Shown here: positions 1 through 64,000 of the stretch, piece by piece
How the letters are laid out: the number at the start of each line of letters is the position of its first letter
Numbering within the stretch: the stretch's first letter is position 1
NCBI GenBank assembly: GCA_036392135.1
Contig: DASVYO010000088.1
Coordinates: 13,131 to 77,130 of the forward strand
Reading direction: 5' to 3'
Origin: Solirubrobacteraceae bacterium
GTDB taxonomy: Bacteria; Actinomycetota; Thermoleophilia; Solirubrobacterales; Solirubrobacteraceae
DNA: 64,000 nt
Translations under genes and position numbers: made by a program
Notes under the pieces: model-generated
The model's input: the letters and a program-made list of their open reading frames with translations, nothing else
What the model was told of the DNA's origin: nothing
The model's database searches: none

Positions 1-33
1 GGGCGAGCCTGCTGCCCCGCGTTCCGATCCGCA

Positions 34-1461
34 TCAGCCCGCTGACGTGCCGCCCTGGGCAGCCGGGCGCGGCGGCAGCTCGCGGACCTCGGCCACCGGG
101 CCGGTGGGCGCGGTGGACGTCGCGCTGCCCTCCTCCGTGCTCAGGCCGAACAGCTCGCGGACGAGGGCCATCCGGGCGTGCACCCGATCGTCGCGCATCT
201 CCTTCATGCGCACGGTCGGCTCGTGCAGGAGCCGGTTGACCACGCTGCGGGCCACGGCCTCGACCCGCTCCATGTCGCGGGGTGAGGCCGACTCCCACTT
301 GCCCGCGTTCTCCGTCACGACCAGCTCCGCGATGTCGGCCGCGTGCGCCCGCAGCGCGGCCAGCGTCGGCAGCACCTCGAGTGAGCCGAGCCAGGTGGCG
401 AACTGCTGGATCTCCTCCTCAATGATGCCTTCGGCCTTGCGGGCCTCGGTCTGGCGCACCCTGCGGTTGCGGTCGGCCACGGCCTGCAGATCGTCGATGT
501 CGGCCAGCGTGACGCCCTGGACCTCGGCGCAGGCGGCGTCGATGTCGCGGGGCACGGCGAGATCGATCAGCAGCATCGGCCGGTTGGCGCGGCGCTCCAT
601 GACCTCGGCCACCTCACGCACCTCGAGCAGCAGGTGCGGTGAGGCGGTGGCGGCCACCACGATGTCGTGCTCGAGCAGCGCGTCGGGCAGCTGATCCAGG
701 TGCAGGCTGTGGCCGCCGTAGCGGCGCGCCAGATCGAGCGCGCGCTCGCGCCGGCGATTGGCCACGAACACCGGGTGCCCGCCGTTCTCGACCAGCGCCC
801 GCGCGGTCAGCTCGCTGGTCTCGCCGGTGCCCACGATCACCACCTCGCGACCGTCCAGGCCGGAGCGCCCGGACCCGTCGCCGGCCCGCGCCGCCGCCCG
901 CGCGCTGCGGGATGGGCCGAGCTCGGCCAGGCGCTCGCGGATCAGGGCCACGGCCACGCCGGGCAGGCTCAGCTGGCGCTCGCCGATCGCGGTCTCCGTC
1001 CGCACCCGCTTGCCGGTGGCCAGGGCGGCGCGGAACATGCGGTTGGTCAGCGGACCGGTGGTGTCGAGCTCCAGGGCGCTCTCGTAGGCGCGCTTGACCT
1101 GCCCCTGGATCTCGGCCTCACCGACGATCATCGACTCCAGGCCGGCCACGACCCGGTACAGATGGCGGGCGGCGTCACAGTTGCGGTGGCTGTAGATGGC
1201 CTGGGCCAGGCCCGTGGGCCGGATCGCCGCCTGATGGGCCAGCATCGCCAGCACGGTGCTCTCGGCCTCGACCGGATCGCCGACCACCAGGTAGAGCTCC
1301 ATCCGGTTGCAGGTCGAGACCGCCACCGCCTCGTAGACGTCGGTGGCGCCGCGCAGCTCGCGCGTGAACTCCCGCGCCCGGGCGTCCGGCAGGGCCAGGC
1401 GCTCGCGGATCTCCACCGGCGCGGTCTTGAACGAGACGCCGAGGTTGAGCAGCTCGCTCAC
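34..1461 (-). CDS. hemA: Glutamyl-tRNA reductase
   Basis: Catalytic STCNRMELY motif, GLESMIVGEAEIQGQVK, NADPH-binding IVGTGET, DLAVPRDID, C-terminal dimerisation motif LLHEPT. Confidence 0.95.
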   Translation of the reverse strand: MSELLNLGVSFKTAPVEIRERLALPDARAREFTRELRGATDVYEAVAVSTCNRMELYLVVGDPVEAESTVLAMLAHQAAIRPTGLAQAIYSHRNCDAARHLYRVVAGLESMIVGEAEIQGQVKRAYESALELDTTGPLTNRMFRAALATGKRVRTETAIGERQLSLPGVAVALIRERLAELGPSRSARAAARAGDGSGRSGLDGREVVIVGTGETSELTARALVENGGHPVFVANRRRERALDLARRYGGHSLHLDQLPDALLEHDIVVAATASPHLLLEVREVAEVMERRANRPMLLIDLAVPRDIDAACAEVQGVTLADIDDLQAVADRNRRVRQTEARKAEGIIEEEIQQFATWLGSLEVLPTLAALRAHAADIAELVVTENAGKWESASPRDMERVEAVARSVVNRLLHEPTVRMKEMRDDRVHARMALVRELFGLSTEEGSATSTAPTGPVAEVRELPPRPAAQGGTSAG

Positions 1462-1688
1462 AGGGCCGGCTCGCGCTCGCGCTGCTCGTCCGCCGCCGTG
1501 CCGGCGGCGCGGGCCGCCTCGAGCTCACGCTGCAGCTCGGCCAGCTCACGCTCGATCCGCTGGGCGCGCATGGCCATGATGCCCACGTAGACCAGGATCA
1601 GGACCAGGAAGACGATGTACGCGCCGGCCACGAACTTGCCGCTCTGACCGAGCGGGATCGCGGGCGCGGCGGCGAGCACGGCGCTCAT
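1458..1688 (-). CDS. Small membrane protein, CcmD-like heme exporter protein D (76 aa)
   Basis: MSAVLAAAPAIPLGQSGKFVAGAYIVFLVLILVYVGIMAMRAQRIERELAELQRE: one TM helix with AY plus a charged coiled tail. ATGA overlap with ccmC and GTGA overlap with hemA; position after ccmC fits CcmD. Confidence 0.65.
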   Translation of the reverse strand: MSAVLAAAPAIPLGQSGKFVAGAYIVFLVLILVYVGIMAMRAQRIERELAELQRELEAARAAGTAADEQREREPAL

Positions 1689-2422
1689 GACGGTGCCGCG
1701 CTGCGGCCGGCGGGCCGCACGGCGTCCTCGCCGAGCAGGGTCCGGCGCAACCGGCGGACCTGGAAGCGGGTGTTCTTGGTCGTCATCTCGTACTTCCACA
1801 GGGTGGCGAACAGCAGCGCCATCCCCAGCAACGAGACTAGGAAGGTGAGCCGCATCGACCCGGGCAGGTTCCCGCCCCCGAGCGTCAGCACGCGCGGATG
1901 GACGTACTGCTGGGCCAGTCGCACGGCGATGAAGTTGAGCGGCACGAACGCCCCGGCCAGCACCGAGAACACGCTCGCGTAGCGCGATTGGCGCTCCGGG
2001 TCCTCGATCGAGAAGCGCAGCGGCTGGTAGGTGGCGAACAGCAGCAGCACGATCAGGAAGGAGACCAGCGTCGGCTCGTTCCACACCCACCAGTGTCCCC
2101 AGGACGCCTTGGCCCAGATCGAGCCGGTGAGCAGGCCGCCGATCCCGAAGATGAGGGCCATGTGAATGGCGACGTAGGAGCGCAGGTCCCACTTGCGATC
2201 GCCGGTCCGCAGGTAGCCGATGGCCAGCCCACCGCCCAGGATGAATCCGCCCAGCGAGACGATCGCCAGCGGCACGTGCACGTAGAAGATCTTCTGCACG
2301 AAGCCCTGATCGGCGTCCAGCGGCGCGTAGAAGAAGATCAGCGCCAGCGCGAGGCCGATCGTGAGCGTGGTGGCGATGGCGAGGCCGCGAAGCCCCTGGC
2401 CATGAGTCGTTGTGGGGGGCAC
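1685..2422 (-). CDS. ccmC: Heme exporter / cytochrome c biogenesis protein CcmC (WWD family)
   Basis: WGHWWVWNEP tryptophan-rich motif, flanking His in IFYVHVP and YVHPR, six TM helices, adjacent to ccmAB-like genes. Confidence 0.85.
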   Translation of the reverse strand: MPPTTTHGQGLRGLAIATTLTIGLALALIFFYAPLDADQGFVQKIFYVHVPLAIVSLGGFILGGGLAIGYLRTGDRKWDLRSYVAIHMALIFGIGGLLTGSIWAKASWGHWWVWNEPTLVSFLIVLLLFATYQPLRFSIEDPERQSRYASVFSVLAGAFVPLNFIAVRLAQQYVHPRVLTLGGGNLPGSMRLTFLVSLLGMALLFATLWKYEMTTKNTRFQVRRLRRTLLGEDAVRPAGRSAAPS

Positions 2423-2428
2423 TGAGAG

Positions 2429-3100
2429 CTAGTCCTCTAGGAGGAAGTCGAACACTGCGTAGGCCAGCAGCGCGAACACCACATCATAAAGAGACAGGAT
2501 GGCCAGCCACCGCCCCGGCGGCGTGCCGGGGCCGTGCACGGCCAGCAGCGGGCCGGCGGCTCGCGCGGTGGCGATCAGGGCCGGGATCAGCAGCGGCAGC
2601 GCGATCACCGGCCCGATCAGGTCGCGCGCACGGGTGTGTACGGCGATCGCGGAGACGAGCGTGCCGATCACGGCCAGCGCCGCGTCGGCGAGCAGCAGGA
2701 CCAGGATCAGGCCCGGCAGCGCCGGGCCGAGCGGCGGCCCGAGCAGGAACAGGGCGAAGGCGGGCACGGCGACCACCTCGAGGATGACCAGGAACAGGAA
2801 CAGGGCGGTGGCCTTGGCCACCAGCATCGCCGAGCGATCGACCGGGGCGAGCAGGAAGGCGTCGAACCCGCCCTGCTCGCGCTCGGCCACGAACAACCGG
2901 TTGATGCCGAGCATGGCCGCGAACAGCAGCGTGGCGGTCAGCACCCCGGCGGCCAGCTGACCGTCGATCGTGTTCCGGTTCAGGCCGAAGTGGAAGATCA
3001 CGAACGTGACCAGCGCCAGCAGAACCATGGCCGGAATCGTCTCGAGCGTGCGCAGCTCCAGCCGCAGGTCCTTGCGCAGGACGGCGAGCGCGACCCTCAC
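2429..3100 (-). CDS. ccmB: Heme exporter permease CcmB
   Basis: KDLRLELRT N-terminus, FVAEREQGGFD...LLAP, AKA motif, LPLLIP; hydrophobic six-TM profile between ccmA and ccmC. Confidence 0.85.
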   Translation of the reverse strand: MRVALAVLRKDLRLELRTLETIPAMVLLALVTFVIFHFGLNRNTIDGQLAAGVLTATLLFAAMLGINRLFVAEREQGGFDAFLLAPVDRSAMLVAKATALFLFLVILEVVAVPAFALFLLGPPLGPALPGLILVLLLADAALAVIGTLVSAIAVHTRARDLIGPVIALPLLIPALIATARAAGPLLAVHGPGTPPGRWLAILSLYDVVFALLAYAVFDFLLED

Positions 3101-3786
3101 GCGTACAGCTCCCGCACACGCTCCGGGCCGAACTCCTGCGGAGCGCCCGCGAACACGACCCGCCCATCCCGGAGCGCCAGCACGGCGTCGGCCTCGGCCA
3201 GCGCAGCCTGGGGATCATGGCTGGTCAACACGCGCGTGCGCCCGGAGGCCCGGCCGATCAGCGGCTCGACCAGCTCGGCGGCCGCCGGATCGAGGTTGGC
3301 CCGGGGCTCGTCCAGCAGCAGCAGCGGCGGGTCGTGCAGCACCGCGCGGGCGATGGCCAGCCGCTGCACCATCCCGCGCGAGAGCAGCCGCACCGGGTCC
3401 TCGGCCCGGCGGTCCATGGCCACCGCGGCCAGCACCTCCTCCACGCGCCCACGGTCCACACCGTGCAGGCGGGCGTGGTACTCGAGGTTCTCGCGCCCGC
3501 TCAGCTCCCGGTACAGCAGCGGCTCATGGGCGAGCAGGCCGATCCGGGCCCGCACCGCCCAGGCCCGCTTGGGCAGGGGCTCGCCGAACACCTCGACCTC
3601 ACCGGCGTGCGGACGCAGCAGCGCGGCCAGGATCCGCAGCAGGGTCGACTTCCCGGCCCCGTTGCGACCCAGGACGGCCAGCGTCGCGCCGGCCGCGACC
3701 TGCGCCGACACCTGGCTCAGCGCGACTCGCTCGCCGAAATAGCGGGCCAGTCCGCGGAGCTCAATGGCCGGGCGTTCGGTGTCCAC
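3097..3786 (-). CDS. ccmA: Heme ABC exporter ATP-binding protein CcmA
   Basis: Walker A GRNGAGKST, signature LSRGMVQR, Walker B LLLDEP; directly upstream of ccmB. Confidence 0.8.
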   Translation of the reverse strand: MDTERPAIELRGLARYFGERVALSQVSAQVAAGATLAVLGRNGAGKSTLLRILAALLRPHAGEVEVFGEPLPKRAWAVRARIGLLAHEPLLYRELSGRENLEYHARLHGVDRGRVEEVLAAVAMDRRAEDPVRLLSRGMVQRLAIARAVLHDPPLLLLDEPRANLDPAAAELVEPLIGRASGRTRVLTSHDPQAALAEADAVLALRDGRVVFAGAPQEFGPERVRELYA

Positions 3787-4249
3787 CCTCGCGCTGCAGC
3801 GTGGCCACGGCGTGTTCGAGCGTCGGCGCGATGACCGGAAAGAGCTCGCCGATCGCCTTCGGGTTGCCGGGGAAGTTGACGATCAGCGCCCGGCCGCAGA
3901 GGCCCGACACGCCGCGGGTGAGGAGCCCCATCGGCGTGTGCCGGAGGGCCTCGGCGCGCATCGCCTCGGCAAAGCCGGGCGCCTGGCGGTCGATCACGGC
4001 CAGGGTCGCCTCCGGCGTGACGTCGTCGTCGGTGAGGCCCGTGCCGCCGGTGGTGAAGATCAGCGCCGCGCCCGCCGCGGCCTGCCGGCGTAGCCAGTCC
4101 TCGATCGCCACCCGGTCATCGGGCAGCACGTCGCGGGCCACCACCTCCGCCCCGGCCGCCGTCGCGTGCTCGGCCAGAGCCTGGCCTGAGAGGTCCTCGG
4201 TCTGACCGGCGGCCACCGAGGTGGACACGGTGAGGATCGCGGTGTGCAT
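3761..4249 (-). CDS. MogA/MoaB family molybdopterin adenylyltransferase
   Basis: ILTVS, DLSG, TTGGTG, DVTPEAT, NFPGNP motifs. Confidence 0.88.
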   Translation of the reverse strand: MHTAILTVSTSVAAGQTEDLSGQALAEHATAAGAEVVARDVLPDDRVAIEDWLRRQAAAGAALIFTTGGTGLTDDDVTPEATLAVIDRQAPGFAEAMRAEALRHTPMGLLTRGVSGLCGRALIVNFPGNPKAIGELFPVIAPTLEHAVATLQREGGHRTPGH

Positions 4250-4285
4250 CGGCGGGGCTGAGGATAAGCGGCCAGACGCGCGGCG

Positions 4286-4762
4286 TCAGGCGCGCCGCCA
4301 CTCGCCCGAGCGCCCGCCCGACTTGCTGAGCAGGGCGACCGAGGCGATCTCGGCGCCGCGCTCCACCCCCTTGACCATGTCGTAGACGGTCAGCGCGGCC
4401 ACGGAGGCGGCCGTCAGAGCCTCCATCTCGACCCCGGTGGGGCCGGTTGTCCGCGCCTCGGCGATCAGCTCGATCGTGCCCGCCTCGACATCGATCTCGC
4501 CCTCCACGCCGACGAACGACAGCGCCAGGGGATGGCACAGGGGGATCAGCTCGGCGGTCCGCTTGGCGGCCTGGATGCCGGCGATCCGGGCCACTCCGAG
4601 CACATCGCCCTTGGGCGCATCGCCGTCGCGCACGCGCGCCGCGGTCTCGCGGCTCACGCGGATCAGGGCTCGCGCCCGCGCCGTGCGGAGGCTGCTCGGC
4701 TTGTCGGCCACGTCGACCATCCGGGCGTGGCCGGCGGCGTCGAGGTGGGTCAGCTCACTCAT
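4286..4762 (-). CDS. moaC: Cyclic pyranopterin monophosphate synthase
   Basis: [51 protein letters not shown]. Start at ATG 4762, overlapping the upstream stop. Confidence 0.95.
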
Positions 4763-5499
4763 CCGGCGGGCGTGTGGGCGTGCCGCGCGGACTCGATCAG
4801 CTCGCGCACCCGGTCGACCTCGCCCTCGCGCAGCAGCTCGATCGGGTCGGGGTCGCCGTTGACGATCCCCTCGAAGAAGGCCTTGCGGTCCTGGTAGGTG
4901 GGCAGTGTCGACTTGGCCCAGCCGCGCGCGTCGTTGAGCATCACGGCCAGCTGGGCGTAGGGCTCCCCGAACAGCTCGGCGATCTCGCGCTTCATTCGCT
5001 TGGCCAGCGCGGGCGAGGCGCCGGCGGTCGAGATGGCGACGGCCAGCGGGCCGGTGCGCACGATCGCCGGCAGGATGAAGTTGCACAGCGGCGGGACGTC
5101 GACCACGTTGACCAGCATCGCCCGCCGCTCGGCGGCGTTGAACACGCTGATGTTGACGTCGGTGTCGTCGGTGGCCGCGATCGCGATCAGCGCGCCCTCG
5201 AGGTCCGTCTCCCGGAACTCGCGTCGGACCCACTCGATTGAGCCCTCGAGGGCCAGATCGACCAGGCCCGGATGGGCCTCGGGCGCGACCAGGGTCACGC
5301 TGGCGTCGCAGGCCAGCAGTCCCTCGACCTTCTCCAGGCCGATCTCGCCGCCGCCGATGACCAGACACCGCCGCCCCGTGAGCTTCAGGCAGGCGATGTA
5401 GAAGGGCGTCTCGAGCATGTCCTTGACGCAGCTCTGATCGCAGATCCCCTTGCGGAACTGGCAGACGCACTCCTTGCCGGCGTAGGCCTGGGCGGGCAT
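4759..5499 (-). CDS. sirC: Precorrin-2 dehydrogenase / sirohydrochlorin ferrochelatase (SirC/Met8p/CysG N-terminal type) with Cys-rich N-terminal extension
   Basis: LVIGGGEIG Rossmann motif, [34 protein letters not shown]. Start ATG 5499 has TAGGCT 7 nt upstream. Confidence 0.85.
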
Positions 5500-5506
5500 G
5501 CGCCTA

Positions 5507-5512
5507 AGCCTA
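5507..5512 (-). promoter_or_regulatory. -10 element (TAGGCT) of a leaderless promoter for the sirC...hemA operon
   Basis: TANNNT hexamer 7 nt upstream of ATG 5499 on the minus strand. Confidence 0.6.
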
Positions 5513-5574
5513 GCCCGTGGGCCGCCGCGGCCCGGCGTCCGCAGGCTGCGCCCACATCGCGGCCCGGGCCACAC

Positions 5575-5622
5575 CCAATCTGGCGCCCACCCCGTCCAGA
5601 TCCGAAAGGTGCGCGCCAGATT
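5575..5622. repeat. REP-like hairpin, related to the repeats at 27800-27912
   Basis: Arms AATCTGGCGC (5577-5586) and GCGCCAGATT (5613-5622) are perfect complements. The loop contains AGATCCG, and the 48-nt unit aligns with 27863-27910. Confidence 0.75.
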
Positions 5623-5688
5623 CCCCTCCACGGCCCGGCGAGCGGGCGCCCCACGAGACAGCCCGGCGACCCGGCGACCCGGGGATCT

Positions 5689-5706
5689 CGGGTGGAGGCC
5701 CACCCG
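5689..5706 (-). terminator. GC-rich hairpin, possible terminator of the aldehyde dehydrogenase gene
   Basis: CGGGTGG-AGGC-CCACCCG 7-bp stem about 30 nt past the ALDH stop; no U-tract. Confidence 0.35.
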
Positions 5707-5738
5707 GACCCTCTCGCCCCCGAGGCCGGCCCAACCGG

Positions 5739-7331
5739 TCAGCGCTTCAGCGCGTCCCGCGCCAGCCGCGAGCCGAGACGCAGCAGCGGCCGGGTGCCCG
5801 CCCGCAGCGCGGCGGCCCGGATCGAGGGGCGCCCGTAGAGGATCGTCGCCGTCTGGCGCAGGGCGCGTCCCAGCGTCTCGTCATAGGGATGCCACCAGGG
5901 GTCGCGCACCTTCGAGGGCTCCCACACGCGCAGCTTCACGTTCACGCATTCGTACAGACCGAACTTCGAATGGGTGCGCCCGAGTCCCGACTCCTTGACC
6001 CCGCCCCACGCGAGCTGGCAGGCCCCGTGGCTGAACATGTGATCGTTGATCCACACCATCCCCGACTGCAGCTCTCCGGCCATGCGCTCGCCCCGCCCCC
6101 GGTCGCTCGTCCAGATCGACGCGCCGAGTCCGAACACGCTGTCATTGGCCAGGGCGACGGCCTCATCCTCGGAGTCGACGATCATGATCGGCAGCACCGG
6201 CCCGAAGGTCTCCTCCCGCATGATCCGCATGTCGTGGCTGACCCCGGTCAGCACGGTGGGGGCGTAGAAGGCGCCCCGCAGGCCGGGCGGCGGGGTGGCC
6301 ACCGGGCCCCCGCACTCGAGCTTGGCGCCGTGGGCGAGCGCATCGTCGACCAGCTCGGCGACCTGGGCGTGCTGCTCGGCGGTGATCATCGGCCCGATCT
6401 CCGTCCGCCAGTCGCGCGGGTCGCCGACCCTCAGCGCCTGGGCTCCGCGGACCACGCCGGTGATGAAGCGCTCCGAGACCTCGCGCATCACGTACACGCG
6501 CTCGATCCCGGCGCAGGTCTGGCCCGCGTTGGCAAACCCGCCCCACAGCGCTCCGGCCACGGCGTGGTCGAGGTTGGCGTCGCCGAGCACGATCATCGGG
6601 TCCTTCCCGCCCAGCTCGAGCACCGAGCCCTTCAGCCGCCGGGCACACGCCTCGCCCACCGCGCGGCCCGTCTCGACCGAGCCGGTGAAGAAGATCTTGG
6701 CCGCGCTCGACTCGACCAGCGCCGAGCCGGTGCCCGGCCCGTGGATGACCCGCACGAGACCGTCCGGGAATCCGGCGCGCTCGAATACGCGCCCGATCCG
6801 GGCCCCGATCAGCGGGGTCAGCGAGGCCGGCTTGAGCACGACGCCGTTGCCGGCCATCAGCGCCAGCGCCACCTCGCCGAAGGGGATGCTCCACGGGTAG
6901 TTCCAGGGCGCGATCACGCCGACCACGCCCAGCGGCTCGTAGGTGAACGCCGACCGCTTGGTCTTCAGGAACAGCTGGGGCATGTCGACCGGCTCGTCGG
7001 CCAGGATCGCCTGGCCCTCCCGGGCGATCCAGTTGAGCGCATCGATCGTGGGCAGGAGCTCCATCGAGAAGGCCTCGTTGCGCGGCTTGCCCTGCTCGGC
7101 CACGATCAGATCCCGGATCTCATCGGCCTCGTCGATCAGCACCTGAGCGGCGCGCCGCATGTAGCGGGCCCGGTCCGGCAGGCGCAGCTGCGACCAGATC
7201 GGCTGCACCTGGGCGACGGCGTCGACCACCGCCTGGACGTCCTCCGGGGCGGTGCTCGGCACCGACCCGAGGCGCGCGCCGGTGCTGGGGCTGAACGATT
7301 CGAGCAACGCGGCTTGCGTCGTCGCGGCCAT
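5739..7331 (-). CDS. Aldehyde dehydrogenase family protein
   Basis: [27 protein letters not shown], catalytic [22 protein letters not shown]-like WGGVKESG. Confidence 0.95.
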
Positions 7332-7353
7332 GGCGGCAGAGGCTACCGGCCGG

Positions 7354-7737
7354 CTACGCGGCGCGGGCTCGGCGCAGGGCCTCGGCCCGCCCGACCAGGG
7401 CGTCGGCCAGCAGCGCCTCGAGACCGTCGGTGAGCGCGTGGTCGCTGACCAGCATCCGCGGTCCCGCCTCGGGCCGATCCAGGTCGATCGCCCCGAAGCC
7501 GACCACGGTCTCGGCCGTGCCGACCAGCGCCGCCGCGGTGATGGCCAGCTGATGGCGGGGATCGGCGCGCAGCAGGCGAGCTACCTGGAGGGCCTCCGGC
7601 GCCCGGTCCTCCCGCCTCAGGAGAGCCTCGATCTGCGCCAGATCCCGTCGCCGGGCCAGGCGCAGCCGCACCCGCGGACCCCGCGGGAGGGTGTAGGACC
7701 GGGCCAGGAGAGCCCCTGGATCAGCGGCGGGAGCCAT
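7354..7737 (-). CDS. Hypothetical protein (127 aa), resembles the N-terminal half of a GNAT-like fold
   Basis: RVRLRLARRRD...VVGFGAID pattern; TACCGT -10 element 7 nt upstream of the ATG. Confidence 0.6.
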   Translation of the reverse strand: MAPAADPGALLARSYTLPRGPRVRLRLARRRDLAQIEALLRREDRAPEALQVARLLRADPRHQLAITAAALVGTAETVVGFGAIDLDRPEAGPRMLVSDHALTDGLEALLADALVGRAEALRRARAA

Positions 7738-7784
7738 TTCCTACACGGTAGTAGCTTCAGCGCCAGATTCCTGTGAAGGCCTGG

Positions 7785-9101
7785 TTATGGGCGGTTTCTT
7801 GCCGTCTGGGCACGACCGCGGGCCCGCTCGATCTCCTCCCGGCGCCGGCGCAGCTCGGCCTCGGCGTCGTCGGGCGCGTAGAAGCGCGCCCCCGCGGCGG
7901 CCTCGGGCAGCAGCTCCTGGGCCGAGAAGTGCCCCGGGTGGCGGTGCGGATTGTCATAGCCACCATCGCTGCGGGTCGAGGAGCGCAGATGGGCGGGCGG
8001 CGGGGCCGCACCGCGCTCGGCGATGTGGGAGCGGGCGGCGAACACGGCCCGCTTGGCGGCGTCCGACTTGGGGGCCAGCGACAGGTAGATCGCGGCCTGG
8101 GCCAGGGCGAACTGGCACTCGGGCAGCCCGACGTGCTCGACGGCCGCCGCCGCGGCGGTCGCCACCACCAGCGCCTGCGGGTCGGCGTTGCCGATGTCCT
8201 CCGAGGCCAGCACGACCATCCGCCGTACGATGAACCGGGGATCCTCGCCGCCCTCGAGCATCACCGCCAGGTAGTAGAGCGAGGCGTCGGGGTCCGAGCC
8301 CCGGGTGGCCTTGATCCAGGCCGAGATCGTGTCGTAATGGCGGTCGGCCTGCCGGTCGTAGAGCAGCGCCCGGCGTTGCAGGGCATCCTCGGCGTGGGCC
8401 AGGGAAACGGGGTTCTCTGCGCCCGCCGCCTCGCAGGCCAGCTCGAGCGCGTTGAGCGCCGAGCGGGCATCGCCGCCCGAGCGCTCGGCCAGGAACTCGA
8501 GGGCCTCGGCCCGGACGCGCTCGGGCGCTCCGCAGTGGCCCGAGGCCACCGCCCGGTCCAGCAGGCGGCGGACGTCGGCCGCCTTCAGCGCCTCCAGCTC
8601 GTACAGGTGGCTGCGCGAGATCAGGGCGGAGTTGACCTCGAAGTAGGGGTTCTCGGTGGTGGCCCCGATCAGCGTGATCAGGCCGTCCTCCACGGCGGGC
8701 AGCAGGGCATCCTGCTGGGCCTTGTTGAAGCGGTGGATCTCGTCCAAGAAGAACACGGTCCGGCGGCCGGAGCGCAGGCGCCCGCGCGCCCGCTCGATCA
8801 CCGCCCGCACCTCGGCCCGCCCGGCCGCGACCGCGCTCTCCTCCTCAAAGACGGCTCCGGAGGCGTGGGCGACCAGCCGGGCCAGGGTGGTCTTGCCGCT
8901 GCCCGGCGGCCCGTGCAGGATCATCGAGTGGGGGCGGCCCTCCTCGATCGCCCGCCGCAGCGCCGAGCCCGGGGCCAGCAGTTGCTCCTGCCCGACCAGC
9001 TCGTCCAGGCTGCGCGGACGCATGCGCGTGGCCAGCGGCGCACCGTCGGCCGGGGCCGGCCCGGGCGCCTCGCCGGCGCCGTCGCTGAACAGTTGATCCA
9101 T
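7785..9101 (-). CDS. rarA: Replication-associated recombination protein A (MgsA/RarA AAA+ ATPase)
   Basis: [57 protein letters not shown]. Confidence 0.93.
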
Positions 9102-9191
9102 CACCCGGAGTATGGACCGTGGCTCCCGGTGCGGCGGGCGGCAGCCGCGCCGCGCGGCGCTCACCTCAATCCGCGGCGGCCGGCGGCTGCC

Positions 9192-9977
9192 TCAGCCCCG
9201 CAGGGCACTCAGCACGGTGTCGTGCAGCAGCCCGTTGGTGGACACCCCGTCACCGCCATCGGCCCGCTCCACCCCGTCCAGGTCGGTCATCCGGCCCCCG
9301 GCCTCCCGCACCACGACCAGGATGGCCGCCAGATCCCACAGCGACACGCCGGGATCGACGGCGATCTCGGCCGCGCCCTCGGCGACCAGCATGTGCTGCC
9401 AGAAGTCGCCGTAGCCGCGGGTCCGCCAGCAGCGCGCGCTGAGGCGCAGCAGCGCCTGAAGGCGCCCGTCAGCCTGCCAGCCGTCGAAGTCCGAGAAGCA
9501 CAGCTGGGCGTCGCGCAGCTCCCGCACCCGGGATACGTGCAGGCGCCGCTCGGAACCGTTCTCACGCGCGAACGCGCCCTGCCCGCGGACCGCCCACCAG
9601 CGCCGGCCGAGGGCCGGGGCGGAGACCAGGCCCAGGTTCAGCTCCCCCTGCTCTTCGAGGGCCAGCAGGGTGGCCCACACGGGAACCCCGCGGACGTAGC
9701 TCTTGGTTCCGTCGATCGGGTCGACGATCCAGCGCCGTGCGGCCTGGCCGTCCGCACCGGCTCCGTACTCCTCACCGACCACGGCGTCGGCGGGCCGGAC
9801 CGCGGCGAGGTGGCGGCGCAGCTCGCGCTCGACCGCCTTGTCGGCCTCGCTGACGGGGGTCAGGTCGGGCTTGGTCTCGACGGCGAGATCGTCGGCCCTG
9901 AAGCGGTCCATGGTGATCGCGTCGGCGGCGTCGGCCAGCTCGTGGGCAAGGGCGAGATCCGTCTCGGGAGCGGCCAC
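9192..9977 (-). CDS. hisN: Histidinol-phosphatase, inositol monophosphatase family
   Basis: VETKPDLTPVSEAD, VGEEYG, WIVDPIDGTKSYVRG, GDFWQHMLVAEG, WDLAA. GTG 9977 chosen because TAGGAT lies 7 nt upstream. Confidence 0.85.
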   Translation of the reverse strand: MAAPETDLALAHELADAADAITMDRFRADDLAVETKPDLTPVSEADKAVERELRRHLAAVRPADAVVGEEYGAGADGQAARRWIVDPIDGTKSYVRGVPVWATLLALEEQGELNLGLVSAPALGRRWWAVRGQGAFARENGSERRLHVSRVRELRDAQLCFSDFDGWQADGRLQALLRLSARCWRTRGYGDFWQHMLVAEGAAEIAVDPGVSLWDLAAILVVVREAGGRMTDLDGVERADGGDGVSTNGLLHDTVLSALRG

Positions 9978-10010
9978 GGCGGCCATCCTACGCCGTTACC
10001 CTGGACCGCC

Positions 10011-11321
10011 ATGACTGACCACCAGCTCCAGGAGGAGGCGATCCGGGTCCTGCAGGACCTGGTCCGCTTCAACACCGTCAATCCGCCCGGCAACGAGCGG
10101 GCGGCGATCGAATACCTCGAGGCCTACACCCGCCAGGCCGGCTTCGAGACCCAGATCCTGGGTGCCTCTCCGGAGCGGCCCAACCTGGTCGCGGACCTGA
10201 CGGGCGCCGCGCCGGGGCCCATCCTGTGCTTCCTCGGCCACGTCGACACGGTGCTGGCCGACGCCTCGGAATGGCGCCATGACCCCTGGTCCGGAGACGT
10301 CGAGGACGGCCAGCTCTGGGGCCGCGGCGCGCTCGACATGAAATCCCAGGTCGCGGCCGAGGCGGTGGCCGCCGTGAGTCTGGCCCGCCGGGGCTGGCGC
10401 CCGGCGCGGGGCACGCTGAAGCTCGTGTTCGTGGCCGACGAGGAGACCGGCGGCGAGATCGGCGCCCACTGGCTGTGCCGGGAGCATCCCGAGACAGTCC
10501 GCTGCGACATGCTCATCAACGAGGGGGGCGGCGAGTCCTTCCGGTACGGCGGCACCCGCTACTACGGCGTCTGCTGTGCCGAGAAGGGAATCTTCCGCTT
10601 CAACGTCGTCGCGCACGGCGCCGCCGGGCACGCGTCGTTGCCCCGGACCGGAGACAACGCGCTCCTGAAGCTGGCCCCGGTGCTGGCCGCGCTGGCCGCT
10701 CCGCCCGACGGCTATGCCGTCACCGAGGCGCCGGCCGCCCTCCTGCGCGGGCTCGGCGAGGACCCCGAGGATCCCGGCGCCGCGCTGGAGCGCCTGGCCG
10801 CCACCGATCCGGGGCTGAGGACGCTGATCGAGCCGATGTTCGGGGTCACGCTCACGCCGACCATGTCGAGCGCTTCGAGCAAGATCAACGTGATCCCCTC
10901 GCGGGCTCAGGTCCGGGTCGATTGCCGCGTCCCGCCGGGCCTCGGCGAGGCGGCCGCCCGGGCGCGGATCGAGCAGGTCCTGGGACCCGAGACCGACGAG
11001 CTCAGCATCGAGTTCACCGAGCGGGTGATCGGAAACCAGTCCCCGGCCCAGAGCGAGCTGATGGAGGCGATCACGGCCTGGGTCAGGCGCAATGACCCCG
11101 AGGCCGCCACCGTCCCGGTGATCCTGCCCGGGTTCTCGGACTCGCGCTGGTTCCGGGACGCGTTTCCCGACTGCGTGGCCTACGGGTTCTTCCCCCAGCG
11201 CCACCAGGGCCTACTCGAGGCCGCGCCGCTGGTGCACAACGCCGACGAGCGGATCGACGTGCGCGACCTCGGCTTCGCGGCCACGTTCTTCCGCGACATC
11301 GCCACCGACCTGCTGGGCTGA
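10011..11321 (+). CDS. M20/M25/M40 family metallo-hydrolase
   Basis: GHVDTV, GRGALDMKS, ADEETGG, NEGGG, GFSDSRWF, VHNADER; true start at ATG 10011 inside the long 7773 ORF. Confidence 0.9.
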   Translation: MTDHQLQEEAIRVLQDLVRFNTVNPPGNERAAIEYLEAYTRQAGFETQILGASPERPNLVADLTGAAPGPILCFLGHVDTVLADASEWRHDPWSGDVEDGQLWGRGALDMKSQVAAEAVAAVSLARRGWRPARGTLKLVFVADEETGGEIGAHWLCREHPETVRCDMLINEGGGESFRYGGTRYYGVCCAEKGIFRFNVVAHGAAGHASLPRTGDNALLKLAPVLAALAAPPDGYAVTEAPAALLRGLGEDPEDPGAALERLAATDPGLRTLIEPMFGVTLTPTMSSASSKINVIPSRAQVRVDCRVPPGLGEAAARARIEQVLGPETDELSIEFTERVIGNQSPAQSELMEAITAWVRRNDPEAATVPVILPGFSDSRWFRDAFPDCVAYGFFPQRHQGLLEAAPLVHNADERIDVRDLGFAATFFRDIATDLLG

Positions 11322-12548
11322 GGGCCGTCCGCTCAGCTCCCGGGTCGAGCGGGGCAGCAGGGCCAGGCTCAGCATCAGCAGCGAGAACACGGCCCCCGCG
11401 GCCAGCACCGGACGCGCGCCGAACGCCTCGGCGAGCGGGCCGGCGACGGCGAAGCCCAGCGGCAGCAGGGCCAGCGATCCCATCCAGTCATAGGCGCTGA
11501 CCCGCGACAGGACGCGCGGCGGGATGTGGTGAGCCAGAGCGGTCTCCCACCAGATCCCGAACAGCGAGAAGCCGAAGCCGCCCGCGAGCGCAGCGGCCAC
11601 CACCACGCCGAGCGGGGCCGCCAGCGCGAACAGGATGCTCTGTGTGATCCAGCCGAAGCCCAGCATCAGGCCGACGGCCAGCGGACGGCGCGGGCGCCAG
11701 CGCAGGGCGGTCAGCGCGCCGATCACCGCGCCCACCCCGGCCACGCTCTCGAGCACCCCGAACACGCTGGCCCGGCCGTACACCGACCGCGCGATCGACG
11801 GGGCCAGCGAGTACCACTGCGCATAGCCGGTCAGCATGATCCCGGTGAAGGCGGCGATCGTCACCCACACCCAGGGCCGGGACCGCACCTCGCCCCAGCC
11901 CTCGCGCAGCGATCGCAGGGTGGACAGCGGGGCCTCCGTCCCGCTGACCGCGCCCCGCTGGCGCGGGGAGACCCGGGTCAGGAGCAGCGCGCTGAGCAGG
12001 AAGCTGGCCGCATCCAGGGCGAAGGCCGCCCCCGCGCCCACCCCCACGATCAGGACCGTGCCGAGGGCGGGGCCGACAACGATGGCCAGATTGGCCGTCG
12101 ACTGGGTGAGGGCGCGCGCCTCCTGGATCTCAGCCTCCGGAATGGTCTCGGGCAGCAGACCCGAATAGGCGGGCTGGAAGAAGGCGCGGGCGGCCCCGAA
12201 CGCCATCTCGATCAGGACCATCGCCGGCACCGAGGCGCCGCCGCTGAGGATCAGCAGGGCCAGGCCGCCGTGCAGCCCCGCGCGGGCCAGGTCGGAGCCG
12301 AGCATGATGCGCCGCCGTCCCTGTCCGCCGCGGCGGTCGGCCCACACCCCGCCGAACAACAGCAGCGCCACCATCGGCAGGGACTGGGCGGCCAGGATGA
12401 AGCCGAGATCGGTGGCGGACCCGGTGCGCTGCGTTACGTACAGGGCCAGCGCGACGATCACCACCTGGTCGCCGACCGCGCTCGCCGACTGGCCCAGGAA
12501 CAGGAACCGAAAATCCAGGTGGCGCAGGACGCGCAGGTTGAGGCGCAT
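11211..12548 (-). CDS. MFS transporter (DHA3/H+ antiporter-like)
   Basis: FRFLFLGQSASAVGD, GGVWADR..RRRIML, AFFQPAYSGLLP, 12 TM pattern. The C-terminal tail overlaps the convergent M20 gene. Confidence 0.88.
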   Translation of the reverse strand: MRLNLRVLRHLDFRFLFLGQSASAVGDQVVIVALALYVTQRTGSATDLGFILAAQSLPMVALLLFGGVWADRRGGQGRRRIMLGSDLARAGLHGGLALLILSGGASVPAMVLIEMAFGAARAFFQPAYSGLLPETIPEAEIQEARALTQSTANLAIVVGPALGTVLIVGVGAGAAFALDAASFLLSALLLTRVSPRQRGAVSGTEAPLSTLRSLREGWGEVRSRPWVWVTIAAFTGIMLTGYAQWYSLAPSIARSVYGRASVFGVLESVAGVGAVIGALTALRWRPRRPLAVGLMLGFGWITQSILFALAAPLGVVVAAALAGGFGFSLFGIWWETALAHHIPPRVLSRVSAYDWMGSLALLPLGFAVAGPLAEAFGARPVLAAGAVFSLLMLSLALLPRSTRELSGRPSAQQVGGDVAEERGREAEVAHVDPLVGVVHQRRGLE

Positions 12549-12574
12549 CCGCAGAGCATGGCGCGAGCGCTCAT

Positions 12575-12580
12575 TAGACT
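12575..12580 (+). promoter_or_regulatory. -10 element (TAGACT), leaderless promoter
   Basis: TAGACT is 6 nt upstream of ATG 12587. Confidence 0.6.
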
Positions 12581-12586
12581 CACCCC

Positions 12587-13678
12587 ATGCCGACCGAGGT
12601 GTCACCGCGGCTCGACCCCGACATCTTCCGCCTGCCGGTCAAGCGGATCCGGGCCGGCTACTACTCCGACGCGTACTTCGTCTACACGAAGGAGCTGCTC
12701 GAGGCCGAGGATGAGCACCCGCACGTGACCATGCAGGTGTTCCAGAAGGAGGCCTCGATCCTGGGCGGCATCGATGAGGCGATCGCGGTCCTGAAGAGCT
12801 GTGCCGGGCGGACGGTGGACGGGGAATTCGTCTCCGGCTGGGATCAGCTCGTGGTCCACGCCCTGCACGAGGGTGACCGCATCGCCCCGCGCGAGACGGT
12901 GATGACGATCGAGGGCGACTACAGCCTGTTCGCCCACCTGGAGACGGTGTACCTGGGCAGCCTCGCCCGTCGCTCGCTGATCATGCGCAACGTCAACGAG
13001 GTGGTCCAGGCCGCCAACGGCAAGCAGGTGCTGTTCTTCCCCGCCCGCCATGATCACTGGCTGGTCCAGACCGGGGACGGCTGGGCCGCGCACGTGGCCG
13101 GTGCGATCGGCGTCTCCACCGATGCGCAGGCCTCCTGGTGGGGGGGTCGCGGCATCGGCACCGTGCCCCACGGCCTGATCGCGGCCTACGGCGGCGACAC
13201 CGTCAAGGCGGCGGCTAAGTTCGCCGACCGCTACCACGACGAGATGAACATCACCGTCCTGGTCGACTTCGAGAACAACTCGGTCAAGACGGCGCTCGAG
13301 GTGGCGGCCGCGCTCGGCCCGCGCCTGTGGGGCGTGCGCCTGGACACCTCCGAGCATCTCGTCGACCGCTCCCTGTGGGGCGAGATGGGCGGCTTCAAGC
13401 CGACCGGCGTCAACCCCCGCCTGGTCGAGAAGGTCCGGGGCGCGCTTGACGGAGCCGGCTTCCCGGACGTGCGGATCGTCGTCTCGGGCGGCTTCAACGC
13501 GGCCCGCATCCGGGAGTTCGAGGACGCCGCGGTGGCCGTCGACGCCTACGGGGTGGGGTCCTCCCTGCTGCGCGGCGAGAACGACTTCACGGCCGACGTC
13601 GTCCTGCTCGAGGGACAGTCGTGCGCCAAGGTGGGGCGGCGTTATGCGCCCAATCCACGTCTCACCAGGGTGCAGTGA
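12587..13678 (+). CDS. Nicotinate phosphoribosyltransferase-like (NAPRTase/QPRTase family)
   Basis: GYYSDAYF, ETVYLGSL, GTVPH (autophosphorylated His position), VLVDF, GVRLDTS, IVVSGGF, YGVGS, FTADVV. Confidence 0.85.
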   Translation: MPTEVSPRLDPDIFRLPVKRIRAGYYSDAYFVYTKELLEAEDEHPHVTMQVFQKEASILGGIDEAIAVLKSCAGRTVDGEFVSGWDQLVVHALHEGDRIAPRETVMTIEGDYSLFAHLETVYLGSLARRSLIMRNVNEVVQAANGKQVLFFPARHDHWLVQTGDGWAAHVAGAIGVSTDAQASWWGGRGIGTVPHGLIAAYGGDTVKAAAKFADRYHDEMNITVLVDFENNSVKTALEVAAALGPRLWGVRLDTSEHLVDRSLWGEMGGFKPTGVNPRLVEKVRGALDGAGFPDVRIVVSGGFNAARIREFEDAAVAVDAYGVGSSLLRGENDFTADVVLLEGQSCAKVGRRYAPNPRLTRVQ

Positions 13679-13708
13679 TGCCCGCCAGCCCCCGCTGAGC
13701 CCTGTCCG

Positions 13709-15301
13709 ATGCTGAGCGCCACCCTGATCACCGCCAACGCCGTCGTCCCGGCACCCAACCATCCGGTGATCATCTCCACGGGCGGCTTCGATCTCGTCGC
13801 CTTCCTCCAGCAGTGGCTGCCGCTCGTGTTCATGGCCATCCTGGTCGGAGCCGTGGTCGCGCTGGTGCGGTCCATGCCCCGCACGCGCCCGGAGCAGATC
13901 CGCCCCGAGTCGAGCCCGCAGATCGGCTGGTCGGAGATCGCCGGCGCCGATGAGGCCAAGGCGGAGCTGCGCGAGGTCGTCGACTACCTCCGCGATCCGC
14001 GGCGCTTCAAGCACCTCGGCGCCCACGTCCCCAAGGGCATCCTGCTCTACGGACCTCCCGGCACCGGTAAGACGCTGCTGGCCAAGGCGGTCGCGCACGA
14101 GTCCGGGGCCGAGTTCTTCTCCCAGTCGGCCGCCTCGTTCGTGGAGATGTTCGTCGGGGTGGGCGCGGCCCGCATCCGCCGCCTGTTCCGTGCGGCGCGG
14201 AAGCATTCCCCGGCGATCGTGTTCATCGACGAGCTCGACGCCGTCGGCGGCGCTCGCGGCGGCCACAGCACCGAGCATGACCAGACCCTGAACCAGCTGC
14301 TGGTCGAGATGGACGGTTTCACCGCCAGCGGCGACGTGGTCGTGATCGCCGCCTCCAACCTGCTCGAGAAGCTCGACCGGGCCCTGCTGCGCCCGGGGCG
14401 CTTCGACCGCCAGATCTTCGTGTCCCCGCCCGACGTGGCCGGTCGCGAGGCGATTCTCCGGGTCCACTCGCGGGACAAGCCGGTGGCGGCCGAGGTCGAC
14501 TACACGCTGCTCGCCCGCCAGACCTCGGGGCTGACCGGCGCCGACCTGGCCAACATCTGCAACGAGGCGGCGATCAACGCCGCCCGGCGCTTCTCGGACA
14601 CGATCGAGACCGGCGACTTCGACCACGCGCTGGAGCGGGTCCTGGCCGGCATGCAGTCGCGTCGGACGCTGACCGATCACGAGCGTCGCGTGGTCGCCTA
14701 TCACGAGGCCGGGCACGCGCTGATCGGCGAGCTTCTCCCGTCTGTCGACCCGGTTCACCGGATCTCGATCGTGCCCCGCGGCCAGGCGCTCGGCTACACG
14801 CTGAACCTGCCCGCCGAGGACCGCTACCTGAAGACGCGGGAGGAGCTGATCGACTTCATGACCATGGTGCTCGGCGGCCGCGCGGCTGAGGAGCTCGTGT
14901 TCGGCTCGATCACCACCGGCGCCGCCGACGACCTGCGCCGGGTCACCGAGGTCGCCCACGCGATGGTCCACGAGTACGCGATGGGCACCGGCTTCACCTC
15001 GCTCCGGCTGCCCGCGGACGGCGTCTCGGACGCCACCCGCCAGCAGACCGACCGCGAGGTGCTCGAGCTGGCCGACGAGGCGATGCGGGCGGCCAGCACA
15101 ATCCTGGACGAGCATCGCCCGCAGCTCGACGCGCTCGCCGCCACACTCCTGAGCAACGAGGTCATGGAGCGCAGCGACATCGACCGGGTGCTGAAGGGCG
15201 TGCGCAGCGCCCGGCCGGCCCGGGGGGCCAGCACGCGCATGGGACTCGCGGCCGCCACGGCGGTCAATCCCGCCCGGCCCACCGGGCAGCCGGGCGCCTG
15301 A
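13709..15301 (+). CDS. FtsH-family ATP-dependent zinc metalloprotease (short N-terminus)
   Basis: GPPGTGKT, FIDELDAVG, LLRPGRFDR, HEAGH zinc motif, TGAADD third ligand; one clear TM segment. Start uncertain. Confidence 0.9.
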   Translation: MLSATLITANAVVPAPNHPVIISTGGFDLVAFLQQWLPLVFMAILVGAVVALVRSMPRTRPEQIRPESSPQIGWSEIAGADEAKAELREVVDYLRDPRRFKHLGAHVPKGILLYGPPGTGKTLLAKAVAHESGAEFFSQSAASFVEMFVGVGAARIRRLFRAARKHSPAIVFIDELDAVGGARGGHSTEHDQTLNQLLVEMDGFTASGDVVVIAASNLLEKLDRALLRPGRFDRQIFVSPPDVAGREAILRVHSRDKPVAAEVDYTLLARQTSGLTGADLANICNEAAINAARRFSDTIETGDFDHALERVLAGMQSRRTLTDHERRVVAYHEAGHALIGELLPSVDPVHRISIVPRGQALGYTLNLPAEDRYLKTREELIDFMTMVLGGRAAEELVFGSITTGAADDLRRVTEVAHAMVHEYAMGTGFTSLRLPADGVSDATRQQTDREVLELADEAMRAASTILDEHRPQLDALAATLLSNEVMERSDIDRVLKGVRSARPARGASTRMGLAAATAVNPARPTGQPGA

Positions 15302-15353
15302 GCGGCGGCGGGCCCGCGCCCGGCCGTGGACGGCCGGTATCCTCCCCGGCCCG

Positions 15354-15764
15354 ATGCTGTCCGCGATCGACCATGTCGGCGTTGCCGTCACAAGCATCGA
15401 CGACGCCCTGGCCCTCTACCGGGACGCGCTCGGTATGCCGCTCGTGCATCGGGAGACGGTCACCGAGCAGGGGGTCGATGCGGCCCTGCTCGACGTCGGG
15501 GACGGCCACATCGAGCTGCTGCAGCCGCTCGGGCCCGACACCGCGGTGGGCAAGTTCCTGGCTCGCCGGGGGGCCGGCCTGCATCACGTGGCCTACCGGG
15601 TGAGCTCGATCGAGGACGCACTGGCCGCGGCTCGGGAGGCCGGCCTGCGACTGATTGACGAGCAGCCCCGGACCGGCATCCGCGGCTCCCGGGTCGCCTT
15701 CCTGCATCCCGCCTCCACGGGCGGGGTGCTGACCGAAATCGTCCAGCCAGCGGAAGGACACTGA
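15354..15764 (+). CDS. mce: Methylmalonyl-CoA epimerase
   Basis: IDHVGVAV, HIELLQP, KFLARRGAGLHHVAY, FLHPASTGGVLTEIVQ. Confidence 0.9.
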   Translation: MLSAIDHVGVAVTSIDDALALYRDALGMPLVHRETVTEQGVDAALLDVGDGHIELLQPLGPDTAVGKFLARRGAGLHHVAYRVSSIEDALAAAREAGLRLIDEQPRTGIRGSRVAFLHPASTGGVLTEIVQPAEGH

Positions 15765-15765
15765 G

Positions 15766-15984
15766 ATGGCCGATAGGCCCCAGAAGATCAACATCGGATT
15801 TCTCGGCGGACCGGTGCTCAGCGCCCGCGTGGCCCCCGCCGAGCTGAGCTCGCTGCGCCAGGCTCTGGGCGAGAACCGCTGGCACGAACTGAACGCGGAG
15901 GACGGGACGATCGCGCTCGACCTGGCCAAGGTCGTCTACGTGCTGATCGACACCGAGGGCCACCGGGTCGGGTTCGGCACCTGA
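15766..15984 (+). CDS. Small hypothetical protein (72 aa)
   Basis: AAGGA RBS upstream, strong GC3 codon bias, tightly packed between mce and the GATase. Confidence 0.7.
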   Translation: MADRPQKINIGFLGGPVLSARVAPAELSSLRQALGENRWHELNAEDGTIALDLAKVVYVLIDTEGHRVGFGT

Positions 15985-16643
15985 GCCCGGTCGCCCCCGG
16001 GCTGGTCCTGCAGCACGAGCCGCAGGGACCGGCGGCTCGCCTGGCCGAATGGCTGGACGCCCGGGGCATCGAGTACCGGCTGCACCGCGCCTGGGAGGGA
16101 CCGGCGCCGGCCGACGCGCGCGCGTTCGCGTTCCTGGCCTCGCTCGGGGCCGCCCAGTCGGTCAACGACCCCGGCCCGGCCTGGATCGGCGCCGAGCTCG
16201 AGTTGCTGCGCAGTGCGCTGCGGGCCGAGGTGCCGGTCCTCGGCCTGTGCTGGGGCGGCCAGGCGCTGGCGGTGGCCATGGGCGGCCGGGTGGCCCCGGC
16301 CCCGGCGCCCGAGATCGGCTGGCTGAGCGTGCCCAGCACCGACCCGGACCTGCCCGAGGGACCGTGGCTTCACTACCACTATGAGGCCTTCACGGTTCCG
16401 CCCGGCGCCACCGAGCTGGCCCGCAGCCCGGCCGGGGCATCGGCGTTCCGCGCCGGGCGCCACCTCGGCCTGCAGTTCCACCCCGAGGCCACGGCCGCGA
16501 TGGGCGCGAGCTGGGGCCGTGCCGACCCCAACCAGCCGGCGGCCGCCGTGCGCGCCCTGGCCCGCGAGGGCGCCCGCTGCGAGGGCCCAGCCCGCCCGCA
16601 GGCCTTCGCCCTGTTCGACGCCTGGTACGCCCGGGCGGTCTAG
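15981..16643 (+). CDS. Class I glutamine amidotransferase-like protein
   Basis: In-frame translation upstream of the listed 16203 ORF gives LVLQHE...LASLG...; catalytic LGLCWGGQ and QFHPE. Probable start is CTG 15981. Confidence 0.8.
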   Translation: MSPVAPGLVLQHEPQGPAARLAEWLDARGIEYRLHRAWEGPAPADARAFAFLASLGAAQSVNDPGPAWIGAELELLRSALRAEVPVLGLCWGGQALAVAMGGRVAPAPAPEIGWLSVPSTDPDLPEGPWLHYHYEAFTVPPGATELARSPAGASAFRAGRHLGLQFHPEATAAMGASWGRADPNQPAAAVRALAREGARCEGPARPQAFALFDAWYARAV

Positions 16644-17296
16644 ACGATCCGGTTGCGGAGCACGCCGATGCCCTCGATCTCGAGCTCGATCTCGTCACCG
16701 GGCGCCAGCCAGCGGCCGTCCCCGTGCTCGAGGATGCAGCCGCGCCCGACCGTGCCCGAGCCGATCACCTCGCCGGCCACCAGTCCCGGCGTGTTGCGGG
16801 CGGCGGTCTCGATCAGCTGCTCCCAGCTGTAGTGCATCCCGCCGGTGCGCGAATCGGTCCTGACCTCGCCGTTGACCCGGGCGATGGCCCGCATGTCGAG
16901 ATCGCCCGGCAGCTCATCGGGCGACACCAGCACCGGCCCGAGCGCGGTGGCGAAGTCCTTGCCCTTGGCGGGCCCGAGCCCGACCGACATCTCGCGTGCC
17001 TGCAGGTCGCGGGCCGAGAAGTCGTTCATGATCGTGAAGCCCTCCGGCCGCCCGTCGGCGCCCATCACGCAGGCCAGCTCGAGCTCGTAGTCGAGCGCCG
17101 CGGTGTCCGCGGGCTTGGGGATGTCCTCCCCGTCGCGGTACACGGCGCCCGGGTTGGTGAAGTAGAAGACCGGGATCTCGTACCAGGCCGGCGGAACCTC
17201 CTGGCCGCGGTTGCGCCGGGCGTTCTCGATGTGCTCCCGGAAGGCCATGAAGTCACGGATCGAGGGCGGTCGCCCGTCCGGGTAGGCGCGTCTCAT
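16640..17296 (-). CDS. Fumarylacetoacetate hydrolase family protein
   Basis: PVFYFTNP, LDYELELA, MNDFSARDLQ, KGKDFAT, GSGT; clustered with hppD/hmgA. Confidence 0.88.
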   Translation of the reverse strand: MRRAYPDGRPPSIRDFMAFREHIENARRNRGQEVPPAWYEIPVFYFTNPGAVYRDGEDIPKPADTAALDYELELACVMGADGRPEGFTIMNDFSARDLQAREMSVGLGPAKGKDFATALGPVLVSPDELPGDLDMRAIARVNGEVRTDSRTGGMHYSWEQLIETAARNTPGLVAGEVIGSGTVGRGCILEHGDGRWLAPGDEIELEIEGIGVLRNRIV

Positions 17297-17721
17297 CGCT
17301 GGAACAGCGTAGACAGAACGACCTCGGTCACGGTCCGGGTGACCCCGTCCGTGGCGCGGATCCGCTCCAGGGCCAGCTCGAGGCCCTTGGTGTCCTCGGC
17401 CATCACGTGCAGGAGCGCGCTGGCCTCACCGGCGACCGTGTGGGCGGAGATGACGCCCGGCTCGCGCTCGACCGCCGCCTTGATCGCCCCGGCCGCCATG
17501 TTGCCCTCGCAGTAGAGGTCGACGAACGCCTCGGCGTGCCAGCCGTAGGCCTTCGGGTCGACGATCGCCGCGTAGCCGAGCAGCACCCCCTCGCGCTCGA
17601 GCCGATCCACCCGGCGCTTGACCGCCGGCGCGCTCAGATGCACATGCTGGCCGATGTCCTGGAACGAGCGCCGCGCGTTCTCACGCAGCAGCGCAACGAT
17701 TGTTCGATCGGTGGTGTCCAT
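17293..17721 (-). CDS. Lrp/AsnC family transcriptional regulator
   Basis: D..I...L..NAR.SF..IG..V.LSAPAVKRRV..LE..G HTH plus AsnC ligand domain; divergent from hppD. Confidence 0.92.
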   Translation of the reverse strand: MDTTDRTIVALLRENARRSFQDIGQHVHLSAPAVKRRVDRLEREGVLLGYAAIVDPKAYGWHAEAFVDLYCEGNMAAGAIKAAVEREPGVISAHTVAGEASALLHVMAEDTKGLELALERIRATDGVTRTVTEVVLSTLFQR

Positions 17722-17732
17722 GGCTGGGTCAC

Positions 17733-17748
17733 TGCGTAATGGTACGCA
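17733..17748. promoter_or_regulatory. Palindrome TGCGTA-N4-TACGCA, candidate operator in the lrp/hppD divergent gap
   Basis: 6-bp perfect inverted arms in a 73-bp divergent intergenic region. Confidence 0.45.
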
Positions 17749-17794
17749 ACGTTTCGCTCTTGAGATGGGGCTTGCAGGCTCGGATCATTGCCCG

Positions 17795-18922
17795 GTGACC
17801 ACTACCGCCACCCAGATCCCCCACGCCACCACCCCCGACGTGATGCCGGTCCACGGCATCGACCACCTCGAGTTCTACGTCGGGAACGCCGCCCAGGCGG
17901 CCTACTTCTACACGCGCGCCTACGGATTCACCGAGACGGCCTACCGCGGCCTCGAGACCGGCTCCCGGGACCGCGTCTCGCGCGTGCTCGAACAGGGACG
18001 CATCCGGCTCGTGCTGACCGGCACCCTCACCGGTGAGGACGAGATCGCCGAGCATCACCGCCGCCACGGCGACGGCGTCATCTCGATCGCGCTCAGCGTG
18101 CCCGATGCCGCCGCGGCCTACGAGTACGCCGTACGGGGCGGCGCCCGCGGCCTCCGCACCCCGTACGAGGAATCCGATGAGCACGGCACCGTCCGCCTGG
18201 CCTCGGTGGCCACCTACGGCCAGACCCGCCACGTGTTCGTCGAGCGGGCCGAGTACCACGGGGCCTTCCTGCCCGGCTACGAGGCCCGCGGAACCGCCGA
18301 TCGCAGTGGCGAGAGCCTGCTGGTGGGGATCGATCACGTGGTCGGCAACGTCGAGCTCGGCCACATGGAGGAGTGGGTCCACTACTACGAGCGCGTGTTC
18401 GGCATGACCGAGCTGATCCACTTCTCCGACGAGGCCATCTCGACCGAGTACTCGGCGCTCATGTCCAAGGTGGTCACCGACGGCTCGGGGCGGATCAAGT
18501 TCCCCATCAACGAGCCCGCTCAGGGCAAGCGCAAGTCGCAGATCGAGGAGTACCTCGACTTCTACCGGGGCGCCGGCGTCCAGCACATCGCTCTCTCCAC
18601 GACCGACATCGTGGCCACCGTGGCCGAGCTCGGCGCGCGTGGCGTCGAGTTCCTGCCCATCCCCGAGTCCTACTACGCCGATGTCCCGGAGCGGATCGGC
18701 GAGATCAAGGAGGACGTGGCCGATCTGCAGCGGCTCGGCATCCTCGTCGACCGCGACGAGGAGGGCTACCTGCTGCAGATCTTCACCAAGGCCGTCGGCG
18801 ACCGGCCCACGGTGTTCTTCGAGGTGATCGAGCGCCACGGTGCGCGCGGGTTCGGTGAGGGCAACTTCAAGGCCCTGTTCGAGGCCCTCGAACGCGAGCA
18901 GGACAAGCGAGGCAACCTCTAG
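17795..18922 (+). CDS. hppD: 4-hydroxyphenylpyruvate dioxygenase
   Basis: GIDHLEFYV, IDHVVGN, SALMSKV, FPINEP, SQIEEY, GVQHIA, LLQIFT, FFEVIER.GARGFGEGNFKALF. Confidence 0.96.
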   Translation: MTTTATQIPHATTPDVMPVHGIDHLEFYVGNAAQAAYFYTRAYGFTETAYRGLETGSRDRVSRVLEQGRIRLVLTGTLTGEDEIAEHHRRHGDGVISIALSVPDAAAAYEYAVRGGARGLRTPYEESDEHGTVRLASVATYGQTRHVFVERAEYHGAFLPGYEARGTADRSGESLLVGIDHVVGNVELGHMEEWVHYYERVFGMTELIHFSDEAISTEYSALMSKVVTDGSGRIKFPINEPAQGKRKSQIEEYLDFYRGAGVQHIALSTTDIVATVAELGARGVEFLPIPESYYADVPERIGEIKEDVADLQRLGILVDRDEEGYLLQIFTKAVGDRPTVFFEVIERHGARGFGEGNFKALFEALEREQDKRGNL

Positions 18923-18938
18923 GCGCAGGAGCGACCCG

Positions 18939-20123
18939 ATGCGGTACGAGAGCCGAGGGCGAGTGCCCGCCAAGCGTCACGTGGCGTTCCGTGAGAACGG
19001 CACGCTGCTGACCGAGGAGGTGATGGGCTTCGAGGGCTTCTCGGGCAACGAGTCGATCCTCTATCACCTGCAGACGCCGTGCCGGATCACCGAGCTGGGC
19101 TCGTTCACGGCGCTCGAGCGGGAGGAGTGGGTGCCCGACGCCCACGCCCACCGCCTGTTCGACTCGCGTCAGCTGCCGGCCGGCGGAGACCCGATCACGG
19201 GGCGCCGCCTGCTGATGTTCAACGACGACGTCGAGATCGCCGTGTGCCGCCCCCGCGCCGAGCAGGACTACTTCTATCGAAATGGTGAGGGTGACGAGGT
19301 CATCTTCGTGCACGAGGGGGCGGGCGAGCTCGAGACCACGTTCGGCACGCTCCCCTACCGCGAGCACGACTACATCGTCATCCCCCGGGGCACGACGTAT
19401 CGGTTCCGGCCCGCCGGCGATCAGCTGTGGCTCACCTTCCACACCCCCGGCGAGATCGAAACCCCGAACCGCTACCGCAATCGGTACGGGCAGCTGCTCG
19501 AGCACGCCCCGTTCTCGCACCGCGACTTCCATCCCCCGGCGGAGCTCGTCACCCACCGCGACCCCGGCGAGCACGAGCTGGTCGTGCGCGTGCGGGGCGG
19601 CCACCAGCGCTACGGCCTGGACTACCACCCGCTGGACGTGGTCGGCTGGGACGGCTACGTCTATCCGTACACGTTCAACATCGATGACTTCGAGCCGGTG
19701 ACCGGGCGCGTGCACATGCCGCCGCCGGTGCATCAGACCTTCCAGGGCCCGAACTTCGTCATCTGCTCGTTCTGCCCGCGGATGCTCGACTGGGAAGCGG
19801 ATCCCGCCCATCCGGCGATCCCGATCCCCTACAACCACTCCAACCTCCAGAGCGAGGAGATGATCTACTACGTCTCCGGCGACTTCGGGTCGCGCCGCGG
19901 AGTCGATGTCGGGTCGATCACCCTGCATCCCTCGGGCCTGCCCCACGGGCCGCAGCCCGGCCTGGCCGAGGCGTCGATCGGCCAGCGCTGGACCGGCGAG
20001 CTGGCCGTCATGTGCGACACGTTCCGCCCCCTGCGGCTGACGCCACTGGCGGCGGGCATCGACGACGGGCGCTACGCACTTTCCTGGGCGCCGGCCAAGA
20101 GCGAGGTGAGCGCCGGTGTTTGA
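18939..20123 (+). CDS. hmgA: Homogentisate 1,2-dioxygenase
   Basis: PAKRHV, EEVMG.EGF, YRNGEGDEV.FVH, DVVGWDG, HMPPPVHQTF, PYNHSN..SEE, LHP.G.PHGP, AVMCDTFRPL. Confidence 0.92.
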   Translation: MRYESRGRVPAKRHVAFRENGTLLTEEVMGFEGFSGNESILYHLQTPCRITELGSFTALEREEWVPDAHAHRLFDSRQLPAGGDPITGRRLLMFNDDVEIAVCRPRAEQDYFYRNGEGDEVIFVHEGAGELETTFGTLPYREHDYIVIPRGTTYRFRPAGDQLWLTFHTPGEIETPNRYRNRYGQLLEHAPFSHRDFHPPAELVTHRDPGEHELVVRVRGGHQRYGLDYHPLDVVGWDGYVYPYTFNIDDFEPVTGRVHMPPPVHQTFQGPNFVICSFCPRMLDWEADPAHPAIPIPYNHSNLQSEEMIYYVSGDFGSRRGVDVGSITLHPSGLPHGPQPGLAEASIGQRWTGELAVMCDTFRPLRLTPLAAGIDDGRYALSWAPAKSEVSAGV

Positions 20124-21024
20124 GGAGGGCCAGCTGTATGCGCCGGTGACCACCGCCGCCGACGGCGAGGTCACCGTCCACCTGGATGAGGACCACCCGG
20201 GCTTCGGTGATCCCGAATACCGGGCGCGGCGAAACCACATCGCCGCCCGGGCCCTGAACTGGCAGCCCGGCCAGCCGATCCCGCATGTCGACTACAGCCC
20301 GGCCGAGCAGGATGTGTGGCGGACCGTCTGCCGGGAGCTGGCCGTCAAGCACGAGCAGCTGGCCTGCGCCGAATACCGGCAGGCGATGGCCCGCCTCGAG
20401 CTGCCCACCGACCGGATCCCCCAGCTCGATGAGGTCACGGCGCGGCTCGAGCCGCTGACCGGCTTCGGCTATCACCCGGCGGCGGGCCTGGTCCCGTTCG
20501 ACACCTTCTACGGATCGCTGGCCGACGGCATCTTTCACAGCACCCAGTACGTCCGCCACCACGCCCGACCGCTGTACACCCCCGAGCCCGACCTGATCCA
20601 CGAGGTGATCGGGCACGGCGGCCTGCTGGCCAGCCCGCGCCTGGCCGAGCTCAACCGCCTGGCCGGGCAGGCCGCCCGGAGGCTCGAGACCAAGGCCGGG
20701 CGCGACTTCTTTGCCCGCGTGTTCTGGTTCTCGATCGAGTTCGGGGTGCTGTGGGAACCCGGTCCCAGCCAGACCGAGCTGCGGGCCTACGGCGCCGGCC
20801 TGCTCTCCTCGTTCGGGGAAATCGACGAGTTCCGGGCGGCGGACATCCGTCCCCTCGATGTCGGCGCGATGGGCGTGCAGGCCTATGACATCACCCACTA
20901 TCAGCCGATCCTGTTCGCCGCCGACGGGATCGAGCATCTGCTTGACGTGGTGGGTGGCTTCTTCGCCAGCTGCGACGATGACGCCCCCGCCCGGCTGGGG
21001 GTGGCCGATCCTGCCCGCGCTTGA
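20116..21024 (+). CDS. phhA: Phenylalanine 4-monooxygenase
   Basis: FHSTQYVRH..P.YTPEPD.IHEVIGH (Fe His pair), WFSIEFG (Fe Glu), AYGAGLLSS.GE. Confidence 0.92.
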   Translation: MFEEGQLYAPVTTAADGEVTVHLDEDHPGFGDPEYRARRNHIAARALNWQPGQPIPHVDYSPAEQDVWRTVCRELAVKHEQLACAEYRQAMARLELPTDRIPQLDEVTARLEPLTGFGYHPAAGLVPFDTFYGSLADGIFHSTQYVRHHARPLYTPEPDLIHEVIGHGGLLASPRLAELNRLAGQAARRLETKAGRDFFARVFWFSIEFGVLWEPGPSQTELRAYGAGLLSSFGEIDEFRAADIRPLDVGAMGVQAYDITHYQPILFAADGIEHLLDVVGGFFASCDDDAPARLGVADPARA

Positions 21025-21133
21025 GGAGGAGCGGGCTGTGAGGTAGGTGATCGCGCGGGCCGGTCTTCCGCGGCTCGCGCGATCACCGTCGCGACCGGCT
21101 CCGTCCGGCGCGGGGCTTCTACAGTCTCCGGCC

Positions 21134-21637
21134 GTGTCCGTACTCGATCTCGACCGGAGGCTGCTCGTGCTGGCCCGCACCCGCGGCCACTCGCCGTGGG
21201 CCGATCGCGCCGTCAGCGCGTACTCGCACCTGGGGGAGCATGCGGCCTGCTGGCTGGTCCTGGGGGCCGCCGGGGCGCTGTTCGACGGAGCCGACGGGCG
21301 CCGGCCGCGCTGGCTGCGGGGCCTGCGCACCGTCGCCGGGGCCTACACCGCCAACCAGGTGATCAAGTTCACCGTCCGCCGGCGACGCCCGGAGCTGCCC
21401 GGACTCCCGCCGCTGACGCCGACGGTCTCCTCAATGTCGTTTCCCAGCGCGCATGCCACCTCGGCCTTTGCCGCCGCCCGCGCCTACCGCGGCCTGGCTC
21501 CCACCCCGCTGCTGTATGCGGCCGCGGTGGCCTTCGGGCTCAGCCGCCCGTATCTCGGCGTGCACTACCCCACCGACGTGCTGGCCGGCTCCGTGCTCGG
21601 GACGGCGATCGGATCGAGGCTGACCCCGTGCCCATGA
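21134..21637 (+). CDS. PAP2 family phosphatase
   Basis: KFTVRRRRP, SFPSAH, SRPYLGVHYPTDVLAG. Start uncertain (GTG 21134 or 21047). Confidence 0.88.
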   Translation: MSVLDLDRRLLVLARTRGHSPWADRAVSAYSHLGEHAACWLVLGAAGALFDGADGRRPRWLRGLRTVAGAYTANQVIKFTVRRRRPELPGLPPLTPTVSSMSFPSAHATSAFAAARAYRGLAPTPLLYAAAVAFGLSRPYLGVHYPTDVLAGSVLGTAIGSRLTPCP

Positions 21638-22713
21638 AGGTCGGCATCGTCGGCATGCCCAACGCCGGCAAGTCCTCGCTGTTCACCGCGCTGACCGGCG
21701 TGGCCGCCGAGGCGGCCAACTACCCGTTCACCACGATCGAGCCCAACGTGGCCATCGTGCCCGTCGCCGACGAGCGGCTGGACGCCGTGGCCAGGACCGT
21801 CCGCGCCTCGAAGCTGGTGCACGACACGATTGCCTTCCATGACATCGCCGGCCTGGTCGCCGGCGCGCATCGGGGCGAGGGGCTCGGCAACCAGTTCCTG
21901 GCCAACATCCGTGAGACGGACGCGATCGTGCACGTCGTCCGGGCCCACGCCGATGACAGCGTGGTCCATCCGGAGGGCCGCGTGGATCCGCTCGCGGACA
22001 TCGAGACGATCGAGACCGAGCTGATGTACGCCGATCTCGAGCAGGCCGAGCGCCGCCTGGAGCGCGTGGTCCGCACGGCGCGCGGCGGGGACCGCCACGC
22101 GATCGCCGAGGAGGGCTGGCTGCGCGCCGTGATCGAGGCCCTGCAGGCGGGACGCCCGGCCCGCACGGTCCCCCCGCCGGCCGACGCCACCGATGCGATG
22201 GCCCTGCTCTCCCCGCTGACCGCCAAGCCGGTGCTGTTCGTGGCCAACGTCGACGAGGGGTCGGCCGAGGTGCCGGCGGCAATCGCTGAGCACGCCGCCG
22301 CCCAGGGTGCCCGGGCGGTGGCCGTCTCCGCCCGCCTCGAGTCCGAGCTCGGCGAGCTGGCTGCGGAGGATGCCGCGGCCATGCGGGAGGACCTCGGGCT
22401 GGCCGAGTCCAGCCTGCAGACCGTCGTCCGCGGGGCCTTCGCGCTGCTCGAGCTGGTCGCCTTCTTCACCGCCGGGGAGGACAAACCGGCCCAGTCCTGG
22501 CACCTGCGCCGCGGGCTCTCGGTCTGGCACGCCGCAGGTCAGATCCATTCGGACATCCAGCGCGGCTTCGTTCGCGCCGAGGTGATCGCCTGGGACCAGC
22601 TGGTCGACGCGGGCGGCTACGCCGGCGCCCGGGAGCGCGGCACACTGCGCCTCGAGGGCCGCGACTACGTGGTCGCCGACGGTGATGTGATCACCGTCAA
22701 GTTCACTCCGTAG
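21634..22713 (+). CDS. ychF: Redox-regulated Obg-like ATPase YchF
   Basis: MKVGIVGMPNAGKSSLF, NYPFTTIEPN, DIAGLV.GA..GEGLGNQFL, GQIHSDIQRGF.RAEV, DYVV.DGDV. Confidence 0.95.
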   Translation: MKVGIVGMPNAGKSSLFTALTGVAAEAANYPFTTIEPNVAIVPVADERLDAVARTVRASKLVHDTIAFHDIAGLVAGAHRGEGLGNQFLANIRETDAIVHVVRAHADDSVVHPEGRVDPLADIETIETELMYADLEQAERRLERVVRTARGGDRHAIAEEGWLRAVIEALQAGRPARTVPPPADATDAMALLSPLTAKPVLFVANVDEGSAEVPAAIAEHAAAQGARAVAVSARLESELGELAAEDAAAMREDLGLAESSLQTVVRGAFALLELVAFFTAGEDKPAQSWHLRRGLSVWHAAGQIHSDIQRGFVRAEVIAWDQLVDAGGYAGARERGTLRLEGRDYVVADGDVITVKFTP

Positions 22714-22738
22714 GGCGCCTGGACGGGCCCGGCGGAGG

Positions 22739-23608
22739 TCACAGGTCGCTCAGCGAGGCGGCTGCCTCGAGCCGGTCGGCGAGGCGGTTCAGGCCGTGCC
22801 TGCGGGCCGCCGCAGCGCCCCCGGCCAGGTCGGTGGGCCGGTCGGCGGGGCGCTCGATCGCCGGCGGTCGCAGCGTGGCGATGTCCCGGAAGGCCCGCAG
22901 CTGGTCGGCGTTCTCGCTCAGTGCGGCCGCGATCCGCGGGCGCTCCTGCGCGGCGGCGGCGATCGCGCCCTCCAGCGAGCCGTGGCGCTGCAGCAATGAC
23001 GCCGCCGTCTTGGCGCCGATCCCCGGCGCGCCCGGCAGGCCGTCGGAGGGGTCGCCGCGCAGCGCGATGAAGTCGGGCACCAGCGCGGGCGGGATCCCGT
23101 AGCGGGACTCAACCTCAGCCGGGTCGATCTCCTCAAAGCCGCTGGCCCCCTGCTTGAGGAACACCACGCTGACCCGCTCGGCGGCGCACTGATACATGTC
23201 GCGGTCGCCGGTCATGATCAACCCGTGCCCGCCGGCCTGCGCCTCGGCCTCGGCCAGCGCCCCGAGCAGGTCGTCGGCCTCGAGGCCCGGATCGGACATG
23301 CAGCTCCAGCCGAAGGCCTCGAACAGCTCGGGCGCCCGGTCGAACTGCCATTGCAGCGCTTCCGGCACCGGCGGGCGCTGGGCGTGGTAGCCGGGGTACA
23401 GCTCAACCCGATACGCGGCGGCCTCGGCGCCGAAGCAGACCACGATCGCGCGCGGCTGCTTGTCGGCGGCGATCCGCAGGATCAGGTTGACCGCTCCGAG
23501 CAGCGCGTTGACCGGCTGCTCAGCGGCGCCTTTGATGCTGTCCGGCAGGGCGAAGAAGGAGCGGTACAGGACGAAGGGGCCGTCGATCGCCAGCAAGGGG
23601 CCAGGCAT
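22739..23608 (-). CDS. Stand-alone 5'-3' exonuclease / flap endonuclease (PolA N-terminal domain type)
   Basis: LLAIDG, LEADDLLG, TGDRD, ALRGDPSDGLPGAPGIGAKTA helix-3-turn-helix motif. Confidence 0.9.
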   Translation of the reverse strand: MPGPLLAIDGPFVLYRSFFALPDSIKGAAEQPVNALLGAVNLILRIAADKQPRAIVVCFGAEAAAYRVELYPGYHAQRPPVPEALQWQFDRAPELFEAFGWSCMSDPGLEADDLLGALAEAEAQAGGHGLIMTGDRDMYQCAAERVSVVFLKQGASGFEEIDPAEVESRYGIPPALVPDFIALRGDPSDGLPGAPGIGAKTAASLLQRHGSLEGAIAAAAQERPRIAAALSENADQLRAFRDIATLRPPAIERPADRPTDLAGGAAAARRHGLNRLADRLEAAASLSDL

Positions 23609-25223
23609 AGCGAGCCAGCCTACCCACCGGCAGGGCGGGCCCTTGGCCTCGTTGCAGCCGCAGCAGCGCGCTCAGCTCCTGCCGAGCGGCCGCCCACCGG
23701 GCCGCCGCAGCCCGCTTGGGGGCCGCCACGACCGGCGGCCCGTTCAGCTGGAGGATCTGGATGCGGTAGGTGCCGGCCCCGGGTACCGGTGCCAGGTAGC
23801 TCCCGGCGCTCTTCAGGCGCGCCCGCCCGATCGTCTGCCAGCCGGCGGCCCGCAGCTGCTGGATGAGGTAGGTGGTGCCGGCCCGAGCCGGAAACACGCT
23901 GCCGCTCAGCCGGTAGGCGACCGCATGCCGGATGAGCCCGTTCGCACCCGCGCTGCCGCTGAGCCCGGCCGCGCCGCCGCCGGCCGCGCCGGCCCCGCCG
24001 GCCCCCGGGCTCCCGCCGGGCGGGTTGACCACCGCGTTGGTGGTGATCGTGGTGAACGCGGCATCGGTGGTCAACAGGCCGAAGGCCTGCTGGAGCTGGC
24101 CGCCGGTGACCGTGGTCGTCCCCTGCGTACCGGTAACGCTGGCCTGCAGGATCCGCGGCGAGACACCGTGCCGGGTGACCGTGATGCCGATCAGGCCGCC
24201 CCGGAGCAGGCCGCCCAGCTTGGCCGCCGCGGCGCGCAGGCTGAGCTGCATGCTCCACCGGTGGTAGGGGTCGCCCCCCGCCGCGTCGTAGGGATCGGCG
24301 ACGCCGCGCAACCAGGGCTCGGGGCTGCTGCCCGGCCACGCGTTCTCGATGTTCTCCGTGTAACCGCCCGAGCTGGCGAAGAAGTAGGTGACGACCGGGT
24401 GCCCCTGGTAGGTGACCACCTGCCCGCGGGTGGCCAGCACGGCGGCGTCGGTGGCCGGCGTCTCGGCGCCCACGCCGCCGTACATCTGCGAGCGCGTGTC
24501 GTCGTAGAGGTTGTAGCCGTTGCCGCTCACCGTCGTCGTGATCGCGTAGGTGCGGGCGGCCACGGCCTGCGCCTCGAGCGCCTGCGGAGCCCAGCCGGAG
24601 GGCATCTCGGCCGCCACCACGCCGCGCACGTAGTCGTCCAGAGCGACCGCATTGACGGTCTGCACGCCGCCCTGGCCATCGGGACGGAACTCGAGCGCGC
24701 CGCGGAAGCTGCCCACGCCCGGGACGGTGAGCGGGGCCGGCCCGGTCACCACGAGCGGCGCCACGAACGCCGGGCCGACCCGCCTATTGGCGGCGTCGAG
24801 CAGGATCAGGCGGCCGTCGCTCTGCACCTTCACCGTGTAGACCTGCGTCGGGTCAAGCCGGGTTGCGCCGGCGCTCGAGGCCCCGGAGACGGTGCCCGTC
24901 CCGGTGCTCAGCAGCACGCGGACCGGCTGGTCCGGACTGGTCGCGCCGAGGGCGGTGCCCTGGTAGTAGTGAGCCAGGATCGACTGATAGCCGGCCCCGT
25001 GCAGCGCATAGCCGTAGGCTCCGTACTGGCTGAGGCCGATTCCGTGGCCGTTGCCGCCGCCGCGGATGTAGAAGATGCCCGCGGCCCGTGCGCCGGATAT
25101 GGGAAGCACAGCCACGAACAGGCCGGCCAGCAGTGCGGCCAGGAGGCGGCGCCGACCGCCTCGGGCCAGAGGGTGTCGAATTCCCGTCAGGTTTAGATAC
25201 GGTGCCAGAGTGAGCAAGCGCAA
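23520..25223 (-). CDS. SpoIID/LytB domain protein (secreted peptidoglycan hydrolase-like)
   Basis: Signal peptide RRRLLAALLAG..ARA, GHGIGLSQYGA, DDYVRGVVAAEMP..W...ALEAQAVAARTYA, DDTRSQMY, YFFASSGG.TE. Both ends uncertain. Confidence 0.85.
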   Translation of the reverse strand: MRLLTLAPYLNLTGIRHPLARGGRRRLLAALLAGLFVAVLPISGARAAGIFYIRGGGNGHGIGLSQYGAYGYALHGAGYQSILAHYYQGTALGATSPDQPVRVLLSTGTGTVSGASSAGATRLDPTQVYTVKVQSDGRLILLDAANRRVGPAFVAPLVVTGPAPLTVPGVGSFRGALEFRPDGQGGVQTVNAVALDDYVRGVVAAEMPSGWAPQALEAQAVAARTYAITTTVSGNGYNLYDDTRSQMYGGVGAETPATDAAVLATRGQVVTYQGHPVVTYFFASSGGYTENIENAWPGSSPEPWLRGVADPYDAAGGDPYHRWSMQLSLRAAAAKLGGLLRGGLIGITVTRHGVSPRILQASVTGTQGTTTVTGGQLQQAFGLLTTDAAFTTITTNAVVNPPGGSPGAGGAGAAGGGAAGLSGSAGANGLIRHAVAYRLSGSVFPARAGTTYLIQQLRAAGWQTIGRARLKSAGSYLAPVPGAGTYRIQILQLNGPPVVAAPKRAAAARWAAARQELSALLRLQRGQGPALPVGRLARYAWPLAGDRRPLRPVPLLLRPAGQHQRRR

Positions 25224-26856
25224 AGCGTCGGATGTGTTTGTCGAGTGCCTCGAGGCCGAGGGGGTTCAGTACGTGTTCGGCATCCCCGGGGAGGAGACGC
25301 TTGATCTGAATGAGTCGCTGGCTGATTCCACCGTGCAGTTCGTTCCCGTCCGCCATGAACAGGGCGGGGCGTATATGGCCGATGCCTACGGGCGCCTGAC
25401 GGGCCGCGCCGGCGTCTGCCTCGGCACGCTCGGGCCGGGGGCGACGAACCTGCTGACCGCAGTGGCCGACGCCTTCCTGGACCGGGCTCCGATGGTTGCG
25501 CTGACGGGCCAGTCTGACCTCGAACGGATGCACAAGGAGTCACACCAGTACATCGACCTCATCGGCATCATGCGCCCGGTGGTTAAGTGGAATGCACGAG
25601 TTTCGAGTCCGGAAATCATCCCCGAGGTTGTCCGCAAGGCGTTCAAGGTGGCCGAGTCCGAGAAACCCGGCTCGACCCATCTCGAGCTTCCCGAGGATGT
25701 CATGGGCCGGCCGCTCGACGCCACCCCGCTGCCCCGCCACGCGCCGGTCCAGCCCGAGCCGGGCCTGACTGAGCTCAGCCGGGCGGCGGAGATCATCAAC
25801 GGGGCCGAGAACCCGATCATCCTGGCCGGCAACGGCGCGATCCGCGGTCACGCCAGCCGCGCGCTGCGCGCCTTCGTGCACACGACCGGGATCCCGGTCG
25901 CCGAGACGTTCATGGCCAAGGGCCTGCTCGACTACGAGGACGCCCATGCGCTGGGCACGGTGGGCCTGCAGTCCCGGGATTACGCGATGGCCGGCTTCGA
26001 CGACGCCGACGTGGTGATCGCGGTCGGCTACGACCTGGTCGAGCACGCGCCCGAGCACTGGAACCCGCGGAGCGACAAGCGGATCGTGATGATCGACTCC
26101 GTCGCCGCGGAGATTGACGAGTTCTTCATCCCCGAGGTGGAGCTGATCGGGGACATCGCCCACGTGGTGGCCCGCCTGGCCGCCGGCTGCCAGCGCACCC
26201 CGTCGGTGCCGGCCGGTTGCGACCGGCTGCGGGATCTGGTGCTGGGCGCTCTGCGCGACGCGCGTGAGGACGATCATTTCCCGATGCGCCCGCCGCGCGT
26301 CCTGGCCGACATCCGCGAGGCACTCGGGCCGAGTGACCTGCTCGTCTCCGACGTCGGATTGCACAAGCTCTGGATCGGGCGCATGTTCCCCGCCCGCGAG
26401 CCGGGCACGGTGCTGATCGCCAACGGCCTGGCCGGGATGGGCTTCGCGCTGCCCACGGCGATCGCCGCCAAGCTGGTCGATCCCCACCGTCACGTGGTCA
26501 CCGTCAGCGGCGATGGCGGCTTCCTCATGAACTGCCAGGAGCTCGAGACGGCGGTTCGCCTGAAGACGCCGGTGGTCAACGTCGTCTGGGAGAACAGCCA
26601 GTTCGGCTCGATCGTGTGGAAGCAGGACAAGAAGTTCGGGCGCCACTTCGGCGTGGACTTCGGCAACCCGGACTTCGTCAAGCTGGCCGAGGCCTTCGGC
26701 ATGCCCGCCTGGCGCTGCACCTCCGCGGACGAGTTCGCTCGCCGCTTCCAGGACGCCCTCGCCCTGGACGTCCCCTCGCTGATCGTGGTGCCGATCGACT
26801 ACTCGGTCGACGTGGCCATCTCGCGCGAGCTGGGCTCCGAGACCGTCGCCACCTGA
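25210..26856 (+). CDS. Acetolactate synthase large subunit (ThDP-dependent, catabolic ALS/IlvB-like)
   Basis: FGIPGEE, RHEQGGAYMA, TLGPGATN, SGDGGFLMN ThDP motif. GTG 25210 has TACGGT 6 nt upstream. Confidence 0.92.
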   Translation: MSKRKASDVFVECLEAEGVQYVFGIPGEETLDLNESLADSTVQFVPVRHEQGGAYMADAYGRLTGRAGVCLGTLGPGATNLLTAVADAFLDRAPMVALTGQSDLERMHKESHQYIDLIGIMRPVVKWNARVSSPEIIPEVVRKAFKVAESEKPGSTHLELPEDVMGRPLDATPLPRHAPVQPEPGLTELSRAAEIINGAENPIILAGNGAIRGHASRALRAFVHTTGIPVAETFMAKGLLDYEDAHALGTVGLQSRDYAMAGFDDADVVIAVGYDLVEHAPEHWNPRSDKRIVMIDSVAAEIDEFFIPEVELIGDIAHVVARLAAGCQRTPSVPAGCDRLRDLVLGALRDAREDDHFPMRPPRVLADIREALGPSDLLVSDVGLHKLWIGRMFPAREPGTVLIANGLAGMGFALPTAIAAKLVDPHRHVVTVSGDGGFLMNCQELETAVRLKTPVVNVVWENSQFGSIVWKQDKKFGRHFGVDFGNPDFVKLAEAFGMPAWRCTSADEFARRFQDALALDVPSLIVVPIDYSVDVAISRELGSETVAT

Positions 26857-26896
26857 GCGTCGCGCTCCCGTCTCGTTCACAGCGCCGCTCCCCGCC

Positions 26897-27832
26897 TCAC
26901 CGGGCCGCTCCCAGCATGCGCGCGACCTCGGCGATCACCACCAGCGGCTCCCGCACGAGCTGGTCATAGGTGAAGCGCAGCACCGTCAGGCCGGCGGCCC
27001 GGAGCTGGGTGTCCTTGCGATGGTCGTGCTCGAAGGCCCGATGGGTGGAGTGGAAGCGATACCCGTCGATCTCGACGACCAGGTTCCGGGCCGGCCACCA
27101 GAAGTCCACCTCGTAGCCGGCCACGCGCACGTTGACCTGGGGCGGCGCCAGCTGGGCCTGGCGCACCAACTCCAGGAACAGCTCCTCGGCCTGGGAGCGG
27201 GTGAGCGTGGTCCCGTGCTGTCGCTCGAGCAGGGTCGCGAGCCGGGCCGCGCCCGCGCGCCCGCGCGTCCGGCCCAGCAGCTCCACCAGGTCGTCGGTGC
27301 GCACGATCCGGGCCACCAGCCCGCGGTCGAGGGCCAGCTCGAGCTGGCGCGGGGTGAGCTCCTCGGCTTCATCCAGCAGCGTGCGGGCCGGGGAGGTCAC
27401 CGGAAGCCCCCTGCGGATGCGGATGTCCCGAGGCCGCAGGTCGCGGGCGCGGTGGATGACACACCCGTCAACCCGCCGGTGGGCCCCGTTGGCGACGACA
27501 GCATCGATGGGGCGGGTGGCATCCCTCGGCCGCATGTCCCATATCGACGCCGCGGCGTGATGACTGAGCGCGGCACCGTCCGGGAGCGCCAGCAGCACGG
27601 CCGTCTCCTGGCCCAGTTCGACCGGGCTGGTGTGACCAACGGCAAACACACCGCCAGGAAGCGGGGTGAGCGAGCCGCGCTTCACCGCCCGCGAGATGAC
27701 CTTGTATTCGAGCCCCGCCGCCCGCAGCTGGTGCCGCGCGACCCGTCCGCGCTGAAGCCGGGCGATGGCCGCGATCCTCTCGTCCCGCGTCCCGGAAACG
27801 ACCAATCCTGCGCGCACCCCGAGGACCTTCAC
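26897..27832 (-). CDS. AbiEi-family wHTH + DUF559 (Vsr-like) endonuclease domain protein
   Basis: N-terminal RLQRGRVARHQLRAAG...GVFAVG (AbiEi-type), ALSHHAAA..W, VTSPARTLLD, C-terminal VDFWWP...VEIDG..FH...D..KD..L...G..VLRF. Start is GTG 27832, GTG 27817 or TTG 27805. Confidence 0.85.
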   Translation of the reverse strand: MKVLGVRAGLVVSGTRDERIAAIARLQRGRVARHQLRAAGLEYKVISRAVKRGSLTPLPGGVFAVGHTSPVELGQETAVLLALPDGAALSHHAAASIWDMRPRDATRPIDAVVANGAHRRVDGCVIHRARDLRPRDIRIRRGLPVTSPARTLLDEAEELTPRQLELALDRGLVARIVRTDDLVELLGRTRGRAGAARLATLLERQHGTTLTRSQAEELFLELVRQAQLAPPQVNVRVAGYEVDFWWPARNLVVEIDGYRFHSTHRAFEHDHRKDTQLRAAGLTVLRFTYDQLVREPLVVIAEVARMLGAAR

Positions 27833-27912
27833 GACGTGCGCGCCACGGTGGTCGGAATCCGACCAATCCTGCGCGCACCCCGGAGATCCGCCTGAGGTGC
27901 GCGCAGGATTGG
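27800..27912. repeat. Tandem REP-like palindromic units at the 5' end of the AbiEi-DUF559 gene
   Basis: 21-nt direct repeat GACCAATCCTGCGCGCACCCC at 27800 and 27861. Perfect 17-bp inverted repeat 27863-27879 / 27896-27912. Degenerate right arm GTGCGCGCCACGGTGGTCGGA at 27836-27856. Confidence 0.85.
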
Positions 27913-27988
27913 GCGGTTGGGGCGGCACCCACCGGACTCTGACGCCCTTTTCCGCCCCCACTCCTCCCCAGCTGCCTTTTTTCACACA

Positions 27989-28028
27989 ACCGCCAACGCC
28001 CGTGACCGAATCGTCACGGGCCGGCGGT
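27989..28028 (-). terminator. Long hairpin downstream of fumC, probable intrinsic terminator
   Basis: GCCCGTGAC-CGAATC-GTCACGGGC 9-bp stem extended by ACCGCC/GGCGGT, 15 nt after the fumC stop. Confidence 0.55.
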
Positions 28029-28042
28029 GATGGCGGGGGTGG

Positions 28043-29368
<1,326 letters not shown>

Positions 29369-29422
29369 GGACTGTCCTTTCACGTCGCGTTTGCTGTTCT
29401 GAACGCTACTCGCTCGCGGCGC

Positions 29423-30262
29423 TCAACCGCCGAACGAGATCAGCTCACGGGCGACCGCCACCGGATCGTCGTAGGCCATCAGGAAGCCGGTGCCGGTCAG
29501 CGTCCGCAGCTGCCCGTCGGGCAGCAGGTCAAGCGCCTCTGTCGCCGCCTCCACGGGATGGGCCGGGTCGGAGTCCGCCCACAGCAGCAGCACCGGCATC
29601 GTCATCTCGAGGTAGGCGTCCAGGAGCTGGGTCTGGGCCTCGACGGGCCAGCGATGGGCGAACTTGGCCCACGAGCGTGCCCGGTTGCCGTTCCCGCCGA
29701 CGTCGGCAAAGGCGTGCCGGAGCAGGTCCCGGGCCGCCGGGCTGCCCTGGGCGGACAGGCGCGGTCCCAGCGACGGCCGGAAGACCACCCGTGCCCCGTG
29801 CGCGAGCACCCGGTCGAGACCCGGCAGGCCGCCCACGCGACAGGCGGCGCGCCAGGCCGCTCGCTGCAAGGGGAACTCATCCCGGCGATGGAGCCGGTTG
29901 GGCATGAGCACGAGGCGCGCCGGTTCGAGACGGCCGGTGCTGATCGCGAGCAGGGCCAGTTCGGCACCGAAGTCGTGGCCGGCGACGATCACCCGCGGAC
30001 CGCCGACCTCACGGCAGAAGCCGCTCAGGACATCGGCCAGCCAGTCCGGGCTGTACGGGTGCCGGGGACGGTCCTCGGAATCGCCGTGCAGCGGGAGATC
30101 GGGCAGGACGACGCGGAAGCGGGCCGACAGCGGAGCGACGATCGGCTCCCATTCGCGATGCGAGAGCCCCAGCGAGTGGAGCAGGACCAGAGCGGGACCG
30201 GTGCCGCTCTCCCGGTAGGCGACCCGGGCACTGTCGTGATGGTGGTAGAGCCGGAGCCGCAC
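29423..30262 (-). CDS. Alpha/beta hydrolase fold protein (Asp nucleophile position, catalytic His apparently absent)
   Basis: GTGPALVLLHSLG, PDLPLHGDS, AGHDFGA nucleophile elbow, LLLWADSDP, C-terminal GTGFLMAYDDP. Confidence 0.85.
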   Translation of the reverse strand: MRLRLYHHHDSARVAYRESGTGPALVLLHSLGLSHREWEPIVAPLSARFRVVLPDLPLHGDSEDRPRHPYSPDWLADVLSGFCREVGGPRVIVAGHDFGAELALLAISTGRLEPARLVLMPNRLHRRDEFPLQRAAWRAACRVGGLPGLDRVLAHGARVVFRPSLGPRLSAQGSPAARDLLRHAFADVGGNGNRARSWAKFAHRWPVEAQTQLLDAYLEMTMPVLLLWADSDPAHPVEAATEALDLLPDGQLRTLTGTGFLMAYDDPVAVARELISFGG

Positions 30263-30496
30263 AGCCTCAGATGATCGCCGCTGGGCGTGCGGGAGTCATC
30301 CGCGGAGCGCCAAGCGGCCGATTTCGCCCGAATTGCCCTGACCGCTCGTCAAATGCGCCCGGGCCCTGTAGACTCAGGAAATTGGTGAAGCTTGTCTGAC
30401 CACGGGGCTGGTGGTCGGGCGCAGGCGCCGCAGGACCGAACATCCGTTGATATTTTGCGAACCGGGGTGCGGAGACGTGATCTTCGCCCCAAAAGG

Positions 30497-30504
30497 TTGT
30501 GCAA
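30497..30504. promoter_or_regulatory. TTGTGCAA motif upstream of the BldC-like gene
   Basis: GTTGTGCAAT at 30496-30505 is identical to 32393-32402; related TTGCGCAG (30519) and TTTGGCAAA (30528) follow. Confidence 0.45.
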
Positions 30505-30546
30505 TAGCTGCGCGAGCTTTGCGCAGGTTTGGCAAATAACGCTGAA

Positions 30547-30780
30547 ATGCGAGACATGAACCAGATCAACGGCAGCCCGCTGGGCTTCTCCACCTCGCAA
30601 GCGGCACAGGCCCTCGGCGTATCGCTGGGGACGATCCGTCGTTGGTCGGACATGGGCTACCTGCAGTCCTACCGGACCCCGGGTGGTCAGCGTCGCTTCA
30701 GCCGTGAGCAGATCGAGAAGTTCGTCGGCTCCCTCGAGCAGCAGACCACTGACTCGGCCGCCGAGCGCAAGGCCGGCTGA
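30547..30780 (+). CDS. BldC-like / excisionase-type MerR helix-turn-helix protein
   Basis: FSTSQAAQALGVSLGTIRRWSDMGYLQSYRTPGGQRRFSREQI matches the BldC/HTH_17 pattern (RW...G.L.S.RT.GG.RR). Start ATG 30547 or 30556. Confidence 0.85.
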   Translation: MRDMNQINGSPLGFSTSQAAQALGVSLGTIRRWSDMGYLQSYRTPGGQRRFSREQIEKFVGSLEQQTTDSAAERKAG

Positions 30781-30819
30781 GCCGCGCCGCGTCGGGCTCG
30801 CGCTCAGCCTTCTTCGCGC

Positions 30820-32175
30820 TCAGCCTCCCGCGCCGGCTTCCCGGATCCGCCGCTCCATGTCGAGCTCGGTGTCGAAGTCGGCACGATCGGCGTGGCGATA
30901 CTCCACCCCCTCGCCGCTCAGCAGCTCGGCCAGTACCTCCACGTACCGACCCTCGAGCTGGGAGCCCGAGACGCGACGGAGCTCGCGCAGGGCCTCGAAC
31001 GAGCTCATCCGGGTGCGGTAGGTGTCGGCGGCGGTCAGCGTGTCATAGACCTCGGCCACGGAGATGATCTTGGCCAGCTCGGGGATCTCGTCCCCGGTCA
31101 GGCCGCGCGGATACCCGCGGCCGTCGATGCGCTCGTGGTGGGCGATGATGATCTCGGCCACCGGCCCGTACATGCCGAGGTCGCGCAGCATGTCGGCGCC
31201 CAGCTCGGGGTGGCGCTGGATCGCCGTCCAGTCCTCCTCGGTCAGCGTACGCCCGCGTTCCGCCACCCGGTCCGACAGCGCGAAGCGACCGATGTCGTGC
31301 AGCAGCCCCGCGGTGTGGGCCAGCTCGCAGTCGGCGTCGCTCATCCCCACCGCCCGCGCGATGTCCTGGGCGAATCGCGCCACGGCCGCGGCATGCCGCG
31401 AAGCAGCCTGGTCGCGGATGTCGAGCGAGCGCATCAGGCCGGCCAGCACGCCCCAGGACAGGGACACGTACTGCTCGGACCGCGCGCGGGCGCGCTCGAC
31501 CAGCTGCAGCATGTAGGTCAGCGCGAACACTGCGGTGAGGGCAAACACGATGCCGACCAGCCCGAGGCGCAGGTAGATCCCCGCGCCGGCCACGGCCAGG
31601 ATCAGGGTCAGGATCTGGCTTGGTGCGACCGACTTCTGCATCTCGAGGGTGAGGACACGGCGGCCATTGATGACCTGGCCGTACCAGGCGGCGATCACGA
31701 AGTTGAGCCCGATGTCGGCGATCGCGGCCAGGCTGACGACCGCATAGAAGGCGAGATCACCGTGCGGCCGCCCCGGGATGAGGGTGCGGACGATCATTCC
31801 GGCCACCAGGACCGGCAGCATCAGTGCGAACAGGTTGCTGATCAGCGCATAGGGCCGAGTCTTGATCCGCAGTGCTGTGGCCAGCTCGGCCAGAACCGCG
31901 ATCAGGGCCGCATAGGTGGGTCCCAGAAAGGCGGCCGCGAGCACGGCGACGATGACCGACGCCGAGATCGCGATCGAGATATGGCGGCCGAAATAGACCG
32001 CCGTCGCGCCGGAGGCAACGGCAGCAGCGCCCAGCACGAAACCCAACCCCCAGGTCGCCGACGGACCCGGCCGGGCTTCAAGGGCGGCAACGACTATGCA
32101 GAGAGGGAGGCCGACGACCAGCACAACCGTCGGCAAATCACGGCACCAACGTACGCCACGCCCGAGGCGAGCCAT
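30820..32175 (-). CDS. Membrane-anchored HD-GYP domain protein (c-di-GMP phosphodiesterase-like)
   Basis: About six N-terminal TM helices, then RHAAAVA, GLLHDIGR, IQRHPELG, HHERIDGRGYP, VAEVYD, YRTRMS. Confidence 0.9.
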   Translation of the reverse strand: MARLGRGVRWCRDLPTVVLVVGLPLCIVVAALEARPGPSATWGLGFVLGAAAVASGATAVYFGRHISIAISASVIVAVLAAAFLGPTYAALIAVLAELATALRIKTRPYALISNLFALMLPVLVAGMIVRTLIPGRPHGDLAFYAVVSLAAIADIGLNFVIAAWYGQVINGRRVLTLEMQKSVAPSQILTLILAVAGAGIYLRLGLVGIVFALTAVFALTYMLQLVERARARSEQYVSLSWGVLAGLMRSLDIRDQAASRHAAAVARFAQDIARAVGMSDADCELAHTAGLLHDIGRFALSDRVAERGRTLTEEDWTAIQRHPELGADMLRDLGMYGPVAEIIIAHHERIDGRGYPRGLTGDEIPELAKIISVAEVYDTLTAADTYRTRMSSFEALRELRRVSGSQLEGRYVEVLAELLSGEGVEYRHADRADFDTELDMERRIREAGAGG

Positions 32176-32393
32176 GCGCGCAACGTTAGCGCTGAACCAG
32201 ACGCGTTACGACCTAGCTAGACAAATCAGCAATTGCGCCAATGCATGCTGTACCTCCCTTCCCTCGGTGGGTCACGGCGCGGGATTACCTGCGAGGCTTG
32301 ACGCGAAGCCGAAGTGGGCTTTGCTTAGTTCCCTCAGGGACCCACCTTTACACGTCGACTGCACTAGTTTCCAGTCGCTTTTTGCCTTAAATG

Positions 32394-32401
32394 TTGTGCA
32401 A
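32394..32401. promoter_or_regulatory. TTGTGCAA motif upstream of CarH-like regulator 1
   Basis: 54 nt upstream of ATG 32455, in an AT-enriched divergent intergenic region. Confidence 0.45.
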
Positions 32402-32454
32402 TTTTACGCTCTTTGGCCGTGCTTAGCAACGCCGGACTCCAACTTTCTGGACAA

Positions 32455-33342
32455 ATGCGTTATCTGAAGACCAGCGAGGCGGCGGCGCTCCTGAACGTCA
32501 GCCCGAATACGCTGCGCGCCTGGGAGCGGCGGTTCGGTTTTCCCAAGCCGCAGCGGTCGCCCGGACGGCACCGGCTGTTCACGCACGGCGAGGTGGCGGC
32601 GCTGCGCGACGCGCTCCAGGAGGGACTGTCGATCTCCTCTGCAGTGTCCCGCGCGCGCGAGGGATTGGCGGCCGACGCCAACTCGCTGATCGGAGCGCTG
32701 GTCTCCTACGAACGCGAGCGGGCCGACCAGGCGATCGAGGCCGCGCTGGCCCTGCGGACGGTCGAGCGCTCGGTGGAGGAGGTCCTGCTGCCGACGCTTG
32801 AGGAGATCAACCGGCGCTACGGCTCGGAATCGGCGGCGTGGGCGTTCGCTGCCCACTGGGCCGGCGACTGGCTGCGGCGGGCAATGCGTCTCTCGCCGGC
32901 ACCGACCCGCCCCCTGTCGATCGTGGTCGGCGACGCCTCGCGGGATGAACTCGATCCCGACGCGCCCCACATTCGCGCCTTCGAGCTGTTCTGCTCCCGG
33001 GCCGGCGTCAACGTGCTCAGCCTGTCCGCCCGCGGGGTGGCCGGCATCGGCGACGCGGTGGCCGTTCACCGCCCCAACATGGTCGTGCTGGCGGGCTCCC
33101 ACCTCGACGATGACACGGTCGCGCGGTGGGCCTACGCGATCCGGCTGGCCACCGGCGCGATGCCGATCGCCGTCTACCGCCGAGGCGAGCCCCGGATCAG
33201 GATGAGGACGACGGGCGCGCGGATCCTGCCCGCTGCGGCCGGCCTGGCGCAGCACCGGATCGTCGAGATGATCGAATCCGAGCCGAGGCTCCCCGGCACC
33301 CTGCCCCAACCGGGCGAGATGCGGCGCCGGGCCAGCTTGTAG
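32455..33342 (+). CDS. MerR/CarH-LitR-like transcriptional regulator (HTH + helical bundle + Rossmann-like B12-fold domain), paralogue 1
   Basis: SPNTLRAWERRFGFPKPQRSPGRHRLF closely matches the CarH RxWERRYGFPKP..TPGGHRLY motif; C-terminal domains align by eye with CarH. Confidence 0.85.
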   Translation: MRYLKTSEAAALLNVSPNTLRAWERRFGFPKPQRSPGRHRLFTHGEVAALRDALQEGLSISSAVSRAREGLAADANSLIGALVSYERERADQAIEAALALRTVERSVEEVLLPTLEEINRRYGSESAAWAFAAHWAGDWLRRAMRLSPAPTRPLSIVVGDASRDELDPDAPHIRAFELFCSRAGVNVLSLSARGVAGIGDAVAVHRPNMVVLAGSHLDDDTVARWAYAIRLATGAMPIAVYRRGEPRIRMRTTGARILPAAAGLAQHRIVEMIESEPRLPGTLPQPGEMRRRASL

Positions 33343-33429
33343 ACCGGCGTACCCTTTAAGCACGACGCCAGGGCCGAGATTCCTTCTCGGCGAGAGCGAT
33401 CGACCAAAGTGCAAGGGGGGGTGCGGTTC

Positions 33430-33437
33430 TTGCGCAA
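33430..33437. promoter_or_regulatory. TTGCGCAA palindrome upstream of CarH-like regulator 2
   Basis: Perfect 8-bp palindrome 29 nt upstream of ATG 33466. Confidence 0.45.
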
Positions 33438-33465
33438 ACCTGCCGATACAGGCATAACTCGTCCT

Positions 33466-34347
33466 ATGAACGGCATTCGGACAAATGCGGCCGCGGTGAT
33501 GCTCGGGATCAGCCCGAACACGCTGCGCAGCTGGGAGCGACGCTACGACTTCCCCAAGCCGCATCGGTCGGCCGGTGGGCATCGCCAGTACTCCCTGGGC
33601 GAGATCGAGGCGCTGCGGATGACGCTCGCCGAGACCCACAACGTCTCCTCGGCGATCTCGCTGGCCCGCGAGCGCGGCGAGGGCCCGTCCACGTCCTCCC
33701 GCCTGAGCGCCGCCTTCGCCGCCTTCGATGAGGACACCGCCAACCGGCTGCTCGAGGAGAGCCTCGGCCTGCGCTCGGTCGAACGAACGATTGAGGAGGT
33801 CCTCCTGGACGCCGTTCGGGCTCAGGCCGAACCCGACGTGAGCACCGTGGAGTATGAGTTCGGCTGGCGCCACGCCACCGGATGGCTGTCGGCCCAGCGC
33901 CGGCTCGCGCCTCCGGCCACCCGTCCCGAGGGCGTGATGATCTTTGACGCCTCCGCGCCCTGCGACCTCGACGCGCTGCATGCCCAGGCGCTCGAGGTGG
34001 TCCTGCGCAGGGCCGGCCTGCGCACTCTGTCGCTGACCCCGGGCATCGACCTGACCCGTCTGGGACGGGCGCTGCGGGCGCTCGAGCCGCGCGCGGTCGT
34101 GCTGACCGGGCAGCGGGTGTCGCTGGACTCGATCGGACGGCTCGTGTACGCGGTTCGCTCGGTGGCCCGCGAGGTGGTCGTGTTCGACTACCGCGGCGCC
34201 GTCCCGGACACCGGGGCGAGCACCGTGCACCGGCTCGGAGACTCTCCGCTGGCCGCGCGGGATGCGCTCCTGGCCCGCCTGACGCCCGCGTCGGAGGAGC
34301 CCGGCGTGCCGCTGAGCGCGGTCCTCCCCGCGCATCACACCGCCTGA
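33466..34347 (+). CDS. MerR/CarH-LitR-like transcriptional regulator, paralogue 2
   Basis: SPNTLRSWERRYDFPKPHRSAGGHRQY; shares L..R.VER..EEVLL and DAS...LD...H segments with paralogue 1. Confidence 0.85.
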   Translation: MNGIRTNAAAVMLGISPNTLRSWERRYDFPKPHRSAGGHRQYSLGEIEALRMTLAETHNVSSAISLARERGEGPSTSSRLSAAFAAFDEDTANRLLEESLGLRSVERTIEEVLLDAVRAQAEPDVSTVEYEFGWRHATGWLSAQRRLAPPATRPEGVMIFDASAPCDLDALHAQALEVVLRRAGLRTLSLTPGIDLTRLGRALRALEPRAVVLTGQRVSLDSIGRLVYAVRSVAREVVVFDYRGAVPDTGASTVHRLGDSPLAARDALLARLTPASEEPGVPLSAVLPAHHTA

Positions 34348-34410
34348 GCGCGGTTTCCCCCCGCTCACGCCAACCGCCGCACGGCGCCGGGTTCATAGAA
34401 TCCCCCGCCC

Positions 34411-37400
34411 ATGTCCGCGCCCCATCGCCCCGTCGACGCGCGCGCCTCGTTCCCGCAGCTCGAGCAGCAGGTGCTGTCGCGATGGCGAGAGCGCGAGGTG
34501 TTCGCGCAGTCACTGACCCGCCGTGCCGACGCGCCCCCCTGGGGCTTCTACGAGGGCCCGCCGACCGCCAACGGCGCCCCCGGCACGCACCACGTGCTGA
34601 GCCGGGTGTTCAAGGACATCTTCCCGCGCTACCGGACGATGCGCGGCTACCGGGTGGAGCGCAAGGGCGGCTGGGACTGTCACGGGCTCCCGGTCGAGCT
34701 GGCCGTCGAGGCCGAGCTGGGCATGACGGCCAAGGCCGACATCGAGCGCTACGGCATCGCCGAGTTCAACGCCCGCTGCCGGCAGAAGGTGCTCAGCCAC
34801 GTCGAGGACTGGAACCGGCTGACCGAGCGCATCGGCTTCTGGATCGATCTCGACGACGCCTACCGCACCCTGGATGCCGGCTACGTGGAGTCGGTCTGGT
34901 GGGCGCTGAAGGAGATCGACAAGCGCGACCTGCTCTACGAGAAGCTGAAGGTGGTCCCCTACTGCACGCGCTGCGGAACGACCCTGTCGAGCCACGAGCT
35001 CGGCCAGCCCGACGTGTACCGCGATGTCGTCGACCCCTCGGTCTACGTCCGCCTGCCCGTCGACCGGCCCGCCGGACGCGCCCGGCAGGGTGACGAGCTG
35101 CTCGTCTGGACGACCACGCCGTGGACGCTGGTCTCCAACGCAGCGGTCGCGGTCGACGCCGAGCTGAGCTACGTGCGGGCGCGCGCCCCGGGGGGCCCGG
35201 TCCAGGTCACGGCCGAGGCGCTGGTCGAGAAGGTGCTGGGTGAGGGCGCCGAGATCCTCGAGCGCTTCCCGGGCGCCGAGCTGGTCGGCGCCGGCTACGA
35301 ACCGCCGTTTCCGTACATCCCCAGCGAGGCCTACGGGCCCCGGGGTCACACCGTGCTGCCGGCGGACTTCGTCACCGCCGAGGACGGGACCGGCCTGGTT
35401 CACACCGCGGTGGCGTTCGGTGAGACGGACTTCCGCCTCGGCGAGCAGCAGGGGCTCACGGTCGTCAACCCGGTGCGCAGCGACGGCACCTATGACGAGC
35501 GGGTCGGGCCCTACGCCGGCCGCTGGGTCAAGGATGTGGATGAGGATCTGATCCAGGATCTCCGCGGACGCGACCGGGTGCTCCGGGCCGAGCCCTACGA
35601 GCATTCCTATCCGCATTGCTGGCGCTGCCATACACCGCTGATCTACTACGCCAAGCCGTCGTGGTACATCGCCACCAGCCAGATCAAGGACCGCCTGCTG
35701 GGCGCCAACGAGACCGTCAACTGGTATCCGGAGCACGTCAAGCACGGGCGGTTCGGGAAATGGCTGGAGGGCAACGTCGACTGGGCTCTCTCGCGCGAGC
35801 GCTACTGGGGCACACCGCTGCCGGTGTGGCGCTGCGAGCGCGGCTGCACGAAGGTGGTGGGCAGCCTGGCCGAGCTGCGCGAGCGCTCCGGTGTCGAGCT
35901 CACCGACCCCCACCGGCCGTTCGTGGACGAGGTCACCTTCCCATGTGAGAACTGCGGGCAGGAGATGCGTCGCGTGCCGGAGGTGATCGACGTCTGGTTC
36001 GACTCCGGCTCGATGCCGTTCGCCCAGTTCCACGCGCCGCATCAGGACCTGGCCCGTTTCGAGGAGCACTTTCCGGCCGACTTCATCTGCGAGGCGCTCG
36101 ACCAGACCCGGGGCTGGTTCTACTCGCTGCTGGCCATCTCAGCCCTGCTGTTCGACCGGGCGCCGTACCGCAACGTCGTGTGTCTCGGCCTGATCCTGGA
36201 CGAGCAGGGCCGCAAGATGTCCAAGTCCCTCGGCAACACCGTGGAGCCCTGGGAGGTCATCGATCGCTACGGCGCCGACGCCCTGCGCTGGTACTTCTTC
36301 ACCTCCAAGCTGCCCTGGGACGGCTACCGCTTCTCGCTGGAGACGATCGGCGAGGCGGTCCGGCAGTTCCTGCTGCAGCTGTGGAACACCTACGGCTTCT
36401 ACGTCCTGTACGCCAACGCCAACGAGGTCGCTCCCGAGCCGTCCCCCTCGGGCGAGCGCACCGAGCTGGATCGCTGGGTGCATTCCCGGCTGCAGGCCAC
36501 CGTGGAGATCGTCATCGAGCGCCTGGACGATTTCGACGCCACGTCCGCGGGGCGCGCGATCCAGGAGTTCGTGGATGACCTCTCCAACTGGTACGTGCGC
36601 CGCTCGCGCCGGCGCTTCTGGGACGGCGACCCGGTGGCCTTCGCCACGCTGCGGGAGTGCCTGGTCACGGTGGCCAGGCTGAGCGCCCCGTTCACGCCCT
36701 TCATGGCCGATGAGATCTACGACAACCTGGACGGCGCCGAGCCGAGCGTGCACCTGTGCGACTACCCGGTGCCCGGCGAGCGCGACCCCGACCTCGAGGA
36801 GGCGATGACCGTCGCCCGCGAGACGGTGCGGCTGGGCCTGGCCGCCCGCGGACAGGCCAAGGTCAAGGTCCGTCAGCCGCTGCGCGCGGTCGTGGTCGTG
36901 GCCACCGGGCGCGAGCGAGCGGCGATCGAGCGCCTGGAGGCGATCGTCCGCGAGGAGCTCAACGTGCACCAGCTCCGCTTCGTATCGGAGGCCGACGAGC
37001 TGGGCGAGATCGAGATCAAGCCCAACTACCGCTCGCTGGGTCCCCGCTTTGGCGCTCAGATGCCGCTCGTGGCCGCGGCCGTGGCCGGACTGGACGGCGC
37101 GCGGGCGGCGGCCACGCTGCGCGACGGCGGCTCGGTCTCGATCTCGGTCCAAGGACACGATCACGGGCTGAGCGCCGAGGACCTGCTGGTCAGCATCCGG
37201 CCGCTGGCCGGCTACGAGGTCGAGCGCGAGGGCTCCCACGCCGTCGCGCTGGAGCTCGAGATCGATGATGAGCTCCGCGCCGAGGGCTGGTCGCGGGACA
37301 TCGTGCGCGCGGTCCAGAATGCGCGCCAGACCGGCGGCCTGGACATCTCCGACCGGATCGTGCTGACGCTGGACGGGGATGAGCGGCTGCTGGCAGCCGC

Positions 37401-37527
37401 TCGCATCCATCAGGACTACATCGCGGCCGAGGTGCTGGCCACCGAGGTCAGGTACGCCAGCCTGGACGGCGCCGAGCCCGTCCTGATCGAAGGCGCGGCG
37501 CTGAAGATCGGCGTCGAGCGGATCTAG
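34411..37527 (+). CDS. ileS: Isoleucine--tRNA ligase, type 2
   Basis: FYEGPPTANGAPGTHH, GGWDCHGLPVE, WTTTPWTL.SN, GTGLVHTA..FG, DWALSRERYWGTP, KMSKS. Confidence 0.97.
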   Translation: MSAPHRPVDARASFPQLEQQVLSRWREREVFAQSLTRRADAPPWGFYEGPPTANGAPGTHHVLSRVFKDIFPRYRTMRGYRVERKGGWDCHGLPVELAVEAELGMTAKADIERYGIAEFNARCRQKVLSHVEDWNRLTERIGFWIDLDDAYRTLDAGYVESVWWALKEIDKRDLLYEKLKVVPYCTRCGTTLSSHELGQPDVYRDVVDPSVYVRLPVDRPAGRARQGDELLVWTTTPWTLVSNAAVAVDAELSYVRARAPGGPVQVTAEALVEKVLGEGAEILERFPGAELVGAGYEPPFPYIPSEAYGPRGHTVLPADFVTAEDGTGLVHTAVAFGETDFRLGEQQGLTVVNPVRSDGTYDERVGPYAGRWVKDVDEDLIQDLRGRDRVLRAEPYEHSYPHCWRCHTPLIYYAKPSWYIATSQIKDRLLGANETVNWYPEHVKHGRFGKWLEGNVDWALSRERYWGTPLPVWRCERGCTKVVGSLAELRERSGVELTDPHRPFVDEVTFPCENCGQEMRRVPEVIDVWFDSGSMPFAQFHAPHQDLARFEEHFPADFICEALDQTRGWFYSLLAISALLFDRAPYRNVVCLGLILDEQGRKMSKSLGNTVEPWEVIDRYGADALRWYFFTSKLPWDGYRFSLETIGEAVRQFLLQLWNTYGFYVLYANANEVAPEPSPSGERTELDRWVHSRLQATVEIVIERLDDFDATSAGRAIQEFVDDLSNWYVRRSRRRFWDGDPVAFATLRECLVTVARLSAPFTPFMADEIYDNLDGAEPSVHLCDYPVPGERDPDLEEAMTVARETVRLGLAARGQAKVKVRQPLRAVVVVATGRERAAIERLEAIVREELNVHQLRFVSEADELGEIEIKPNYRSLGPRFGAQMPLVAAAVAGLDGARAAATLRDGGSVSISVQGHDHGLSAEDLLVSIRPLAGYEVEREGSHAVALELEIDDELRAEGWSRDIVRAVQNARQTGGLDISDRIVLTLDGDERLLAAARIHQDYIAAEVLATEVRYASLDGAEPVLIEGAALKIGVERI

Positions 37528-37853
37528 GCCAGGGCCGGCTCGAGCTCTTCCTCGAGCTTCTTCTTCGGGTAGGCACCGATCACGGTCTTCTTGACCTCGC
37601 CGTGGTTGAACACCATCAGGGTCGGGATCGACATGACGTTGAACTGGATCGCCGTCTGCTGGTTCTCGTCGATGTTCAGCTTGACCACCTTGAGCGCCTC
37701 ACCGCGCTCACCGGCGATCTCCTCCACGATCGGAGACACGCGGCGGCAGGGCCCGCACCACGGCGCCCAGAAGTCCACCAGCACGGGGACGTCAGACTCG
37801 AGCACCTCGGCCTGGAAGTTGCTGTCGGTTACGTCGCTTACCGCGCCTGCCAT
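37524..37853 (-). CDS. trxA: Thioredoxin
   Basis: VDFWAPWCGPC, KLNIDEN, VMSIPTL; AAGGAG RBS; TATACT -10 at 37888-37883. Confidence 0.96.
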   Translation of the reverse strand: MAGAVSDVTDSNFQAEVLESDVPVLVDFWAPWCGPCRRVSPIVEEIAGERGEALKVVKLNIDENQQTAIQFNVMSIPTLMVFNHGEVKKTVIGAYPKKKLEEELEPALA

Positions 37854-37984
37854 CTCGTTCTCCTTCTCCGTTTACTTCAGAAAGTATAGCGCCCGGGAGC
37901 GGGCTCCCGGAGCCTATCCTCCGCCCCGGGGGAACGGGGTCAACGCCTCCCCGCGGCCCGGGGTGAAGACTAAGCTCCAGATCA

Positions 37985-39751
37985 GTGGCGGACCCCACGA
38001 ATACCGAGATCGCCGACGCCCTCGATGAGCTCGGGGATCTGTACGAGCTGGACGGCGCGATCATCCACCGGATCGTCGCCTATCGCAACGCGGCCAAGGC
38101 GGTGCGCGAGGCGCCGGTCTCGGTCAGCGGGCTGGCTCGCCAGCGCCGGGCCACCGAGCTGCCGGGGATCGGGGCCACGATCCAGGAGAAGGTCCTCGCG
38201 CTGGCCGATGACGGGGTTATCCCGGCGGCAGCCAAGCTCCGCGCCAAGTTCCCGGCCGGCCTGCTCGAGATCACCCACCTGCCCGGTCTGGGCCCGAAGC
38301 GCGCCCGCCGCCTGTATGAGGAGCTGCAGATCGACTCACTGCCCGCGCTGACGGCCGCCGCCCAGGCCCGCCAGATCCGCACCCTGAAGGGCTTCGGCCC
38401 CAAGGCAGAGGACAGCCTGCTGGCGGCGGCCCTGGCCGCCGAGGCCGCCGCCGCGGACGAGACCCACAACGGCCATGGCCGACGGACCGTACTCGACCGG
38501 GCGCTGGGCATCGGCGAGCAGTTGATCGCCGCCCTCCGGGAGCATCCGGCCTCTGACCGGGTGGAGCTGGCGGGCTCGGCGCGCCGCATGACCGACAGCG
38601 TCAAGGATCTCGACATCATCGCCACCGCCCATGATCCGCTGTCGCTGGCCACCGCCGCCAGCGAGCTCGAACTGGTCGAAGCGGCTCAGAACCCGACCGC
38701 GTCCGGGGTGCGCCTGCGCACCCACACCGGACTTAAGGTCGATCTGCGAATCGTGGCCCCCGACCAGTTCGGCAACCTGATGCAGCACTTCACCGGGTCC
38801 AAGGAACACAACATGGCCCTGCGCGAGGCGGCGGTGCGCAGGGGCCTGCACGTATCGGAGTACGGCGTGCTCGACGACGGCACCGGGGAGACGCATCGCT
38901 GCGAGCATGAGGAGCAGGTCTATGCGCTGCTCGGCCTGGACTACATCGAGCCCGAGCTGCGCGAGAACCGCGGGGAGCTCGAGGCGGCCAGCAGCGGCAC
39001 GCTGCCGCAGCTGATCTCCGTCGCCGACCTGCGGGGGGATCTGCACTCCCACACCACCGCCTCGGACGGCACGGCCTCGATCCAGGAGATGGCCCGGGCC
39101 GCGCGCGAGGCCGGTTACGAGTATCTGGCCATCACCGACCACTCGGCCAGCTTCGGCTTCGGCGACGAGGTCTCCCCGGCGCGGCTGCGCGAGCACGTCG
39201 AGCAGATTCGCTCCCTGTCGGAGACCGATGCGGTGGGCGGGATCAGGCTCCTGGCCGGCTCGGAGGTGAACATCCTGCCCGACGGGCGCCTGGACTACGA
39301 CGACGAGATCCTGGCCGAGCTCGACTGGGTGGTGGCCTCGGTGCACTCATCCTTTGCGATGGATGCGGCGACGATGACGGCCCGGATCGTACGCGCGATC
39401 GGCAATCCGCTGGTCGACGTGATCGGGCATCTGTCGGGACGCAAGATCGAGACCCGGCCTCCGTACGGGTTCGATTTCGAGGCCGTGCTCGAAGCGGCCC
39501 AGCAGGCGGGGACGCTCCTGGAGATCAACGCCAGCCCGGCCCGCCGCGACCTGAACGACGTTCACGCCCGCGCCGCGGCCGCGGCCGGGATCCCGCTGGT
39601 GATCAACAGCGATGCCCACCGCACCGGCGGCTTCGGCGTCGCTCGCTACGGGGTGGCCACCGCGCGCCGCGCGTGGCTGGGTCCCGAGGCGGTGGCCAAC
39701 ACGCGGCCGTGGGGGGAGCTCGAGCAGCTCCGCCCGCGCCACCGCGCCTGA
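37985..39751 (+). CDS. polX: DNA polymerase X / PHP 3'-5' exonuclease
   Basis: AYRNAA, HhH LPGIG and LPGLGPK, AGSARR..DSVKDLD, KVDLR, FTGSKEHN; PHP motifs DLHSHT..SDG, TDHS, GSEV, SDAH. Confidence 0.93.
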   Translation: MADPTNTEIADALDELGDLYELDGAIIHRIVAYRNAAKAVREAPVSVSGLARQRRATELPGIGATIQEKVLALADDGVIPAAAKLRAKFPAGLLEITHLPGLGPKRARRLYEELQIDSLPALTAAAQARQIRTLKGFGPKAEDSLLAAALAAEAAAADETHNGHGRRTVLDRALGIGEQLIAALREHPASDRVELAGSARRMTDSVKDLDIIATAHDPLSLATAASELELVEAAQNPTASGVRLRTHTGLKVDLRIVAPDQFGNLMQHFTGSKEHNMALREAAVRRGLHVSEYGVLDDGTGETHRCEHEEQVYALLGLDYIEPELRENRGELEAASSGTLPQLISVADLRGDLHSHTTASDGTASIQEMARAAREAGYEYLAITDHSASFGFGDEVSPARLREHVEQIRSLSETDAVGGIRLLAGSEVNILPDGRLDYDDEILAELDWVVASVHSSFAMDAATMTARIVRAIGNPLVDVIGHLSGRKIETRPPYGFDFEAVLEAAQQAGTLLEINASPARRDLNDVHARAAAAAGIPLVINSDAHRTGGFGVARYGVATARRAWLGPEAVANTRPWGELEQLRPRHRA

Positions 39752-39765
39752 CGCGGTCGCTGCAC

Positions 39766-40704
39766 TCAGCGTCTGGCGCTGCGCGCGCGCTTGGCCCGCC
39801 GAGGCGGAGGCGGGGGCGGCGAGCGAACCTTCGGCGTCCCGGGGGACGGCCGCGTATCGGACGCCGGCCAGGATTCTCCCGGAGGGCCGCCGAGCCCCCG
39901 CCAGCCCCGCTGGATGGCGACGAACCACAGCAGGCCCAGCAGGCACAGCACCAGCGCCACGAAGAAGTTCAGCCGCAGGCCCAGCACGTGGTTGGAGTAG
40001 TCGATCCGGAGCGTCTCCTCGAAGATGCGAAAGCCCGAGTAGCCGGCCACGTAGAGCGCGAACGCCCCGGGAGGCCGCACCCGGCGCGTCTGGGCGAGCC
40101 AGATCAGCACACCGGCCAGGGCCAGGTTCCAGATGATCTCGTACAGGAAGGTGGGCTGGAAGGTGGCGTACTGCAGGAAGCCGGGCGGCCGGTGCGCGAG
40201 CGAGATCTCGAGCCCCCAGGGCAACGAGGTCGGCTTGCCGAACAGCTCCTGGTTGAAGTAGTTGCCGATCCGGCCGATCGCCTGGGCGACGAGCAGGCCG
40301 GGGGCGACGACGTCCATGAACCGGCGCAGCTCCGCCCGGGACAGGCGCCGGTTGGCCAGCCACAGGCCGACGGCGGCACCCCCGGCGATGCCGCCCCAGA
40401 TACCGAGGCCGCCCTGCCAGATCGCGAACACCCCCCACCAGTGGTTGGGGATCTGGCTCGGCGTGGTGATGTCGAAGTAGATGCGGCCGCCGATCAGGCC
40501 GGCCGGAAAGGCCCACATGGCGATCTCGTAGACGAGATCGGGGTCTCCGCCCTGGCGCCGCCAGCCCCAGCGCGAGATCAGGATCGCCCCGGCCACTGCG
40601 AACACGTAGGCGATGCCGTAGGCGTGGAAGAACAACGGCCCGAGATTGAAACCGTTCGAGGGCGGGCTGGGGATGAAGCCAGGAGCGAGCATGCTGACGC
40701 TCAT
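39766..40704 (-). CDS. lgt: Prolipoprotein diacylglyceryl transferase
   Basis: HAYGI, GGRIY, IWQGGLGIWGG, AQAIGRIGNYFNQELFG, QPTFLYE, YSGFRIFEETLR. Confidence 0.92.
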   Translation of the reverse strand: MSVSMLAPGFIPSPPSNGFNLGPLFFHAYGIAYVFAVAGAILISRWGWRRQGGDPDLVYEIAMWAFPAGLIGGRIYFDITTPSQIPNHWWGVFAIWQGGLGIWGGIAGGAAVGLWLANRRLSRAELRRFMDVVAPGLLVAQAIGRIGNYFNQELFGKPTSLPWGLEISLAHRPPGFLQYATFQPTFLYEIIWNLALAGVLIWLAQTRRVRPPGAFALYVAGYSGFRIFEETLRIDYSNHVLGLRLNFFVALVLCLLGLLWFVAIQRGWRGLGGPPGESWPASDTRPSPGTPKVRSPPPPPPRRAKRARSARR

Positions 40705-41681
40705 CGTGCCAGCAAACGGGGCAGCACGCGCTCGGCCACGGTTCGCTCGACGGCGGCGCGGCTGAACGGCTGCAGCAGCCGGGCGGCACGATCGCCGTAC
40801 CCGGGCCGCGGATCGTCCAGGGCGATGCGCAGCGCCGGGGCCAGGTCCTCACTGACCAGTCTCGGATCCAGCTCGCGCGCCAGCCGGAGGGCCGGATACG
40901 GGCCCGGGGAGGGTGTGGTGACGAGCAGACAGCCGTCGGCCAGCGCCTCGAGGGGAGCTATCCCGAAGTCCTCGCGCCGCGGCGCGGCCACGAACACACG
41001 CGCGCGCCGGACCAGGGCTCGGTAGGCATCCGGGTCCAGGCGACCGGTGAAGCGCACGCCGGGCGGGGCGCCGACCGGTCCGGTCCCGGTGACGACGAGC
41101 GTCTCGGCGGACCGGCGGGCCCGGCTCCATGCCTCCAGGATCAGCTCCAGCCGCCGCTTGACCGGGTCGCCGGCGTAGGCCAGGACATCGATGTCGCGCT
41201 GGCTGGCCGGTGGTCCGGACGGCGCCACCGGCACGGGCACGGTGATCGCCGGCGGCCGGCGCCGGCTGGAGAGGGGCTGCAGCGAGTCATCGGCCATCGT
41301 CATCACCACCGGGGCGCCGGCCAGGCGGCGGCGCTCGAGCACGCGCTGCCAGACGCCGTGGCGCCCCGGCCGGTTCTCGGCGGCCAGCGAGTCGAGCCAG
41401 ATCGCCCCGGGCCGCGGCCACAGCAGGGCAGCCGTGATCGAGCAGTAGACGAGCGCATCCGCCGGCCAGCCGGCCAGCGTGCGCAGGACCGTCCGGCGAA
41501 CCGCGCGGGCCTGCCCGTAGTCGGTCAGCATGAACGTCCGGACCGAGCGGCCGGGGGCGGTTCCGACCAGGCGCGCCTCGGCCCCGGCCCGGGCGAACGC
41601 GTCGGTCAGCTCACGGGCCGAGGCGCTCCAGCCGGGGGTCGTGCCGAGCGTCACCACCAGCACCTTAGGGGCCGGGCTCAT
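40701..41681 (-). CDS. Glycosyltransferase, GT-B fold (family 4-like)
   Basis: FVAAPRREDFGIAPLEALADG (E-x7-E motif); start ATG 41681 (MSPAPKVLVVTLG). Confidence 0.85.
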   Translation of the reverse strand: MSPAPKVLVVTLGTTPGWSASARELTDAFARAGAEARLVGTAPGRSVRTFMLTDYGQARAVRRTVLRTLAGWPADALVYCSITAALLWPRPGAIWLDSLAAENRPGRHGVWQRVLERRRLAGAPVVMTMADDSLQPLSSRRRPPAITVPVPVAPSGPPASQRDIDVLAYAGDPVKRRLELILEAWSRARRSAETLVVTGTGPVGAPPGVRFTGRLDPDAYRALVRRARVFVAAPRREDFGIAPLEALADGCLLVTTPSPGPYPALRLARELDPRLVSEDLAPALRIALDDPRPGYGDRAARLLQPFSRAAVERTVAERVLPRLLAR

Positions 41682-41716
41682 CCCCGGGTCCGGACCGCGC
41701 CCCGCATCGGCCGCCC

Positions 41717-42268
41717 TCACCTGCGCGGGCGCGCGGACCTCGCGCTGGAGGCGCCGTTCAGCTCCATCAGGTTGGAGCGAAAACCGGGCGTGCGGACCAG
41801 TTTGATCGGCTTCACGGGCGAGGTCCGCTCGACGTAGAAGCGAGCCCCGTCGCGCTCCTCGATGGCGGTCACCGCTGAGGACTGGCGGCGCCAGGCGAGC
41901 GCCCAGATGACCGCGAACCCGGTGGCGATGGCCGGGACCTGAGGACGCAGGAAGCCGATCACCCCGGCCCCCAGCGTGCAGACCAACAGCGGCCAGAGCC
42001 GGTTCAGCACCGTGCGGGTGGGATCCACCTCGGGCAGCGAGGTGCGGGTCCGGGCGTTGGCCAGCAGGTTGGCGATCGGCGAGCTGGTCTCCGCGCGCCG
42101 GCCGAGCCAGAAGCCGATCATGACGCTCAGCACCCACCAGCCCGCGGCGACCGGGACCAGCAGCGAGTCACCACCCGAGACCGCTCCGACGAGCGTGATC
42201 GCGGCCAGCAGGCTGGCCGCCGCCGCACTGAGCAGCACCGTCGTCCGCAGGAACTCCGCGAAACGCAC
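41717..42268 (-). CDS. Hypothetical membrane protein (about 4 TM)
   Basis: Hydrophobic segments, GC3 bias, co-oriented between otsB and the glycosyltransferase. Confidence 0.7.
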   Translation of the reverse strand: MRFAEFLRTTVLLSAAAASLLAAITLVGAVSGGDSLLVPVAAGWWVLSVMIGFWLGRRAETSSPIANLLANARTRTSLPEVDPTRTVLNRLWPLLVCTLGAGVIGFLRPQVPAIATGFAVIWALAWRRQSSAVTAIEERDGARFYVERTSPVKPIKLVRTPGFRSNLMELNGASSARSARPRR

Positions 42269-42277
42269 CGGCGCCGA

Positions 42278-43087
42278 TCAGTCGTAGGCCAGCAGGGAGA
42301 GGAGCTCCGAGACCCCGTCGGTGCCGTCGACGACCACGTCCGCGTCGGCCACGATCTCAGACGGTCCCTCATCCGAGGCGACCCCGACGCGCACGGCTCG
42401 GGTCAGGCGGCCCTCCTCGACAAGCTTGCCGAGCGTCTGGAACGCGTCGAGATCGGTGCGGTCATCGCCGACGTACAGCGCCGTCTCGATGCCGTCACCG
42501 GCGTCCGCGAGCAGATTCCGGATGCCGGCCCCCTTGTCCATCGTGACCGGCGGCCGCACCTCGAGCACCTTGCGGCCCCAATGCGTGCGCAGACCGGCGC
42601 CCTGGGCGCGCGCGGCGATCGCGTCGACGGCCGCGCGGGCCGCGTCCTGATCCGGCGCTCCACGCCAGTGGAAGGCAACGATGGCCCCCTTGTCCTCGAG
42701 CCGGACCCGGAGCTTGCGGGTATCGGCGCTGTCCGCCTCGCGGCCAAAGTCATGGATGCGCCGGACCCAATCCTCGATGCCCGGGTCGAGCACGGCCTCG
42801 GTCCAGCCGGCCCGGAGCAGCTCGACGCCGTGTGAGCCCAGATAGGAGATCGTGCCCACCCCGACCATAGCCCGGGCCTCCGACGCCCGGCGCCCGCTGA
42901 CGCAGGCCACCAGCCCATAACGATTGGCCACTGTGTGCAGCAGTTGGCGGGTGCTCTGGGGCACGTGCGCGTCCGACGCGTTGGCGACGATCGGGGCCAG
43001 CGTCCCGTCGATGTCCAGCAGGATCGCGCTGGCCTGCGAGTTGGCGCGCAGGGGCGCGAGCGCCTCGGATAGGAGCGCGGATGGCAC
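42278..43087 (-). CDS. otsB: Trehalose-6-phosphate phosphatase (HAD)
   Basis: LLDIDGTLAPIV, VSGR, GSHGVE, EDKG...FHWR, GRKVLEVRP, DKG, YVGDDRTDLDAF. GTG 43087 has CATACT 6 nt upstream. Confidence 0.92.
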   Translation of the reverse strand: MPSALLSEALAPLRANSQASAILLDIDGTLAPIVANASDAHVPQSTRQLLHTVANRYGLVACVSGRRASEARAMVGVGTISYLGSHGVELLRAGWTEAVLDPGIEDWVRRIHDFGREADSADTRKLRVRLEDKGAIVAFHWRGAPDQDAARAAVDAIAARAQGAGLRTHWGRKVLEVRPPVTMDKGAGIRNLLADAGDGIETALYVGDDRTDLDAFQTLGKLVEEGRLTRAVRVGVASDEGPSEIVADADVVVDGTDGVSELLSLLAYD

Positions 43088-43276
43088 GTGCCTAGTATGC
43101 CCGCTCACGACCGTGGATCCCAATCCAGACGGAGTTCTGACAGCTACCATTCACGCGGCCATGGGCGAGGCCAAACGTGAGGACGGGTACGCACTCCAGG
43201 GGCGGCATGAACGGGCGGCTGCGCGCTGTCGCTGTGGCCGGGCTCAGGCGATCACGGCGGCCGGAGCCGCCCGGCC

Positions 43277-44086
43277 TTGATCGCCGACCGGGAGGAGCCG
43301 CAGGCGGGCGATCCGCCCACAAGCGCGTCACCCGTCGTGCTCCTGCACGGCCAGCCCGGAAGCGCCCGGGACTGGGACCGCGTGGTCGCGGCGCTCGACG
43401 GGCGGGCCTTGCCGATCGCCGTCGACCGCCCGGGCTGGGACGGCACCAGCCGACCCCGTGACCTGCGCGGCAACGCCGAGGCGGTGGTCGAGCAGCTCGA
43501 CGCCCGCGGATTCGAGCGGGCCACGCTGGTCGGGCACAGCCTCGGCGCCACGATCGCGGTGTGGACCGCGATCGAGCATCCCGAGCGCGTGTCGGCGCTG
43601 GTATTGGCGGCGCCGGCCGCCAACCGGGCCTCACTGGCCGCGCTCGATCGATGGCTGGCCCTTCCGCTGGCCGGGACGCTGGCCAGCGCGGCCTCCATGA
43701 CCGGGCTCGGCCTCGCCCTGAGCGCCGCCTGGCTGCGCCGCCTGATCGCGCGCGAGGCCCACGTCGATGAGGCCTATCTGCAGGTCAGTGCGCGGATCCT
43801 GCTCAGTGCCTGGGCCCGGCGCGCGTTCACGACCGAACAGCGTTCGCTGGTCCGTGATCTCCCCGGTCTCGAGACCCGGCTGCCCGGGGTCCGTGCCCCG
43901 ACCTGGATCCTGACCGGAATCGAGGACCGGATCGTGCCCGCGGCGGCCCCGCGCGCGCTGGCCGGCCAGATCCCGGGCGCCACACTGGTCGAGCTGGCCG
44001 GGGCCGGCCACCTGCTTCCGCAACTTCACGCCCAGCAGCTGGTCGACGCGGTGATGCTGGCGGTGGCGGCCGCGGCGACGCATTAG
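43277..44086 (+). CDS. Alpha/beta hydrolase (canonical Ser-Asp-His)
   Basis: LLHGQPG, VGHSLGA, GIEDRIVP, GAGHLLP. Start uncertain. Confidence 0.85.
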   Translation: MIADREEPQAGDPPTSASPVVLLHGQPGSARDWDRVVAALDGRALPIAVDRPGWDGTSRPRDLRGNAEAVVEQLDARGFERATLVGHSLGATIAVWTAIEHPERVSALVLAAPAANRASLAALDRWLALPLAGTLASAASMTGLGLALSAAWLRRLIAREAHVDEAYLQVSARILLSAWARRAFTTEQRSLVRDLPGLETRLPGVRAPTWILTGIEDRIVPAAAPRALAGQIPGATLVELAGAGHLLPQLHAQQLVDAVMLAVAAAATH

Positions 44087-44205
44087 GCTACGCGGCCGAG
44101 ATCGGTGCGGCTCGTAACCGCCGCATCCGGGTAACCAGACGCGAGCGGCGCACTCATCCGCTCCTAAAACTCTGTAAACCGACTCCCGATCTAGACTCCC
44201 TGCCC

Positions 44206-45495
44206 GTGGAAGCTGCCCCAGAGCGACTCGAACCCGGGCCCGAGGCCAGCGAACTGACCCCCCCGCTCGAGCTCTTGGGTCAGGAGGCGGCGCGCCTCGA
44301 ACGCCCGCTGCTCGCGCGCGTGCACGCCCGCACGCGCAGCGTGGCCATGTCCGCCACCCGCCAGGACGTGCTGTGGCTCACGGCCATCTACATCGGCACG
44401 CGCGGGCTGCTCCTGCTGGCGGCCTACCTCCAGAGCTCGTTCGGCCACCATGACTTCCTGCACGAGCTGTCCAACTGGGATGGCCTCTGGTACCGCGAGG
44501 TGGCCAATCACGGCTACCTCGACCACGTCTCCTACGCGCAGACGACGCTCGGTTTCTTCCCGCTCTTCCCGCTCGTCATCTGGCTGGTCGAGCCGATCAT
44601 CATGGTGCTCACCGGCCAGGACGCAATCGGGGCCGCGTCGCTGGCCGGCGTGCTCATCTCCACCGTCGGTGGCGGCGTGACCAGCTACTTCTGCTATCGC
44701 CTGGCCACCGGCTGGTGGGGTCGCGAGACGGCCCGCAAGGCGACTGTCCTGCTGATCATCTTCCCCGGCTCGGTCGTGTTCTCGATGGTCTACTCCGAGG
44801 GGCTGCTGCTGCCCCTGGCCGCCGCCTGCCTGCTGGCCCTGGAGCGCCGGCGCTGGCTGCTGGCCGGCCTGCTGGCCGGCGTGGCGACGGCGGTGCAGCC
44901 GACGGGGCTGGCGCTGATCCCGGTCTGCGCGTTGTCGGCCGGGCTGGAATGGCGCCGCCACGGCTACAGCTTCGCCACGCTGCGGCGGGTGGTGGTGGCA
45001 CCGCTTCTGTCCACCGTCGGCGTGGTCAGCTTCGCCGTCTTCCTGTGGTTGTGGACCGGGTCGCCGCTGGCCAACTACGAGGCCCAGCACCATGGCTGGG
45101 GCGAGAAGACCGACCTCCTGGCGCTCGTCCACCTGACCGTGACGCTGGTCAACCAGATCAGCTTCGACCACTTCAACCATCCGACGATCAACCTGAACCT
45201 GGTCGTCGGGCTGATCGGCGCCTTCCTGCTGATCGGGATGCTGTACATGCTCGCCCACGAGCGCCGCCGCGTTTCGACCGAGGCTCTGGCCTGGACCGCC
45301 GGGATCAGCTTCCTGGCTCTCACCTCCGAGTTCGTGCCGCCCAACCCTCGCCTCCTGATCACCGCGTTTCCGGCCGTCATGGTCGCCGCGCGCCACCTCC
45401 GGGGTCGCGCCTGGACGGCGGCGCTGTGGGGGAACGGAATCCTGCTGATCGTGCTCAGCGTGTGCACCTTCTGGGGCACCACGCTCAGACCCTGA
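44206..45495 (+). CDS. GT-C membrane mannosyltransferase (PIG-V/GT76-like)
   Basis: NWDGLWYREVANHGY, FFPLFP, FPGSVVFSMVYSEGL, R..I..FP pattern; multi-TM. Confidence 0.8.
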   Translation: MEAAPERLEPGPEASELTPPLELLGQEAARLERPLLARVHARTRSVAMSATRQDVLWLTAIYIGTRGLLLLAAYLQSSFGHHDFLHELSNWDGLWYREVANHGYLDHVSYAQTTLGFFPLFPLVIWLVEPIIMVLTGQDAIGAASLAGVLISTVGGGVTSYFCYRLATGWWGRETARKATVLLIIFPGSVVFSMVYSEGLLLPLAAACLLALERRRWLLAGLLAGVATAVQPTGLALIPVCALSAGLEWRRHGYSFATLRRVVVAPLLSTVGVVSFAVFLWLWTGSPLANYEAQHHGWGEKTDLLALVHLTVTLVNQISFDHFNHPTINLNLVVGLIGAFLLIGMLYMLAHERRRVSTEALAWTAGISFLALTSEFVPPNPRLLITAFPAVMVAARHLRGRAWTAALWGNGILLIVLSVCTFWGTTLRP

Positions 45496-45568
45496 GGACA
45501 TCGATCCGCGCCGGCCACCCGCGGATGAGCCCGCCGGGGGGCCAATCAGCGGGGCCGACAGAGCCGGA

Positions 45569-47197
45569 TCAGCCGGACCGGCGGACGCCGGGCAGGAGCC
45601 GGACGTGGATCGCTGAGGCGTAGCCGAACTGGCGGGGGTGACCGCGCCCGAACGCCTGCTCGAGCCGAGCCTGGAGCTGCAGGAACCGGGCCCGGTTGGT
45701 TCGTGAACGAGCCGGCCCGTTCGACTGCCCCTCATGACTGGAGACGAACCACACGCGCCGGCAGGAGGCGCCACGGCGTGTGATCTGGCCCGGGGTCAGG
45801 CTGGCGTAGTCCTCCACGTAGGTGCGCACGGTTCCGAACGGCACCACCGGCAGGATCGGGCGGGGCAGGCGCCGCGTGCGATCGGCACGGCGCGCGAAGT
45901 AGTACTGGAAGGCCATGCGCCCATCGGCGGGATAGAAGGCGATGCAGTCTCCGGGCCGGTCATGGGCGAGCACGTAGGCGCTCGCCTGCCCCCAGGGCTC
46001 GGGAGAGGTGGCGTAGCTCGGGGCCAGCTGCAGCCCGCGCAGGACGAGCAGCACGCCGAGCACGGCCCAGCCGGCTCGGACCGGGACCCGTGGGTGAGTC
46101 AGGCCGCCACCGAGCAGGATCGCCACCGCCGGGAGCGACATCAACAGGTTGCGGGGCAGGAACAGCGGCTGGAACAGGAGCGAGTAGACGAAGGTCAGCG
46201 CCACCGGGACGAGCAGCCAGCTCAGCACCAGGCCTTCTCCCCAGCGCCCGCGCGCGTCCGAGCCCTCGCGCCCGCCGCGGACCCGAGGCCCGACCACGAT
46301 CGCCACCGTGGCCGCGAACGCCAGCGCGAGCGTGAGCACGAGCAGCAGGGTGGTGGTGGCGGTGGCATGGAAGCTCGGCTCGAGCCCGGCTGAGGTCAGC
46401 GACTGGAGCACCTGGACCTCGATCTCGTGGGTCGGCCGAGGCACCCAGAAGAGCTGGCCCGAGCCGCGCCGGGCGGCGAGCAGGATCAGCGGGGTGCAGA
46501 GCACGGCGATCCCGAGCAGCGACAGCGCGAACGGCACCAGCGCTCGCCGCTGTCGCCGGGGCAGCAGGGTCAGCAGCTGGGCGGGGACGACGAGCACGGC
46601 GACGAAGCTCGAGTAGGTGGCCAGGCTCATGAGCACGGCGTAGGCGATCCAGCCGGTGAGGCGCGGCCGTTCGTGAAGCGAGATGAAGACCAGGCAGGCC
46701 GCGGACACGAAGGCCACCATCAGCGCATAGCCCCGGGCGTTCTGGGCCCAGAAGATGAGCGGCAGACTGACCGCCGCGAGCAGCCCGGAGGCCAGTCCCG
46801 CCCGGCGTCCGAACAGCCGCAGGGCGATCCGGGCGGTGATCGCCACGGTGGCCACCGAGGCGAGCGCCGACGGCAGCCGCAGGACGACGGCACCGTTGCC
46901 GAACCAGCTCATCAGCACATGCAGCAGGACGTAGAAGCCCGACATGTTGCCGCCGTCGTGGGCGATCCCCGAGAACAGCTTGGCCCCGTGCTGAGCCGCG
47001 ATCGTGACCGTCGCCGCCTCATCGAAACCCAGGCTCCGGCCGGTCAGCGAGGTGAAGCACAGGACCGCGGCCAGCGCGGCCGGGCCGGCCACCGTGAGGC
47101 GATCGCGCTGCGCGGGTGTGAGGCGGGGGGCGGCCGGCACCGGTGCCGGGGCAGGCGCACGATCGGGCGGCGGCGTGCGGGTGGCGGAGACGGTCAT
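45569..47197 (-). CDS. GT-C membrane glycosyltransferase (GT39/GT83, PMT/ArnT-like)
   Basis: SLGFDEAAT, LRLPSAL, WAQNARGYAL; multi-TM with soluble C-terminal domain. Start ATG 47197 overlaps the upstream stop. Confidence 0.8.
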   Translation of the reverse strand: MTVSATRTPPPDRAPAPAPVPAAPRLTPAQRDRLTVAGPAALAAVLCFTSLTGRSLGFDEAATVTIAAQHGAKLFSGIAHDGGNMSGFYVLLHVLMSWFGNGAVVLRLPSALASVATVAITARIALRLFGRRAGLASGLLAAVSLPLIFWAQNARGYALMVAFVSAACLVFISLHERPRLTGWIAYAVLMSLATYSSFVAVLVVPAQLLTLLPRRQRRALVPFALSLLGIAVLCTPLILLAARRGSGQLFWVPRPTHEIEVQVLQSLTSAGLEPSFHATATTTLLLVLTLALAFAATVAIVVGPRVRGGREGSDARGRWGEGLVLSWLLVPVALTFVYSLLFQPLFLPRNLLMSLPAVAILLGGGLTHPRVPVRAGWAVLGVLLVLRGLQLAPSYATSPEPWGQASAYVLAHDRPGDCIAFYPADGRMAFQYYFARRADRTRRLPRPILPVVPFGTVRTYVEDYASLTPGQITRRGASCRRVWFVSSHEGQSNGPARSRTNRARFLQLQARLEQAFGRGHPRQFGYASAIHVRLLPGVRRSG

Positions 47198-48951
47198 CCG
47201 GCGCGCACCGTGGGGGACGGGTTCGGTCCCCGCAAGAGCCTCAGAGCCACGCTGTGCACCGAGCGCGCGGCCGGTGGGGATACGCCGTCGGCCGGTCCAC
47301 GGTGGCCTCGTCCGCGCCCACCCCGGCGCGAGTACCAGAACAGCCCGGCCAGGCCGAGGTAGACGGCCATCACGGCCGGGGCGCTGGGAAGCGGGAGGGC
47401 CAGGATCCCGTTGGGCTTGATGAGGAACACGCTGACCACGCTGACCGCGACCAGCGCCAGCGAGCGCTGCGCGCCGGGCACCCCGGCCACCAGCACGAGC
47501 CCCCAGCTCAGATACCACGGCCAGGCCGCCGGGCCGGCTGCGGCGGCCAAGAGCAGCAGCCCGCCCAGGTAGATGGCCAGGCGCTGGATGCGCACGCGGA
47601 TCAGCAGCCACAGCCCGATCACACCGGTCAGCACGGTGCTGGCGCCGGCCATGACGGCCTCGAGGTGGCGCGCGTTGACCGCCGCTCCCACGTCGTTGAG
47701 CAGACCGGCCACGGTGAAGCCGATTCCGGTTGACGGGGTGATGGCCAGACGGACCCGCGCCGGCGAGGAGAACAGGCTGCCGGACACCCAGCTCAGCCCC
47801 AGTCCGCTCACCACGCTCACCGCACCCAGCACGGCCCCGGCGCTCAGCACGGCGACAGCCAGGAACCGGACCCGGGCCGCGAGGCCGTGCTCCTCACGCG
47901 CCCAGGCGACGGCGATGAACGCCACCCCGGCCAGGGCGGGAAGCTTGACCGTGGCCGCCAGGGCACACAGGGCGATGCCGGCCACCGGCCGGCCCTGCAG
48001 CGCGAGCGTCACGCCGGCCAGCAGCAGGCCGGCCATCAGCACGTCGTTGTGACCGGCGGCGATCATCTGCAGGATCAGCAGCGGGCTCAGCAGCACCAGC
48101 CACAGGGCGCGCGCCGGATCGGCGCCGAGCGCCTGCGCCAGCCGCGGCAGATAGACGGCGATCAGAGCCACACCGGCCAGCTCGAGGCCGCGGACAAGCA
48201 GAACGCCGGCCACCAGATGCGCCCCCGTCAGCGCCACGATGACGCTCATCAGGCCCAGGAACAGGGGGCCGTAGGGGGCGCTCACGTGGCGCCAGAACGG
48301 TGAGACCGCGGCCAGGAGGTGACCGTGCCCGAGCCCGGCCAGCACCGCGGGCGGCGTCCGGTACGGGTTCTCGCCCAGATGCAGGACCGTGCCCTGGGCC
48401 AGATAGCTGTAGGCGTCGTGGCTGAACAGGGCCGGACCGAGCGTGACCGGCAGGAGCCAGCCGGCGGCGATCATCACGAGCCTGCGCCGGCCGGCCTCCT
48501 GAGCGTGGCGGCCCAGCCCGAGCCAGGCCAGGCAGAGCACGGCGATGCCGACGTAGACGAGCACGGTCGCGGTACCGCGGCCACCCGGTACGGCGGGCGT
48601 ATAGAACCACTCGGTGGCCGGGGCGGCCACGGCGCGCGGACCGGCCACCGCGATCAGCAGCGCGCCGGCCAGCCCCAGGGCCGCCCAGGCCCAAACGCTG
48701 CGGGATCGCGGAAGACCGTGCATGGGAACCGGAGTGATCTCGAGCGGCCGGCCACCGAGGCCCCGCGCGACACGCGATCGCCCGCCAGATGACCGTCCTC
48801 GCGCGCGGACCAGTGACCTGACGCGCTCGCTGAGGGTAGCCGACACCGCTGATCCGGCGGGTGTCAAGCCCGCGCCGGCGCGGCGGATCTGAAATTCGGG
48901 GGCGGAGGTGGCGATCGGCTTTCTATACGCCTTCCTACCCGACAACGGCAC
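47194..48951 (-). CDS. Polyprenol-phosphomannose-dependent alpha-mannosyltransferase, MptA/MptB-like
   Basis: LFSHDAYSYLAQG, SAPYGPLF, GHND.LMAGL, VKLPA, WPWYLSW. Start uncertain (possibly ATG 48723). Confidence 0.8.
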   Translation of the reverse strand: MPLSGRKAYRKPIATSAPEFQIRRAGAGLTPAGSAVSATLSERVRSLVRARGRSSGGRSRVARGLGGRPLEITPVPMHGLPRSRSVWAWAALGLAGALLIAVAGPRAVAAPATEWFYTPAVPGGRGTATVLVYVGIAVLCLAWLGLGRHAQEAGRRRLVMIAAGWLLPVTLGPALFSHDAYSYLAQGTVLHLGENPYRTPPAVLAGLGHGHLLAAVSPFWRHVSAPYGPLFLGLMSVIVALTGAHLVAGVLLVRGLELAGVALIAVYLPRLAQALGADPARALWLVLLSPLLILQMIAAGHNDVLMAGLLLAGVTLALQGRPVAGIALCALAATVKLPALAGVAFIAVAWAREEHGLAARVRFLAVAVLSAGAVLGAVSVVSGLGLSWVSGSLFSSPARVRLAITPSTGIGFTVAGLLNDVGAAVNARHLEAVMAGASTVLTGVIGLWLLIRVRIQRLAIYLGGLLLLAAAAGPAAWPWYLSWGLVLVAGVPGAQRSLALVAVSVVSVFLIKPNGILALPLPSAPAVMAVYLGLAGLFWYSRRGGRGRGHRGPADGVSPPAARSVHSVALRLLRGPNPSPTVRAG

Positions 48952-49033
48952 ACCGGGCGGACCGGGCTAACGTCACGGCAATGCTCAGGAGCCTGGATCG
49001 CCCCGCGCCCGGTTCTCCTAGGATCCGCGGCCG

Positions 49034-49975
49034 ATGAGCTACACCGAGGGCCTCCACGAGCTCGGCAACGCGCTGTATGCCTACCTGCAGCCCGACGGAG
49101 GCTGGGGCTTGAGCAACGCCGGCCTGATCTGTGACGGCGATCAGAGCCTGCTCGTTGACACGCTGTTCGACCGTCGGCTGACCGAGCGGATGCTCGACGC
49201 GATGCGCCGCGCAACCCGGTCCGCCGCCCGGATCGACACGCTGGTCAACACCCACGCCAACGGAGATCATTGCTACGGCAATCAGCTGGTGGGAGGCGCC
49301 GGCGGAGCGCGCATCATCGCCTCCGAGCGGACCGCGAGTGAGATGTCGGAGCTGCCGCCGTCAGCCTTTGCGGCGCTGGCCGAACAGGCGCCGAACATGG
49401 GGGCCGTCGGGGAGTTCTTCCTTGACTGCTTTGGTCAGTTCGACTTCACCGGACTCGAGCTGGTCCTGCCCGACCACACGTTCTCCGGCGAGCTGACCCT
49501 GTCGGTGGGCAGCCGTGAGGTGCGCCTGATCGAGGTCGGACCAGCCCATACCCGGGGCGACACGCTGGTCCATCTCCCCGGGGAGCGGATCCTGTTCTCG
49601 GGCGACATCCTGTTCCACGGCGCCCATCCGATCGCCTGGGCGGGACCGGTCTCCAACTGGATCGCGGCCTGCGACCGGATCCTGGAGATGGACCTCGAGC
49701 TGATCGTCCCCGGTCACGGGCCCCTGGCGGAGCCCGCGGCGGTGGCCGAGCTCAAGGCCTACTTCGAGTACCTCTACGCCCAGGCCGGGGCCCTCCACGC
49801 GAAGGGCGCCACCCCCGTCGAGGCGGCCCGAGAGCTGGCCCTCGACCGCTGGGCCGACTGGGGTGAGGGCGAGCGCCTGGCCGTGAACCTGGCCACCATC
49901 TTCCGCGAGCTCGAGGGCGCGAGTGAACCGGTGAGCGCCCTCGAGGCGTTCGCCCAGATGGCCGAGCTGGCCTAG
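49034..49975 (+). CDS. MBL-fold metallo-hydrolase (cyclase-like)
   Basis: WGLSNAGL, LVDTL, NTHANGDHCYGN, AHTRGD, FSGDIL, VPGHGP. Confidence 0.88.
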   Translation: MSYTEGLHELGNALYAYLQPDGGWGLSNAGLICDGDQSLLVDTLFDRRLTERMLDAMRRATRSAARIDTLVNTHANGDHCYGNQLVGGAGGARIIASERTASEMSELPPSAFAALAEQAPNMGAVGEFFLDCFGQFDFTGLELVLPDHTFSGELTLSVGSREVRLIEVGPAHTRGDTLVHLPGERILFSGDILFHGAHPIAWAGPVSNWIAACDRILEMDLELIVPGHGPLAEPAAVAELKAYFEYLYAQAGALHAKGATPVEAARELALDRWADWGEGERLAVNLATIFRELEGASEPVSALEAFAQMAELA

Positions 49976-50784
49976 AACCCGCCTGCGGGCGGCGGGAAGC
50001 TGGGCGTCGCCGGTGCCGGCGTGGCCGGCTTGCCCTCCGCCGGGAAGCGCGCCGTGGCCTCCTCGGCCAGCGTGATCAGCGCCTGTCCGACCGTCCGCGC
50101 GTCCTCCAGCAAGCGGGTGCGCTCCTGCCAGACGGTGTCGGTCTCCTCATCGAGCACGCGCAGCTCACGCTTGGCCTTCTCGGTGATGGCCACGGCGTTC
50201 GAAGCCGCATCGGCGATGCAGCGGTCCGCCTGCTCCTGCGCCAACCGGGTCGTCTCCCGGGCCTTCTCCTCAGCGGCCCGGGTGGTCTGGTTGGCCTGGT
50301 CATGGGCGACGACCAGGATCGAGGCGGTCTGCTCGCCCAACCGCTCGATCTCCTCGGTGATCGAAGGCTGCGCGGGCATGGCCCGTAGCTCGGCCAGCTC
50401 AGCCTCGAGCTCGGCGATGCGGGCGTCGACGGCGGCCCGGTTGTAGCCCAGCCGCCCGACCGGGAAGCTCTGACCCTCGGACGGATCGCTGTCCTCGGAC
50501 TCGGGCATGTCGATGTACTCGGTGGCCTGCTCGTCCTCGGCCTCCAGCGGGTAGCCGAACCCGTTCATCTCGCCGACCACATCGTGAACCTCATCGAGAT
50601 GGGCGCCCGAGTCGAGTCCGAACTGATCCAGGCGGCCCTTGTCGAGGCTGGCCAGCGCGCCGCTGATCCGCTCCTTGAATCCGGCCAGGCGGGCGCCCAC
50701 CGGACGCGCCTCGTGTTCCGCCTGGGTGTGCTCCATCTCGCGCTGCTCGAGCATCTCGACCGAATGGTCCCTGTGGTAGCCCAT
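49972..50784 (-). CDS. DivIVA-domain coiled-coil protein with acidic N-terminal extension
   Basis: SFPVGRLGYNRAAVD resembles the DivIVA F..x.RGY....VD motif, followed by long A/E/R-rich heptads; AGGAG RBS. Confidence 0.7.
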   Translation of the reverse strand: MGYHRDHSVEMLEQREMEHTQAEHEARPVGARLAGFKERISGALASLDKGRLDQFGLDSGAHLDEVHDVVGEMNGFGYPLEAEDEQATEYIDMPESEDSDPSEGQSFPVGRLGYNRAAVDARIAELEAELAELRAMPAQPSITEEIERLGEQTASILVVAHDQANQTTRAAEEKARETTRLAQEQADRCIADAASNAVAITEKAKRELRVLDEETDTVWQERTRLLEDARTVGQALITLAEEATARFPAEGKPATPAPATPSFPPPAGGF

Positions 50785-50867
50785 GGCCCTCTCCTGCGTT
50801 CAAGATTGCTGACGGGTGGGCTATTTCGCCGGTCGGCGCCCGGTTCCTGTGCGCTGCAAGACAGCCT

Positions 50868-51851
50868 TCACCGGGCCGGCAGGGCGACCCGCGCCGCCGC
50901 GGCCCGGGCCAGTGCCGCCCGGTGGCCACCGCCGCCGCCGAGCAGTGCGGCGTCGAGCTGCGCGCGCTTGTAGAGCCAGTGGACGTCGGCCTCCCAGGTG
51001 AACCCGATCCCGCCGTGGGCCTGGATCGCGCTGGCCGCCACCTCCCGGCCGCCGTCCGCCGCCGCCGCGGCGGCCAGGGCCGAGGCCTCGCCCAGCCGCT
51101 CGGGATCGGCCGCCGCCGCCCAGGCTGCGTAGTAGGCCGTCGAGCGCGCGCTCTCGGTGTGCAGGAGCATCTGAGCGCAGCGGTGGGCGACCGCCTGAAA
51201 GGAGCCCACGGGCACGCCGAACTGCTTGCGGTCCTTGACGTATGCGAGGGTCATCTCCAGCGCTCGCTGGCAGACACCGACGACCTCCGCCGCCAGTCCG
51301 GCCAGCACGCGCCCGGTGGCTCCGGGGCCGAGGGGCTCGGCGTCGCCGGTCACGCGGGCGAAGCGCCGGGTGGCGTCGATCGTGACCACCCGCTCGGCCT
51401 CAGGCTCGGCGATCAGCTGCGCCTGATCGCCGTCGAGCAGCACGACGACGGCTGCGCCCTCCCCGTCGGCCACCAGCTCGGGCCGCCCGAGACCCGCGGT
51501 CAGCTCCCCGGAGGCCAGCCCCGGCAGCCAGCGCTCGCGCTGCGCCTCACTGCCCGCCGCCTGGATCGCCGCCGCCGCCAGCGCCGTCGACATGAACGGG
51601 GTGGCGGCGCAGGCGTAGCCGAGCTCCTCGAGCAGCATGGCCAGCTCGATCGCGCCCAGGCCCTGCCCGCCGTGCGTCGCGGCGACCGCGATGCCCGGCC
51701 AGCCCAGGGCCACGATCTCGGCCCACAGCGCGGGGTCGTATTGCTCGGCCTCGGCCGCGGCCCGCACCCGTGCCATCGGCGAACGGGCGCTCAGCAGCTC
51801 GCGTGCGACGCCCTTGATCTCGCGCTGGTCGTCGGTCAGATCGAAATCCAT
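50868..51851 (-). CDS. Acyl-CoA dehydrogenase (short, ChsE1/FadE28-like subunit)
   Basis: MDFDLTDDQ, LGWPGI, EELG, RKQFGVPVGSFQAVAH, IQAHGGIGFTWE. Confidence 0.9.
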   Translation of the reverse strand: MDFDLTDDQREIKGVARELLSARSPMARVRAAAEAEQYDPALWAEIVALGWPGIAVAATHGGQGLGAIELAMLLEELGYACAATPFMSTALAAAAIQAAGSEAQRERWLPGLASGELTAGLGRPELVADGEGAAVVVLLDGDQAQLIAEPEAERVVTIDATRRFARVTGDAEPLGPGATGRVLAGLAAEVVGVCQRALEMTLAYVKDRKQFGVPVGSFQAVAHRCAQMLLHTESARSTAYYAAWAAAADPERLGEASALAAAAAADGGREVAASAIQAHGGIGFTWEADVHWLYKRAQLDAALLGGGGGHRAALARAAAARVALPAR

Positions 51852-51861
51852 GTCGTCCTCC

Positions 51862-53001
51862 CTATCGGGCCTTGGGCAATCCGAGCACGCGCTCGGAGAC
51901 GATGTTCTTGAGCACCTCGGTGGTCCCGCCCTCGATCGAGTTCCCCCGCGCGCGGAGCAGCTCGTAGGACCAGCGGCTTCCGGCGTGCAGCGCCGACGGC
52001 CCGATCAGATCGGCGGCGAACTGCGTCAGCTGCTGATTGGCCTCCGACCACATCCACTTGGTCAGGGACCCCTCGGGACCCGGCGTCCCGTACTTCTCGA
52101 TCGCCGTGAGCCCCCGGTAGGCGGTCAGCCGCAGCACCTCCGCCTTCAGATGCAGTTCGCCGAGCTTGTCGGCCACGACCGGATCCTCGAGCAGGCCGCG
52201 GCCCGCCGCCTCGTCGACCACCCGGTCCAGCAACTGGCGCAGGCGCACCTGGAGGAAGAAGCCCAGCCCCGAGCGCTCGTTCATGAGCGTCGTGAGCGCC
52301 ACCTTCCAGCCGTTACCGATGCCGCCGAGCACGTTCTCGTCCGGGATCCGGGCGCCATCGATGAACAGCTCGTTGAACTCCGGCTCGCCGGTGATCTGGC
52401 GCAGCGGACGAACCTGAACCCCCTCCTGCTCCATGTCCATCAGGAAATAGGTGAGGCCCTTGTGCTTGGGCACCTCGGCGTCGGTCCGGGCCACGAGCAT
52501 GCACCACTTCGAGTACTGGGCACCGCTCGTCCACACCTTCTGGCCGGACACCACCCATTCGTCGCCCTCCCGACGGGCGCGCGTCTTCAGCGCCGCCAGA
52601 TCCGACCCGGCATCGGGCTCCGAGAAGCCCTGGCACCAAATCTCCTCAGCGGTCAGGATCGGGTTCAGGTAGCGCTCCTTCTGCTCGGGAGTGCCCCAGG
52701 TCATGATCGTCGGGCCGGCCAGCAGCAGACCGAGGACATTGGCCGGCAGCGGCGCGCCCGAGCGGCCGAGCTCCTCGAAGAAGATCGCCGACTGGGTCAG
52801 CGTCGCGCCGCGGCCCCCGTACTCGACCGGCCAGTGCACGGCCGCCCAGCCGCCGTCGGCCAGCTCACGCTGGAAGTCACGCCGCCACGCATAGTGAGCA
52901 TCCTCATCCCGCTCGGGCTCCGGGCCCGGGTGATGGGCCTCGAACCAGTTGCGCAGCTCATCCCGGAAGGCAAGCTCCCGCTCGTTGAAGGTCAGGTCCA
53001 T
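51862..53001 (-). CDS. Acyl-CoA dehydrogenase (ChsE2/FadE29-like subunit)
   Basis: WCQGFSEPDAGSDLA, GQKVWTS, EFNELF, LMNER, SIEGGTTEV.KNIV.ERVLGLP. Confidence 0.92.
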   Translation of the reverse strand: MDLTFNERELAFRDELRNWFEAHHPGPEPERDEDAHYAWRRDFQRELADGGWAAVHWPVEYGGRGATLTQSAIFFEELGRSGAPLPANVLGLLLAGPTIMTWGTPEQKERYLNPILTAEEIWCQGFSEPDAGSDLAALKTRARREGDEWVVSGQKVWTSGAQYSKWCMLVARTDAEVPKHKGLTYFLMDMEQEGVQVRPLRQITGEPEFNELFIDGARIPDENVLGGIGNGWKVALTTLMNERSGLGFFLQVRLRQLLDRVVDEAAGRGLLEDPVVADKLGELHLKAEVLRLTAYRGLTAIEKYGTPGPEGSLTKWMWSEANQQLTQFAADLIGPSALHAGSRWSYELLRARGNSIEGGTTEVLKNIVSERVLGLPKAR

Positions 53002-53092
53002 CCGCGTCTCCTTTGTCCAGTGCGCGACATTCTGGCGGTCCCGGGTCCCCGGCCGCCGGGCGGTGGTTCACCGGGGCCTGAGGCAGCCGCCA

Positions 53093-53551
53093 TCACTCCT
53101 CTGACGAGGGGCGGGGGCGTTCCATGATCCGGTTCGAGTCGACCGCCTGGAAGCCGAAGCGGGCGTAGAGCCCGTGAGCGTCGGCGGTGGCCAGCAGCAT
53201 GCGCAGACCCTGGAGCTCCGGGTGAGACAGGATCGTCTCCACCAGCCACACGCCGAGCCCGCGACCGCGGTGCGGCTCCAGGACGAACACGTCGGCCAGC
53301 CACGCGAACCGGGCCCGGTCGGTCACCACGCGGGCGAAGCCGGCCTGGGTCCCGTCCGGGCCGAGCAGGCTGAAGGGCATTGAATTGGCCACGCCGCGAG
53401 CGACCGTCTTCCGGTCGATTCCCGGCGACCAATAGCTCTGGCGCAGGAACCCCCACACGACGTCAAGGTCGATGCGGTCGGGGTCGGTGGTGACGGTGTA
53501 GCCGTCATCGCGAACACGGTCCACCGAGGGCCTACGATGCGCGTTCGGCAA
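53093..53551 (-). CDS. GNAT family N-acetyltransferase
   Basis: GFARVVTD...FAWLADVFV...RGRGLG, LATADAHGLYARFGF. Start may be GTG 53524. Confidence 0.9.
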   Translation of the reverse strand: MPNAHRRPSVDRVRDDGYTVTTDPDRIDLDVVWGFLRQSYWSPGIDRKTVARGVANSMPFSLLGPDGTQAGFARVVTDRARFAWLADVFVLEPHRGRGLGVWLVETILSHPELQGLRMLLATADAHGLYARFGFQAVDSNRIMERPRPSSEE

Positions 53552-53601
53552 CGGACACGAGCGAAAGGCTAGTCACGAGCGACGAACGGAGAGGGCTGCG
53601 G

Positions 53602-55101
53602 GTGGTGATCGTGGGAGCCGGCTTCGGCGGCATCGCGGCCGCGATCGAGCTGCGCCGCCACGGCTTCGATCAGGTGACGATCCTGGAGGCCGCGAGCGGG
53701 ACCGGCGGCACATGGTTCTTCAACTCCTATCCCGGCGCGGCCTGCGACGTGCCCAGCCACCTGTACTCGTATTCGTTCGCGCAACGGCGCAGCTGGTCGC
53801 GGCTGTGCTCGCCCCAGGATGAGATCCTCGGCTACCTCCGTGAGGTGGCGGCCGAGTACGGGATCGACGAGCTCGTGCGCACCTCGCAACGGGTCAGCGA
53901 GTGCGCGTTCGACGAGGCGCGATCGCTGTGGCGGGTGCGCACCCAGGACGGCTCAGAGCATCAGGCTGAGGTCGTGGTGCTGGCCACCGGGCAGCTCAGC
54001 CGGCCCTTGATCCCTGACCTCCCGGGCCGCGAGAGGTTCACCGGGCACAGCTTCCATTCGGCGCGCTGGGACCATGCCTACTCCCTGGCCGGGCGGCGCG
54101 TGGCCGTGGTCGGAACCGGTGCCAGCGCGGTGCAATTCGTCCCCCGGGTGGCCGCCGAGGCGGCCGCGCTGACCGTCTACCAGCGGACCGGCAACTGGCT
54201 GCTGCCGCGCGAGAATCGCGTCTATCCGCGCTGGACCCGGGCGGCGATCAGACACATCGGAGCGATCAACTGGGTTCGCCGCCGTTACCTGTTCAACTAC
54301 TGCGAGATGCTGACGATGGCCATTCGCCATCCGCGCACGCTGGGCCGAGTGCTGGGCTGGCGCGCGGCACGCTTCATGCGCAGTCAGCTCCCCGATCCCG
54401 AACTGCGCGAGAAGGCCTGGCCGGACTACGCCTTCGGCTGTAAGCGGGTCCTGTTCAGCTCCCACTATCTCCCCACGCTCGGCCGTCCCAACGTCGAACT
54501 GGTCACCGACCCGATCACCGAGATCACCGAGCGCGGGGTGCGCAGCTCCGATGGCCGCGAGCGCGAGGTTGACTGCATCATCTGGAGCACCGGCTTTCGC
54601 GTCTCGGAGTTCGTGGCTCCGATGCGGGTGCTCGGTGCCGGCGGCCGCGAGCTGGCCACCGAGTGGGCCGGTGGAGCACACGCCCACCTGGGCCTGGCCG
54701 TGCCGGGGTTTCCGTCCCTGTTCTTCATGTACGGCCCGAACACCAACACCTCGGGCGGATCGATCATCGTCTACCTGGAGGCCCAGGCGGCCTACATCCG
54801 CCAGGCCTTGCAGCACCTCGAGGCGGGCGGCTACGCGCAGCTCGACGTCCGGCCCGAGGTCGAGGCCGCCAGCGACGCTGAGACCCAGGCCCGCTTCCAG
54901 GGCACGGCCTGGACCGACTGCGACTCCTGGTACCGCGACGAGCGCGGCCGGATCGTGGCCAATTGGCCCGGCTACATGCGGGAGTACATCGAGCGCACCC
55001 GCAGGTTCGATCCCGCCGAGTACGAGTTCACCCGGCCGAGCGCCACGCCCCTGGCCGGCGCCACGTCAGGCGGCGGACGGAGCCGCATCGGCGGGCCGTA
55101 G
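53602..55101 (+). CDS. Flavin-containing monooxygenase (type I Baeyer-Villiger fingerprint)
   Basis: GAGFGG, GGTW..NSYPGAACD, ATG, FTGHSFHSARWD (FxGxxxHxxxWD), GTGASAVQ. Confidence 0.92.
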   Translation: MVIVGAGFGGIAAAIELRRHGFDQVTILEAASGTGGTWFFNSYPGAACDVPSHLYSYSFAQRRSWSRLCSPQDEILGYLREVAAEYGIDELVRTSQRVSECAFDEARSLWRVRTQDGSEHQAEVVVLATGQLSRPLIPDLPGRERFTGHSFHSARWDHAYSLAGRRVAVVGTGASAVQFVPRVAAEAAALTVYQRTGNWLLPRENRVYPRWTRAAIRHIGAINWVRRRYLFNYCEMLTMAIRHPRTLGRVLGWRAARFMRSQLPDPELREKAWPDYAFGCKRVLFSSHYLPTLGRPNVELVTDPITEITERGVRSSDGREREVDCIIWSTGFRVSEFVAPMRVLGAGGRELATEWAGGAHAHLGLAVPGFPSLFFMYGPNTNTSGGSIIVYLEAQAAYIRQALQHLEAGGYAQLDVRPEVEAASDAETQARFQGTAWTDCDSWYRDERGRIVANWPGYMREYIERTRRFDPAEYEFTRPSATPLAGATSGGGRSRIGGP

Positions 55102-56331
55102 CTGCTCGAGGTGGTCGACGTCGGCCAGGGCCGGGAAGAAGCGCCGCCAGCTGACGGCGATCAGCATCGTGACCACCCCGCCGCCGACGACCGCGGGGAC
55201 CGTCCCGATGAGGAACGCGGCCACGCCGGACTCGAACCCGCCGAGCTGGTTCGAGGCGCTGATGAACACCATCTCCACGGCGTTCACCCGCCCCCGCAGG
55301 CGGTCGGGGGTGGCCAGCGCGACCGTGGTGGCGCGGATGTTCATGCTGAACAGATCGACAAAGCCGCTCACCCCGAGCGCGAGCAGCGAGATCACGTAGA
55401 CGCGGGAGAGGCCGAACACGACGATGCTGACCCCGTACAGGAAGACCACGATCAGCAGCGTGCGCCCCGCCCGGCCGCCAAGCGGACGCCGGGTCAGCAC
55501 GGCGGCCGCGAGCAGCGCACCGACCGCGGGAGCGGCCCGCAGAAGCCCGAGTCCGGTCGGGCCCACATGCAACACCGCCCGCGCGAAGACCGGCAGCAGG
55601 GCGACCGCACCCCCGAATAGCACCGCGAGCAGATCGAGCAGGATCGCCCCGAGCAGGATCGGTGTCCGGCCGACGAACCTCAGACCCTCGAACACTCCCT
55701 CGAGATTCGCGGCCAGCTCGGATTCACGCTCCTCGACCGCCGCGGCCGGGCGGCGGCGCATGGCCAGCACCGTCAGGGCCGACAGCGTGCAGGCGCCGGC
55801 GGCCATCAGGTAGACCCCGCTGGGGGATGCCGCGTACACCGCCCCACCGACCGCCGGGCCGAGGACCATGCCGCCCTGAGTGGCAATCGAGCGCAGCGTC
55901 ATCGCACTGGCCAGCAGCTCGGGAGCGACCAGGGTGGGCGGCATCGCCCGGGCCGCCGGCGTGCCGAAGGCCAGCGAGATGCCCGCCCCGAAGGCCAGCA
56001 GCAGATATGGCCAGAACGAGTGCACCCCGGCCGAGGTCACGATCGCCAGGCCGACCCCCACCCCGGCCCCGATCACCAGCGACCCGGCGAACACCAGCCG
56101 CCGGGGCCAGCGGTCGGCGAGGTGACCGGCCGGCAGGGCCAGCAACAGCATGGGCACGAACTCGGCCAGCCCGATCAGCCCCAGGTCGAGCGTCGAGCGC
56201 AGCTGCCCGTAGACCTCCCAGCCGATCGCCACCTCGAGAGCCTGCAGGCTGAACTCCATGCCCAGCATGGCCAGCCACCAGAGCCGGTAATCACGCTCCT
56301 GCAGCGCAGGTCCGAATCGGCTCCAGAACAC
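55066..56331 (-). CDS. MFS transporter (EntS/DHA3-like)
   Basis: AGHLADRWPRR, GPAVGG, FAR.VL.VGPTGLG.LRAA, LRGRV.AV; TAGCCT -10 6 nt upstream. Confidence 0.88.
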   Translation of the reverse strand: MFWSRFGPALQERDYRLWWLAMLGMEFSLQALEVAIGWEVYGQLRSTLDLGLIGLAEFVPMLLLALPAGHLADRWPRRLVFAGSLVIGAGVGVGLAIVTSAGVHSFWPYLLLAFGAGISLAFGTPAARAMPPTLVAPELLASAMTLRSIATQGGMVLGPAVGGAVYAASPSGVYLMAAGACTLSALTVLAMRRRPAAAVEERESELAANLEGVFEGLRFVGRTPILLGAILLDLLAVLFGGAVALLPVFARAVLHVGPTGLGLLRAAPAVGALLAAAVLTRRPLGGRAGRTLLIVVFLYGVSIVVFGLSRVYVISLLALGVSGFVDLFSMNIRATTVALATPDRLRGRVNAVEMVFISASNQLGGFESGVAAFLIGTVPAVVGGGVVTMLIAVSWRRFFPALADVDHLEQLRPADAAPSAA

Positions 56332-56398
56332 GGACGCAGGCTAGTGGCGCGCGCCGGACGAGTGCCGGCGCGAGCGCGGAACGCAGTGGGCGCTCAGC

Positions 56399-57742
56399 TC
56401 AGCTGCGACCGACCCGGATCAGCTCCTCAAGCCGTACCAGCTTGACGCGGGGGCGTCCCTCCGGCTCACCCAGCCTGGCCTCATGCACGTCGATTGCCTC
56501 CCAACCCTCCCAGGTCACGTGATCGGGTACGCGCTCGTCGAGCCAGGCGGCGATCGCCTCCGGCTCACCGGAACCGCCGGCGGGCCGGCGCAGGCGTCCC
56601 TGCTCGGCATCCTCAAGGATGCGGCCCACCGTGTCGGCGGCGTCCTTCTTGTTGGTGCCGATCACGCCCGACGGCCCGCGCTTGATCCAGCCGACCACAT
56701 ATTCCCCCGGGCACGGTCCCGCCTCGCTCAGCACCCGGCCCCCCTCGTTGCGGATCAGGCCGCTCGCCTCGTCGAAGGGGACGCCCGCGATGGGCTCCCC
56801 GCGGTAGCCGATCGAGCGCAGGACCAGTCCGCACTCGATCACCTCCTCCTCACCGGTCGGCTCCGCGCCGACGCTCCCGTCGGATCTCGGCACGAGCCGG
56901 TTAACGCCGACCCTGACGCCGGTCACCGGCCCGTTCTCGCCCTCTCCCAGGATCTCGAGCGGCGAGCGCAGGAAGCGCAGCTCGATACGGTGGCTCTTGC
57001 CGGACGGCACGCGGGTCGAGTACTCGCGGAGGATCTCGACGTTGCGGCGCTTGGTGGCGTCCGCGGGCGCTTCGACACCGTCGAGCTGTGCGGGATCCAC
57101 GATCACGTCGGCGCGCTGCAGCTCACCGAGCTCACGCAGCTCCGGGTTGGTGAACGAGGCCTGCGCCGGGCCGCGGCGGCCGAGCAGGATGACCTCGGTC
57201 ACTCCAGCCTGGCCAAAGGCCTCGATCGCGTGGTCGGCGGTGTCGGTCGGTGCGAGCTCGCCCGGGTCGAGCACCAGCATGCGGGCCACGTCGATGGCCA
57301 CGTTGCCGTTGCCGACCACGATCGCGCGGCCGCCACCGAGATCGAACTGATGGTCGGCGAACTGGGGATGGCCGTTGTACCAGGCGACGAACTCGGTGGC
57401 GGCGTGTGAACCGGGGCGGTCCTCACCGGGGATCCCGAGACGGTTGTCGGTGGCCGTCCCGACGGCGTAGATGACCGCCTCGTAGCGGGCCAGCAGATCG
57501 TCCCGGGTCACCGCGTCGCCCAGCGTGACCCCGCCGAAGAAGCGAAACGCCTCATGGCTGGCCGTCTTGGCGTACACGCGCGTGACCGACTTGATCTTCG
57601 GATGGTCAGGCGCCACGCCGGCCCGCACGAGACCGAACGGCGTGGGCAGCGCGTCATACAGATCGACCGCGAAACCGGCCTTGAGCAGCTGGTCGGTGGC
57701 GTAGAAGCCGGACGGTCCGGCGCCGATGACCGCTGCTCTCAT
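56399..57742 (-). CDS. NADPH-ferredoxin reductase (FprA/adrenodoxin reductase-like)
   Basis: GAGPSGFY, PFGLVRAGVAPDHPKIK, GNGNVAIDVAR, GRRGPAQ..FT..ELREL, GWIKRGPSGVIGTNK. Confidence 0.92.
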   Translation of the reverse strand: MRAAVIGAGPSGFYATDQLLKAGFAVDLYDALPTPFGLVRAGVAPDHPKIKSVTRVYAKTASHEAFRFFGGVTLGDAVTRDDLLARYEAVIYAVGTATDNRLGIPGEDRPGSHAATEFVAWYNGHPQFADHQFDLGGGRAIVVGNGNVAIDVARMLVLDPGELAPTDTADHAIEAFGQAGVTEVILLGRRGPAQASFTNPELRELGELQRADVIVDPAQLDGVEAPADATKRRNVEILREYSTRVPSGKSHRIELRFLRSPLEILGEGENGPVTGVRVGVNRLVPRSDGSVGAEPTGEEEVIECGLVLRSIGYRGEPIAGVPFDEASGLIRNEGGRVLSEAGPCPGEYVVGWIKRGPSGVIGTNKKDAADTVGRILEDAEQGRLRRPAGGSGEPEAIAAWLDERVPDHVTWEGWEAIDVHEARLGEPEGRPRVKLVRLEELIRVGRS

Positions 57743-58710
57743 GCCGGGCGATCGGGTTCGGATTGAGGCATGTTGCGAGGGTAGCTACGCGCGAGAACCC
57801 GGCGCCGCCCGGGCTGCCAGCGGGCCAGGGCCACGCCGGCCAGACAGAGAACGCCGCCGGGCACGGCGAGCAGCGGCGGGACCTCGCCCAACAGGGCCCA
57901 GCCCAGCAGCAGGGCGACCGGCGGCACCAGGTACGTGGTCGAGCCCATCCGCCCTGCGGTGGTGTGGGACAAGGCATAGGCCCAGGTGAGGAAACCGACC
58001 GCGGTCGGCGCCAGGCCCAGGTAGACGATCCAGGACAGCGCTCCGGCGGGGGCCCGGCCGGCCTGGTCGATCAGCGCCGGGGCGAACGGGAGGCAGCCGG
58101 CCGCGCCGACCAGACAGGCCAGCCAGGTCACGGCCAGCGGGGTGGCGTCGCGGAGCACCGGCTTTTGAGCCACCACCCCGGCCGCGTAGGTCAGCGCGGC
58201 CACGATGCACAGAGCCGCGCCCAGCGCCCCGTCATGCGTGTGGTGCGCGCTGGCCAGGCCGATCAGGGCGGCGCCCGCGAACGCCACCACGCAGCCGGCC
58301 AGCAGCAGCCGCGGAAAGCCCTCGCGCAGGATCAGGCCGGCCAGTACGGCGATGAAGATCGGTCCGACATTGACCAGCACGGCGGCGATTCCGGCGTCGA
58401 GATGGCGCTCGGCAGCGTTCAGGGCAACGTTGTAGGCCCCGAACCAGAGCAGACCGCAGATCGCTATTCCCGGCAGCGCCCGGCGCGGGGGCAGCGGCTC
58501 GTGCCGGGTGATCATCAGCGTGCCCAGGGCCACGGCTCCGATCAGGAGCCGGCCGAGCGCCAGCTCGCCGGGACCGAGGTGGTGACCGGCGGAGCGGATG
58601 CCGACGAAGGCCGAGGCCCATAGGAGCACGGTGACGGCAACCGCCACGACGACCCCCACCGGGGGCCGGGTCTCGCCGGGCGCGGGCGTCGGGTCAGGCA
58701 CGCCGGCCAT
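57739..58710 (-). CDS. DMT/EamA family transporter
   Basis: LWASAFVGIR, ALGRL, two EamA repeats of five TM helices each. Confidence 0.9.
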   Translation of the reverse strand: MAGVPDPTPAPGETRPPVGVVVAVAVTVLLWASAFVGIRSAGHHLGPGELALGRLLIGAVALGTLMITRHEPLPPRRALPGIAICGLLWFGAYNVALNAAERHLDAGIAAVLVNVGPIFIAVLAGLILREGFPRLLLAGCVVAFAGAALIGLASAHHTHDGALGAALCIVAALTYAAGVVAQKPVLRDATPLAVTWLACLVGAAGCLPFAPALIDQAGRAPAGALSWIVYLGLAPTAVGFLTWAYALSHTTAGRMGSTTYLVPPVALLLGWALLGEVPPLLAVPGGVLCLAGVALARWQPGRRRVLARSYPRNMPQSEPDRPA

Positions 58711-58762
58711 GTTGCCTGAAGCCGTCGAGAGGGTCCGCCGGCCGGTGCTCCCGGCCGTCCCA

Positions 58763-60286
58763 TCACACGGACAGTCGCGCCCGCAGGGCCTTGCGGTCGA
58801 TCTTGCCCCCCGGCGTCAGGGGGATCGTGGCGATTAGGCGCACCTCGCGCGGGTACCGGTAGCCGCCGATCCGCTCGCGCGCCCAGGTGATCAGCGCCTC
58901 GGGGTCGAGCATGGCTCCGGCTCGAGGGGCCACGAACGCCACCACCTCCTCGCCGTGGACCGAGCTCGGGCGGCCGACGACGCCCGCCATCTCGACATCC
59001 GGGTGCTCGACGAGGGCATCCTCGATATCCCGGGGGTAGACGTTGAACCCGCCGCGGATGATGAGGTCCTTCTTGCGGTCGAGGATGAACAGGTAGCCCT
59101 GCTCGTCCCGATAGCCGATGTCGCCGGTATGCAGCCAGCCATCCTCGAGGGCCTCGGCGGTGGCCTCGGGCGAGTTCCAGTACCCGCGCATCACGCCCGG
59201 CGAACGCGCGCAGATCTCCCCCTCCTGCCCGTCGGGCAGCTCCCGGCCCTCGCCGTCGATGACCTTGATCTCGGTCCCCGGCACCGGCCGGCCGACCGAG
59301 CCGGCCCGCTCGCGCCCGATCGGGTTGGTCGAGATCAGGGCCGCCGTCTCGGTCAGCCCGTAGCCCTGCCGGATCGAGGCCGTGGGCACGCGGCGGATGA
59401 ACTCCTCCTGGACCTCGGGGGCCAGCGGCGCGCCGCCGGAGGTCAGGTAGCGCAGGCTCGAGAGGTCGTAGTCCTCGAGCGGCTTGCCGAGCAGGATCTG
59501 GAGCATCGAGGGCACGACCGCGCTGATCTGCAGCCGATGCTCGCCGACCAGCTGGAGAAACGCATCGGGATCGAACCAGCGCAGCAGCACGCCCACCCCC
59601 GGCTCGGAGGAGTGCAGCCCCGCGATCGTGACCAGGAGCCCGTAGGCGTGCGAGAGCGGCAGCGTCCCGAGCCCTCGGTTGACGCCCGGCACGTGGGACG
59701 CCTCGTGGGCGGCGGACCCCGAGTAGTACAGGTTCGCGTGGCTGAGCATGACGCCCTTGGCGCGACCCGTGGTGCCGCCGGTGTAGAGCAGCGCGGCCAG
59801 GTCGTCGTCGGCGCGCGGCACGAGCGGACCCGGCTGCGCGAGCTCGAGCTCGGACAGCTCGAGCACATCCTGGCCGTCGGCCACCGTGCTGATCACGTGG
59901 CGCACGCAGTCGAGCCCGTCGACGGCCGTCAGGATCTTGTCGATGAACTCGGGGGTGGTGATGACCGCGGTCGCCCCGGCGTCGGCGACCACATGTCGCA
60001 GGTCGGGGCCCGGGAGCAGGAACATGGCCGGCGTGACCACCGCTCCGGCTCGCCACAGCGCCTGGTAGATGATGCCCACCTCGGGACAGTTGGCCATCGA
60101 GACCACCACCCGGTCCCCCGGAGCCACGCCGAGCTCCTGCAGGCCGGCGGCGATCCGGCATGAGCGGTCAAACAGTTCCCCGGAGCGGTGCCAGTGCCCC
60201 TCGAACAGCAGCGCCCGGTAGTCGCCCCGCCGGGCGTAGGACTCCTCGGCCAGCCGGCCGAGATGTCGGGTGCCGATCGCAGTCAT
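58763..60286 (-). CDS. AMP-binding acyl-CoA synthetase (long-chain fatty acid--CoA ligase-like)
   Basis: YTGGTTGRAKG, GYGLTE, WLHTGD, DRKKDLIIRGG.NVYP, GGKIDRK. Confidence 0.93.
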   Translation of the reverse strand: MTAIGTRHLGRLAEESYARRGDYRALLFEGHWHRSGELFDRSCRIAAGLQELGVAPGDRVVVSMANCPEVGIIYQALWRAGAVVTPAMFLLPGPDLRHVVADAGATAVITTPEFIDKILTAVDGLDCVRHVISTVADGQDVLELSELELAQPGPLVPRADDDLAALLYTGGTTGRAKGVMLSHANLYYSGSAAHEASHVPGVNRGLGTLPLSHAYGLLVTIAGLHSSEPGVGVLLRWFDPDAFLQLVGEHRLQISAVVPSMLQILLGKPLEDYDLSSLRYLTSGGAPLAPEVQEEFIRRVPTASIRQGYGLTETAALISTNPIGRERAGSVGRPVPGTEIKVIDGEGRELPDGQEGEICARSPGVMRGYWNSPEATAEALEDGWLHTGDIGYRDEQGYLFILDRKKDLIIRGGFNVYPRDIEDALVEHPDVEMAGVVGRPSSVHGEEVVAFVAPRAGAMLDPEALITWARERIGGYRYPREVRLIATIPLTPGGKIDRKALRARLSV

Positions 60287-60488
60287 GCCGGGGACGAGGA
60301 GTGAGTGATGGTTAGTGCGTCGGAGACGGGGCCGGCAACGATAACGGGGCCCGCGAGCGTTTTTTCTTCACCCCGATCGGGAAGGAAGCAATCACGTCCA
60401 GGAGTTGGAGGAGGACCGCATCCGCGGTAGCCAGGTGCGACCAGGACCTCCCTTCTGGGTTCAGTCCATCTGACCGTTAGGAGCGCAC

Positions 60489-60644
60489 ATGATCACTCTT
60501 GGCCTGATCTTGTTGATCATCGGCCTTGTGGCCAGCATTCCGATCCTTTACACGATCGGGATCATCCTGCTCATCGTCGGCGTGGTTCTCTTCGCGCTGG
60601 GATCGGCAGGCCGGGCCGTCGGCGGACGCCGACACTATTACTGA
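60489..60644 (+). CDS. Small membrane protein (51 aa), DUF6131-like; not in the ORF track
   Basis: MITLGLILLIIGLVASIPILYTIGIILLIVGVVLFALGSAGRAVGGRRHYY with AGGAG RBS; the GRAVGGRRHYY tail is typical of this actinobacterial family. Confidence 0.8.
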   Translation: MITLGLILLIIGLVASIPILYTIGIILLIVGVVLFALGSAGRAVGGRRHYY

Positions 60645-60668
60645 CCTCGACGGTCGGTTTGCCGTACC

Positions 60669-60692
60669 GGCGGGGACGGATCCGTCCCCGCC
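60669..60692. terminator. 24-bp perfect palindrome between convergent genes, probable bidirectional terminator
   Basis: GGCGGGGACGGA|TCCGTCCCCGCC is its own reverse complement (10-bp stem with GATC loop). Confidence 0.55.
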
Positions 60693-60763
60693 GCGCAGTT
60701 CCACCATCTGACGCTCGACCGGGCCGCGGATCAGCTCGCCCTCGCCTGAGCCGCGACCGGCGC

Positions 60764-61495
60764 TCAGCACGTGTACAGCGGCGCCGAGCTGCCCGGCCCG
60801 ACGCTCGGGGCATCCACCCGGCCTCCGACCGAGAGCCGGCCCACGTAACCCAGATGGATCACGTACCACCGCCCCCGCCAGGAGATCATTGAGGCGATCC
60901 CGAACGATCGCACCACCCCGCCCTCCCGGTAGACCATGCGCGCGTTGGGCACCTCGTAATAGCCGACCTGGTTCTCGCACACACCGGGCGTGACCCAGTG
61001 CGCGTAGGCCTCGGGCACGGTCACGCCGACGAGCTCGGTGCCCGCCGGCGGCGTGCCCAGCAGGGCGTGCGCGGCCGCGATGTCGAGCTCGTAGTCGGCC
61101 AGCAGCCGGTAGCGCCAGTCGGCGGCCGCATCGCCGATCGACTTCAGCTGGGTGTAGGCCGTCACCGGGAAGAAGGCCGGAACACCGGCGGCGGCATGGT
61201 CTGTCAGCACCGCCGTCCACAGGGCCCGCATCTCGCCGCGGAAGGCCCGGGTCTGGCTCGACGGGAGCTGATCGGTCTGGGGCTTCAGCCCGGGGTCGGG
61301 CGCGGGGCGTCGTCGGTGCCTGCGCAGGACGCGAGCCGCATTGGCGACCGTGCTCGTTGTCGTTGGCGGGGCGCCGGCGACGGTCGGCGGTCGGGGCCTC
61401 GCGCTCGACGCCTGTCCGGAGCTCGCTGACGCACCACAGCCCGCCAGCGCCAGGCACGCCAGGCCGCTCAGCGCGATCGCTCTCGACCGGGTCAT
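60764..61495 (-). CDS. Lipoprotein of unknown function
   Basis: Signal peptide II with LAGC lipobox, P/A/T-rich linker, globular C-terminal domain. Confidence 0.75.
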   Translation of the reverse strand: MTRSRAIALSGLACLALAGCGASASSGQASSARPRPPTVAGAPPTTTSTVANAARVLRRHRRRPAPDPGLKPQTDQLPSSQTRAFRGEMRALWTAVLTDHAAAGVPAFFPVTAYTQLKSIGDAAADWRYRLLADYELDIAAAHALLGTPPAGTELVGVTVPEAYAHWVTPGVCENQVGYYEVPNARMVYREGGVVRSFGIASMISWRGRWYVIHLGYVGRLSVGGRVDAPSVGPGSSAPLYTC

Positions 61496-61933
61496 CTAGC
61501 CGAGACGCGCCTCGGTCGCCGGGTCGCCTTGACCCCCGTAATAGCGCCGGAGAACCGCCCTGAACGCAGGCTCGCCGGGATCCGCCCGCGCGAACAGGGT
61601 CATTGAGGAGCGGAGCTTGAGCGCATCGATCGAGCCCAGGATCGCTTCCGGGTCCTCGGGGCCGTCGAGCTCGGCCAGCGCCCGGGCGGCTTCGCGCAGC
61701 CGGGAGCCGAGCACCGGGTGGGCGAGATATGCCTCGGCCTCGGCCAGCGACCCGATCGCGTAGCGCTGCGCGGCGGGGCTCGATCCCAGTCCCCTGATCT
61801 GCGGGAACACGAACCACATCCAGTGGCCGCGCTTGGCGCCCGCGCGCAACTCGGCCAGCGCGCTCCGGTACGTGCCGGACTGGTCCTGCGCGGCCACGAA
61901 CCGCTCGAGGTCGTAGGTGTCGCCCGTGGACAC
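61496..61933 (-). CDS. DUF1810 domain protein
   Basis: YDLERFVAAQ, ELRAG.KRGHWMWFVFPQI.GLGSS, YLAHPVLG.RL, DALKLRSSMTLF. Confidence 0.9.
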   Translation of the reverse strand: MSTGDTYDLERFVAAQDQSGTYRSALAELRAGAKRGHWMWFVFPQIRGLGSSPAAQRYAIGSLAEAEAYLAHPVLGSRLREAARALAELDGPEDPEAILGSIDALKLRSSMTLFARADPGEPAFRAVLRRYYGGQGDPATEARLG

Positions 61934-61974
61934 GGGTCGAGAGTATCCCCCTGGACCGACCTAAGATCGAGACC

Positions 61975-63030
61975 ATGGACCGGCTCGGCTTCCTCTCCTT
62001 CGGCCACTGGCAGGCCGGATCGATGACCCCGACGCCGGCCGAGGCGCTCACGCAGACGATCGAGCTGGCGGAGGCGGCGGAGGCGATCGGGATCGATGGC
62101 GCCTACGTGCGGGTGCATCACTTCGCGCGTCAGCTGGCCTCGCCGTTCCCGCTGCTGGCGGCGATCGGTGCCCGCACCCGCCGGATCGAGATCGGCACCG
62201 CGGTGATCGACATGCGCTACGAGAACCCGCTCTACATGGCTGAGGAAGCGGCCGCCGCGGATCTGATCAGCGGTGGCCGGCTGCAACTCGGGATCAGCCG
62301 CGGTTCGCCCGAGCCGGCCGAGCGGGGCGCCGAAGCCTTCGGTCATGTCCCACCCGCCGGCCACAGCGACGCCGATCTGGCCCGGGCCCACGCCCGCCGC
62401 TTCCGTGACGCGATCTCCGGCGCGACGGTCGTTCGCTCCGATCCCCGGATGACCGGCACGGCCGTCGGCCTGGCCGTCCAACCCCAGTCGCCCGGTCTCG
62501 CGGAGCGGATCTGGTGGGGGTCGGGCACCCGCCAGACAGCCACCTGGACCGGGGAGCAGGGCATGAACCTGATGAGCTCGACGCTGCTCAGTGAGGACAC
62601 GGGTGTGCCCTTCGACGAGCTTCAGGCGGAGCAGATCGCGCTGTACCGGGCGGCCTGGGCGGAGGCCGGCTGGGAGCGCGAGCCCCGCGTTTCGGTCAGC
62701 CGCAGTGTGCTGCCGATCCGCAATGACCTCGACCGGCGGCTATTCGGCGGGCGCTCCGGTGACAGCGACCAGCTCGGCTATCTGGAGGGCGTGGTGGCCC
62801 GCTTCGGGCGCACCTACACGGGCGAGCCGGACGCGATCGCGCAGGAGCTGAGGCAGGATGCCGCCGTTCAGGCCGCCGACACGCTGCTGGTGACCGTGCC
62901 CAACCAGCTCGGCGTGGAGTACAACGCCGGGCTGCTCGAGACGATCGCTCGCGACGTGGTCCCGGCGCTCGGCTGGGCCCCGCCGGATCCGGACGGGTCA
63001 GCCCGCGGAGCGTTCGAGCAGCTCCCGTAG
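61975..63030 (+). CDS. LLM class flavin-dependent oxidoreductase
   Basis: GFLSFGHW, VRVHHFARQLASPFPLLAA, IGTAVIDMRYENP, LGISRGSPE; TAAGAT -10 7 nt upstream. Confidence 0.9.
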   Translation: MDRLGFLSFGHWQAGSMTPTPAEALTQTIELAEAAEAIGIDGAYVRVHHFARQLASPFPLLAAIGARTRRIEIGTAVIDMRYENPLYMAEEAAAADLISGGRLQLGISRGSPEPAERGAEAFGHVPPAGHSDADLARAHARRFRDAISGATVVRSDPRMTGTAVGLAVQPQSPGLAERIWWGSGTRQTATWTGEQGMNLMSSTLLSEDTGVPFDELQAEQIALYRAAWAEAGWEREPRVSVSRSVLPIRNDLDRRLFGGRSGDSDQLGYLEGVVARFGRTYTGEPDAIAQELRQDAAVQAADTLLVTVPNQLGVEYNAGLLETIARDVVPALGWAPPDPDGSARGAFEQLP

Positions 63031-63945
63031 CTCGGCTGCGTTGCGCACGCCGTAGTCCCGGTAGCAGTTGTTCATCAGCAGGTGAGTCTCTGCCGCCTCC
63101 CCGGCCAGCTCGGCGATCGGCTCGGCGAGCTCGCTCAGCTCCGAGCTCGAGTACTCGTAGCGGAACCGTTCTGCCGCGGTCCGCGTGTGGGCGGACCAGG
63201 TGTCATCCGCGCGCCCGTGGAAGCGGACCACGAACAGCTCGGGGTTGGTCAGCGCAAACAGGCGGGGCAGGCCGGAGACCTCCGGTGCGTCCACGCACGC
63301 GAGCACCAGGCCCAGGTCTTCGAGCAGGCCGAGCGTGCGCTCGCGGTCGCGCTCCTCGGCCAGCCAGGCGGGGGACCGAAACTCGATGCAGACGCGGTAA
63401 TCGGGGAGCCGCTCGGGCAGCGCCTTCAGCGCCTCGCGGTTGTCCCGGCGGGGTCCGAACCACGGCGGATACTGAAATAGGACGGTCCCCAGCTTGCCCG
63501 CCTCATGCAGCGGCCGCAGGGCGGCCTCGAACCGCCGCCAGGCCTCGTCGAGCGCCTCGGGATCGAGATGATGGGCGTAGAGGTTGCGTTTGTCCCGCAC
63601 CTCGGCGGGGAGTCCGTCCCGCAGATCACGCCAAAGGCTGCCCGGCCGCGTCGGATGTCCGGTGAACAGCGAGTAGGCCTTGACGTCAAAGCGAAAGCCG
63701 TCCGGCGTCCGCTGCGCCCACAGGCCGGCCTGCTGCTCGGCCGGCGGGGCGTAGTAGGTGGAGTCGACCTCCGTCAGGGGGAAGTGCGCGGCATAGAACT
63801 GCAGCCGCGCCTGCGCCGACATCGTCCGGCTCGGGTACCAGTCGGTCTCCTCGACCAGGGTCTTGTCGGTCCACGAGCACGTGCCCGTGAGGACCTCGTG
63901 GCCGCCGATCGTGACCCGCGGCCCCAGCTCGAGCTCATCGCTCAT
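62998..63945 (-). CDS. DUF72 domain protein
   Basis: GTCSW, YA..F.LTEVDSTYY, FDVKA, KLGTVLFQYPPWF, IEFR...W, VRFHGR, RYEYS..EL, NNCY. Confidence 0.9.
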   Translation of the reverse strand: MSDELELGPRVTIGGHEVLTGTCSWTDKTLVEETDWYPSRTMSAQARLQFYAAHFPLTEVDSTYYAPPAEQQAGLWAQRTPDGFRFDVKAYSLFTGHPTRPGSLWRDLRDGLPAEVRDKRNLYAHHLDPEALDEAWRRFEAALRPLHEAGKLGTVLFQYPPWFGPRRDNREALKALPERLPDYRVCIEFRSPAWLAEERDRERTLGLLEDLGLVLACVDAPEVSGLPRLFALTNPELFVVRFHGRADDTWSAHTRTAAERFRYEYSSSELSELAEPIAELAGEAAETHLLMNNCYRDYGVRNAAELRELLERSAG

Positions 63946-63957
63946 GACCAGGCGCGA

Positions 63958-64000
63958 CTACGCCGCCGCGGGCTCTGCGGTCTCGAGGACGATGCCCCGC
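63958..64000 (-). CDS. Partial C-terminus of a gene continuing beyond the window
   Basis: Minus-strand frame ...GIVLETAEPAAA ends in TAG at 63960-63958, just upstream of DUF72. Confidence 0.35.
   Translation of the reverse strand, partial: RGIVLETAEPAAA

Follow-up and report, generated by a model that had tools for sequence, protein, structure and literature searches.

The 64,000-nt stretch of DNA analysed here (the window) carries, in the spacer between an aldehyde dehydrogenase (ALDH) gene and a sirC-type gene, a 48-nt hairpin that resembles another at 27863-27910. The original prediction took the two to be members of a dispersed REP-like family recognised as a hairpin, in which structure rather than sequence is under selection. 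The locus thus raises the question of whether the resemblance is real and, if it is, whether the element acts as RNA or as DNA and what might account for its presence in this spacer. The features concerned are as follows.

5500 to 5738, no strand: ALDH-sirC spacer, from the ALDH stop to the sirC start
5739 to 7331, minus strand: aldehyde dehydrogenase gene (Pfam Aldedh, E=1e-142)
4759 to 5499, minus strand: sirC-type precorrin-2 dehydrogenase gene (NAD_binding_7, Sirohm_synth_M)
5575 to 5622, no strand: palindrome/hairpin, with arms at 5577-5591 and 5608-5622 and a loop at 5592-5607
5568 to 5628, minus strand: full 61-nt unit matched by the family covariance model, R1

The limits of the ALDH and sirC genes were the same in an independent gene call on the identical public contig, and sirC is the first gene in a sirC-moaC-mog run. 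Positions 5575-5622 read CCAATCTGGCGCCCACCCCGTCCAGATCCGAAAGGTGCGCGCCAGATT, and an inverted-repeat search resolved them into 15-nt arms, complementary at 14 of 15 positions (93%), around a 16-nt loop. The comparison with the second site stands as originally described: both 48-nt strings are present, the left 19 nt agree with 27863-27881 at 16 of 19 positions, AGATCCG occurs in both loops, the TG/CA of the one copy and the CT/AG of the other differ in a manner mirrored across the two arms, and the spacer does measure 239 nt. Folded as RNA, the 61-nt stretch reaches -23.9 kcal/mol on the plus strand (z=-5.4) and -29.8 kcal/mol on the minus strand (z=-3.7), a stability attained by none of 200 shuffles. 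No larger inverted repeat was found around the hairpin; a 249-nt fold of the spacer has a z-score of only -2.5, and the flanking inverted repeats are chance matches of 10-11 nt.

Short hairpins are common in GC-rich genomes, where inverted repeats of GC-only 10-mers recur by chance, and the likeness of 5575-5622 to 27863-27910 might accordingly be a product of nothing more than 71% G+C sequence. The original prediction had itself allowed that shuffled sequence of this composition might yield such a match. Against this, the 19-nt left-arm pattern, with up to two mismatches, occurs four times in the window where 0.27 matches are expected, and none of 100 shuffles reached four. Furthermore, an nhmmer profile built from the other 22 units of the family described below recovered 5575-5622 from the entire 3.23 Mb genome at E=3.3e-7 on the minus strand and 1.2e-5 on the plus strand, the next unrelated match in this leave-one-out search appearing only at E of about 1. 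The 15-nt core of the plus-strand left arm (AATCTGGCGCCCACC) recurs unchanged in units C71a, C35a and C35b; with C71a the identity extends to the full 17-nt arm (CCAATCTGGCGCCCACC), and the loop word CGGATCTG is common to this copy and C50a. A chance origin is refuted by the profile and shuffle statistics, and the probability that we would still assign to it is vanishingly small.

The copy is nevertheless the most worn of its kind. The unit scores 51.5 bits against model R1 on the minus strand and 31.8 bits on the plus strand, the lowest score among the 24 units of the genome. No second unit was detected beside it in a 321-nt search, the sole match being the following.

5546 to 5559, plus strand: CTGCGCCCACATCG, a possible arm-core relic and a weak match (E=0.42 in the 321-nt search)

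An extra half-site had been proposed here, and CTGCGCCCAC is indeed present at 5546-5555; the 5546-5559 match taken alone is not significant at that E value. Its distance to the corresponding arm is 35 nt instead of 61 nt, and it could at most be the remnant of a partner unit lost after a deletion.

We have termed the family to which the hairpin belongs family A. Regular-expression, nhmmer and covariance-model searches of the genome (a 3.23 Mb draft in 175 contigs, 70.6% G+C and 96.6% complete) agree on 24 units of 61 nt at 13 loci, each unit consisting of CCGGCCAATCCTGCGCGCACC, a loop of about 16 nt and GGTGCGCGCCCCAGTGGTCGGTTT. Eleven of the 13 loci are head-to-tail doublets with a 61-nt period, the only singlets being C126 and 5575-5622. 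Since each unit is itself palindromic, a doublet runs arm, loop, arm', TTT, arm, loop, arm'. The best-kept example lies in the window.

27798 to 27919, plus strand: best-kept family A doublet, with units at 27798-27858 and 27859-27919

The second unit of this doublet is a perfect 17-bp palindrome, and the minimum-energy fold of the whole is a single long hairpin on both strands. The doublet folds at -75 to -86 kcal/mol, and z-scores for unit and doublet range from -3.7 to -7.9. Loop sequences recur at different loci (C50a resembles C169a, C9b resembles C71a, and C50b, C126 and C120 resemble one another), which indicates that units were copied between loci and did not evolve in place. In the doublet at C120:5960-6093 the two units do not differ even in the loop, and behind them stand the first 12 nt of a third; this suggests a recent tandem duplication and a unit number that may change by slippage.

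All 13 loci fall between genes, as a rule 36-125 nt behind a stop codon and in two cases in a convergent arrangement, which bears out both the predicted dispersal of a REP-like family and the expectation that its copies would avoid genes. The flanking genes are of the ordinary housekeeping kind and have no common function; among them are genes for a Ser/Thr kinase, a D-Ala-D-Ala ligase, an MFS transporter, Mrp/ApbC, an aminotransferase, a CysN-like GTPase, a biotin carboxylase, an isocitrate/isopropylmalate dehydrogenase and MnmA. There was no transposase among the neighbouring genes of the 13 loci and no target-site duplication in their aligned flanks; no empty-site pair could be defined, the relatives being too divergent. 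Other classes of element were considered. A MITE was rejected, there being no duplication in the aligned flanks, no occurrence of the arm motif elsewhere in the genome and no insertion sequence with such ends. In a CRISPR array reading the conserved part would be 45 nt and the variable part about 16 nt, with at most two units per array and 'spacers' that are similar within and between loci, and this too was set aside. An attC reading was rejected on anatomy.

Family A is confined to this species. Covariance-model searches found no match in 24 genomes of the same genus and 16 of the same order, and no true match in the 400 genomes searched from the family or the 400 from the class; two weak class-level matches were GC-rich coding DNA. 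When public genomes and metagenomes were scanned by pattern, a single true outside match emerged, on DASWAI010000062.1; in the metagenome scans family A was absent, one of them returning only a conserved coding 21-mer. DASWAI010000062.1 is a 3.5-kb contig, 99% identical to C114 and C104 of this genome and joining both, which sits in a MAG labelled Gemmatimonadales, where the repeat occurs on no other contig. It is a contig of the same species and has probably been mis-binned. Family A is, then, a young, species-specific dispersed palindromic repeat.

The spacer itself tells the same story. The ALDH-sirC gene order is kept in seven relatives, whose spacers measure 35-160 nt (35-40 nt in three genomes, then about 70, about 100 and up to about 160 nt) against 239 nt here, and on reading their sequences we found the family A element in none of them. 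Orthologous gaps thus lack the element, and short, element-free spacers in the relatives mean that the copy was added in this lineage: the ALDH-sirC spacer gained 5575-5622. The same enlarged spacer contains an imperfect 23-nt direct repeat at 5630-5652 and 5658-5680 (ACGGCCCGGCGAGCGGGCGCCCC and ACAGCCCGGCGACCCGGCGACCC), which together with the singlet forms part of the extra 80-200 nt or so relative to the spacers of relatives.

The hairpin lies 116 nt downstream of the ALDH stop and 75-122 nt upstream of the sirC ATG at 5499, and it is pertinent to ask whether it serves either gene. Close to the latter is a promoter-like element.

5507 to 5512, minus strand: TAGGCT, a -10-like hexamer 7 nt upstream of the sirC ATG

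A TAnnnT box stands 6-8 nt before the sirC ATG in most of the 25 relatives examined (mostly TACCCT, here TAGGCT), which suggests that the sirC mRNA is leaderless and hence would not contain the hairpin. An N-terminal extension of sirC is conserved across the order and, with the TAnnnT box, supports ATG 5499 as the start. One could suppose that the palindrome is a working operator for sirC-moaC-mog, bound by a nuclease paralogue or another regulator, with the gene-less copies elsewhere making up a regulon; it offers two conserved half-sites upstream of the sirC ATG, and this motif is also found across the start of a gene whose product is putatively DNA-binding. However, the palindrome stands upstream of the -35 region of a conserved, apparently leaderless promoter that relatives retain without it, most other copies occur at gene 3' ends or between convergent genes, and the genes flanking them share no function. 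We consider such an operator role highly unlikely. The position upstream of the -35 region also implies that the hairpin would be transcribed only in ALDH read-through, where a stable 3' hairpin would arise as a by-product upstream of the promoter of sirC itself; some incidental effect of this kind is possible.

Selection for the hairpin as RNA would be a different matter. It would make 5575-5622 an intrinsic terminator or 3'-end stabiliser of ALDH that insulates sirC, and family A a set of such hairpins. The location behind the ALDH stop, and that of most family A loci behind stop codons, agrees with this, as do the strong folds of unit (-24 to -30 kcal/mol) and doublet and the presence on the family strand of some G-U-compatible positions. 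The intrinsic terminator class is nonetheless rejected, the stem having no T-run (and its transcript no U-tract), a terminator scan returning 0 sites and the family being of mixed orientation. Indeed, relative to the upstream gene the orientation of family A is sense at three loci, antisense at six, convergent at two and unclear at two, and the more stable strand is unrelated to the direction of transcription. Rfam 15 gave no window match at the gathering score and only sub-threshold noise at the doublet 27798-27919, and relatives do without the hairpin in their orthologous spacers.

A further question is whether pairing, as distinct from sequence, has been conserved. In the family A alignment the mean column identity is 76% and the arm cores are invariant; over 23 units and a 23-pair stem, 76% of cells pair. 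The covariation score was reached in 8 of 500 shuffles, although between 5 and 25% of unconstrained alignments score equally well on this test, and more robust measures gave less (pairs with double changes in 93 of 500 shuffles, further pair types in 269 of 500). The units tested all come from one species, family A having been found in no independent lineage. A sister family from the related genome G008, to which we return below, was similarly weak, its score being reached in 46 of 500 shuffles. Covariation is therefore not convincingly above that of shuffled alignments. At the columns of the TG/CA swap itself (10-12 and 48-50), 16 of the 23 units are unpaired, three have CT/AG pairs and three TG/CA (5575-5622, C35a and C35b), while in C71a and C21b the left-arm TG is uncompensated.

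The original contention that structure rather than sequence is under selection does not survive these results: the arm sequence is conserved, across unrelated loci and not in its pairing alone, the TG/CA swap is confined to this copy and C35, and the covariation is not significant. Quasi-palindromes can show mirrored changes without selection, by descent from a symmetric master copy, and template-switch correction of imperfect inverted repeats is an established mutational mechanism that produces such changes. We infer that the mirrored TG/CA change is the signature of a single symmetric sub-lineage present at two loci and does not reflect recurrent selection on RNA structure. Taken together, mixed orientation, the missing U-tract, the lack of an Rfam match and the conserved arm sequence favour an element that works at the level of DNA, and we hold selection as RNA to be unlikely. 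As a DNA element, 5575-5622 would act as a palindrome of two half-sites, and no local function would be required of it.

What might recognise such a palindrome is suggested by the gene at which the best-kept doublet is found.

26897 to 27805, minus strand: AbiEi-like/DUF559 gene (Vsr-like endonuclease fold), 302 aa, encoding the candidate cognate protein

The gene is 22 kb from the hairpin, and its putative TTG start falls inside the outer CCAA of the doublet 27798-27919. For its C-terminal domain the matches are DUF559 (E=4e-10) and the endonuclease-like protein of PDB 3HRL (E=5e-5), and the product has a faint match to the mobile-intron protein 3R3P (E=0.83); the N-terminus resembles AbiEi_4 weakly (E=0.07, 13.7 bits where the cut-off is 25). 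With a winged-helix-like N-terminus and a PD-(D/E)xK-type domain, this candidate partner would more naturally read double-stranded half-sites. No Y1/RAYT transposase (PF01797) was matched in the genome at E<=0.01, in a draft that is 96.6% complete and by a search that, as a control, gave matches in 6 of 14 known genomes. Our literature search found no paper linking DUF559 to dispersed repeats.

The genome encodes six further AbiEi-like/DUF559 paralogues, one of which (C135) is apparently split by a frameshift, and reading the sequences showed that every paralogue start region has an inverted repeat of its own. A census of perfect inverted repeats with 10-nt arms at three or more loci returned only four palindrome families, A to D, and GC-only low-complexity words. 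Each of the four has one copy lying across a start codon, in every case that of a different AbiEi-like/DUF559 paralogue (at C88, C118, C18 and C99, respectively); no such gene is near the remaining copies. The three families besides A are:

Family B: GGCCGAGAAAGCGG-N9-CCGCTTTCTCGGCC; gene copy at C118:935-971; gene-less copies at C44:9934, C78:13782 and C148:10279
Family C: GGGGTCCCAAAC-N11-GTTTGGGACCCC; gene copy at C18:24520-24554; gene-less copies at C43:3577, C101:14317 and C128:31025
Family D: CTCCATGGATT...AATCCATGGAG; gene copy at about C99:42194; gene-less copies at C113:75531 and C130:51192, with variants at C8:13002 and C50:3935

In families B, C and D the ATG of the paralogue is inside the loop or the right arm of the palindrome. 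Their gene-less copies lie close to stop codons. Family C was found in one of 41 genomes and is species-specific. For the remaining three of the seven paralogues (C22, C80 and C135) the inverted repeats are local only, with no dispersed copies. The tie between palindrome families and the starts of nuclease genes is non-random.

Might the gene-less palindromes simply be what remains where copies of an AbiEi-like/DUF559 gene have been deleted, with no mobility of their own? The gene family is multi-copy and non-syntenic, at 2-11 copies per genome, and the gene-less copies of family D stay similar for some 20 nt into the coding start, as leftovers would. Yet the twelve gene-less loci of family A end sharply at unit borders and occupy spacers of 160-300 nt between intact housekeeping genes, which would call for twelve precise deletions, and no nuclease pseudogene fragment accompanies the gene-less copies, nor is there a remnant at the gene-less loci of G008. 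We judge this explanation highly improbable and return to palindromes that are copied, or kept, in their own right.

The closest orthologue of the 26897-27805 product is encoded in G008 (G008:C9), with 59% amino acid identity and a different gene neighbourhood. Upstream of it (L080, 1290-1450) another repeat, CAGTAAATCGACCACGGC-N5-GCCGTGGTCCGAAAACCTGCGCCCAGCC, is present as 3-4 tandem units of 51 nt; it forms arrays of 2-4 units and occurs at about 17 further loci. Ten of these loci were checked and had no nuclease gene within 1.5 kb. The 51-nt repeat is absent from the present genome. It shares with family A only short words (CCTGCGC, CCCAGTG). It looks like the G008 equivalent of family A, diverged and with another hairpin. 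Five G008 repeat loci map by both flanks to this genome and none coincides with a family A locus, which indicates that the families turn over by insertion and are not inherited at fixed sites.

A second G008 paralogue (G008:C1:761737) pairs with a second doublet family, GACAAATCG-N13-CGATTTGTC, of which imperfect copies lie upstream of the gene and six loci are gene-less (L130, L133 and L135-L138). These doublets are joined by a GCAAACCG...CGGTTTGC linker. The same palindrome is also present in G003 (L132, L134) and G004 (L131), the single G004 copy adjoining a nuclease gene. Genome G005 has a small version of the same pattern of a gene plus dispersed palindromes.

We are fairly confident that 5575-5622 is a gene-less, decayed single unit of the REP/BIME-like family A. 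In the mechanism that we propose, family A would be the cognate recognition site of the AbiEi-like/DUF559 nuclease from 26897-27805, whose gene start, embedded in the best-kept doublet, would have the layout of an autoregulatory operator. That layout is found at the doublet 27798-27919 and at C118, C18 and C99, and not at 5575-5622, which has no such gene adjacent. On these grounds the candidate protein probably binds family A palindromes. A further role for it in copying or maintaining the gene-less copies, like that of RAYT with REPINs, is a suggestion that we advance tentatively, considering it somewhat doubtful. In its broadest form the proposal comprises four orthogonal nuclease-palindrome pairs (A to D) in this genome and at least two others in a related species, in each of which the nuclease would recognise its palindromes and keep them alike or multiply them; this we put forward as a speculation that is more open to doubt than to acceptance.

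Taken alone, 5575-5622 is an ordinary worn repeat, and its value lies in its parent system. What is new about that system is a REP/BIME-like repeat that lacks RAYT and has an AbiEi-like/DUF559 nuclease as its candidate partner; in the closest species that has an orthologue, the repeat has changed along with the gene, and its copies are at different sites. Should such a nuclease both bind and propagate its palindromes, high-GC bacteria would have a second means, through an unrelated enzyme, of achieving the REP/RAYT lifestyle; the nuclease would also be a RAYT-independent counterpart of RAYT in its partnership with REPINs and would give a function to the very large family of uncharacterised genes annotated as 'DUF559 domain-containing'. 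It would further provide naturally orthogonal pairs for protein-DNA recognition and explain the origin of species-specific REP-like repeats.

Among known systems, MIRUs are comparable in being tandem intergenic units of about 50-60 nt, of variable number, in a high-GC bacterium. They are not hairpin palindromes, are oriented with the operon and carry overlapping stop and start codons, and we know of no enzyme gene associated with them. In the BIMEs of enterobacteria, REP/PU units that alternate in orientation are clustered, with conserved linkers between them. The family A array, in which arm, long linker, arm', short linker, arm, long linker and arm' follow one another, is built likewise, and shares with BIMEs a variable number of units (1-2 here, 2-4 in G008) and arrays that lie behind genes; it differs in its unrelated sequence, its phylum and its far smaller number of copies, and nothing in it points to IHF, gyrase or Pol I binding.

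AbiEi antitoxins autoregulate through inverted repeats in their own promoters (PMC7319586). S. agalactiae AbiEi and M. tuberculosis Rv2827c resemble the present case in that the gene for a protein with an AbiEi-like N-terminal DNA-binding domain has a pair of neighbouring inverted repeats across its promoter or start, and the gene-less family A sites copy this doublet layout of AbiEi operators. The resemblance has limits, however: the 26897-27805 product matches AbiEi_4 only at the E value given above, its C-terminal domain has the DUF559 nuclease fold, there is no AbiEii toxin gene, and the operator-like repeats of family A are dispersed through the genome.

A further parallel is that of REP/REPIN-RAYT systems; REP elements with RAYT genes were reportedly described by Nunvar et al. 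in 2010. This genome has no match to a Y1 (RAYT) transposase, and the candidate partner is instead a winged-helix-like protein with a Vsr-like PD-(D/E)xK nuclease domain. Family A doublets are head-to-tail palindromic units of 61 nt and not two inverted REPs around a spacer, their copy number is low (24 units against hundreds), and they stand at the 5' end of the gene alone, with its start codon inside them. A conserved 5' tetranucleotide of the GTAG type, the cleavage signal of REP/REPIN-RAYT systems, is not evident in the alignment. REPIN doublets are tied to a cognate gene that they flank, and singlets are less conserved than doublets (Bertels and Rainey 2011, PMC3116915). Family A conforms to this pattern in several respects, being made up of short imperfect palindromes that are exclusively extragenic, with dominant doublets (11 of 13 loci) that fold as one long hairpin and a more decayed singlet at 5575-5622. 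Moreover, as in REP/REPIN-RAYT systems, the family sequence is species-specific, a single cognate gene stands physically beside its own repeats, and several orthogonal groups of repeats coexist in one genome, each with its own copy of the gene.

What the first reader, a model, noticed from the sequence alone, without database searches (positions are those of the whole stretch)
26897..27912. Solo AbiEi-DUF559 nuclease gene capped by tandem REP-like hairpins: candidate nuclease-plus-palindrome system
Seen: the gene encodes an AbiEi-type wHTH fused to a DUF559/Vsr-like nuclease (VDF...VEIDG..H). No AbiEii toxin lies next to it; it sits between two housekeeping genes (ALS, fumC). Its 5' end carries two repeat units with a 61-nt period. 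Unit 2 is a perfect 17-bp hairpin (CCAATCCTGCGCGCACC-16 nt-GGTGCGCGCAGGATTGG). Unit 1 has an identical left arm and a decayed right arm, and the junction GTCGG-AAT-CCGAC is itself palindromic. Unit 1 overlaps the probable start codons. Established: RAYT transposases with REP/BIME arrays and Ssn GIY-YIG nucleases with their repeats are single enzymes flanked by the hairpins they act on. Inference: this may be an analogous system with a different nuclease fold, either mobilising or processing hairpin DNA or autoregulating through it. The repeats lack the GTAG tag of RAYT-type REPs.
Basis: partly seen in the sequence, partly recalled or inferred. Interest (0 to 1): 0.75.

Follow-up and report, generated by a model that had tools for sequence, protein, structure and literature searches.

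The report
Nuclease gene with its own dispersed palindromes
A soil actinobacterium's gene for a DNA-binding nuclease starts inside a double palindrome laid out like a known repressor binding site. Gene-less copies of that palindrome lie scattered through the genome, so protein and repeat look like a matched pair that may explain how such repeats spread.

Summary
Two 61-nt units (27799-27858, 27859-27916) overlap the 5' end of a minus-strand gene (26897-27832). Unit 2 is a perfect 17-bp palindrome.

The protein is a full AbiEi-like body fused to a Vsr/DUF559 nuclease. It has no AbiEii partner and lies between ALS and fumC.

The "decayed" arm is not decay. It is the consensus second arm of a repeat family with 13 loci in this genome, mostly two-unit arrays. 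The four arms (21 bp, 16-17 bp spacer, 3 bp between pairs) copy the layout of the proven operator of the AbiEi homologue Rv2827c.

The gene-repeat link is not chance:
- Five syntenic orthologous loci keep both units, with compensatory changes.
- Close homologues in other species, and other paralogues in this genome, carry their own private palindromes over the start, with gene-less copies of their own.
- Arms are conserved among the gene-less copies (81-85%); spacers are not (40%).
- Copies have been gained or lost between this genome and a relative that holds the orthologue.

There is no RAYT and no Rfam match.

Best reading: a cognate operator or binding site that has multiplied like a REP. 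Autoregulation by the winged helix is likely. Any role of the nuclease in spreading copies is inferred only. I found no description in the literature searched.

The parts
26897..27832 (-). Gene for an AbiEi-like (winged-helix plus AbiEi C-domain) protein fused to a Vsr/DUF559 nuclease. It is 311 aa from GTG 27832; a gene caller used GTG 27817, giving 306 aa.
   Evidence: ORF. DUF559 E 6e-10. The N-terminal V-x-VLG...VSG motif is conserved in homologues, so translation starts at or near 27832. AF2 pLDDT 92.5. Fold matches to 6Y8Q, 1ZEL, 3R3P and 3HRL. D243, E254, D256 and H261 are invariant or nearly so in 99 homologues.
27799..27818 (.). Arm 4 (Y type, CGACCAATCCTGCGCGCACC). It lies inside the coding sequence and encodes residues GVRAGLV.
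27819..27835 (.). 17-bp spacer of the start-proximal pair. It holds the start codon (GTG, reverse complement of 27830-27832) and the conserved KVLG codons.
27836..27855 (.). Arm 3 (Z type, GTGCGCGCCACGGTGGTCGG).
27856..27858 (.). 3-bp gap (AAT) between the two inverted-repeat pairs, at the centre of the GTCGG/CCGAC junction palindrome.
27859..27879 (.). Arm 2 (Y type, CCGACCAATCCTGCGCGCACC).
27880..27895 (.). 16-bp spacer of the upstream pair.
   Evidence: Its G>T variant at 27882 occurs in two soil metagenomes.
27896..27916 (.). Arm 1, GGTGCGCGCAGGATTGG(GCGG), the perfect complement of arm 2.
27917..27998 (-). Conserved non-coding stretch upstream of the palindromes (GGTTGTGTGAAAAA..., CGTCAnAGTCC). 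It is the probable promoter region of the gene; no sigma-70 consensus was found.
   Evidence: Conserved in five syntenic orthologous loci. The promoter scan was empty.
27999..28020 (-). Short hairpin CCCGTGAC-GATTCG-GTCACGGG, 21 nt after the fumC stop. It is the likely fumC terminator and is not part of the repeat family.
5570..5632 (+). Single gene-less copy of the same repeat family elsewhere in the window (G000:C88:18700-18762).
   Evidence: Covariance model R1, E 6.5e-8; sequence shown.

Best explanation
The two 'hairpin units' are four ~21-bp half-sites arranged as two inverted-repeat pairs. The spacer inside a pair is 16-17 bp, the gap between pairs is 3 bp, and the period is 61 bp. They run from about -85 to +34 of the start codon (27916-27799, start at 27832).

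The gene's product is a complete AbiEi-like DNA-binding protein with a Vsr/DUF559 nuclease fused to its C-terminus.

Most likely the protein binds these arms as duplex DNA through its winged helix and represses its own expression. AbiEi and Rv2827c do this on operators of the same layout. This step is inferred from geometry, position, conservation and homology.

The same four-arm module also exists as 12 gene-less copies in this genome and about 11 in a relative that holds the orthologous gene. Their arms are kept and their spacers are not, and copies differ between the two genomes. Other paralogues and orthologues have private palindromes with gene-less copies of their own. Gene and palindrome family are therefore a cognate pair, and the palindrome behaves like a REP-type dispersed repeat. 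These points are shown.

The fused nuclease is the only candidate enzyme on hand for nicking the bound sites and so copying, homogenising or moving them. That step is inference only.
For: Layout. Rv2827c binds two pairs of 23-bp inverted repeats with 13 bp inside a pair and 4 bp between pairs, at -1..-131 (PMC7319586). Here the figures are 21 / 16-17 / 21 / 3.

Protein. Fold matches are AbiEi 6Y8Q (202 columns, E 1.4e-4), Rv2827c 1ZEL (226 columns), I-Bth0305I 3R3P (TM 0.78) and DUF559 3HRL. AbiEi_4 hits 49 of 99 homologues.

Conservation. Five syntenic fumC-gene-ALS loci keep both units. 88% of cells are paired, 8 of 31 pairs changed on both sides, and 0-2 of 500 shuffles reach this.

Family-wide pattern. 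Among 55 homologue loci of the genus, a palindrome of score >=10 lies in the 5' window in 24, in the gene body in 4 and in the 3' window in 5.

Cognate dispersed copies.
- This family: 13 loci in G000 and about 12 in G047.
- Homologues' own 5' repeats recur in their own genomes: G008 at >=14 loci, G013 at 4, G005 at 3.
- The 5' elements of own paralogues C18, C118, C99 and C80 recur too. That is 5 of 7 against 6% of 700 gene-start windows, P 1.7e-5.

Arms versus spacers. Arms are 81-85% identical between loci, spacers 40%, with a random expectation of 28%.

Turnover. G000 and G047 share 3 sites; at least 4 are G047-only and 3 are G000-only.

No other mobiliser. There is no Y1/RAYT transposase in a 96.6%-complete genome.
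Against: - No binding, repression or cleavage has been tested. The operator reading rests on analogy.
- No sigma-70-type promoter was found over the palindromes.
- Half the module lies inside or beyond the start codon, whereas the Rv2827c operator lies wholly upstream.
- A plain autoregulator does not need gene-less copies. Two of these sit between convergent genes, where nothing can be regulated at initiation.
- Gene-less copies are co-oriented with local transcription at 8 of 9 loci between same-direction genes (my tally). This hints at an RNA-level or insertion-polarity effect.
- Co-occurrence of gene and family (G000 and G047 yes, 40 relatives no) is confounded by phylogeny. G047 is the closer lineage: fumC 94% against 88%.
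- An earlier check in this scan, on another lineage, found repeat pieces in a gene-less genome.
Confidence: 0.55

Rival explanations
1. Selfish cassette or homing model. The wHTH-nuclease gene is itself the mobile thing. It cuts its cognate palindrome and is copied next to it. Gene-less copies are landing pads, or solo remains left when the gene is lost.
For: - Gene positions are not syntenic across the genus, with 2-12 copies per genome.
- The gene lies between convergent ALS and fumC, which are only 10-45 nt apart in three relatives. Other small genes (GNAT, DUF1707) fill the same gap elsewhere.
- Copies exist that keep the 5' element plus the first codons: C130 and C172 in G000, and a ~300-nt remnant behind a hairpin in G047 (L127).
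- The nuclease domain's best structural match is the homing endonuclease I-Bth0305I (PMC3239194).
- One homologue (L080) is framed by the same 52-bp palindrome on both sides.
- The protein evolves fast (68-75% identity) beside neighbours at 92-95%.
Against: - The gene has stayed at one site in five lineages.
- Only 1-2 of 55 loci in this genus are framed on both sides, so there is no homology for homing on the 3' side.
- The 12 gene-less copies of this family end exactly at the repeat edges, with no gene remnant.
- One arm encodes conserved N-terminal residues. The palindrome is therefore part of the gene, not a pre-existing target.
Confidence: 0.2
2. RNA-level elements. The hairpins act in transcripts. 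At the gene they form a 5' structure that holds the start codon in its loop and controls translation. At the gene-less sites they act as 3'-end terminators or stabilisers, like the mycobacterial TRIT motif. The link to the gene would then be indirect.
For: - Nearly all gene-less copies lie 35-125 nt after a stop codon.
- 8 of 9 copies between same-direction genes are co-oriented with transcription (my tally).
- TRIT is a dispersed, conserved palindrome at actinobacterial gene ends (PMC3152330).
- Folding is strong, z -5.9, with compensatory changes.
Against: - No U tract and no terminator-like site were found.
- The arms are conserved in sequence, and the 3-5-nt internal mismatch is conserved too. 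Selection for pairing would not keep a mismatch.
- G-T cells are not enriched among departures from pairing: 6 of 24.
- This model does not explain why each paralogue has its own palindrome at its own start.
- There is no Rfam family match.
- The one metatranscriptome gave no pieces over the hairpins.
Confidence: 0.15
3. Coincidence. A genome-wide REP-like or terminator repeat happens to lie next to one of several ordinary DUF559 genes.
For: This was my first reading. The flanks of the 13 loci are unrelated, and none of the other six paralogues lies at a copy of this family.
Against: - The arrangement is kept in five orthologous loci.
- Analogous private repeats sit at the starts of homologues in at least four other genomes and at four other paralogues here.
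- The gene-start control gives 6%, P 1.7e-5.
- One arm is coding sequence for conserved residues.
Confidence: 0.03

Closest known systems
AbiEi / Rv2827c antitoxin-repressors and their inverted-repeat operators (type IV AbiE toxin-antitoxin systems)
   Same: The predicted fold of residues ~1-200 matches both solved structures. Homologues hit AbiEi_4 and AbiEi_1. The operator layout is the same: two pairs of ~21-23-bp inverted repeats in tandem at the gene start.
   Different: - There is no AbiEii (DUF1814) toxin gene.
- A Vsr/DUF559 nuclease is fused to the C-terminus.
- The module extends into the coding sequence.
- The operator has gene-less copies across the genome, which I did not find reported for AbiEi or Rv2827c.
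REP/REPIN-RAYT systems of Proteobacteria
   Same: One gene is paired with a lineage-specific family of extragenic palindromes made of inverted arm pairs. Copies are dispersed at gene ends, arranged in tandem, and turn over between related genomes.
   Different: - There is no Y1 transposase.
- There is no GTAG tag.
- Copy number is low: 13 loci.
- Repeats lie on the 5' side only and overlap the start codon.
- The enzyme fold is unrelated (PD-(D/E)xK, Vsr-like).
TRIT, the 'tuberculosis Rho-independent terminator' motif (Gardner et al. 2011, PMC3152330)
   Same: It is a conserved dispersed palindrome at actinobacterial gene termini, mostly bidirectional. Its authors suspected that an unknown factor binds it.
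   Different: TRIT is reported only in Mycobacterium, overlaps stop codons (about -8), has 147 copies and has no gene linked to it. Here the copies lie 35-125 nt after stops and a cognate gene is evident. Sequence relatedness was not tested.
I-Bth0305I, EDxHD/Vsr-like homing endonuclease (PMC3239194)
   Same: A Vsr-like catalytic domain (TM 0.78) is joined to a separate DNA-binding region. The gene sits at a variable, inserted position.
   Different: It is not inside an intron or intein. Its DNA-binding part is AbiEi-like. Its presumed sites are repeated palindromes, not a unique site in a conserved gene.

Membership tests
AbiEi family (Pfam AbiEi_4 / AbiEi_1; type IV TA antitoxin) | N-terminal AbiEi-type winged helix and AbiEi C-terminal domain | tested here: met
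   The window protein scores 14.9 bits against AbiEi_4, below the cut-off of 25. However, 49 of 99 close homologues hit AbiEi_4 and 14 hit AbiEi_1 at E<=0.001. The AF2 model (pLDDT 92.5) matches 6Y8Q and 1ZEL over 200-226 columns.
AbiE type IV toxin-antitoxin system | Adjacent AbiEii (DUF1814 nucleotidyltransferase) toxin gene in one operon | tested here: not met
   The neighbours are a TPP enzyme (ALS) and fumarase C, both here and in four orthologous loci.
AbiEi/Rv2827c-type operator | Pairs of ~23-bp inverted repeats at the promoter or start, bound by the protein, giving negative autoregulation | tested here: inconclusive
   Geometry and position match: 21/16-17/21/3 against 23/13/23/4. The palindromy is kept by compensatory change. 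Binding and repression cannot be tested with these tools.
DUF559 / Vsr-like PD-(D/E)xK nucleases | Domain match and conserved catalytic-type residues | tested here: met
   PF04480 E 6e-10, above the cut-off. PDB 3HRL E 5e-5. Fold matches to 3R3P, 3HRL and 1CW0. D243, E254 and H261 are invariant and D256 nearly so in 99 homologues. Activity was not tested.
REP/RAYT (REPtron) | RAYT (Y1 transposase, PF01797) gene | tested here: not met
   No match in the own genome, which is 96.6% complete. The control genomes gave hits.
REP/RAYT (REPtron) | Repeats flank the gene on both sides and carry a conserved GTAG-type 5' tag | tested here: not met
   Repeats lie on the 5' side only. Only 1-2 of 55 loci in the genus are framed on both sides. 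The consensus has no GTAG.
REP/RAYT (REPtron) | Lineage-specific dispersed extragenic palindromes cognate to one gene | tested here: met
   13 loci in G000 and about 12 in G047. None were found in 40 relatives, nor in two public collections beyond chance hits. Other genes have private families.
MITE | Terminal inverted repeats matching a parental IS, with target-site duplication | tested here: inconclusive
   No parental transposase gene lies next to any copy. One clean filled/empty pair (G047 L120 against G000 C51) shows no clear duplication. Other empty sites are too diverged to read.
Rfam RNA families | Match to a curated covariance model | tested here: not met
   The best hit was 28 bits against a gathering score of 60; the hits were chance hairpin matches.
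TRIT | Mycobacterium-restricted palindrome overlapping stop codons | not tested
   No TRIT model or sequence was on hand. The position differs here, at 35-125 nt after stops (PMC3152330).

The most novel reading that the evidence does not exclude
wHTH(AbiEi)-Vsr/DUF559 proteins would be the missing partners of REP- and TRIT-like palindromic repeat families in Actinomycetota. Each protein recognises a private four-arm palindrome that also serves as its own operator. By nicking bound sites it would seed, homogenise and move gene-less copies. This would be a RAYT-independent protein-repeat system built on a repressor fused to a mismatch-type nuclease.
Probability: 0.3. Interest if true: 0.85.

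Novelty: new variant of a known kind. Interest (0 to 1): 0.66.

Why it matters
How short palindromic repeats arise and spread in genomes without RAYT transposases is an open question. So is the identity of whatever recognises conserved terminator-like palindromes such as TRIT in actinobacteria. This locus gives a concrete pair to test: one small protein and one 124-bp site.

The comparative evidence for the pairing is strong:
- orthologues keep the site, with compensatory change;
- paralogues have private sites;
- copies turn over between close genomes.

The locus also links the well-studied AbiEi operator architecture to a repeat family. That suggests repressor binding sites can themselves proliferate.

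If the nuclease acts at these sites, the family would be a new class of sequence-programmed DNA-binding nucleases, each with a long and easily read recognition site.

Tried and rejected
- **Coincidence with a generic REP.** This was my first reading. I rejected it.
- **CRISPR-like array** (61-nt period, variable 16-nt inserts). Rejected: there are only two units per locus, the arms are inverted copies of each other, and the copies are scattered.
- **RAYT.** None found.
- **Rfam.** No family matched.
- **Pattern scans of public collections.** The species-genome and JGI metagenome scans gave only chance hits, one of them inside a coding region.
- **Second copy of the repeat at the 3' end of the gene or its paralogues.** None in this genome. 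In the genus, 1-2 of 55 loci have one.
- **Regulon idea.** Genes next to gene-less copies are unrelated housekeeping genes: acyl-CoA dehydrogenase, biotin carboxylase, DAHP synthase, MFS transporters, recA and a Ser/Thr kinase. No transposase is among them.
- **Spacer flip-flop (inversion) between copies.** There is a slight excess of reverse-complement matches, but it is not significant (P 0.04-0.10).
- **Presence/absence or inversion variants in eight soil metagenomes.** None seen. Only assembled contigs were available, and these hide rare forms.
- **Exact insertion boundaries from empty sites in G047.** The intergenic DNA is too diverged, except for one pair.
- **Promoter and terminator consensus scans.** Both empty.

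Full report
**Observation**

The sequence is as described. Window 27799-27916 holds two units with a 61-nt period.
- Unit 2 is a perfect 17-bp palindrome with a 16-nt spacer (27863-27879 and 27896-27912).
- Unit 1 has the identical left arm (27802-27818) and an imperfect right arm (27836-27855).
- The junction GTCGG-AAT-CCGAC is palindromic.
- As single-stranded DNA the stretch folds at -47.7 kcal/mol, z -5.9.

The minus-strand ORF ending at 26897 hits DUF559 above Pfam's cut-off. It lies between an acetolactate-synthase-type gene and fumC.

**The repeat is a genome-wide family**

The genome is 3.23 Mb in 175 contigs, 70.7% G+C and 96.6% complete. It belongs to Solirubrobacteraceae, going by the names sources give to homologues.

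Motif searches and a covariance model (R1) find 13 loci:
- ten two-unit arrays with the same 61-nt period (C8, C9, C21, C50, C71, C88 [this locus], C114, C120, C148, C169);
- one diverged pair (C35);
- two singles (C126, and C88:18700, which is window 5570-5632).

The flanks of these loci are unrelated. The consensus is CCGGCCAATCCTGCGCGCACC-N16-GGTGCGCGCCCCAGTGGTCGG-TTT. A perfect second arm occurs only in the last unit at three loci.

Other properties of the family:
- Most copies lie 35-125 nt after a stop codon, and two lie between convergent genes.
- The neighbours are unrelated housekeeping genes. One copy lies upstream of recA.
- The genome has no Y1/RAYT transposase.
- Rfam has no match.
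- Forty relatives of the genus and order, the species-genome collection and the JGI metagenomes show nothing beyond chance hits.

At this stage I read the adjacency to the gene as coincidence.

**What changed that reading**

*1. The palindrome is part of the gene.* The N-terminus V-x-VLG-x5/6-VSG-x-R is conserved in close homologues from other species and in the consensus of 99 homologues. Third-position codon variation shows it is conserved as protein. In this gene the spacer of unit 1 encodes the start and KVLG, and the arm 27799-27818 encodes GVRAGLV.

*2. Orthologues keep it.* Four metagenomic lineages carry the syntenic arrangement fumC-gene-ALS. Their proteins are 68-75% identical to this one, while the neighbouring genes are 92-95% identical. 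All keep both units in register. 88% of cells are paired, 8 of 31 pairs changed on both sides, and 0-2 of 500 shuffles reach this. Slid controls give 23-58%.

*3. Homologues elsewhere have the same architecture with other sequences.*
- G013 has arms of 20 nt and a 16-nt spacer holding the start, with a 61-nt period.
- G005 has arms of 19 nt and a 19-nt spacer.
- G022 has arms of 30 nt and a 17-nt spacer.
- G008 has three 51-nt tandem units.

Across 55 homologue loci of the genus, palindromes pile up over the start. A palindrome of score >=10 lies in the 5' window in 24, in the gene body in 4 and in the 3' window in 5. At score >=14 the counts are 7, 0 and 0.

*4. Those private repeats are dispersed too.* A chimeric query shows at least 14 further loci in G008, 4 in G013 (colinear two-unit arrays), 3 in G005 and 1 in G022.

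In this genome, paralogues C18 and C118 each have their own palindrome at the start, with three gene-less copies each. The 5' ends of C99 and C80 also recur. That makes five of seven paralogue starts that carry a repeated element, against 6% of 700 control gene starts (P 1.7e-5).

*5. The arms are maintained.* Between loci the arms are 81-85% identical and the spacers 40%, with 28% expected at random.

*6. Copies turn over.* G047 holds the orthologous gene and about 12 loci of the same family.
- Three gene-less copies sit at orthologous sites in both genomes (C148, C8, C21).
- At least four are G047-only, and the G000 gap at those sites is 36-41 nt.
- C9, C71 and C114 are G000-only.
- One G047 copy is followed by a ~300-nt remnant of a paralogue.

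**The gene**

The ALS-fumC gap is empty in three same-genus genomes, where the two stop codons are 10-45 nt apart. It holds a GNAT gene in one genome and a DUF1707 gene in another. The nuclease gene is therefore an insertion, inherited within a subclade.

The AF2 model (pLDDT 92.5) matches AbiEi (6Y8Q) and Rv2827c (1ZEL) over ~200-226 columns. Its last ~95 residues match the Vsr-like homing endonuclease I-Bth0305I (3R3P), DUF559 (3HRL) and Vsr. D243, E254, D256 and H261 are invariant or nearly so. Each genome of the genus has 2-12 paralogues.

**Mechanism**

Beck et al. showed that Rv2827c binds two tandem pairs of 23-bp inverted repeats, with 13 bp inside a pair and 4 bp between pairs, at -1..-131. 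AbiEi binds two 23-bp repeats 3 bp apart. Both repress their own operons (PMC7319586). The module here measures 21/16-17/21/3.

I therefore read the "hairpins" as duplex half-sites of an AbiEi-type operator. This is inferred. What is unusual is that the operator has multiplied as a REP-like family, and that every paralogue examined tends to have its own. The fused nuclease is the obvious candidate agent for this, but nothing here shows that it acts on the sites.

The rivals are a homing or cassette model and an RNA-level (TRIT-like) role. Each has some support. Gene-less copies are co-oriented with transcription at 8 of 9 loci between same-direction genes (my tally).

**Literature and earlier notes**

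- Full-text searches for DUF559 gave 25 papers, none on this arrangement.
- One paper lists DUF559 proteins as 14-fold enriched among predicted inversion targets. That fits inverted repeats reaching into these genes (PMC9881135).
- TRIT is the nearest published dispersed palindrome in actinobacteria (PMC3152330).
- Earlier AI notes of this scan describe similar hairpin-framed DUF559 genes in over 100 genomes, and one check there did not meet its co-occurrence test. I treated these notes as leads only.

**RNA data**

One soil metatranscriptome gave two exact 151-nt pieces inside the 5' half of the gene and none over the hairpins. Eight soil metagenomes hold the locus without structural variants, but only as contigs.

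**Verdict**

The gene-palindrome link is real and recurs across the family. The most likely working is cognate binding and autoregulation at an operator that has proliferated. The nuclease's part in this remains open.

Noticed in passing
window 26857-28042 (ALS stop to fumC stop): The gap between convergent ALS and fumC is a hot spot for small accessory genes in the genus. It is empty (10-45 nt, with a shared terminator hairpin) in G017, G015 and G008. It holds a GNAT acetyltransferase gene in G005 and a DUF1707 gene in G019.
   Followed up: partly
G000:C169:22331-22455 (outside the window): One gene-less two-unit copy of the repeat lies roughly 100-250 nt upstream of recA. It is unknown whether this affects recA expression.
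   Followed up: no
G000:C18:24515-24555, C43:3576, C101:14317, C128:31022; C118:932-972, C148:10277, C78:13776, C44:9933: Two further small palindrome families, GGGTCCCAAAC-N15-GTTTGGGACCC and GGCCGAGAAAGCGGAA-N7-TTCCGCTTTCTCGGCC. Each has one copy at the start of a different wHTH-DUF559 paralogue and three gene-less copies.
   Followed up: partly
G000:C130:51177-51290, C113:75470-75585, C172:6465-6510: Short copies of the 5' ends of paralogues C99 and C80, most of them including the first codons, with no gene behind them. They look like remnants or partial copies of gene starts. At the C172 site, G047 has a copy of the main repeat family instead.
   Followed up: partly
junctions of the two-unit arrays (alignment); window 27856-27858: The 3-bp centre between the pairs is TTT at six loci and AAA or AAT at four. 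Some spacers share 7-8-mers only in reverse complement. This is what inversion between the inverted arms would produce, but the excess is not significant.
   Followed up: partly
L014 = G008:C9:143627-143863 and >=14 other G008 loci: The 59%-identical homologue in G008 is preceded by three 51-nt tandem units (AAACCTGCGCC.AGCCCAGT.AA.CGACCACGGCCGCCAGCCGTGGTCCGA). These form a larger dispersed family in that genome, and none lies at its other five paralogues.
   Followed up: partly
G000:C71:3145-3600 (outside the window): The C71 copy of the repeat lies next to two tRNA-like genes. This was seen by eye in the flank sequence and was not run through a tRNA finder.
   Followed up: no
L100 (G047:C4), fumC and ALS: In the NCBI MAG GCA_963723585.1, both fumC and ALS align in two pieces in different frames and were called as shortened genes. 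These are probably assembly frameshifts.
   Followed up: no
window 27512-27830: A soil metatranscriptome (run X9) holds two exact 151-nt pieces covering the 5' half of the nuclease gene. One ends 2 nt from the GTG start. This is too little to call a transcript end.
   Followed up: no

Follow-up and report, generated by a model that had tools for sequence, protein, structure and literature searches.

Class I CarH/LitR proteins, such as Thermus thermophilus CarH (PDB 5C8D/5C8E) and Myxococcus CarH/CarA, are AdoCbl photoreceptor-repressors, and CarA functions without B12 yet retains the B12 motif (PMC9304148). Class II LitR proteins are B12-independent members of the same family and act with a short LOV protein, as in the Pseudomonas PmlR2/PmSB-LOV pair (PMC9758184). 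Streptomyces BldC, a 68 aa protein (PDB 6AMA/6AMK), binds AATTXXXX(C) direct repeats (PMC5859096). In E. coli, PdeR, DgcM and MlrA bring together a c-di-GMP phosphodiesterase (PDE), a GGDEF-fold protein and a MerR-like transcription factor, and PdeL is an HTH-PDE fusion (PMC5052742).

The locus considered here belongs to a 64,000-nt stretch (the window) of the genome of a soil actinobacterium (Solirubrobacteraceae). It consists of four regulatory genes in a row, encoding a BldC-like small HTH protein, a membrane HD-GYP protein and two CarH-like regulators (CarH-like 1 and 2). The open reading frames were confirmed, and the Pfam and NCBIfam assignments match the names that a previous sequence-only reading had given to all four; as that reading had also supposed, a literature search found no published description of the gene combination. 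The interpretation that we favour, with slightly better than even confidence, is that of a Solirubrobacterales-specific local transcription circuit centred on the one membrane-sensor HD-GYP c-di-GMP phosphodiesterase that the genome encodes.

Locus layout, promoters and a candidate circuit

The BldC-like and HD-GYP genes are convergent, with a 39-nt gap, and the HD-GYP gene is divergent from that of CarH-like 1, with a putative operator region common to both (table 1). The long spacers are AT-enriched, as first noticed, with a GC fraction of 0.611 (30263-30555), 0.545 (32176-32454) and 0.602 (33343-33465), compared with 0.715 for the window as a whole. The second is the lowest in GC of all window gaps, and the median gap between genes in a crude ORF call is approximately 57 nt. 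The BldC-like start is probably the ATG at 30556 rather than that at 30547, because the latter is out of frame in one orthologue (L025), and the CarH-like 2 start fits the length of its homologues (293-297 aa). Identical metatranscriptome fragments cover the HD-GYP gene (151-nt contigs) and that of CarH-like 2, a weak indication of transcription that may reflect contaminating DNA.

Table 1. Genes and promoter features of the locus (window positions).
Feature	Position	Strand	Remarks
Intergenic region	30263-30555		divergent, alpha/beta-hydrolase gene (-) and BldC-like gene (+); 61% GC
Box 1, AGGTTGTGCAAT	30494-30505		upstream of BldC-like gene; includes TTGTGCAAT at 30496-30504
Box 2, AGGTTTGGCAAAT	30525-30537		upstream of BldC-like gene
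-10-like TGAAAT	30543-30548		7 nt before BldC-like ATG
BldC-like small HTH gene	30556-30780	+	ORF call
Membrane HD-GYP gene	30820-32175	-	ORF call
-10-like TAACGT	32183-32188	-	7 nt upstream of HD-GYP start codon
Mini-ORF, MHWRNC-stop	32226-32246	-	Shine-Dalgarno GGGAGG ahead; 50 nt upstream of HD-GYP start
Operator-like inverted repeat, TGCACTAGTTT-N-AAATGTTGTGCA	32360-32400		CarH-like 1/HD-GYP spacer
Sigma-70-like promoter, TTGCTA-17-TAAAAT	32429-32401	-	promoter scan; points toward mini-ORF and HD-GYP
CarH-like 1 gene	32455-33342	+	ORF call
CarH-like 2 promoter region	33410-33459	+	TGCA (33410) and TGCG (33422) units
Putative CarH-like 2 -35, TTGCGC	33430-33435	+	spacer 17-18 nt
Putative CarH-like 2 -10, ATAACT	33454-33459	+	6 nt before ATG 33466
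CarH-like 2 gene	33466-34347	+	ORF call

The module promoters share rare, conserved DNA boxes, which supports the earlier proposal of a transcriptional circuit. TTGTGCAAT occurs three times in the 3.23-Mb genome, twice in the module, the second copy (32394-32402) being part of the inverted-repeat element at 32360-32402; a position weight matrix gives the two module sites 31 and 27 bits, against 21 for the runner-up. The boxes hold fixed positions across orthologues: in 13 of 14 family-f1 orthologues box 1 lies at a distance of 46-59 nt from the start, and the box upstream of CarH-like 1 is conserved in 16 of 20 regions. The inverted repeat TGCAC...GTGCA overlaps the predicted minus-strand promoter of the shared spacer. 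Genome-wide (3.23 Mb) its pattern is matched three times, once in this spacer. Of nine matches within 594 kb of related loci, eight adjoin CarH-like or BldC-like genes, and in types A and B (see below) the repeat is specific to the surroundings of such genes. TTGTGCAAT and the inverted repeat mark the module promoters and are nearly unique genome-wide. In part, the boxes may be promoter core elements (-10/-35) and not operators. The regulators had been expected to oligomerize on direct repeats, an expectation not supported here; the best-conserved putative operator is an inverted repeat.

Short distances between -10-like elements and start codons recur in the locus. A TAnnnT element lies 6-8 nt ahead of the HD-GYP start in most family-f1 orthologues, so placed that TAACGT could be a leaderless HD-GYP promoter, and the BldC-like gene may be leaderless as well. 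In most CarH-like 2 orthologues, including one type B locus, TTGCnn-17-GATAAC/ATAAAT is followed by the start codon 5-7 nt on. Most of the family-f1 loci examined carry a mini-ORF of the pattern M-x-[FWY]-R-x-x-stop together with a Shine-Dalgarno sequence; its Arg codons differ synonymously (CGC/CGG/CGT), its stop codons differ too, and in genera g14 and g20 its place is taken by a single-TM ORF of 29-32 codons whose C-terminal end is the same.

In the circuit that we favour, CarH-like 1, a B12-less MerR-type regulator, would bind the inverted repeat overlapping the promoters of the shared spacer and would thereby control the levels of both the mini-ORF/HD-GYP transcript and its own mRNA; we infer both the assignment of the box to this protein and the sign of the regulation. 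The regulated target would thus be the HD-GYP gene itself, and the statement that the module includes no structural target genes has to be corrected, the HD-GYP gene being an obvious one in view of its divergent position and shared putative operator region. A cue, presumably other than B12, would be sensed by CarH-like 1 itself, in its C-terminal domain, or be relayed by a partner, for which the Zn-ribbon-PAS protein or the degenerate GGDEF protein of relatives are candidates. The half-site in box 1 would bring the BldC-like gene under the same control, its product acting as a second, effector-less DNA-binding factor at the module promoters. The output of the circuit would be the amount of HD-GYP protein and, through it, c-di-GMP turnover. 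The lifestyle switch (motility, pili, biofilm) suggested by the sequence-only reading draws no support from these results.

Gene orders in Solirubrobacterales

The survey covered 151 genomes of the order Solirubrobacterales. No gene accompanies HD-GYP more faithfully than the BldC-like gene: 34 genomes have a BldC-like match, and in about 26 of them it is under 800 bp away from the orthologous HD-GYP gene. The pair occurs in three independent gene orders, two of which include a CarH-like gene. Type A (family f1) consists of CarH-like 2, in relatives a small Zn-ribbon-PAS gene that is absent from the window, and CarH-like 1, then the divergent HD-GYP gene and the convergent BldC-like gene. In type B (family f4, at least eight loci), genes for a degenerate GGDEF protein, a CarH-like protein, the BldC-like protein, the HD-GYP protein and an MFS protein are all co-directional; type C (six loci) reads MFS, HD-GYP, BldC-like. 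As judged from its recurrence in many relatives with differing gene orders, the arrangement exceeds chance, and the neighbourhood is therefore probably a real regulatory unit not yet studied. The co-occurrence in relatives that the sequence-only reading had proposed as a test was found, with qualifications. The fumC-to-polX block is wholly syntenic within f1, so that co-occurrence is weaker evidence there, and family f2 and part of family f4 have a solitary HD-GYP orthologue, which therefore has no need of these regulators. Type A loci are also variable: L029 has neither the BldC-like gene nor CarH-like 1, L046 and L048 are without CarH-like 2, and the g14 loci without the BldC-like gene.

The link between HD-GYP and the small HTH protein holds in all three gene orders; the membership of CarH-like 2 in a four-gene module is less secure. 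In the tree, the CarH-like 1 clade is limited to family f1 and the CarH-like 2 clade is common to families f1, f3 and f4. In f3 the order is fumC, ZnPAS, CarH-like 2, (MarR), ileS, with no HD-GYP, BldC-like or CarH-like 1 gene, and therefore the presence of CarH-like 2 here may be an inherited position, its ancestral place being, on these gene orders, upstream of ileS. It is conceivable, if unlikely, that the row is partly accidental, the unit being HD-GYP and the BldC-like gene, perhaps with CarH-like 1, and that CarH-like 2, always upstream of ileS, has its own promoter, its own partner (the Zn-ribbon-PAS protein) and unrelated targets. A relative of the same genus (G023) does carry CarH-like 2 alone, without the trio, and the gene has its own well-conserved -35/-10 elements and upstream TGCA/TGCG units unlike the TTGTGCAAT box. 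However, in f4 a gene of the CarH-like 2 clade lies directly upstream of the BldC-like and HD-GYP genes, away from ileS and with the inverted repeat between, which indicates an independent association with HD-GYP, and the recognition helices of CarH-like 1 and 2 are nearly identical.

The encoded proteins

The HD-GYP protein (451 aa; Pfam HD_5, 4e-36) is predicted from hydropathy to form approximately 7-8 TM helices between residues 14 and 222, followed by the HD-GYP domain at approximately residues 240-425. The catalytic residues are all present, with H261, H293-D294, H322, H346-H347-E348-R349-x-D351-G352-x-G354-Y355-P356 invariant in 16 orthologues and D378 likewise conserved. It is the single HD-GYP match in the genome at E<=1e-30, along with 12 GGDEF domains.

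The BldC-like protein is a 74 aa wHTH without effector domain (Pfam HTH_17, 6e-10; MerR, 1e-8), with the conserved motif GVSLGTIRRWSDMGYLQSYRTPGGQRRF. Its likeness to BldC holds (phmmer matches to PDB 6amk/6ama at 6e-5), but it scores 42 bits against a cut-off of 77 for NCBIfam HTH_BldC and is therefore BldC-like rather than BldC itself; it exceeds the cut-off for the NCBIfam excisionase domain (44.9 bits), and its best PDB match is CtMerR (8jbs, 5e-7), the HTH of a CarH-like protein. In two genomes an HTH of this type follows an EAL phosphodiesterase domain within one polypeptide (EAL-HTH_17).

CarH-like 1 comprises a MerR-type wHTH (RAWERRF), a helical bundle and a Rossmann-like domain (Pfam MerR and B12-binding_2, the latter 3.5e-5), an architecture shared by CarH-like 2 (37% identity). 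Both retain the RxWERR helix and score 72-82 bits (72 for CarH-like 1) against a cut-off of 400 for NCBIfam CarH. PDB 5c8d matches residues 21-234 of CarH-like 2 (E 1e-13), and its AF2 model (pLDDT 90.5, pTM 0.74) has full-length TtCarH (5c8f/5c8d/5c8e, E 1e-12) as top Foldseek matches, so modelled that the full CarH fold is predicted to be kept. The Wx9EH motif and the B12-ligating ExHxxG His are absent from 58 of 58 CarH-like orthologues by motif alignment (equivalents of W131, E141, H142 and H177), and a canonical CarH with W-x9-EH and DxHxxG is encoded elsewhere in the genome, on contig C128. Therefore, the CarH-like proteins are not B12 photoreceptors. The ligand pocket is kept at high model confidence but has acquired invariant Arg, Asp, Glu and Trp residues; the invariant residues include no His or Cys that could serve another chromophore.

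The modelled pocket would also suit a trigger-enzyme or local-signalling module like PdeR/DgcM/MlrA, in which c-di-GMP turnover controls the activity of the regulators on distant targets, either because HD-GYP (in type B also the degenerate GGDEF protein) contacts the MerR-type regulators directly or because the B12-less CarH domain or the BldC-like protein binds c-di-GMP or pGpG. Type B loci unite the component types of the E. coli system, namely PDE, GGDEF-fold protein and MerR-like factor (PMC5052742), and the EAL-HTH_17 fusions, from the same bacterial family, show this HTH type working physically with a c-di-GMP PDE. However, no recognized c-di-GMP-binding motif was found, the GGDEF partner is absent from the window, and the position weight matrix recovered hardly any sites beyond the module, a result that speaks against a large external regulon. 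A c-di-GMP feedback or a trigger-enzyme mechanism may operate here, but this reading as a whole appears rather doubtful.

Source databases label the CarH-like homologues 'light-induced transcriptional regulator'. That light, sensed directly or via a partner photoreceptor, is coupled to c-di-GMP degradation by these regulators is very improbable: the label, the complete fold with its RxWERR helix, the B12-independent LitR classes, of which class II acts via an adjacent LOV protein (PMC9758184), and the small PAS-like gene between the two CarH-like genes of relatives speak for it, but against it stand the lost AdoCbl residues, the lack of an invariant His/Cys, the canonical CarH on C128, the absence of that small gene from the window and its sub-threshold Pfam PAS match, the absence of phytoene or carotenoid synthase from the genome, and the position of its one photolyase gene on another contig (C136), with a MerR HTH gene at approximately 1.5 kb. 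The window itself contains no crt or photolyase genes, as had been noted.

Comparison with described systems

With class I CarH the CarH-like proteins share the N-terminal MerR-type winged HTH with its RxWERR(Y/F) recognition helix and, by Foldseek, the four-helix bundle and Rossmann-like module; when its opposite strand is read, the box ATTGCACAA matches the repeat unit nnnnTnnACAn (PMC9304148). They differ in the loss of the B12-binding signature, unlike CarA, and in their neighbours, which are not crt or photolyase genes. Whereas CarH operators consist of three or four tandem 11-bp repeats, each arm of the inverted repeat proposed here as operator carries a single TnnACA. As in class II LitR, the signal probably comes from a small sensor encoded alongside, in relatives the Zn-ribbon-PAS protein; unlike class II LitR, which has the helical bundle only, the CarH-like proteins are predicted to keep both subdomains; the candidate partner, absent from the window, is no LOV protein, and the linked gene here is HD-GYP.

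The BldC-like protein resembles BldC in being a small MerR-like winged HTH without dimerization or effector domain and in its core, R-W-x-x-x-G-x-L-x-S-x-RT-x-GG-x-RR, with an identity of approximately 30-35% as estimated by eye from the alignment. It is almost always HD-GYP-linked, unlike BldC, which has no known HD-GYP linkage.

As for the E. coli proteins, the locus may be seen as analogous to PdeR/DgcM/MlrA in pairing a c-di-GMP phosphodiesterase with a MerR-like transcription factor, to which type B adds a GGDEF-fold protein, and the EAL-HTH_17 proteins of genus g14 recall PdeL. The resemblance to MlrA is restricted to the HTH, and the phosphodiesterase is a membrane HD-GYP rather than a cytoplasmic EAL protein such as PdeR. 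Unlike the E. coli system, the components are encoded by adjacent genes, and the PDE gene itself lies under the shared putative operator.

A conserved HD-GYP neighbourhood in Solirubrobacterales

The BldC-like, HD-GYP and two CarH-like genes form a real, conserved, lineage-specific regulatory unit, the most economical reading of which, held with moderate confidence, is that of a local regulator-target unit with the HD-GYP gene as the target. The four consecutive regulatory genes described by the sequence-only reading were borne out by the ORF table and by Pfam and NCBIfam family scans, as were its AT-enriched spacers (30263-30555, 32176-32454 and 33343-33465, with GC contents of 61.1, 54.5 and 60.2%, respectively, against 71.5% for the window). 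The contrast it drew with the tight packing elsewhere also holds (median intergenic gap, approximately 57 nt; 32176-32454 is the most AT-rich gap), two of the three spacers owing their length to being divergent promoter regions. An Rfam scan of the whole window returned no RNA family, so the long spacers hold neither a c-di-GMP nor a B12 riboswitch; a search of the 39-nt convergent gap gave no intrinsic terminator. Start codons were refined by comparison with orthologues, ATG 30556 being the most likely start of the BldC-like gene, since in the related locus L025 the preceding ATG (30547 in the window) does not share the reading frame. Metatranscriptome contigs of 151 nt from four soil runs (X15, X18, X20 and X22) match stretches of HD-GYP and of CarH-like 2 with full identity; at low depth (about 2-4), unstranded and with transcript starts not definable from them, they indicate at most the presence of these genes in RNA preparations. 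One contig covers the CarH-like 1 stop codon and the spacer that follows (33277-33425).

Coordinates of the features discussed (window positions, unless a contig, C, of the same genome, G000, or a locus, L, fetched from a relative is named)
Feature	Position	Strand	Remarks
BldC-like gene	30556-30780	+	74 aa
HD-GYP gene	30820-32175	-	451 aa
CarH-like 1 gene	32455-33342	+	start 32455
CarH-like 2 gene	33466-34347	+	start 33466; homologues 293-297 aa
Mini-ORF MHWRNC, six codons	32246-32226	-	Shine-Dalgarno in front; 50 nt upstream of HD-GYP start
Inverted repeat TGCACTAGTTT..AAATGTTGTGCA	32360-32400		upstream of CarH-like 1
Sigma-70-like promoter TTGCTA-17-TAAAAT	32429-32401	-	abuts right arm of inverted repeat; directed toward HD-GYP
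EAL-HTH_17 protein	L145:2965-4500 (G145), L144:3123-4499 (G151)	-	genus g14; C-terminal helical region after HTH_17
Zn-ribbon + PAS-like protein, 163 aa	L027:8892-9383 and equivalents	+	
Zn-ribbon-PAS paralogue, 50% identical	C118:71509-72039	-	adjoins serS
Type B GGDEF-like gene	L079:3569-4543	+	orthologues in L040, L054, L056, L057, L076, L078, L080
Third CarH-type paralogue	C128:44094-44993	-	adjoins ABC-transporter, fasciclin-like and SDR genes
MerR-type HTH gene and sole photolyase gene	C136:2549-2830 and 4311-4787	-, +	approx. 1.5 kb apart
Tandem GTATGCAAT(A/G)TGCGA repeats	C138:1290-1345		22 nt apart; divergent sugar ABC-transporter permease/binding-protein spacer

Regions of 20 kb were fetched around relatives of CarH-like 2 and around full-length HD-GYP orthologues, the latter taken both from the order and from named genome records, and the module genes were found to co-occur in Solirubrobacterales in several gene orders. 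Type A (family f1, approximately 25 loci including the window) reads fumC, hydrolase, BldC-like, HD-GYP on the opposite strand, CarH-like 1, a Zn-ribbon-PAS gene in most relatives (absent from the window, where the gap between the two CarH-like genes is 123 bp), CarH-like 2 and ileS. Type B (family f4, at least eight loci) is a co-directional series of a degenerate GGDEF-like gene, a CarH-like gene of the CarH-like 2 clade, BldC-like, HD-GYP and an MFS transporter gene, in no case near ileS. Type C (six loci) comprises MFS, HD-GYP and BldC-like genes, and type D (all of family f2 and part of f4) a solitary HD-GYP gene. A BldC-like match (E<=1e-9) is present in 34 of 151 sampled genomes of the order, in approximately 26 of them no more than 800 bp from the HD-GYP orthologue, as judged by coordinate comparison. 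The BldC-like gene is a faithful satellite of the HD-GYP gene across three gene orders and, since these orders differ, inherited synteny cannot account for the linkage. Two of the exceptions (G145 and G151) belong to genus g14, which has no free-standing BldC-like gene; there, stop-to-stop translation resolved a long protein in which the HTH follows an EAL domain (EAL, 4.5e-66, and HTH_17, 1e-10, in Pfam). From its domain composition, the g14 protein is predicted to be a PdeL-like DNA-binding phosphodiesterase, and the fusion links the BldC-like HTH type to c-di-GMP phosphodiesterases.

The CarH-like genes are looser partners of HD-GYP than the BldC-like gene. In family f3, CarH-like 2 lies between fumC and ileS, preceded by the Zn-ribbon-PAS gene and accompanied by a MarR gene, without HD-GYP; in G023, a congener of the source of the window, CarH-like 2 is the only one of these genes, and in type A some relatives are each short of one accessory gene or another. 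Such loci would fit a partial coincidence, with CarH-like 2 an independent, ileS-proximal regulator; the type B loci hold a gene of the same clade within the HD-GYP cluster, and the coincidence is considered unlikely.

The GGDEF-like gene is always the first of the type B cluster, immediately before the CarH-like gene. Its product falls below the Pfam threshold (21.4 versus 23.8 bits) and its A-site reads DDDEF, GDDEF, ADDEF, EEDEF, EQDEL, GFGQL or AEASF rather than GG(D/E)EF; therefore, it is probably no cyclase. A trigger-enzyme or effector model, by analogy with PdeR/DgcM/MlrA, would draw on the EAL-HTH fusions and on the type B gene set, the only one in which a phosphodiesterase, a GGDEF protein and a MerR-like factor are linked. 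In type B loci the GGDEF protein has the degenerate A-site, and the window has no GGDEF partner. The model is judged quite unlikely.

Loss of the cobalamin site and the partner proteins

CarH-like 1 and CarH-like 2 are paralogous MerR-type proteins (37% identity). The former matches Pfam MerR and B12-binding_2, both score 72-82 bits against the NCBIfam CarH cut-off of 400, and CarH-like 2 aligns with Thermus thermophilus CarH (5c8d) over residues 21-234 (E 1e-13). Their recognition helices (RAWERRF and RSWERRY, respectively) belong to a pattern, RxWERR(Y/F/L), conserved in 58 orthologues. When CarH-like 2 was modelled with AlphaFold2 from 45 orthologues (pLDDT 90.5, pTM 0.74), Foldseek placed full-length T. 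thermophilus CarH first (5c8f/5c8d/5c8e, E approximately 1e-12, 274-291 columns), ahead of the B12 domain of CtMerR and the SCHIC domain of AppA; the model thus predicts that the four-helix bundle and the Rossmann-type cobalamin-binding fold are retained. In class I CarH/LitR proteins, Wx9EH contacts the adenosyl group and the His of D/ExHxxG is the lower axial cobalt ligand. These are the defining cobalamin residues of CarH (PMC9304148, PMC11796333). In all 58 orthologues of both CarH-like clades, the residues corresponding to W, E and H are either missing or not conserved, and at the D/ExHxxG position, where His is lacking, the sequence is DASxxxDLD or DASRDELD. A third paralogue encoded on C128, with W-AHGEASIAQ-EH and DQHDLG, provides an internal control and is probably the real B12 photoreceptor of the organism. 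Because the defining residues are missing in the orthologues and present in this control, CarH-likes 1 and 2 are best described, as far as sequence can tell, as a B12-independent offshoot of the CarH family. Maximum-likelihood analysis placed them together in a single group (100/99 support), well removed from canonical CarH, with the CarH-like 1 clade found only in f1 and the CarH-like 2 clade in f1, f3 and f4.

A role of theirs as B12-dependent photorepressors is not upheld, and light sensing by them, for which the CarH fold and the database name of 'light-induced' regulators would speak, is highly improbable with the cobalamin residues gone; annotation of these proteins is affected. Elsewhere in the genome, the MerR-type HTH and photolyase genes on C136, on opposite strands, make the kind of pair typical of light responses; a search of G000 for phytoene synthase gave nothing. 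The CarH-likes offer a clear natural example of a CarH fold that has lost B12, which bears on the re-use of photoreceptor scaffolds.

The small protein is BldC-like without being a BldC by the curated family model. It is a MerR-like protein with a winged HTH only (Pfam HTH_17/MerR over residues 11-57) that exceeds the NCBIfam cut-off for the excisionase domain, with CtMerR (8jbs HTH, 5e-7) and then BldC (6amk/6ama, 6e-5) as best PDB matches; however, it scores 42 bits against the HTH_BldC cut-off of 77, which no protein of G000 reaches. YRTPGGQRR(F/Y) is invariant among its orthologues. Through this small protein, the BldC-like group outside Streptomyces gains a concrete genomic partner.

The HD-GYP protein (Pfam HD_5, E 4e-36, 124.6 bits versus a cut-off of 27.2) has approximately seven to eight transmembrane helices in residues 14-222, as estimated from hydropathy. 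The features of the class, metal-binding H..HD..H..HH..D residues and the HHExxDGxGYP motif, are present: H261, H293-D294, H322 and HHERxDGxGYP (346-356) are invariant in 16 orthologues (36-70% identity), and D378 is also conserved, as presumably befits a canonical, active enzyme. It is the sole match at E<=1e-30 in G000, which encodes 12 GGDEF domains, so that c-di-GMP, its substrate, is expected to be present. The mini-ORF upstream keeps the pattern M-x-[FWY]-R-x-x-stop in the majority of the f1 loci examined, with synonymous variation of the Arg codons and varying stop codons; genera g14 and g20 have in its place a single-TM ORF of 29-32 codons whose C-terminal end is shared with it. The mini-ORF may encode a leader peptide, or may be what is left of a small membrane subunit. 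A supposed third TTGYGCAAT box upstream of HD-GYP was rejected, being better explained as mini-ORF coding sequence.

Promoter boxes and candidate operators

Candidate boxes in the module promoters are AGGTTGTGCAAT, AGGTTTGGCAAAT and TGCAC..GTGCA arms. When orthologue upstream regions were aligned, 13 of 14 loci had a conserved box, (A)AAGGTTGTGCAAT, at a distance of 46-59 nt from the BldC-like start, and 16 of 20 had a related box, GAAAnnTGTGCAATT, upstream of CarH-like 1. In the 3.23-Mb genome, a soil MAG of Solirubrobacterales, there are three copies of the 9-mer TTGTGCAAT, two of them at the module sites. A position weight matrix from orthologous sites gave the module sites 31 and 27 bits, against 21 for the next best in the genome, a gap somewhat inflated because the matrix includes the window's own sites; the genome-wide regulon search with it yielded almost no further sites. 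The 21-bit site (C138:1326) is a pair of GTATGCAATrTGCGA repeats, and the C138 repeats probably belong to another regulator.

The box ahead of CarH-like 1 forms the right arm of the inverted repeat, a pattern with three matches in the genome and nine in 594 kb of related loci, eight of which directly adjoin CarH-like or BldC-like genes; among these are perfect 10-12-nt arms (TGCGCAGGTTCG / CGAACCTGCGCA) that separate the CarH-like gene of type B from its BldC-like neighbour. In the BldC-like promoter, a second unit, AGGTTTGGCAAAT, lies 31 bp downstream of the conserved box and resembles CAAACGTCCACAAAGG, which type C loci, devoid of a CarH-like gene, conserve ahead of their BldC-like gene. Two AGGTT-N-GnGCAA(A)T units are found 31 bp apart upstream of the BldC-like gene; BldC itself forms head-to-tail multimers on AATTXXXX(C) direct repeats (PMC5859096). 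The inverted repeat and its half-site are tentatively assigned to the CarH-like proteins and the proximal box to the BldC-like protein.

The region ahead of CarH-like 2 contains three TGCA/TGCG units (spacing, 12 and 9 nt) without ACA, two of such units standing ahead of its conserved promoter (TTGCnn, 17 nt, GATAAC or ATAAAT, with the start codon 5-7 nt further on). In the HD-GYP and BldC-like genes, a TAnnnT-like element precedes the start codon by 6-8 nt, which suggests possible leaderless mRNAs. AAATGCG was discarded as a motif: all four window copies are in the module, and GGACAAATGCG is common to both CarH-like 5' ends, yet the total count is at chance level; in CarH-like 1 the sequence is start-codon context, not conserved in orthologues, and in CarH-like 2 it encodes a conserved R-T-N-A. 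In five type C loci (L063, L081, L082, L084 and L087), two conserved CTTAAGTAC / GTTAAG(G/T/A)AC units approximately 21 nt apart precede the HD-GYP start, a control element unlike that of types A and B.

Regulatory reading and comparison with known systems

According to the regulator-target reading, a MerR-type regulator divergent from the HD-GYP gene would control it through a shared inverted-repeat operator overlapping the promoters, and the small BldC-like HTH would accompany the HD-GYP gene as a second factor. The output would be the level of the cell's only HD-GYP protein and, through it, c-di-GMP turnover. A non-B12 signal would reach the regulators via the retained pocket or via partner proteins, candidates in relatives being the Zn-ribbon-PAS or the degenerate GGDEF protein. 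A more elaborate joint reading would make the CarH fold a receiver of the c-di-GMP system in Solirubrobacterales, binding c-di-GMP or pGpG or docking HD-GYP or the degenerate GGDEF protein, and the membrane HD-GYP a trigger phosphodiesterase, the first of HD-GYP type, that would gate the BldC-like factor and two MerR-type regulators, with translational control added by the six-codon M-x-[FWY]-R-x-x leader peptide; taken together, these proposals are decidedly unlikely. Four proteins and three short promoter regions make a compact, testable system.

A general question of the field is how one diffusible messenger, c-di-GMP, yields specific outputs, and the best understood answer is given by local modules such as PdeR/DgcM/MlrA, which are EAL-based and come mainly from Proteobacteria. 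In the present case, a deep-branching, mostly uncultured actinobacterial order ties HD-GYP to dedicated DNA-binding proteins with recognizable candidate operators. PdeR/DgcM/MlrA (PMC5052742) was the basis for the trigger-enzyme comparison, and no similarity of MlrA to the module proteins was found beyond the HTH. The CarH operator consists of three to four tandem 11-bp direct repeats, nnnnTnnACAn, overlapping the promoter (PMC9304148); a single box unit on the minus strand (AAATTGCACAA) fits this consensus, but the units of the module are inverted rather than tandem. CarA keeps the B12 motif (PMC9304148), whereas the CarH-likes of the module are without any cobalamin residue; unlike class II LitR (PMC9758184), they keep both subdomains. 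The literature search found no paper describing a membrane HD-GYP together with a BldC-like protein and B12-less CarH-fold regulators. Each part of the module comes from a known superfamily, whereas the combination of a membrane HD-GYP, its dedicated BldC-like protein and cobalamin-less, two-subdomain CarH-fold regulators belongs to none of the classes described.
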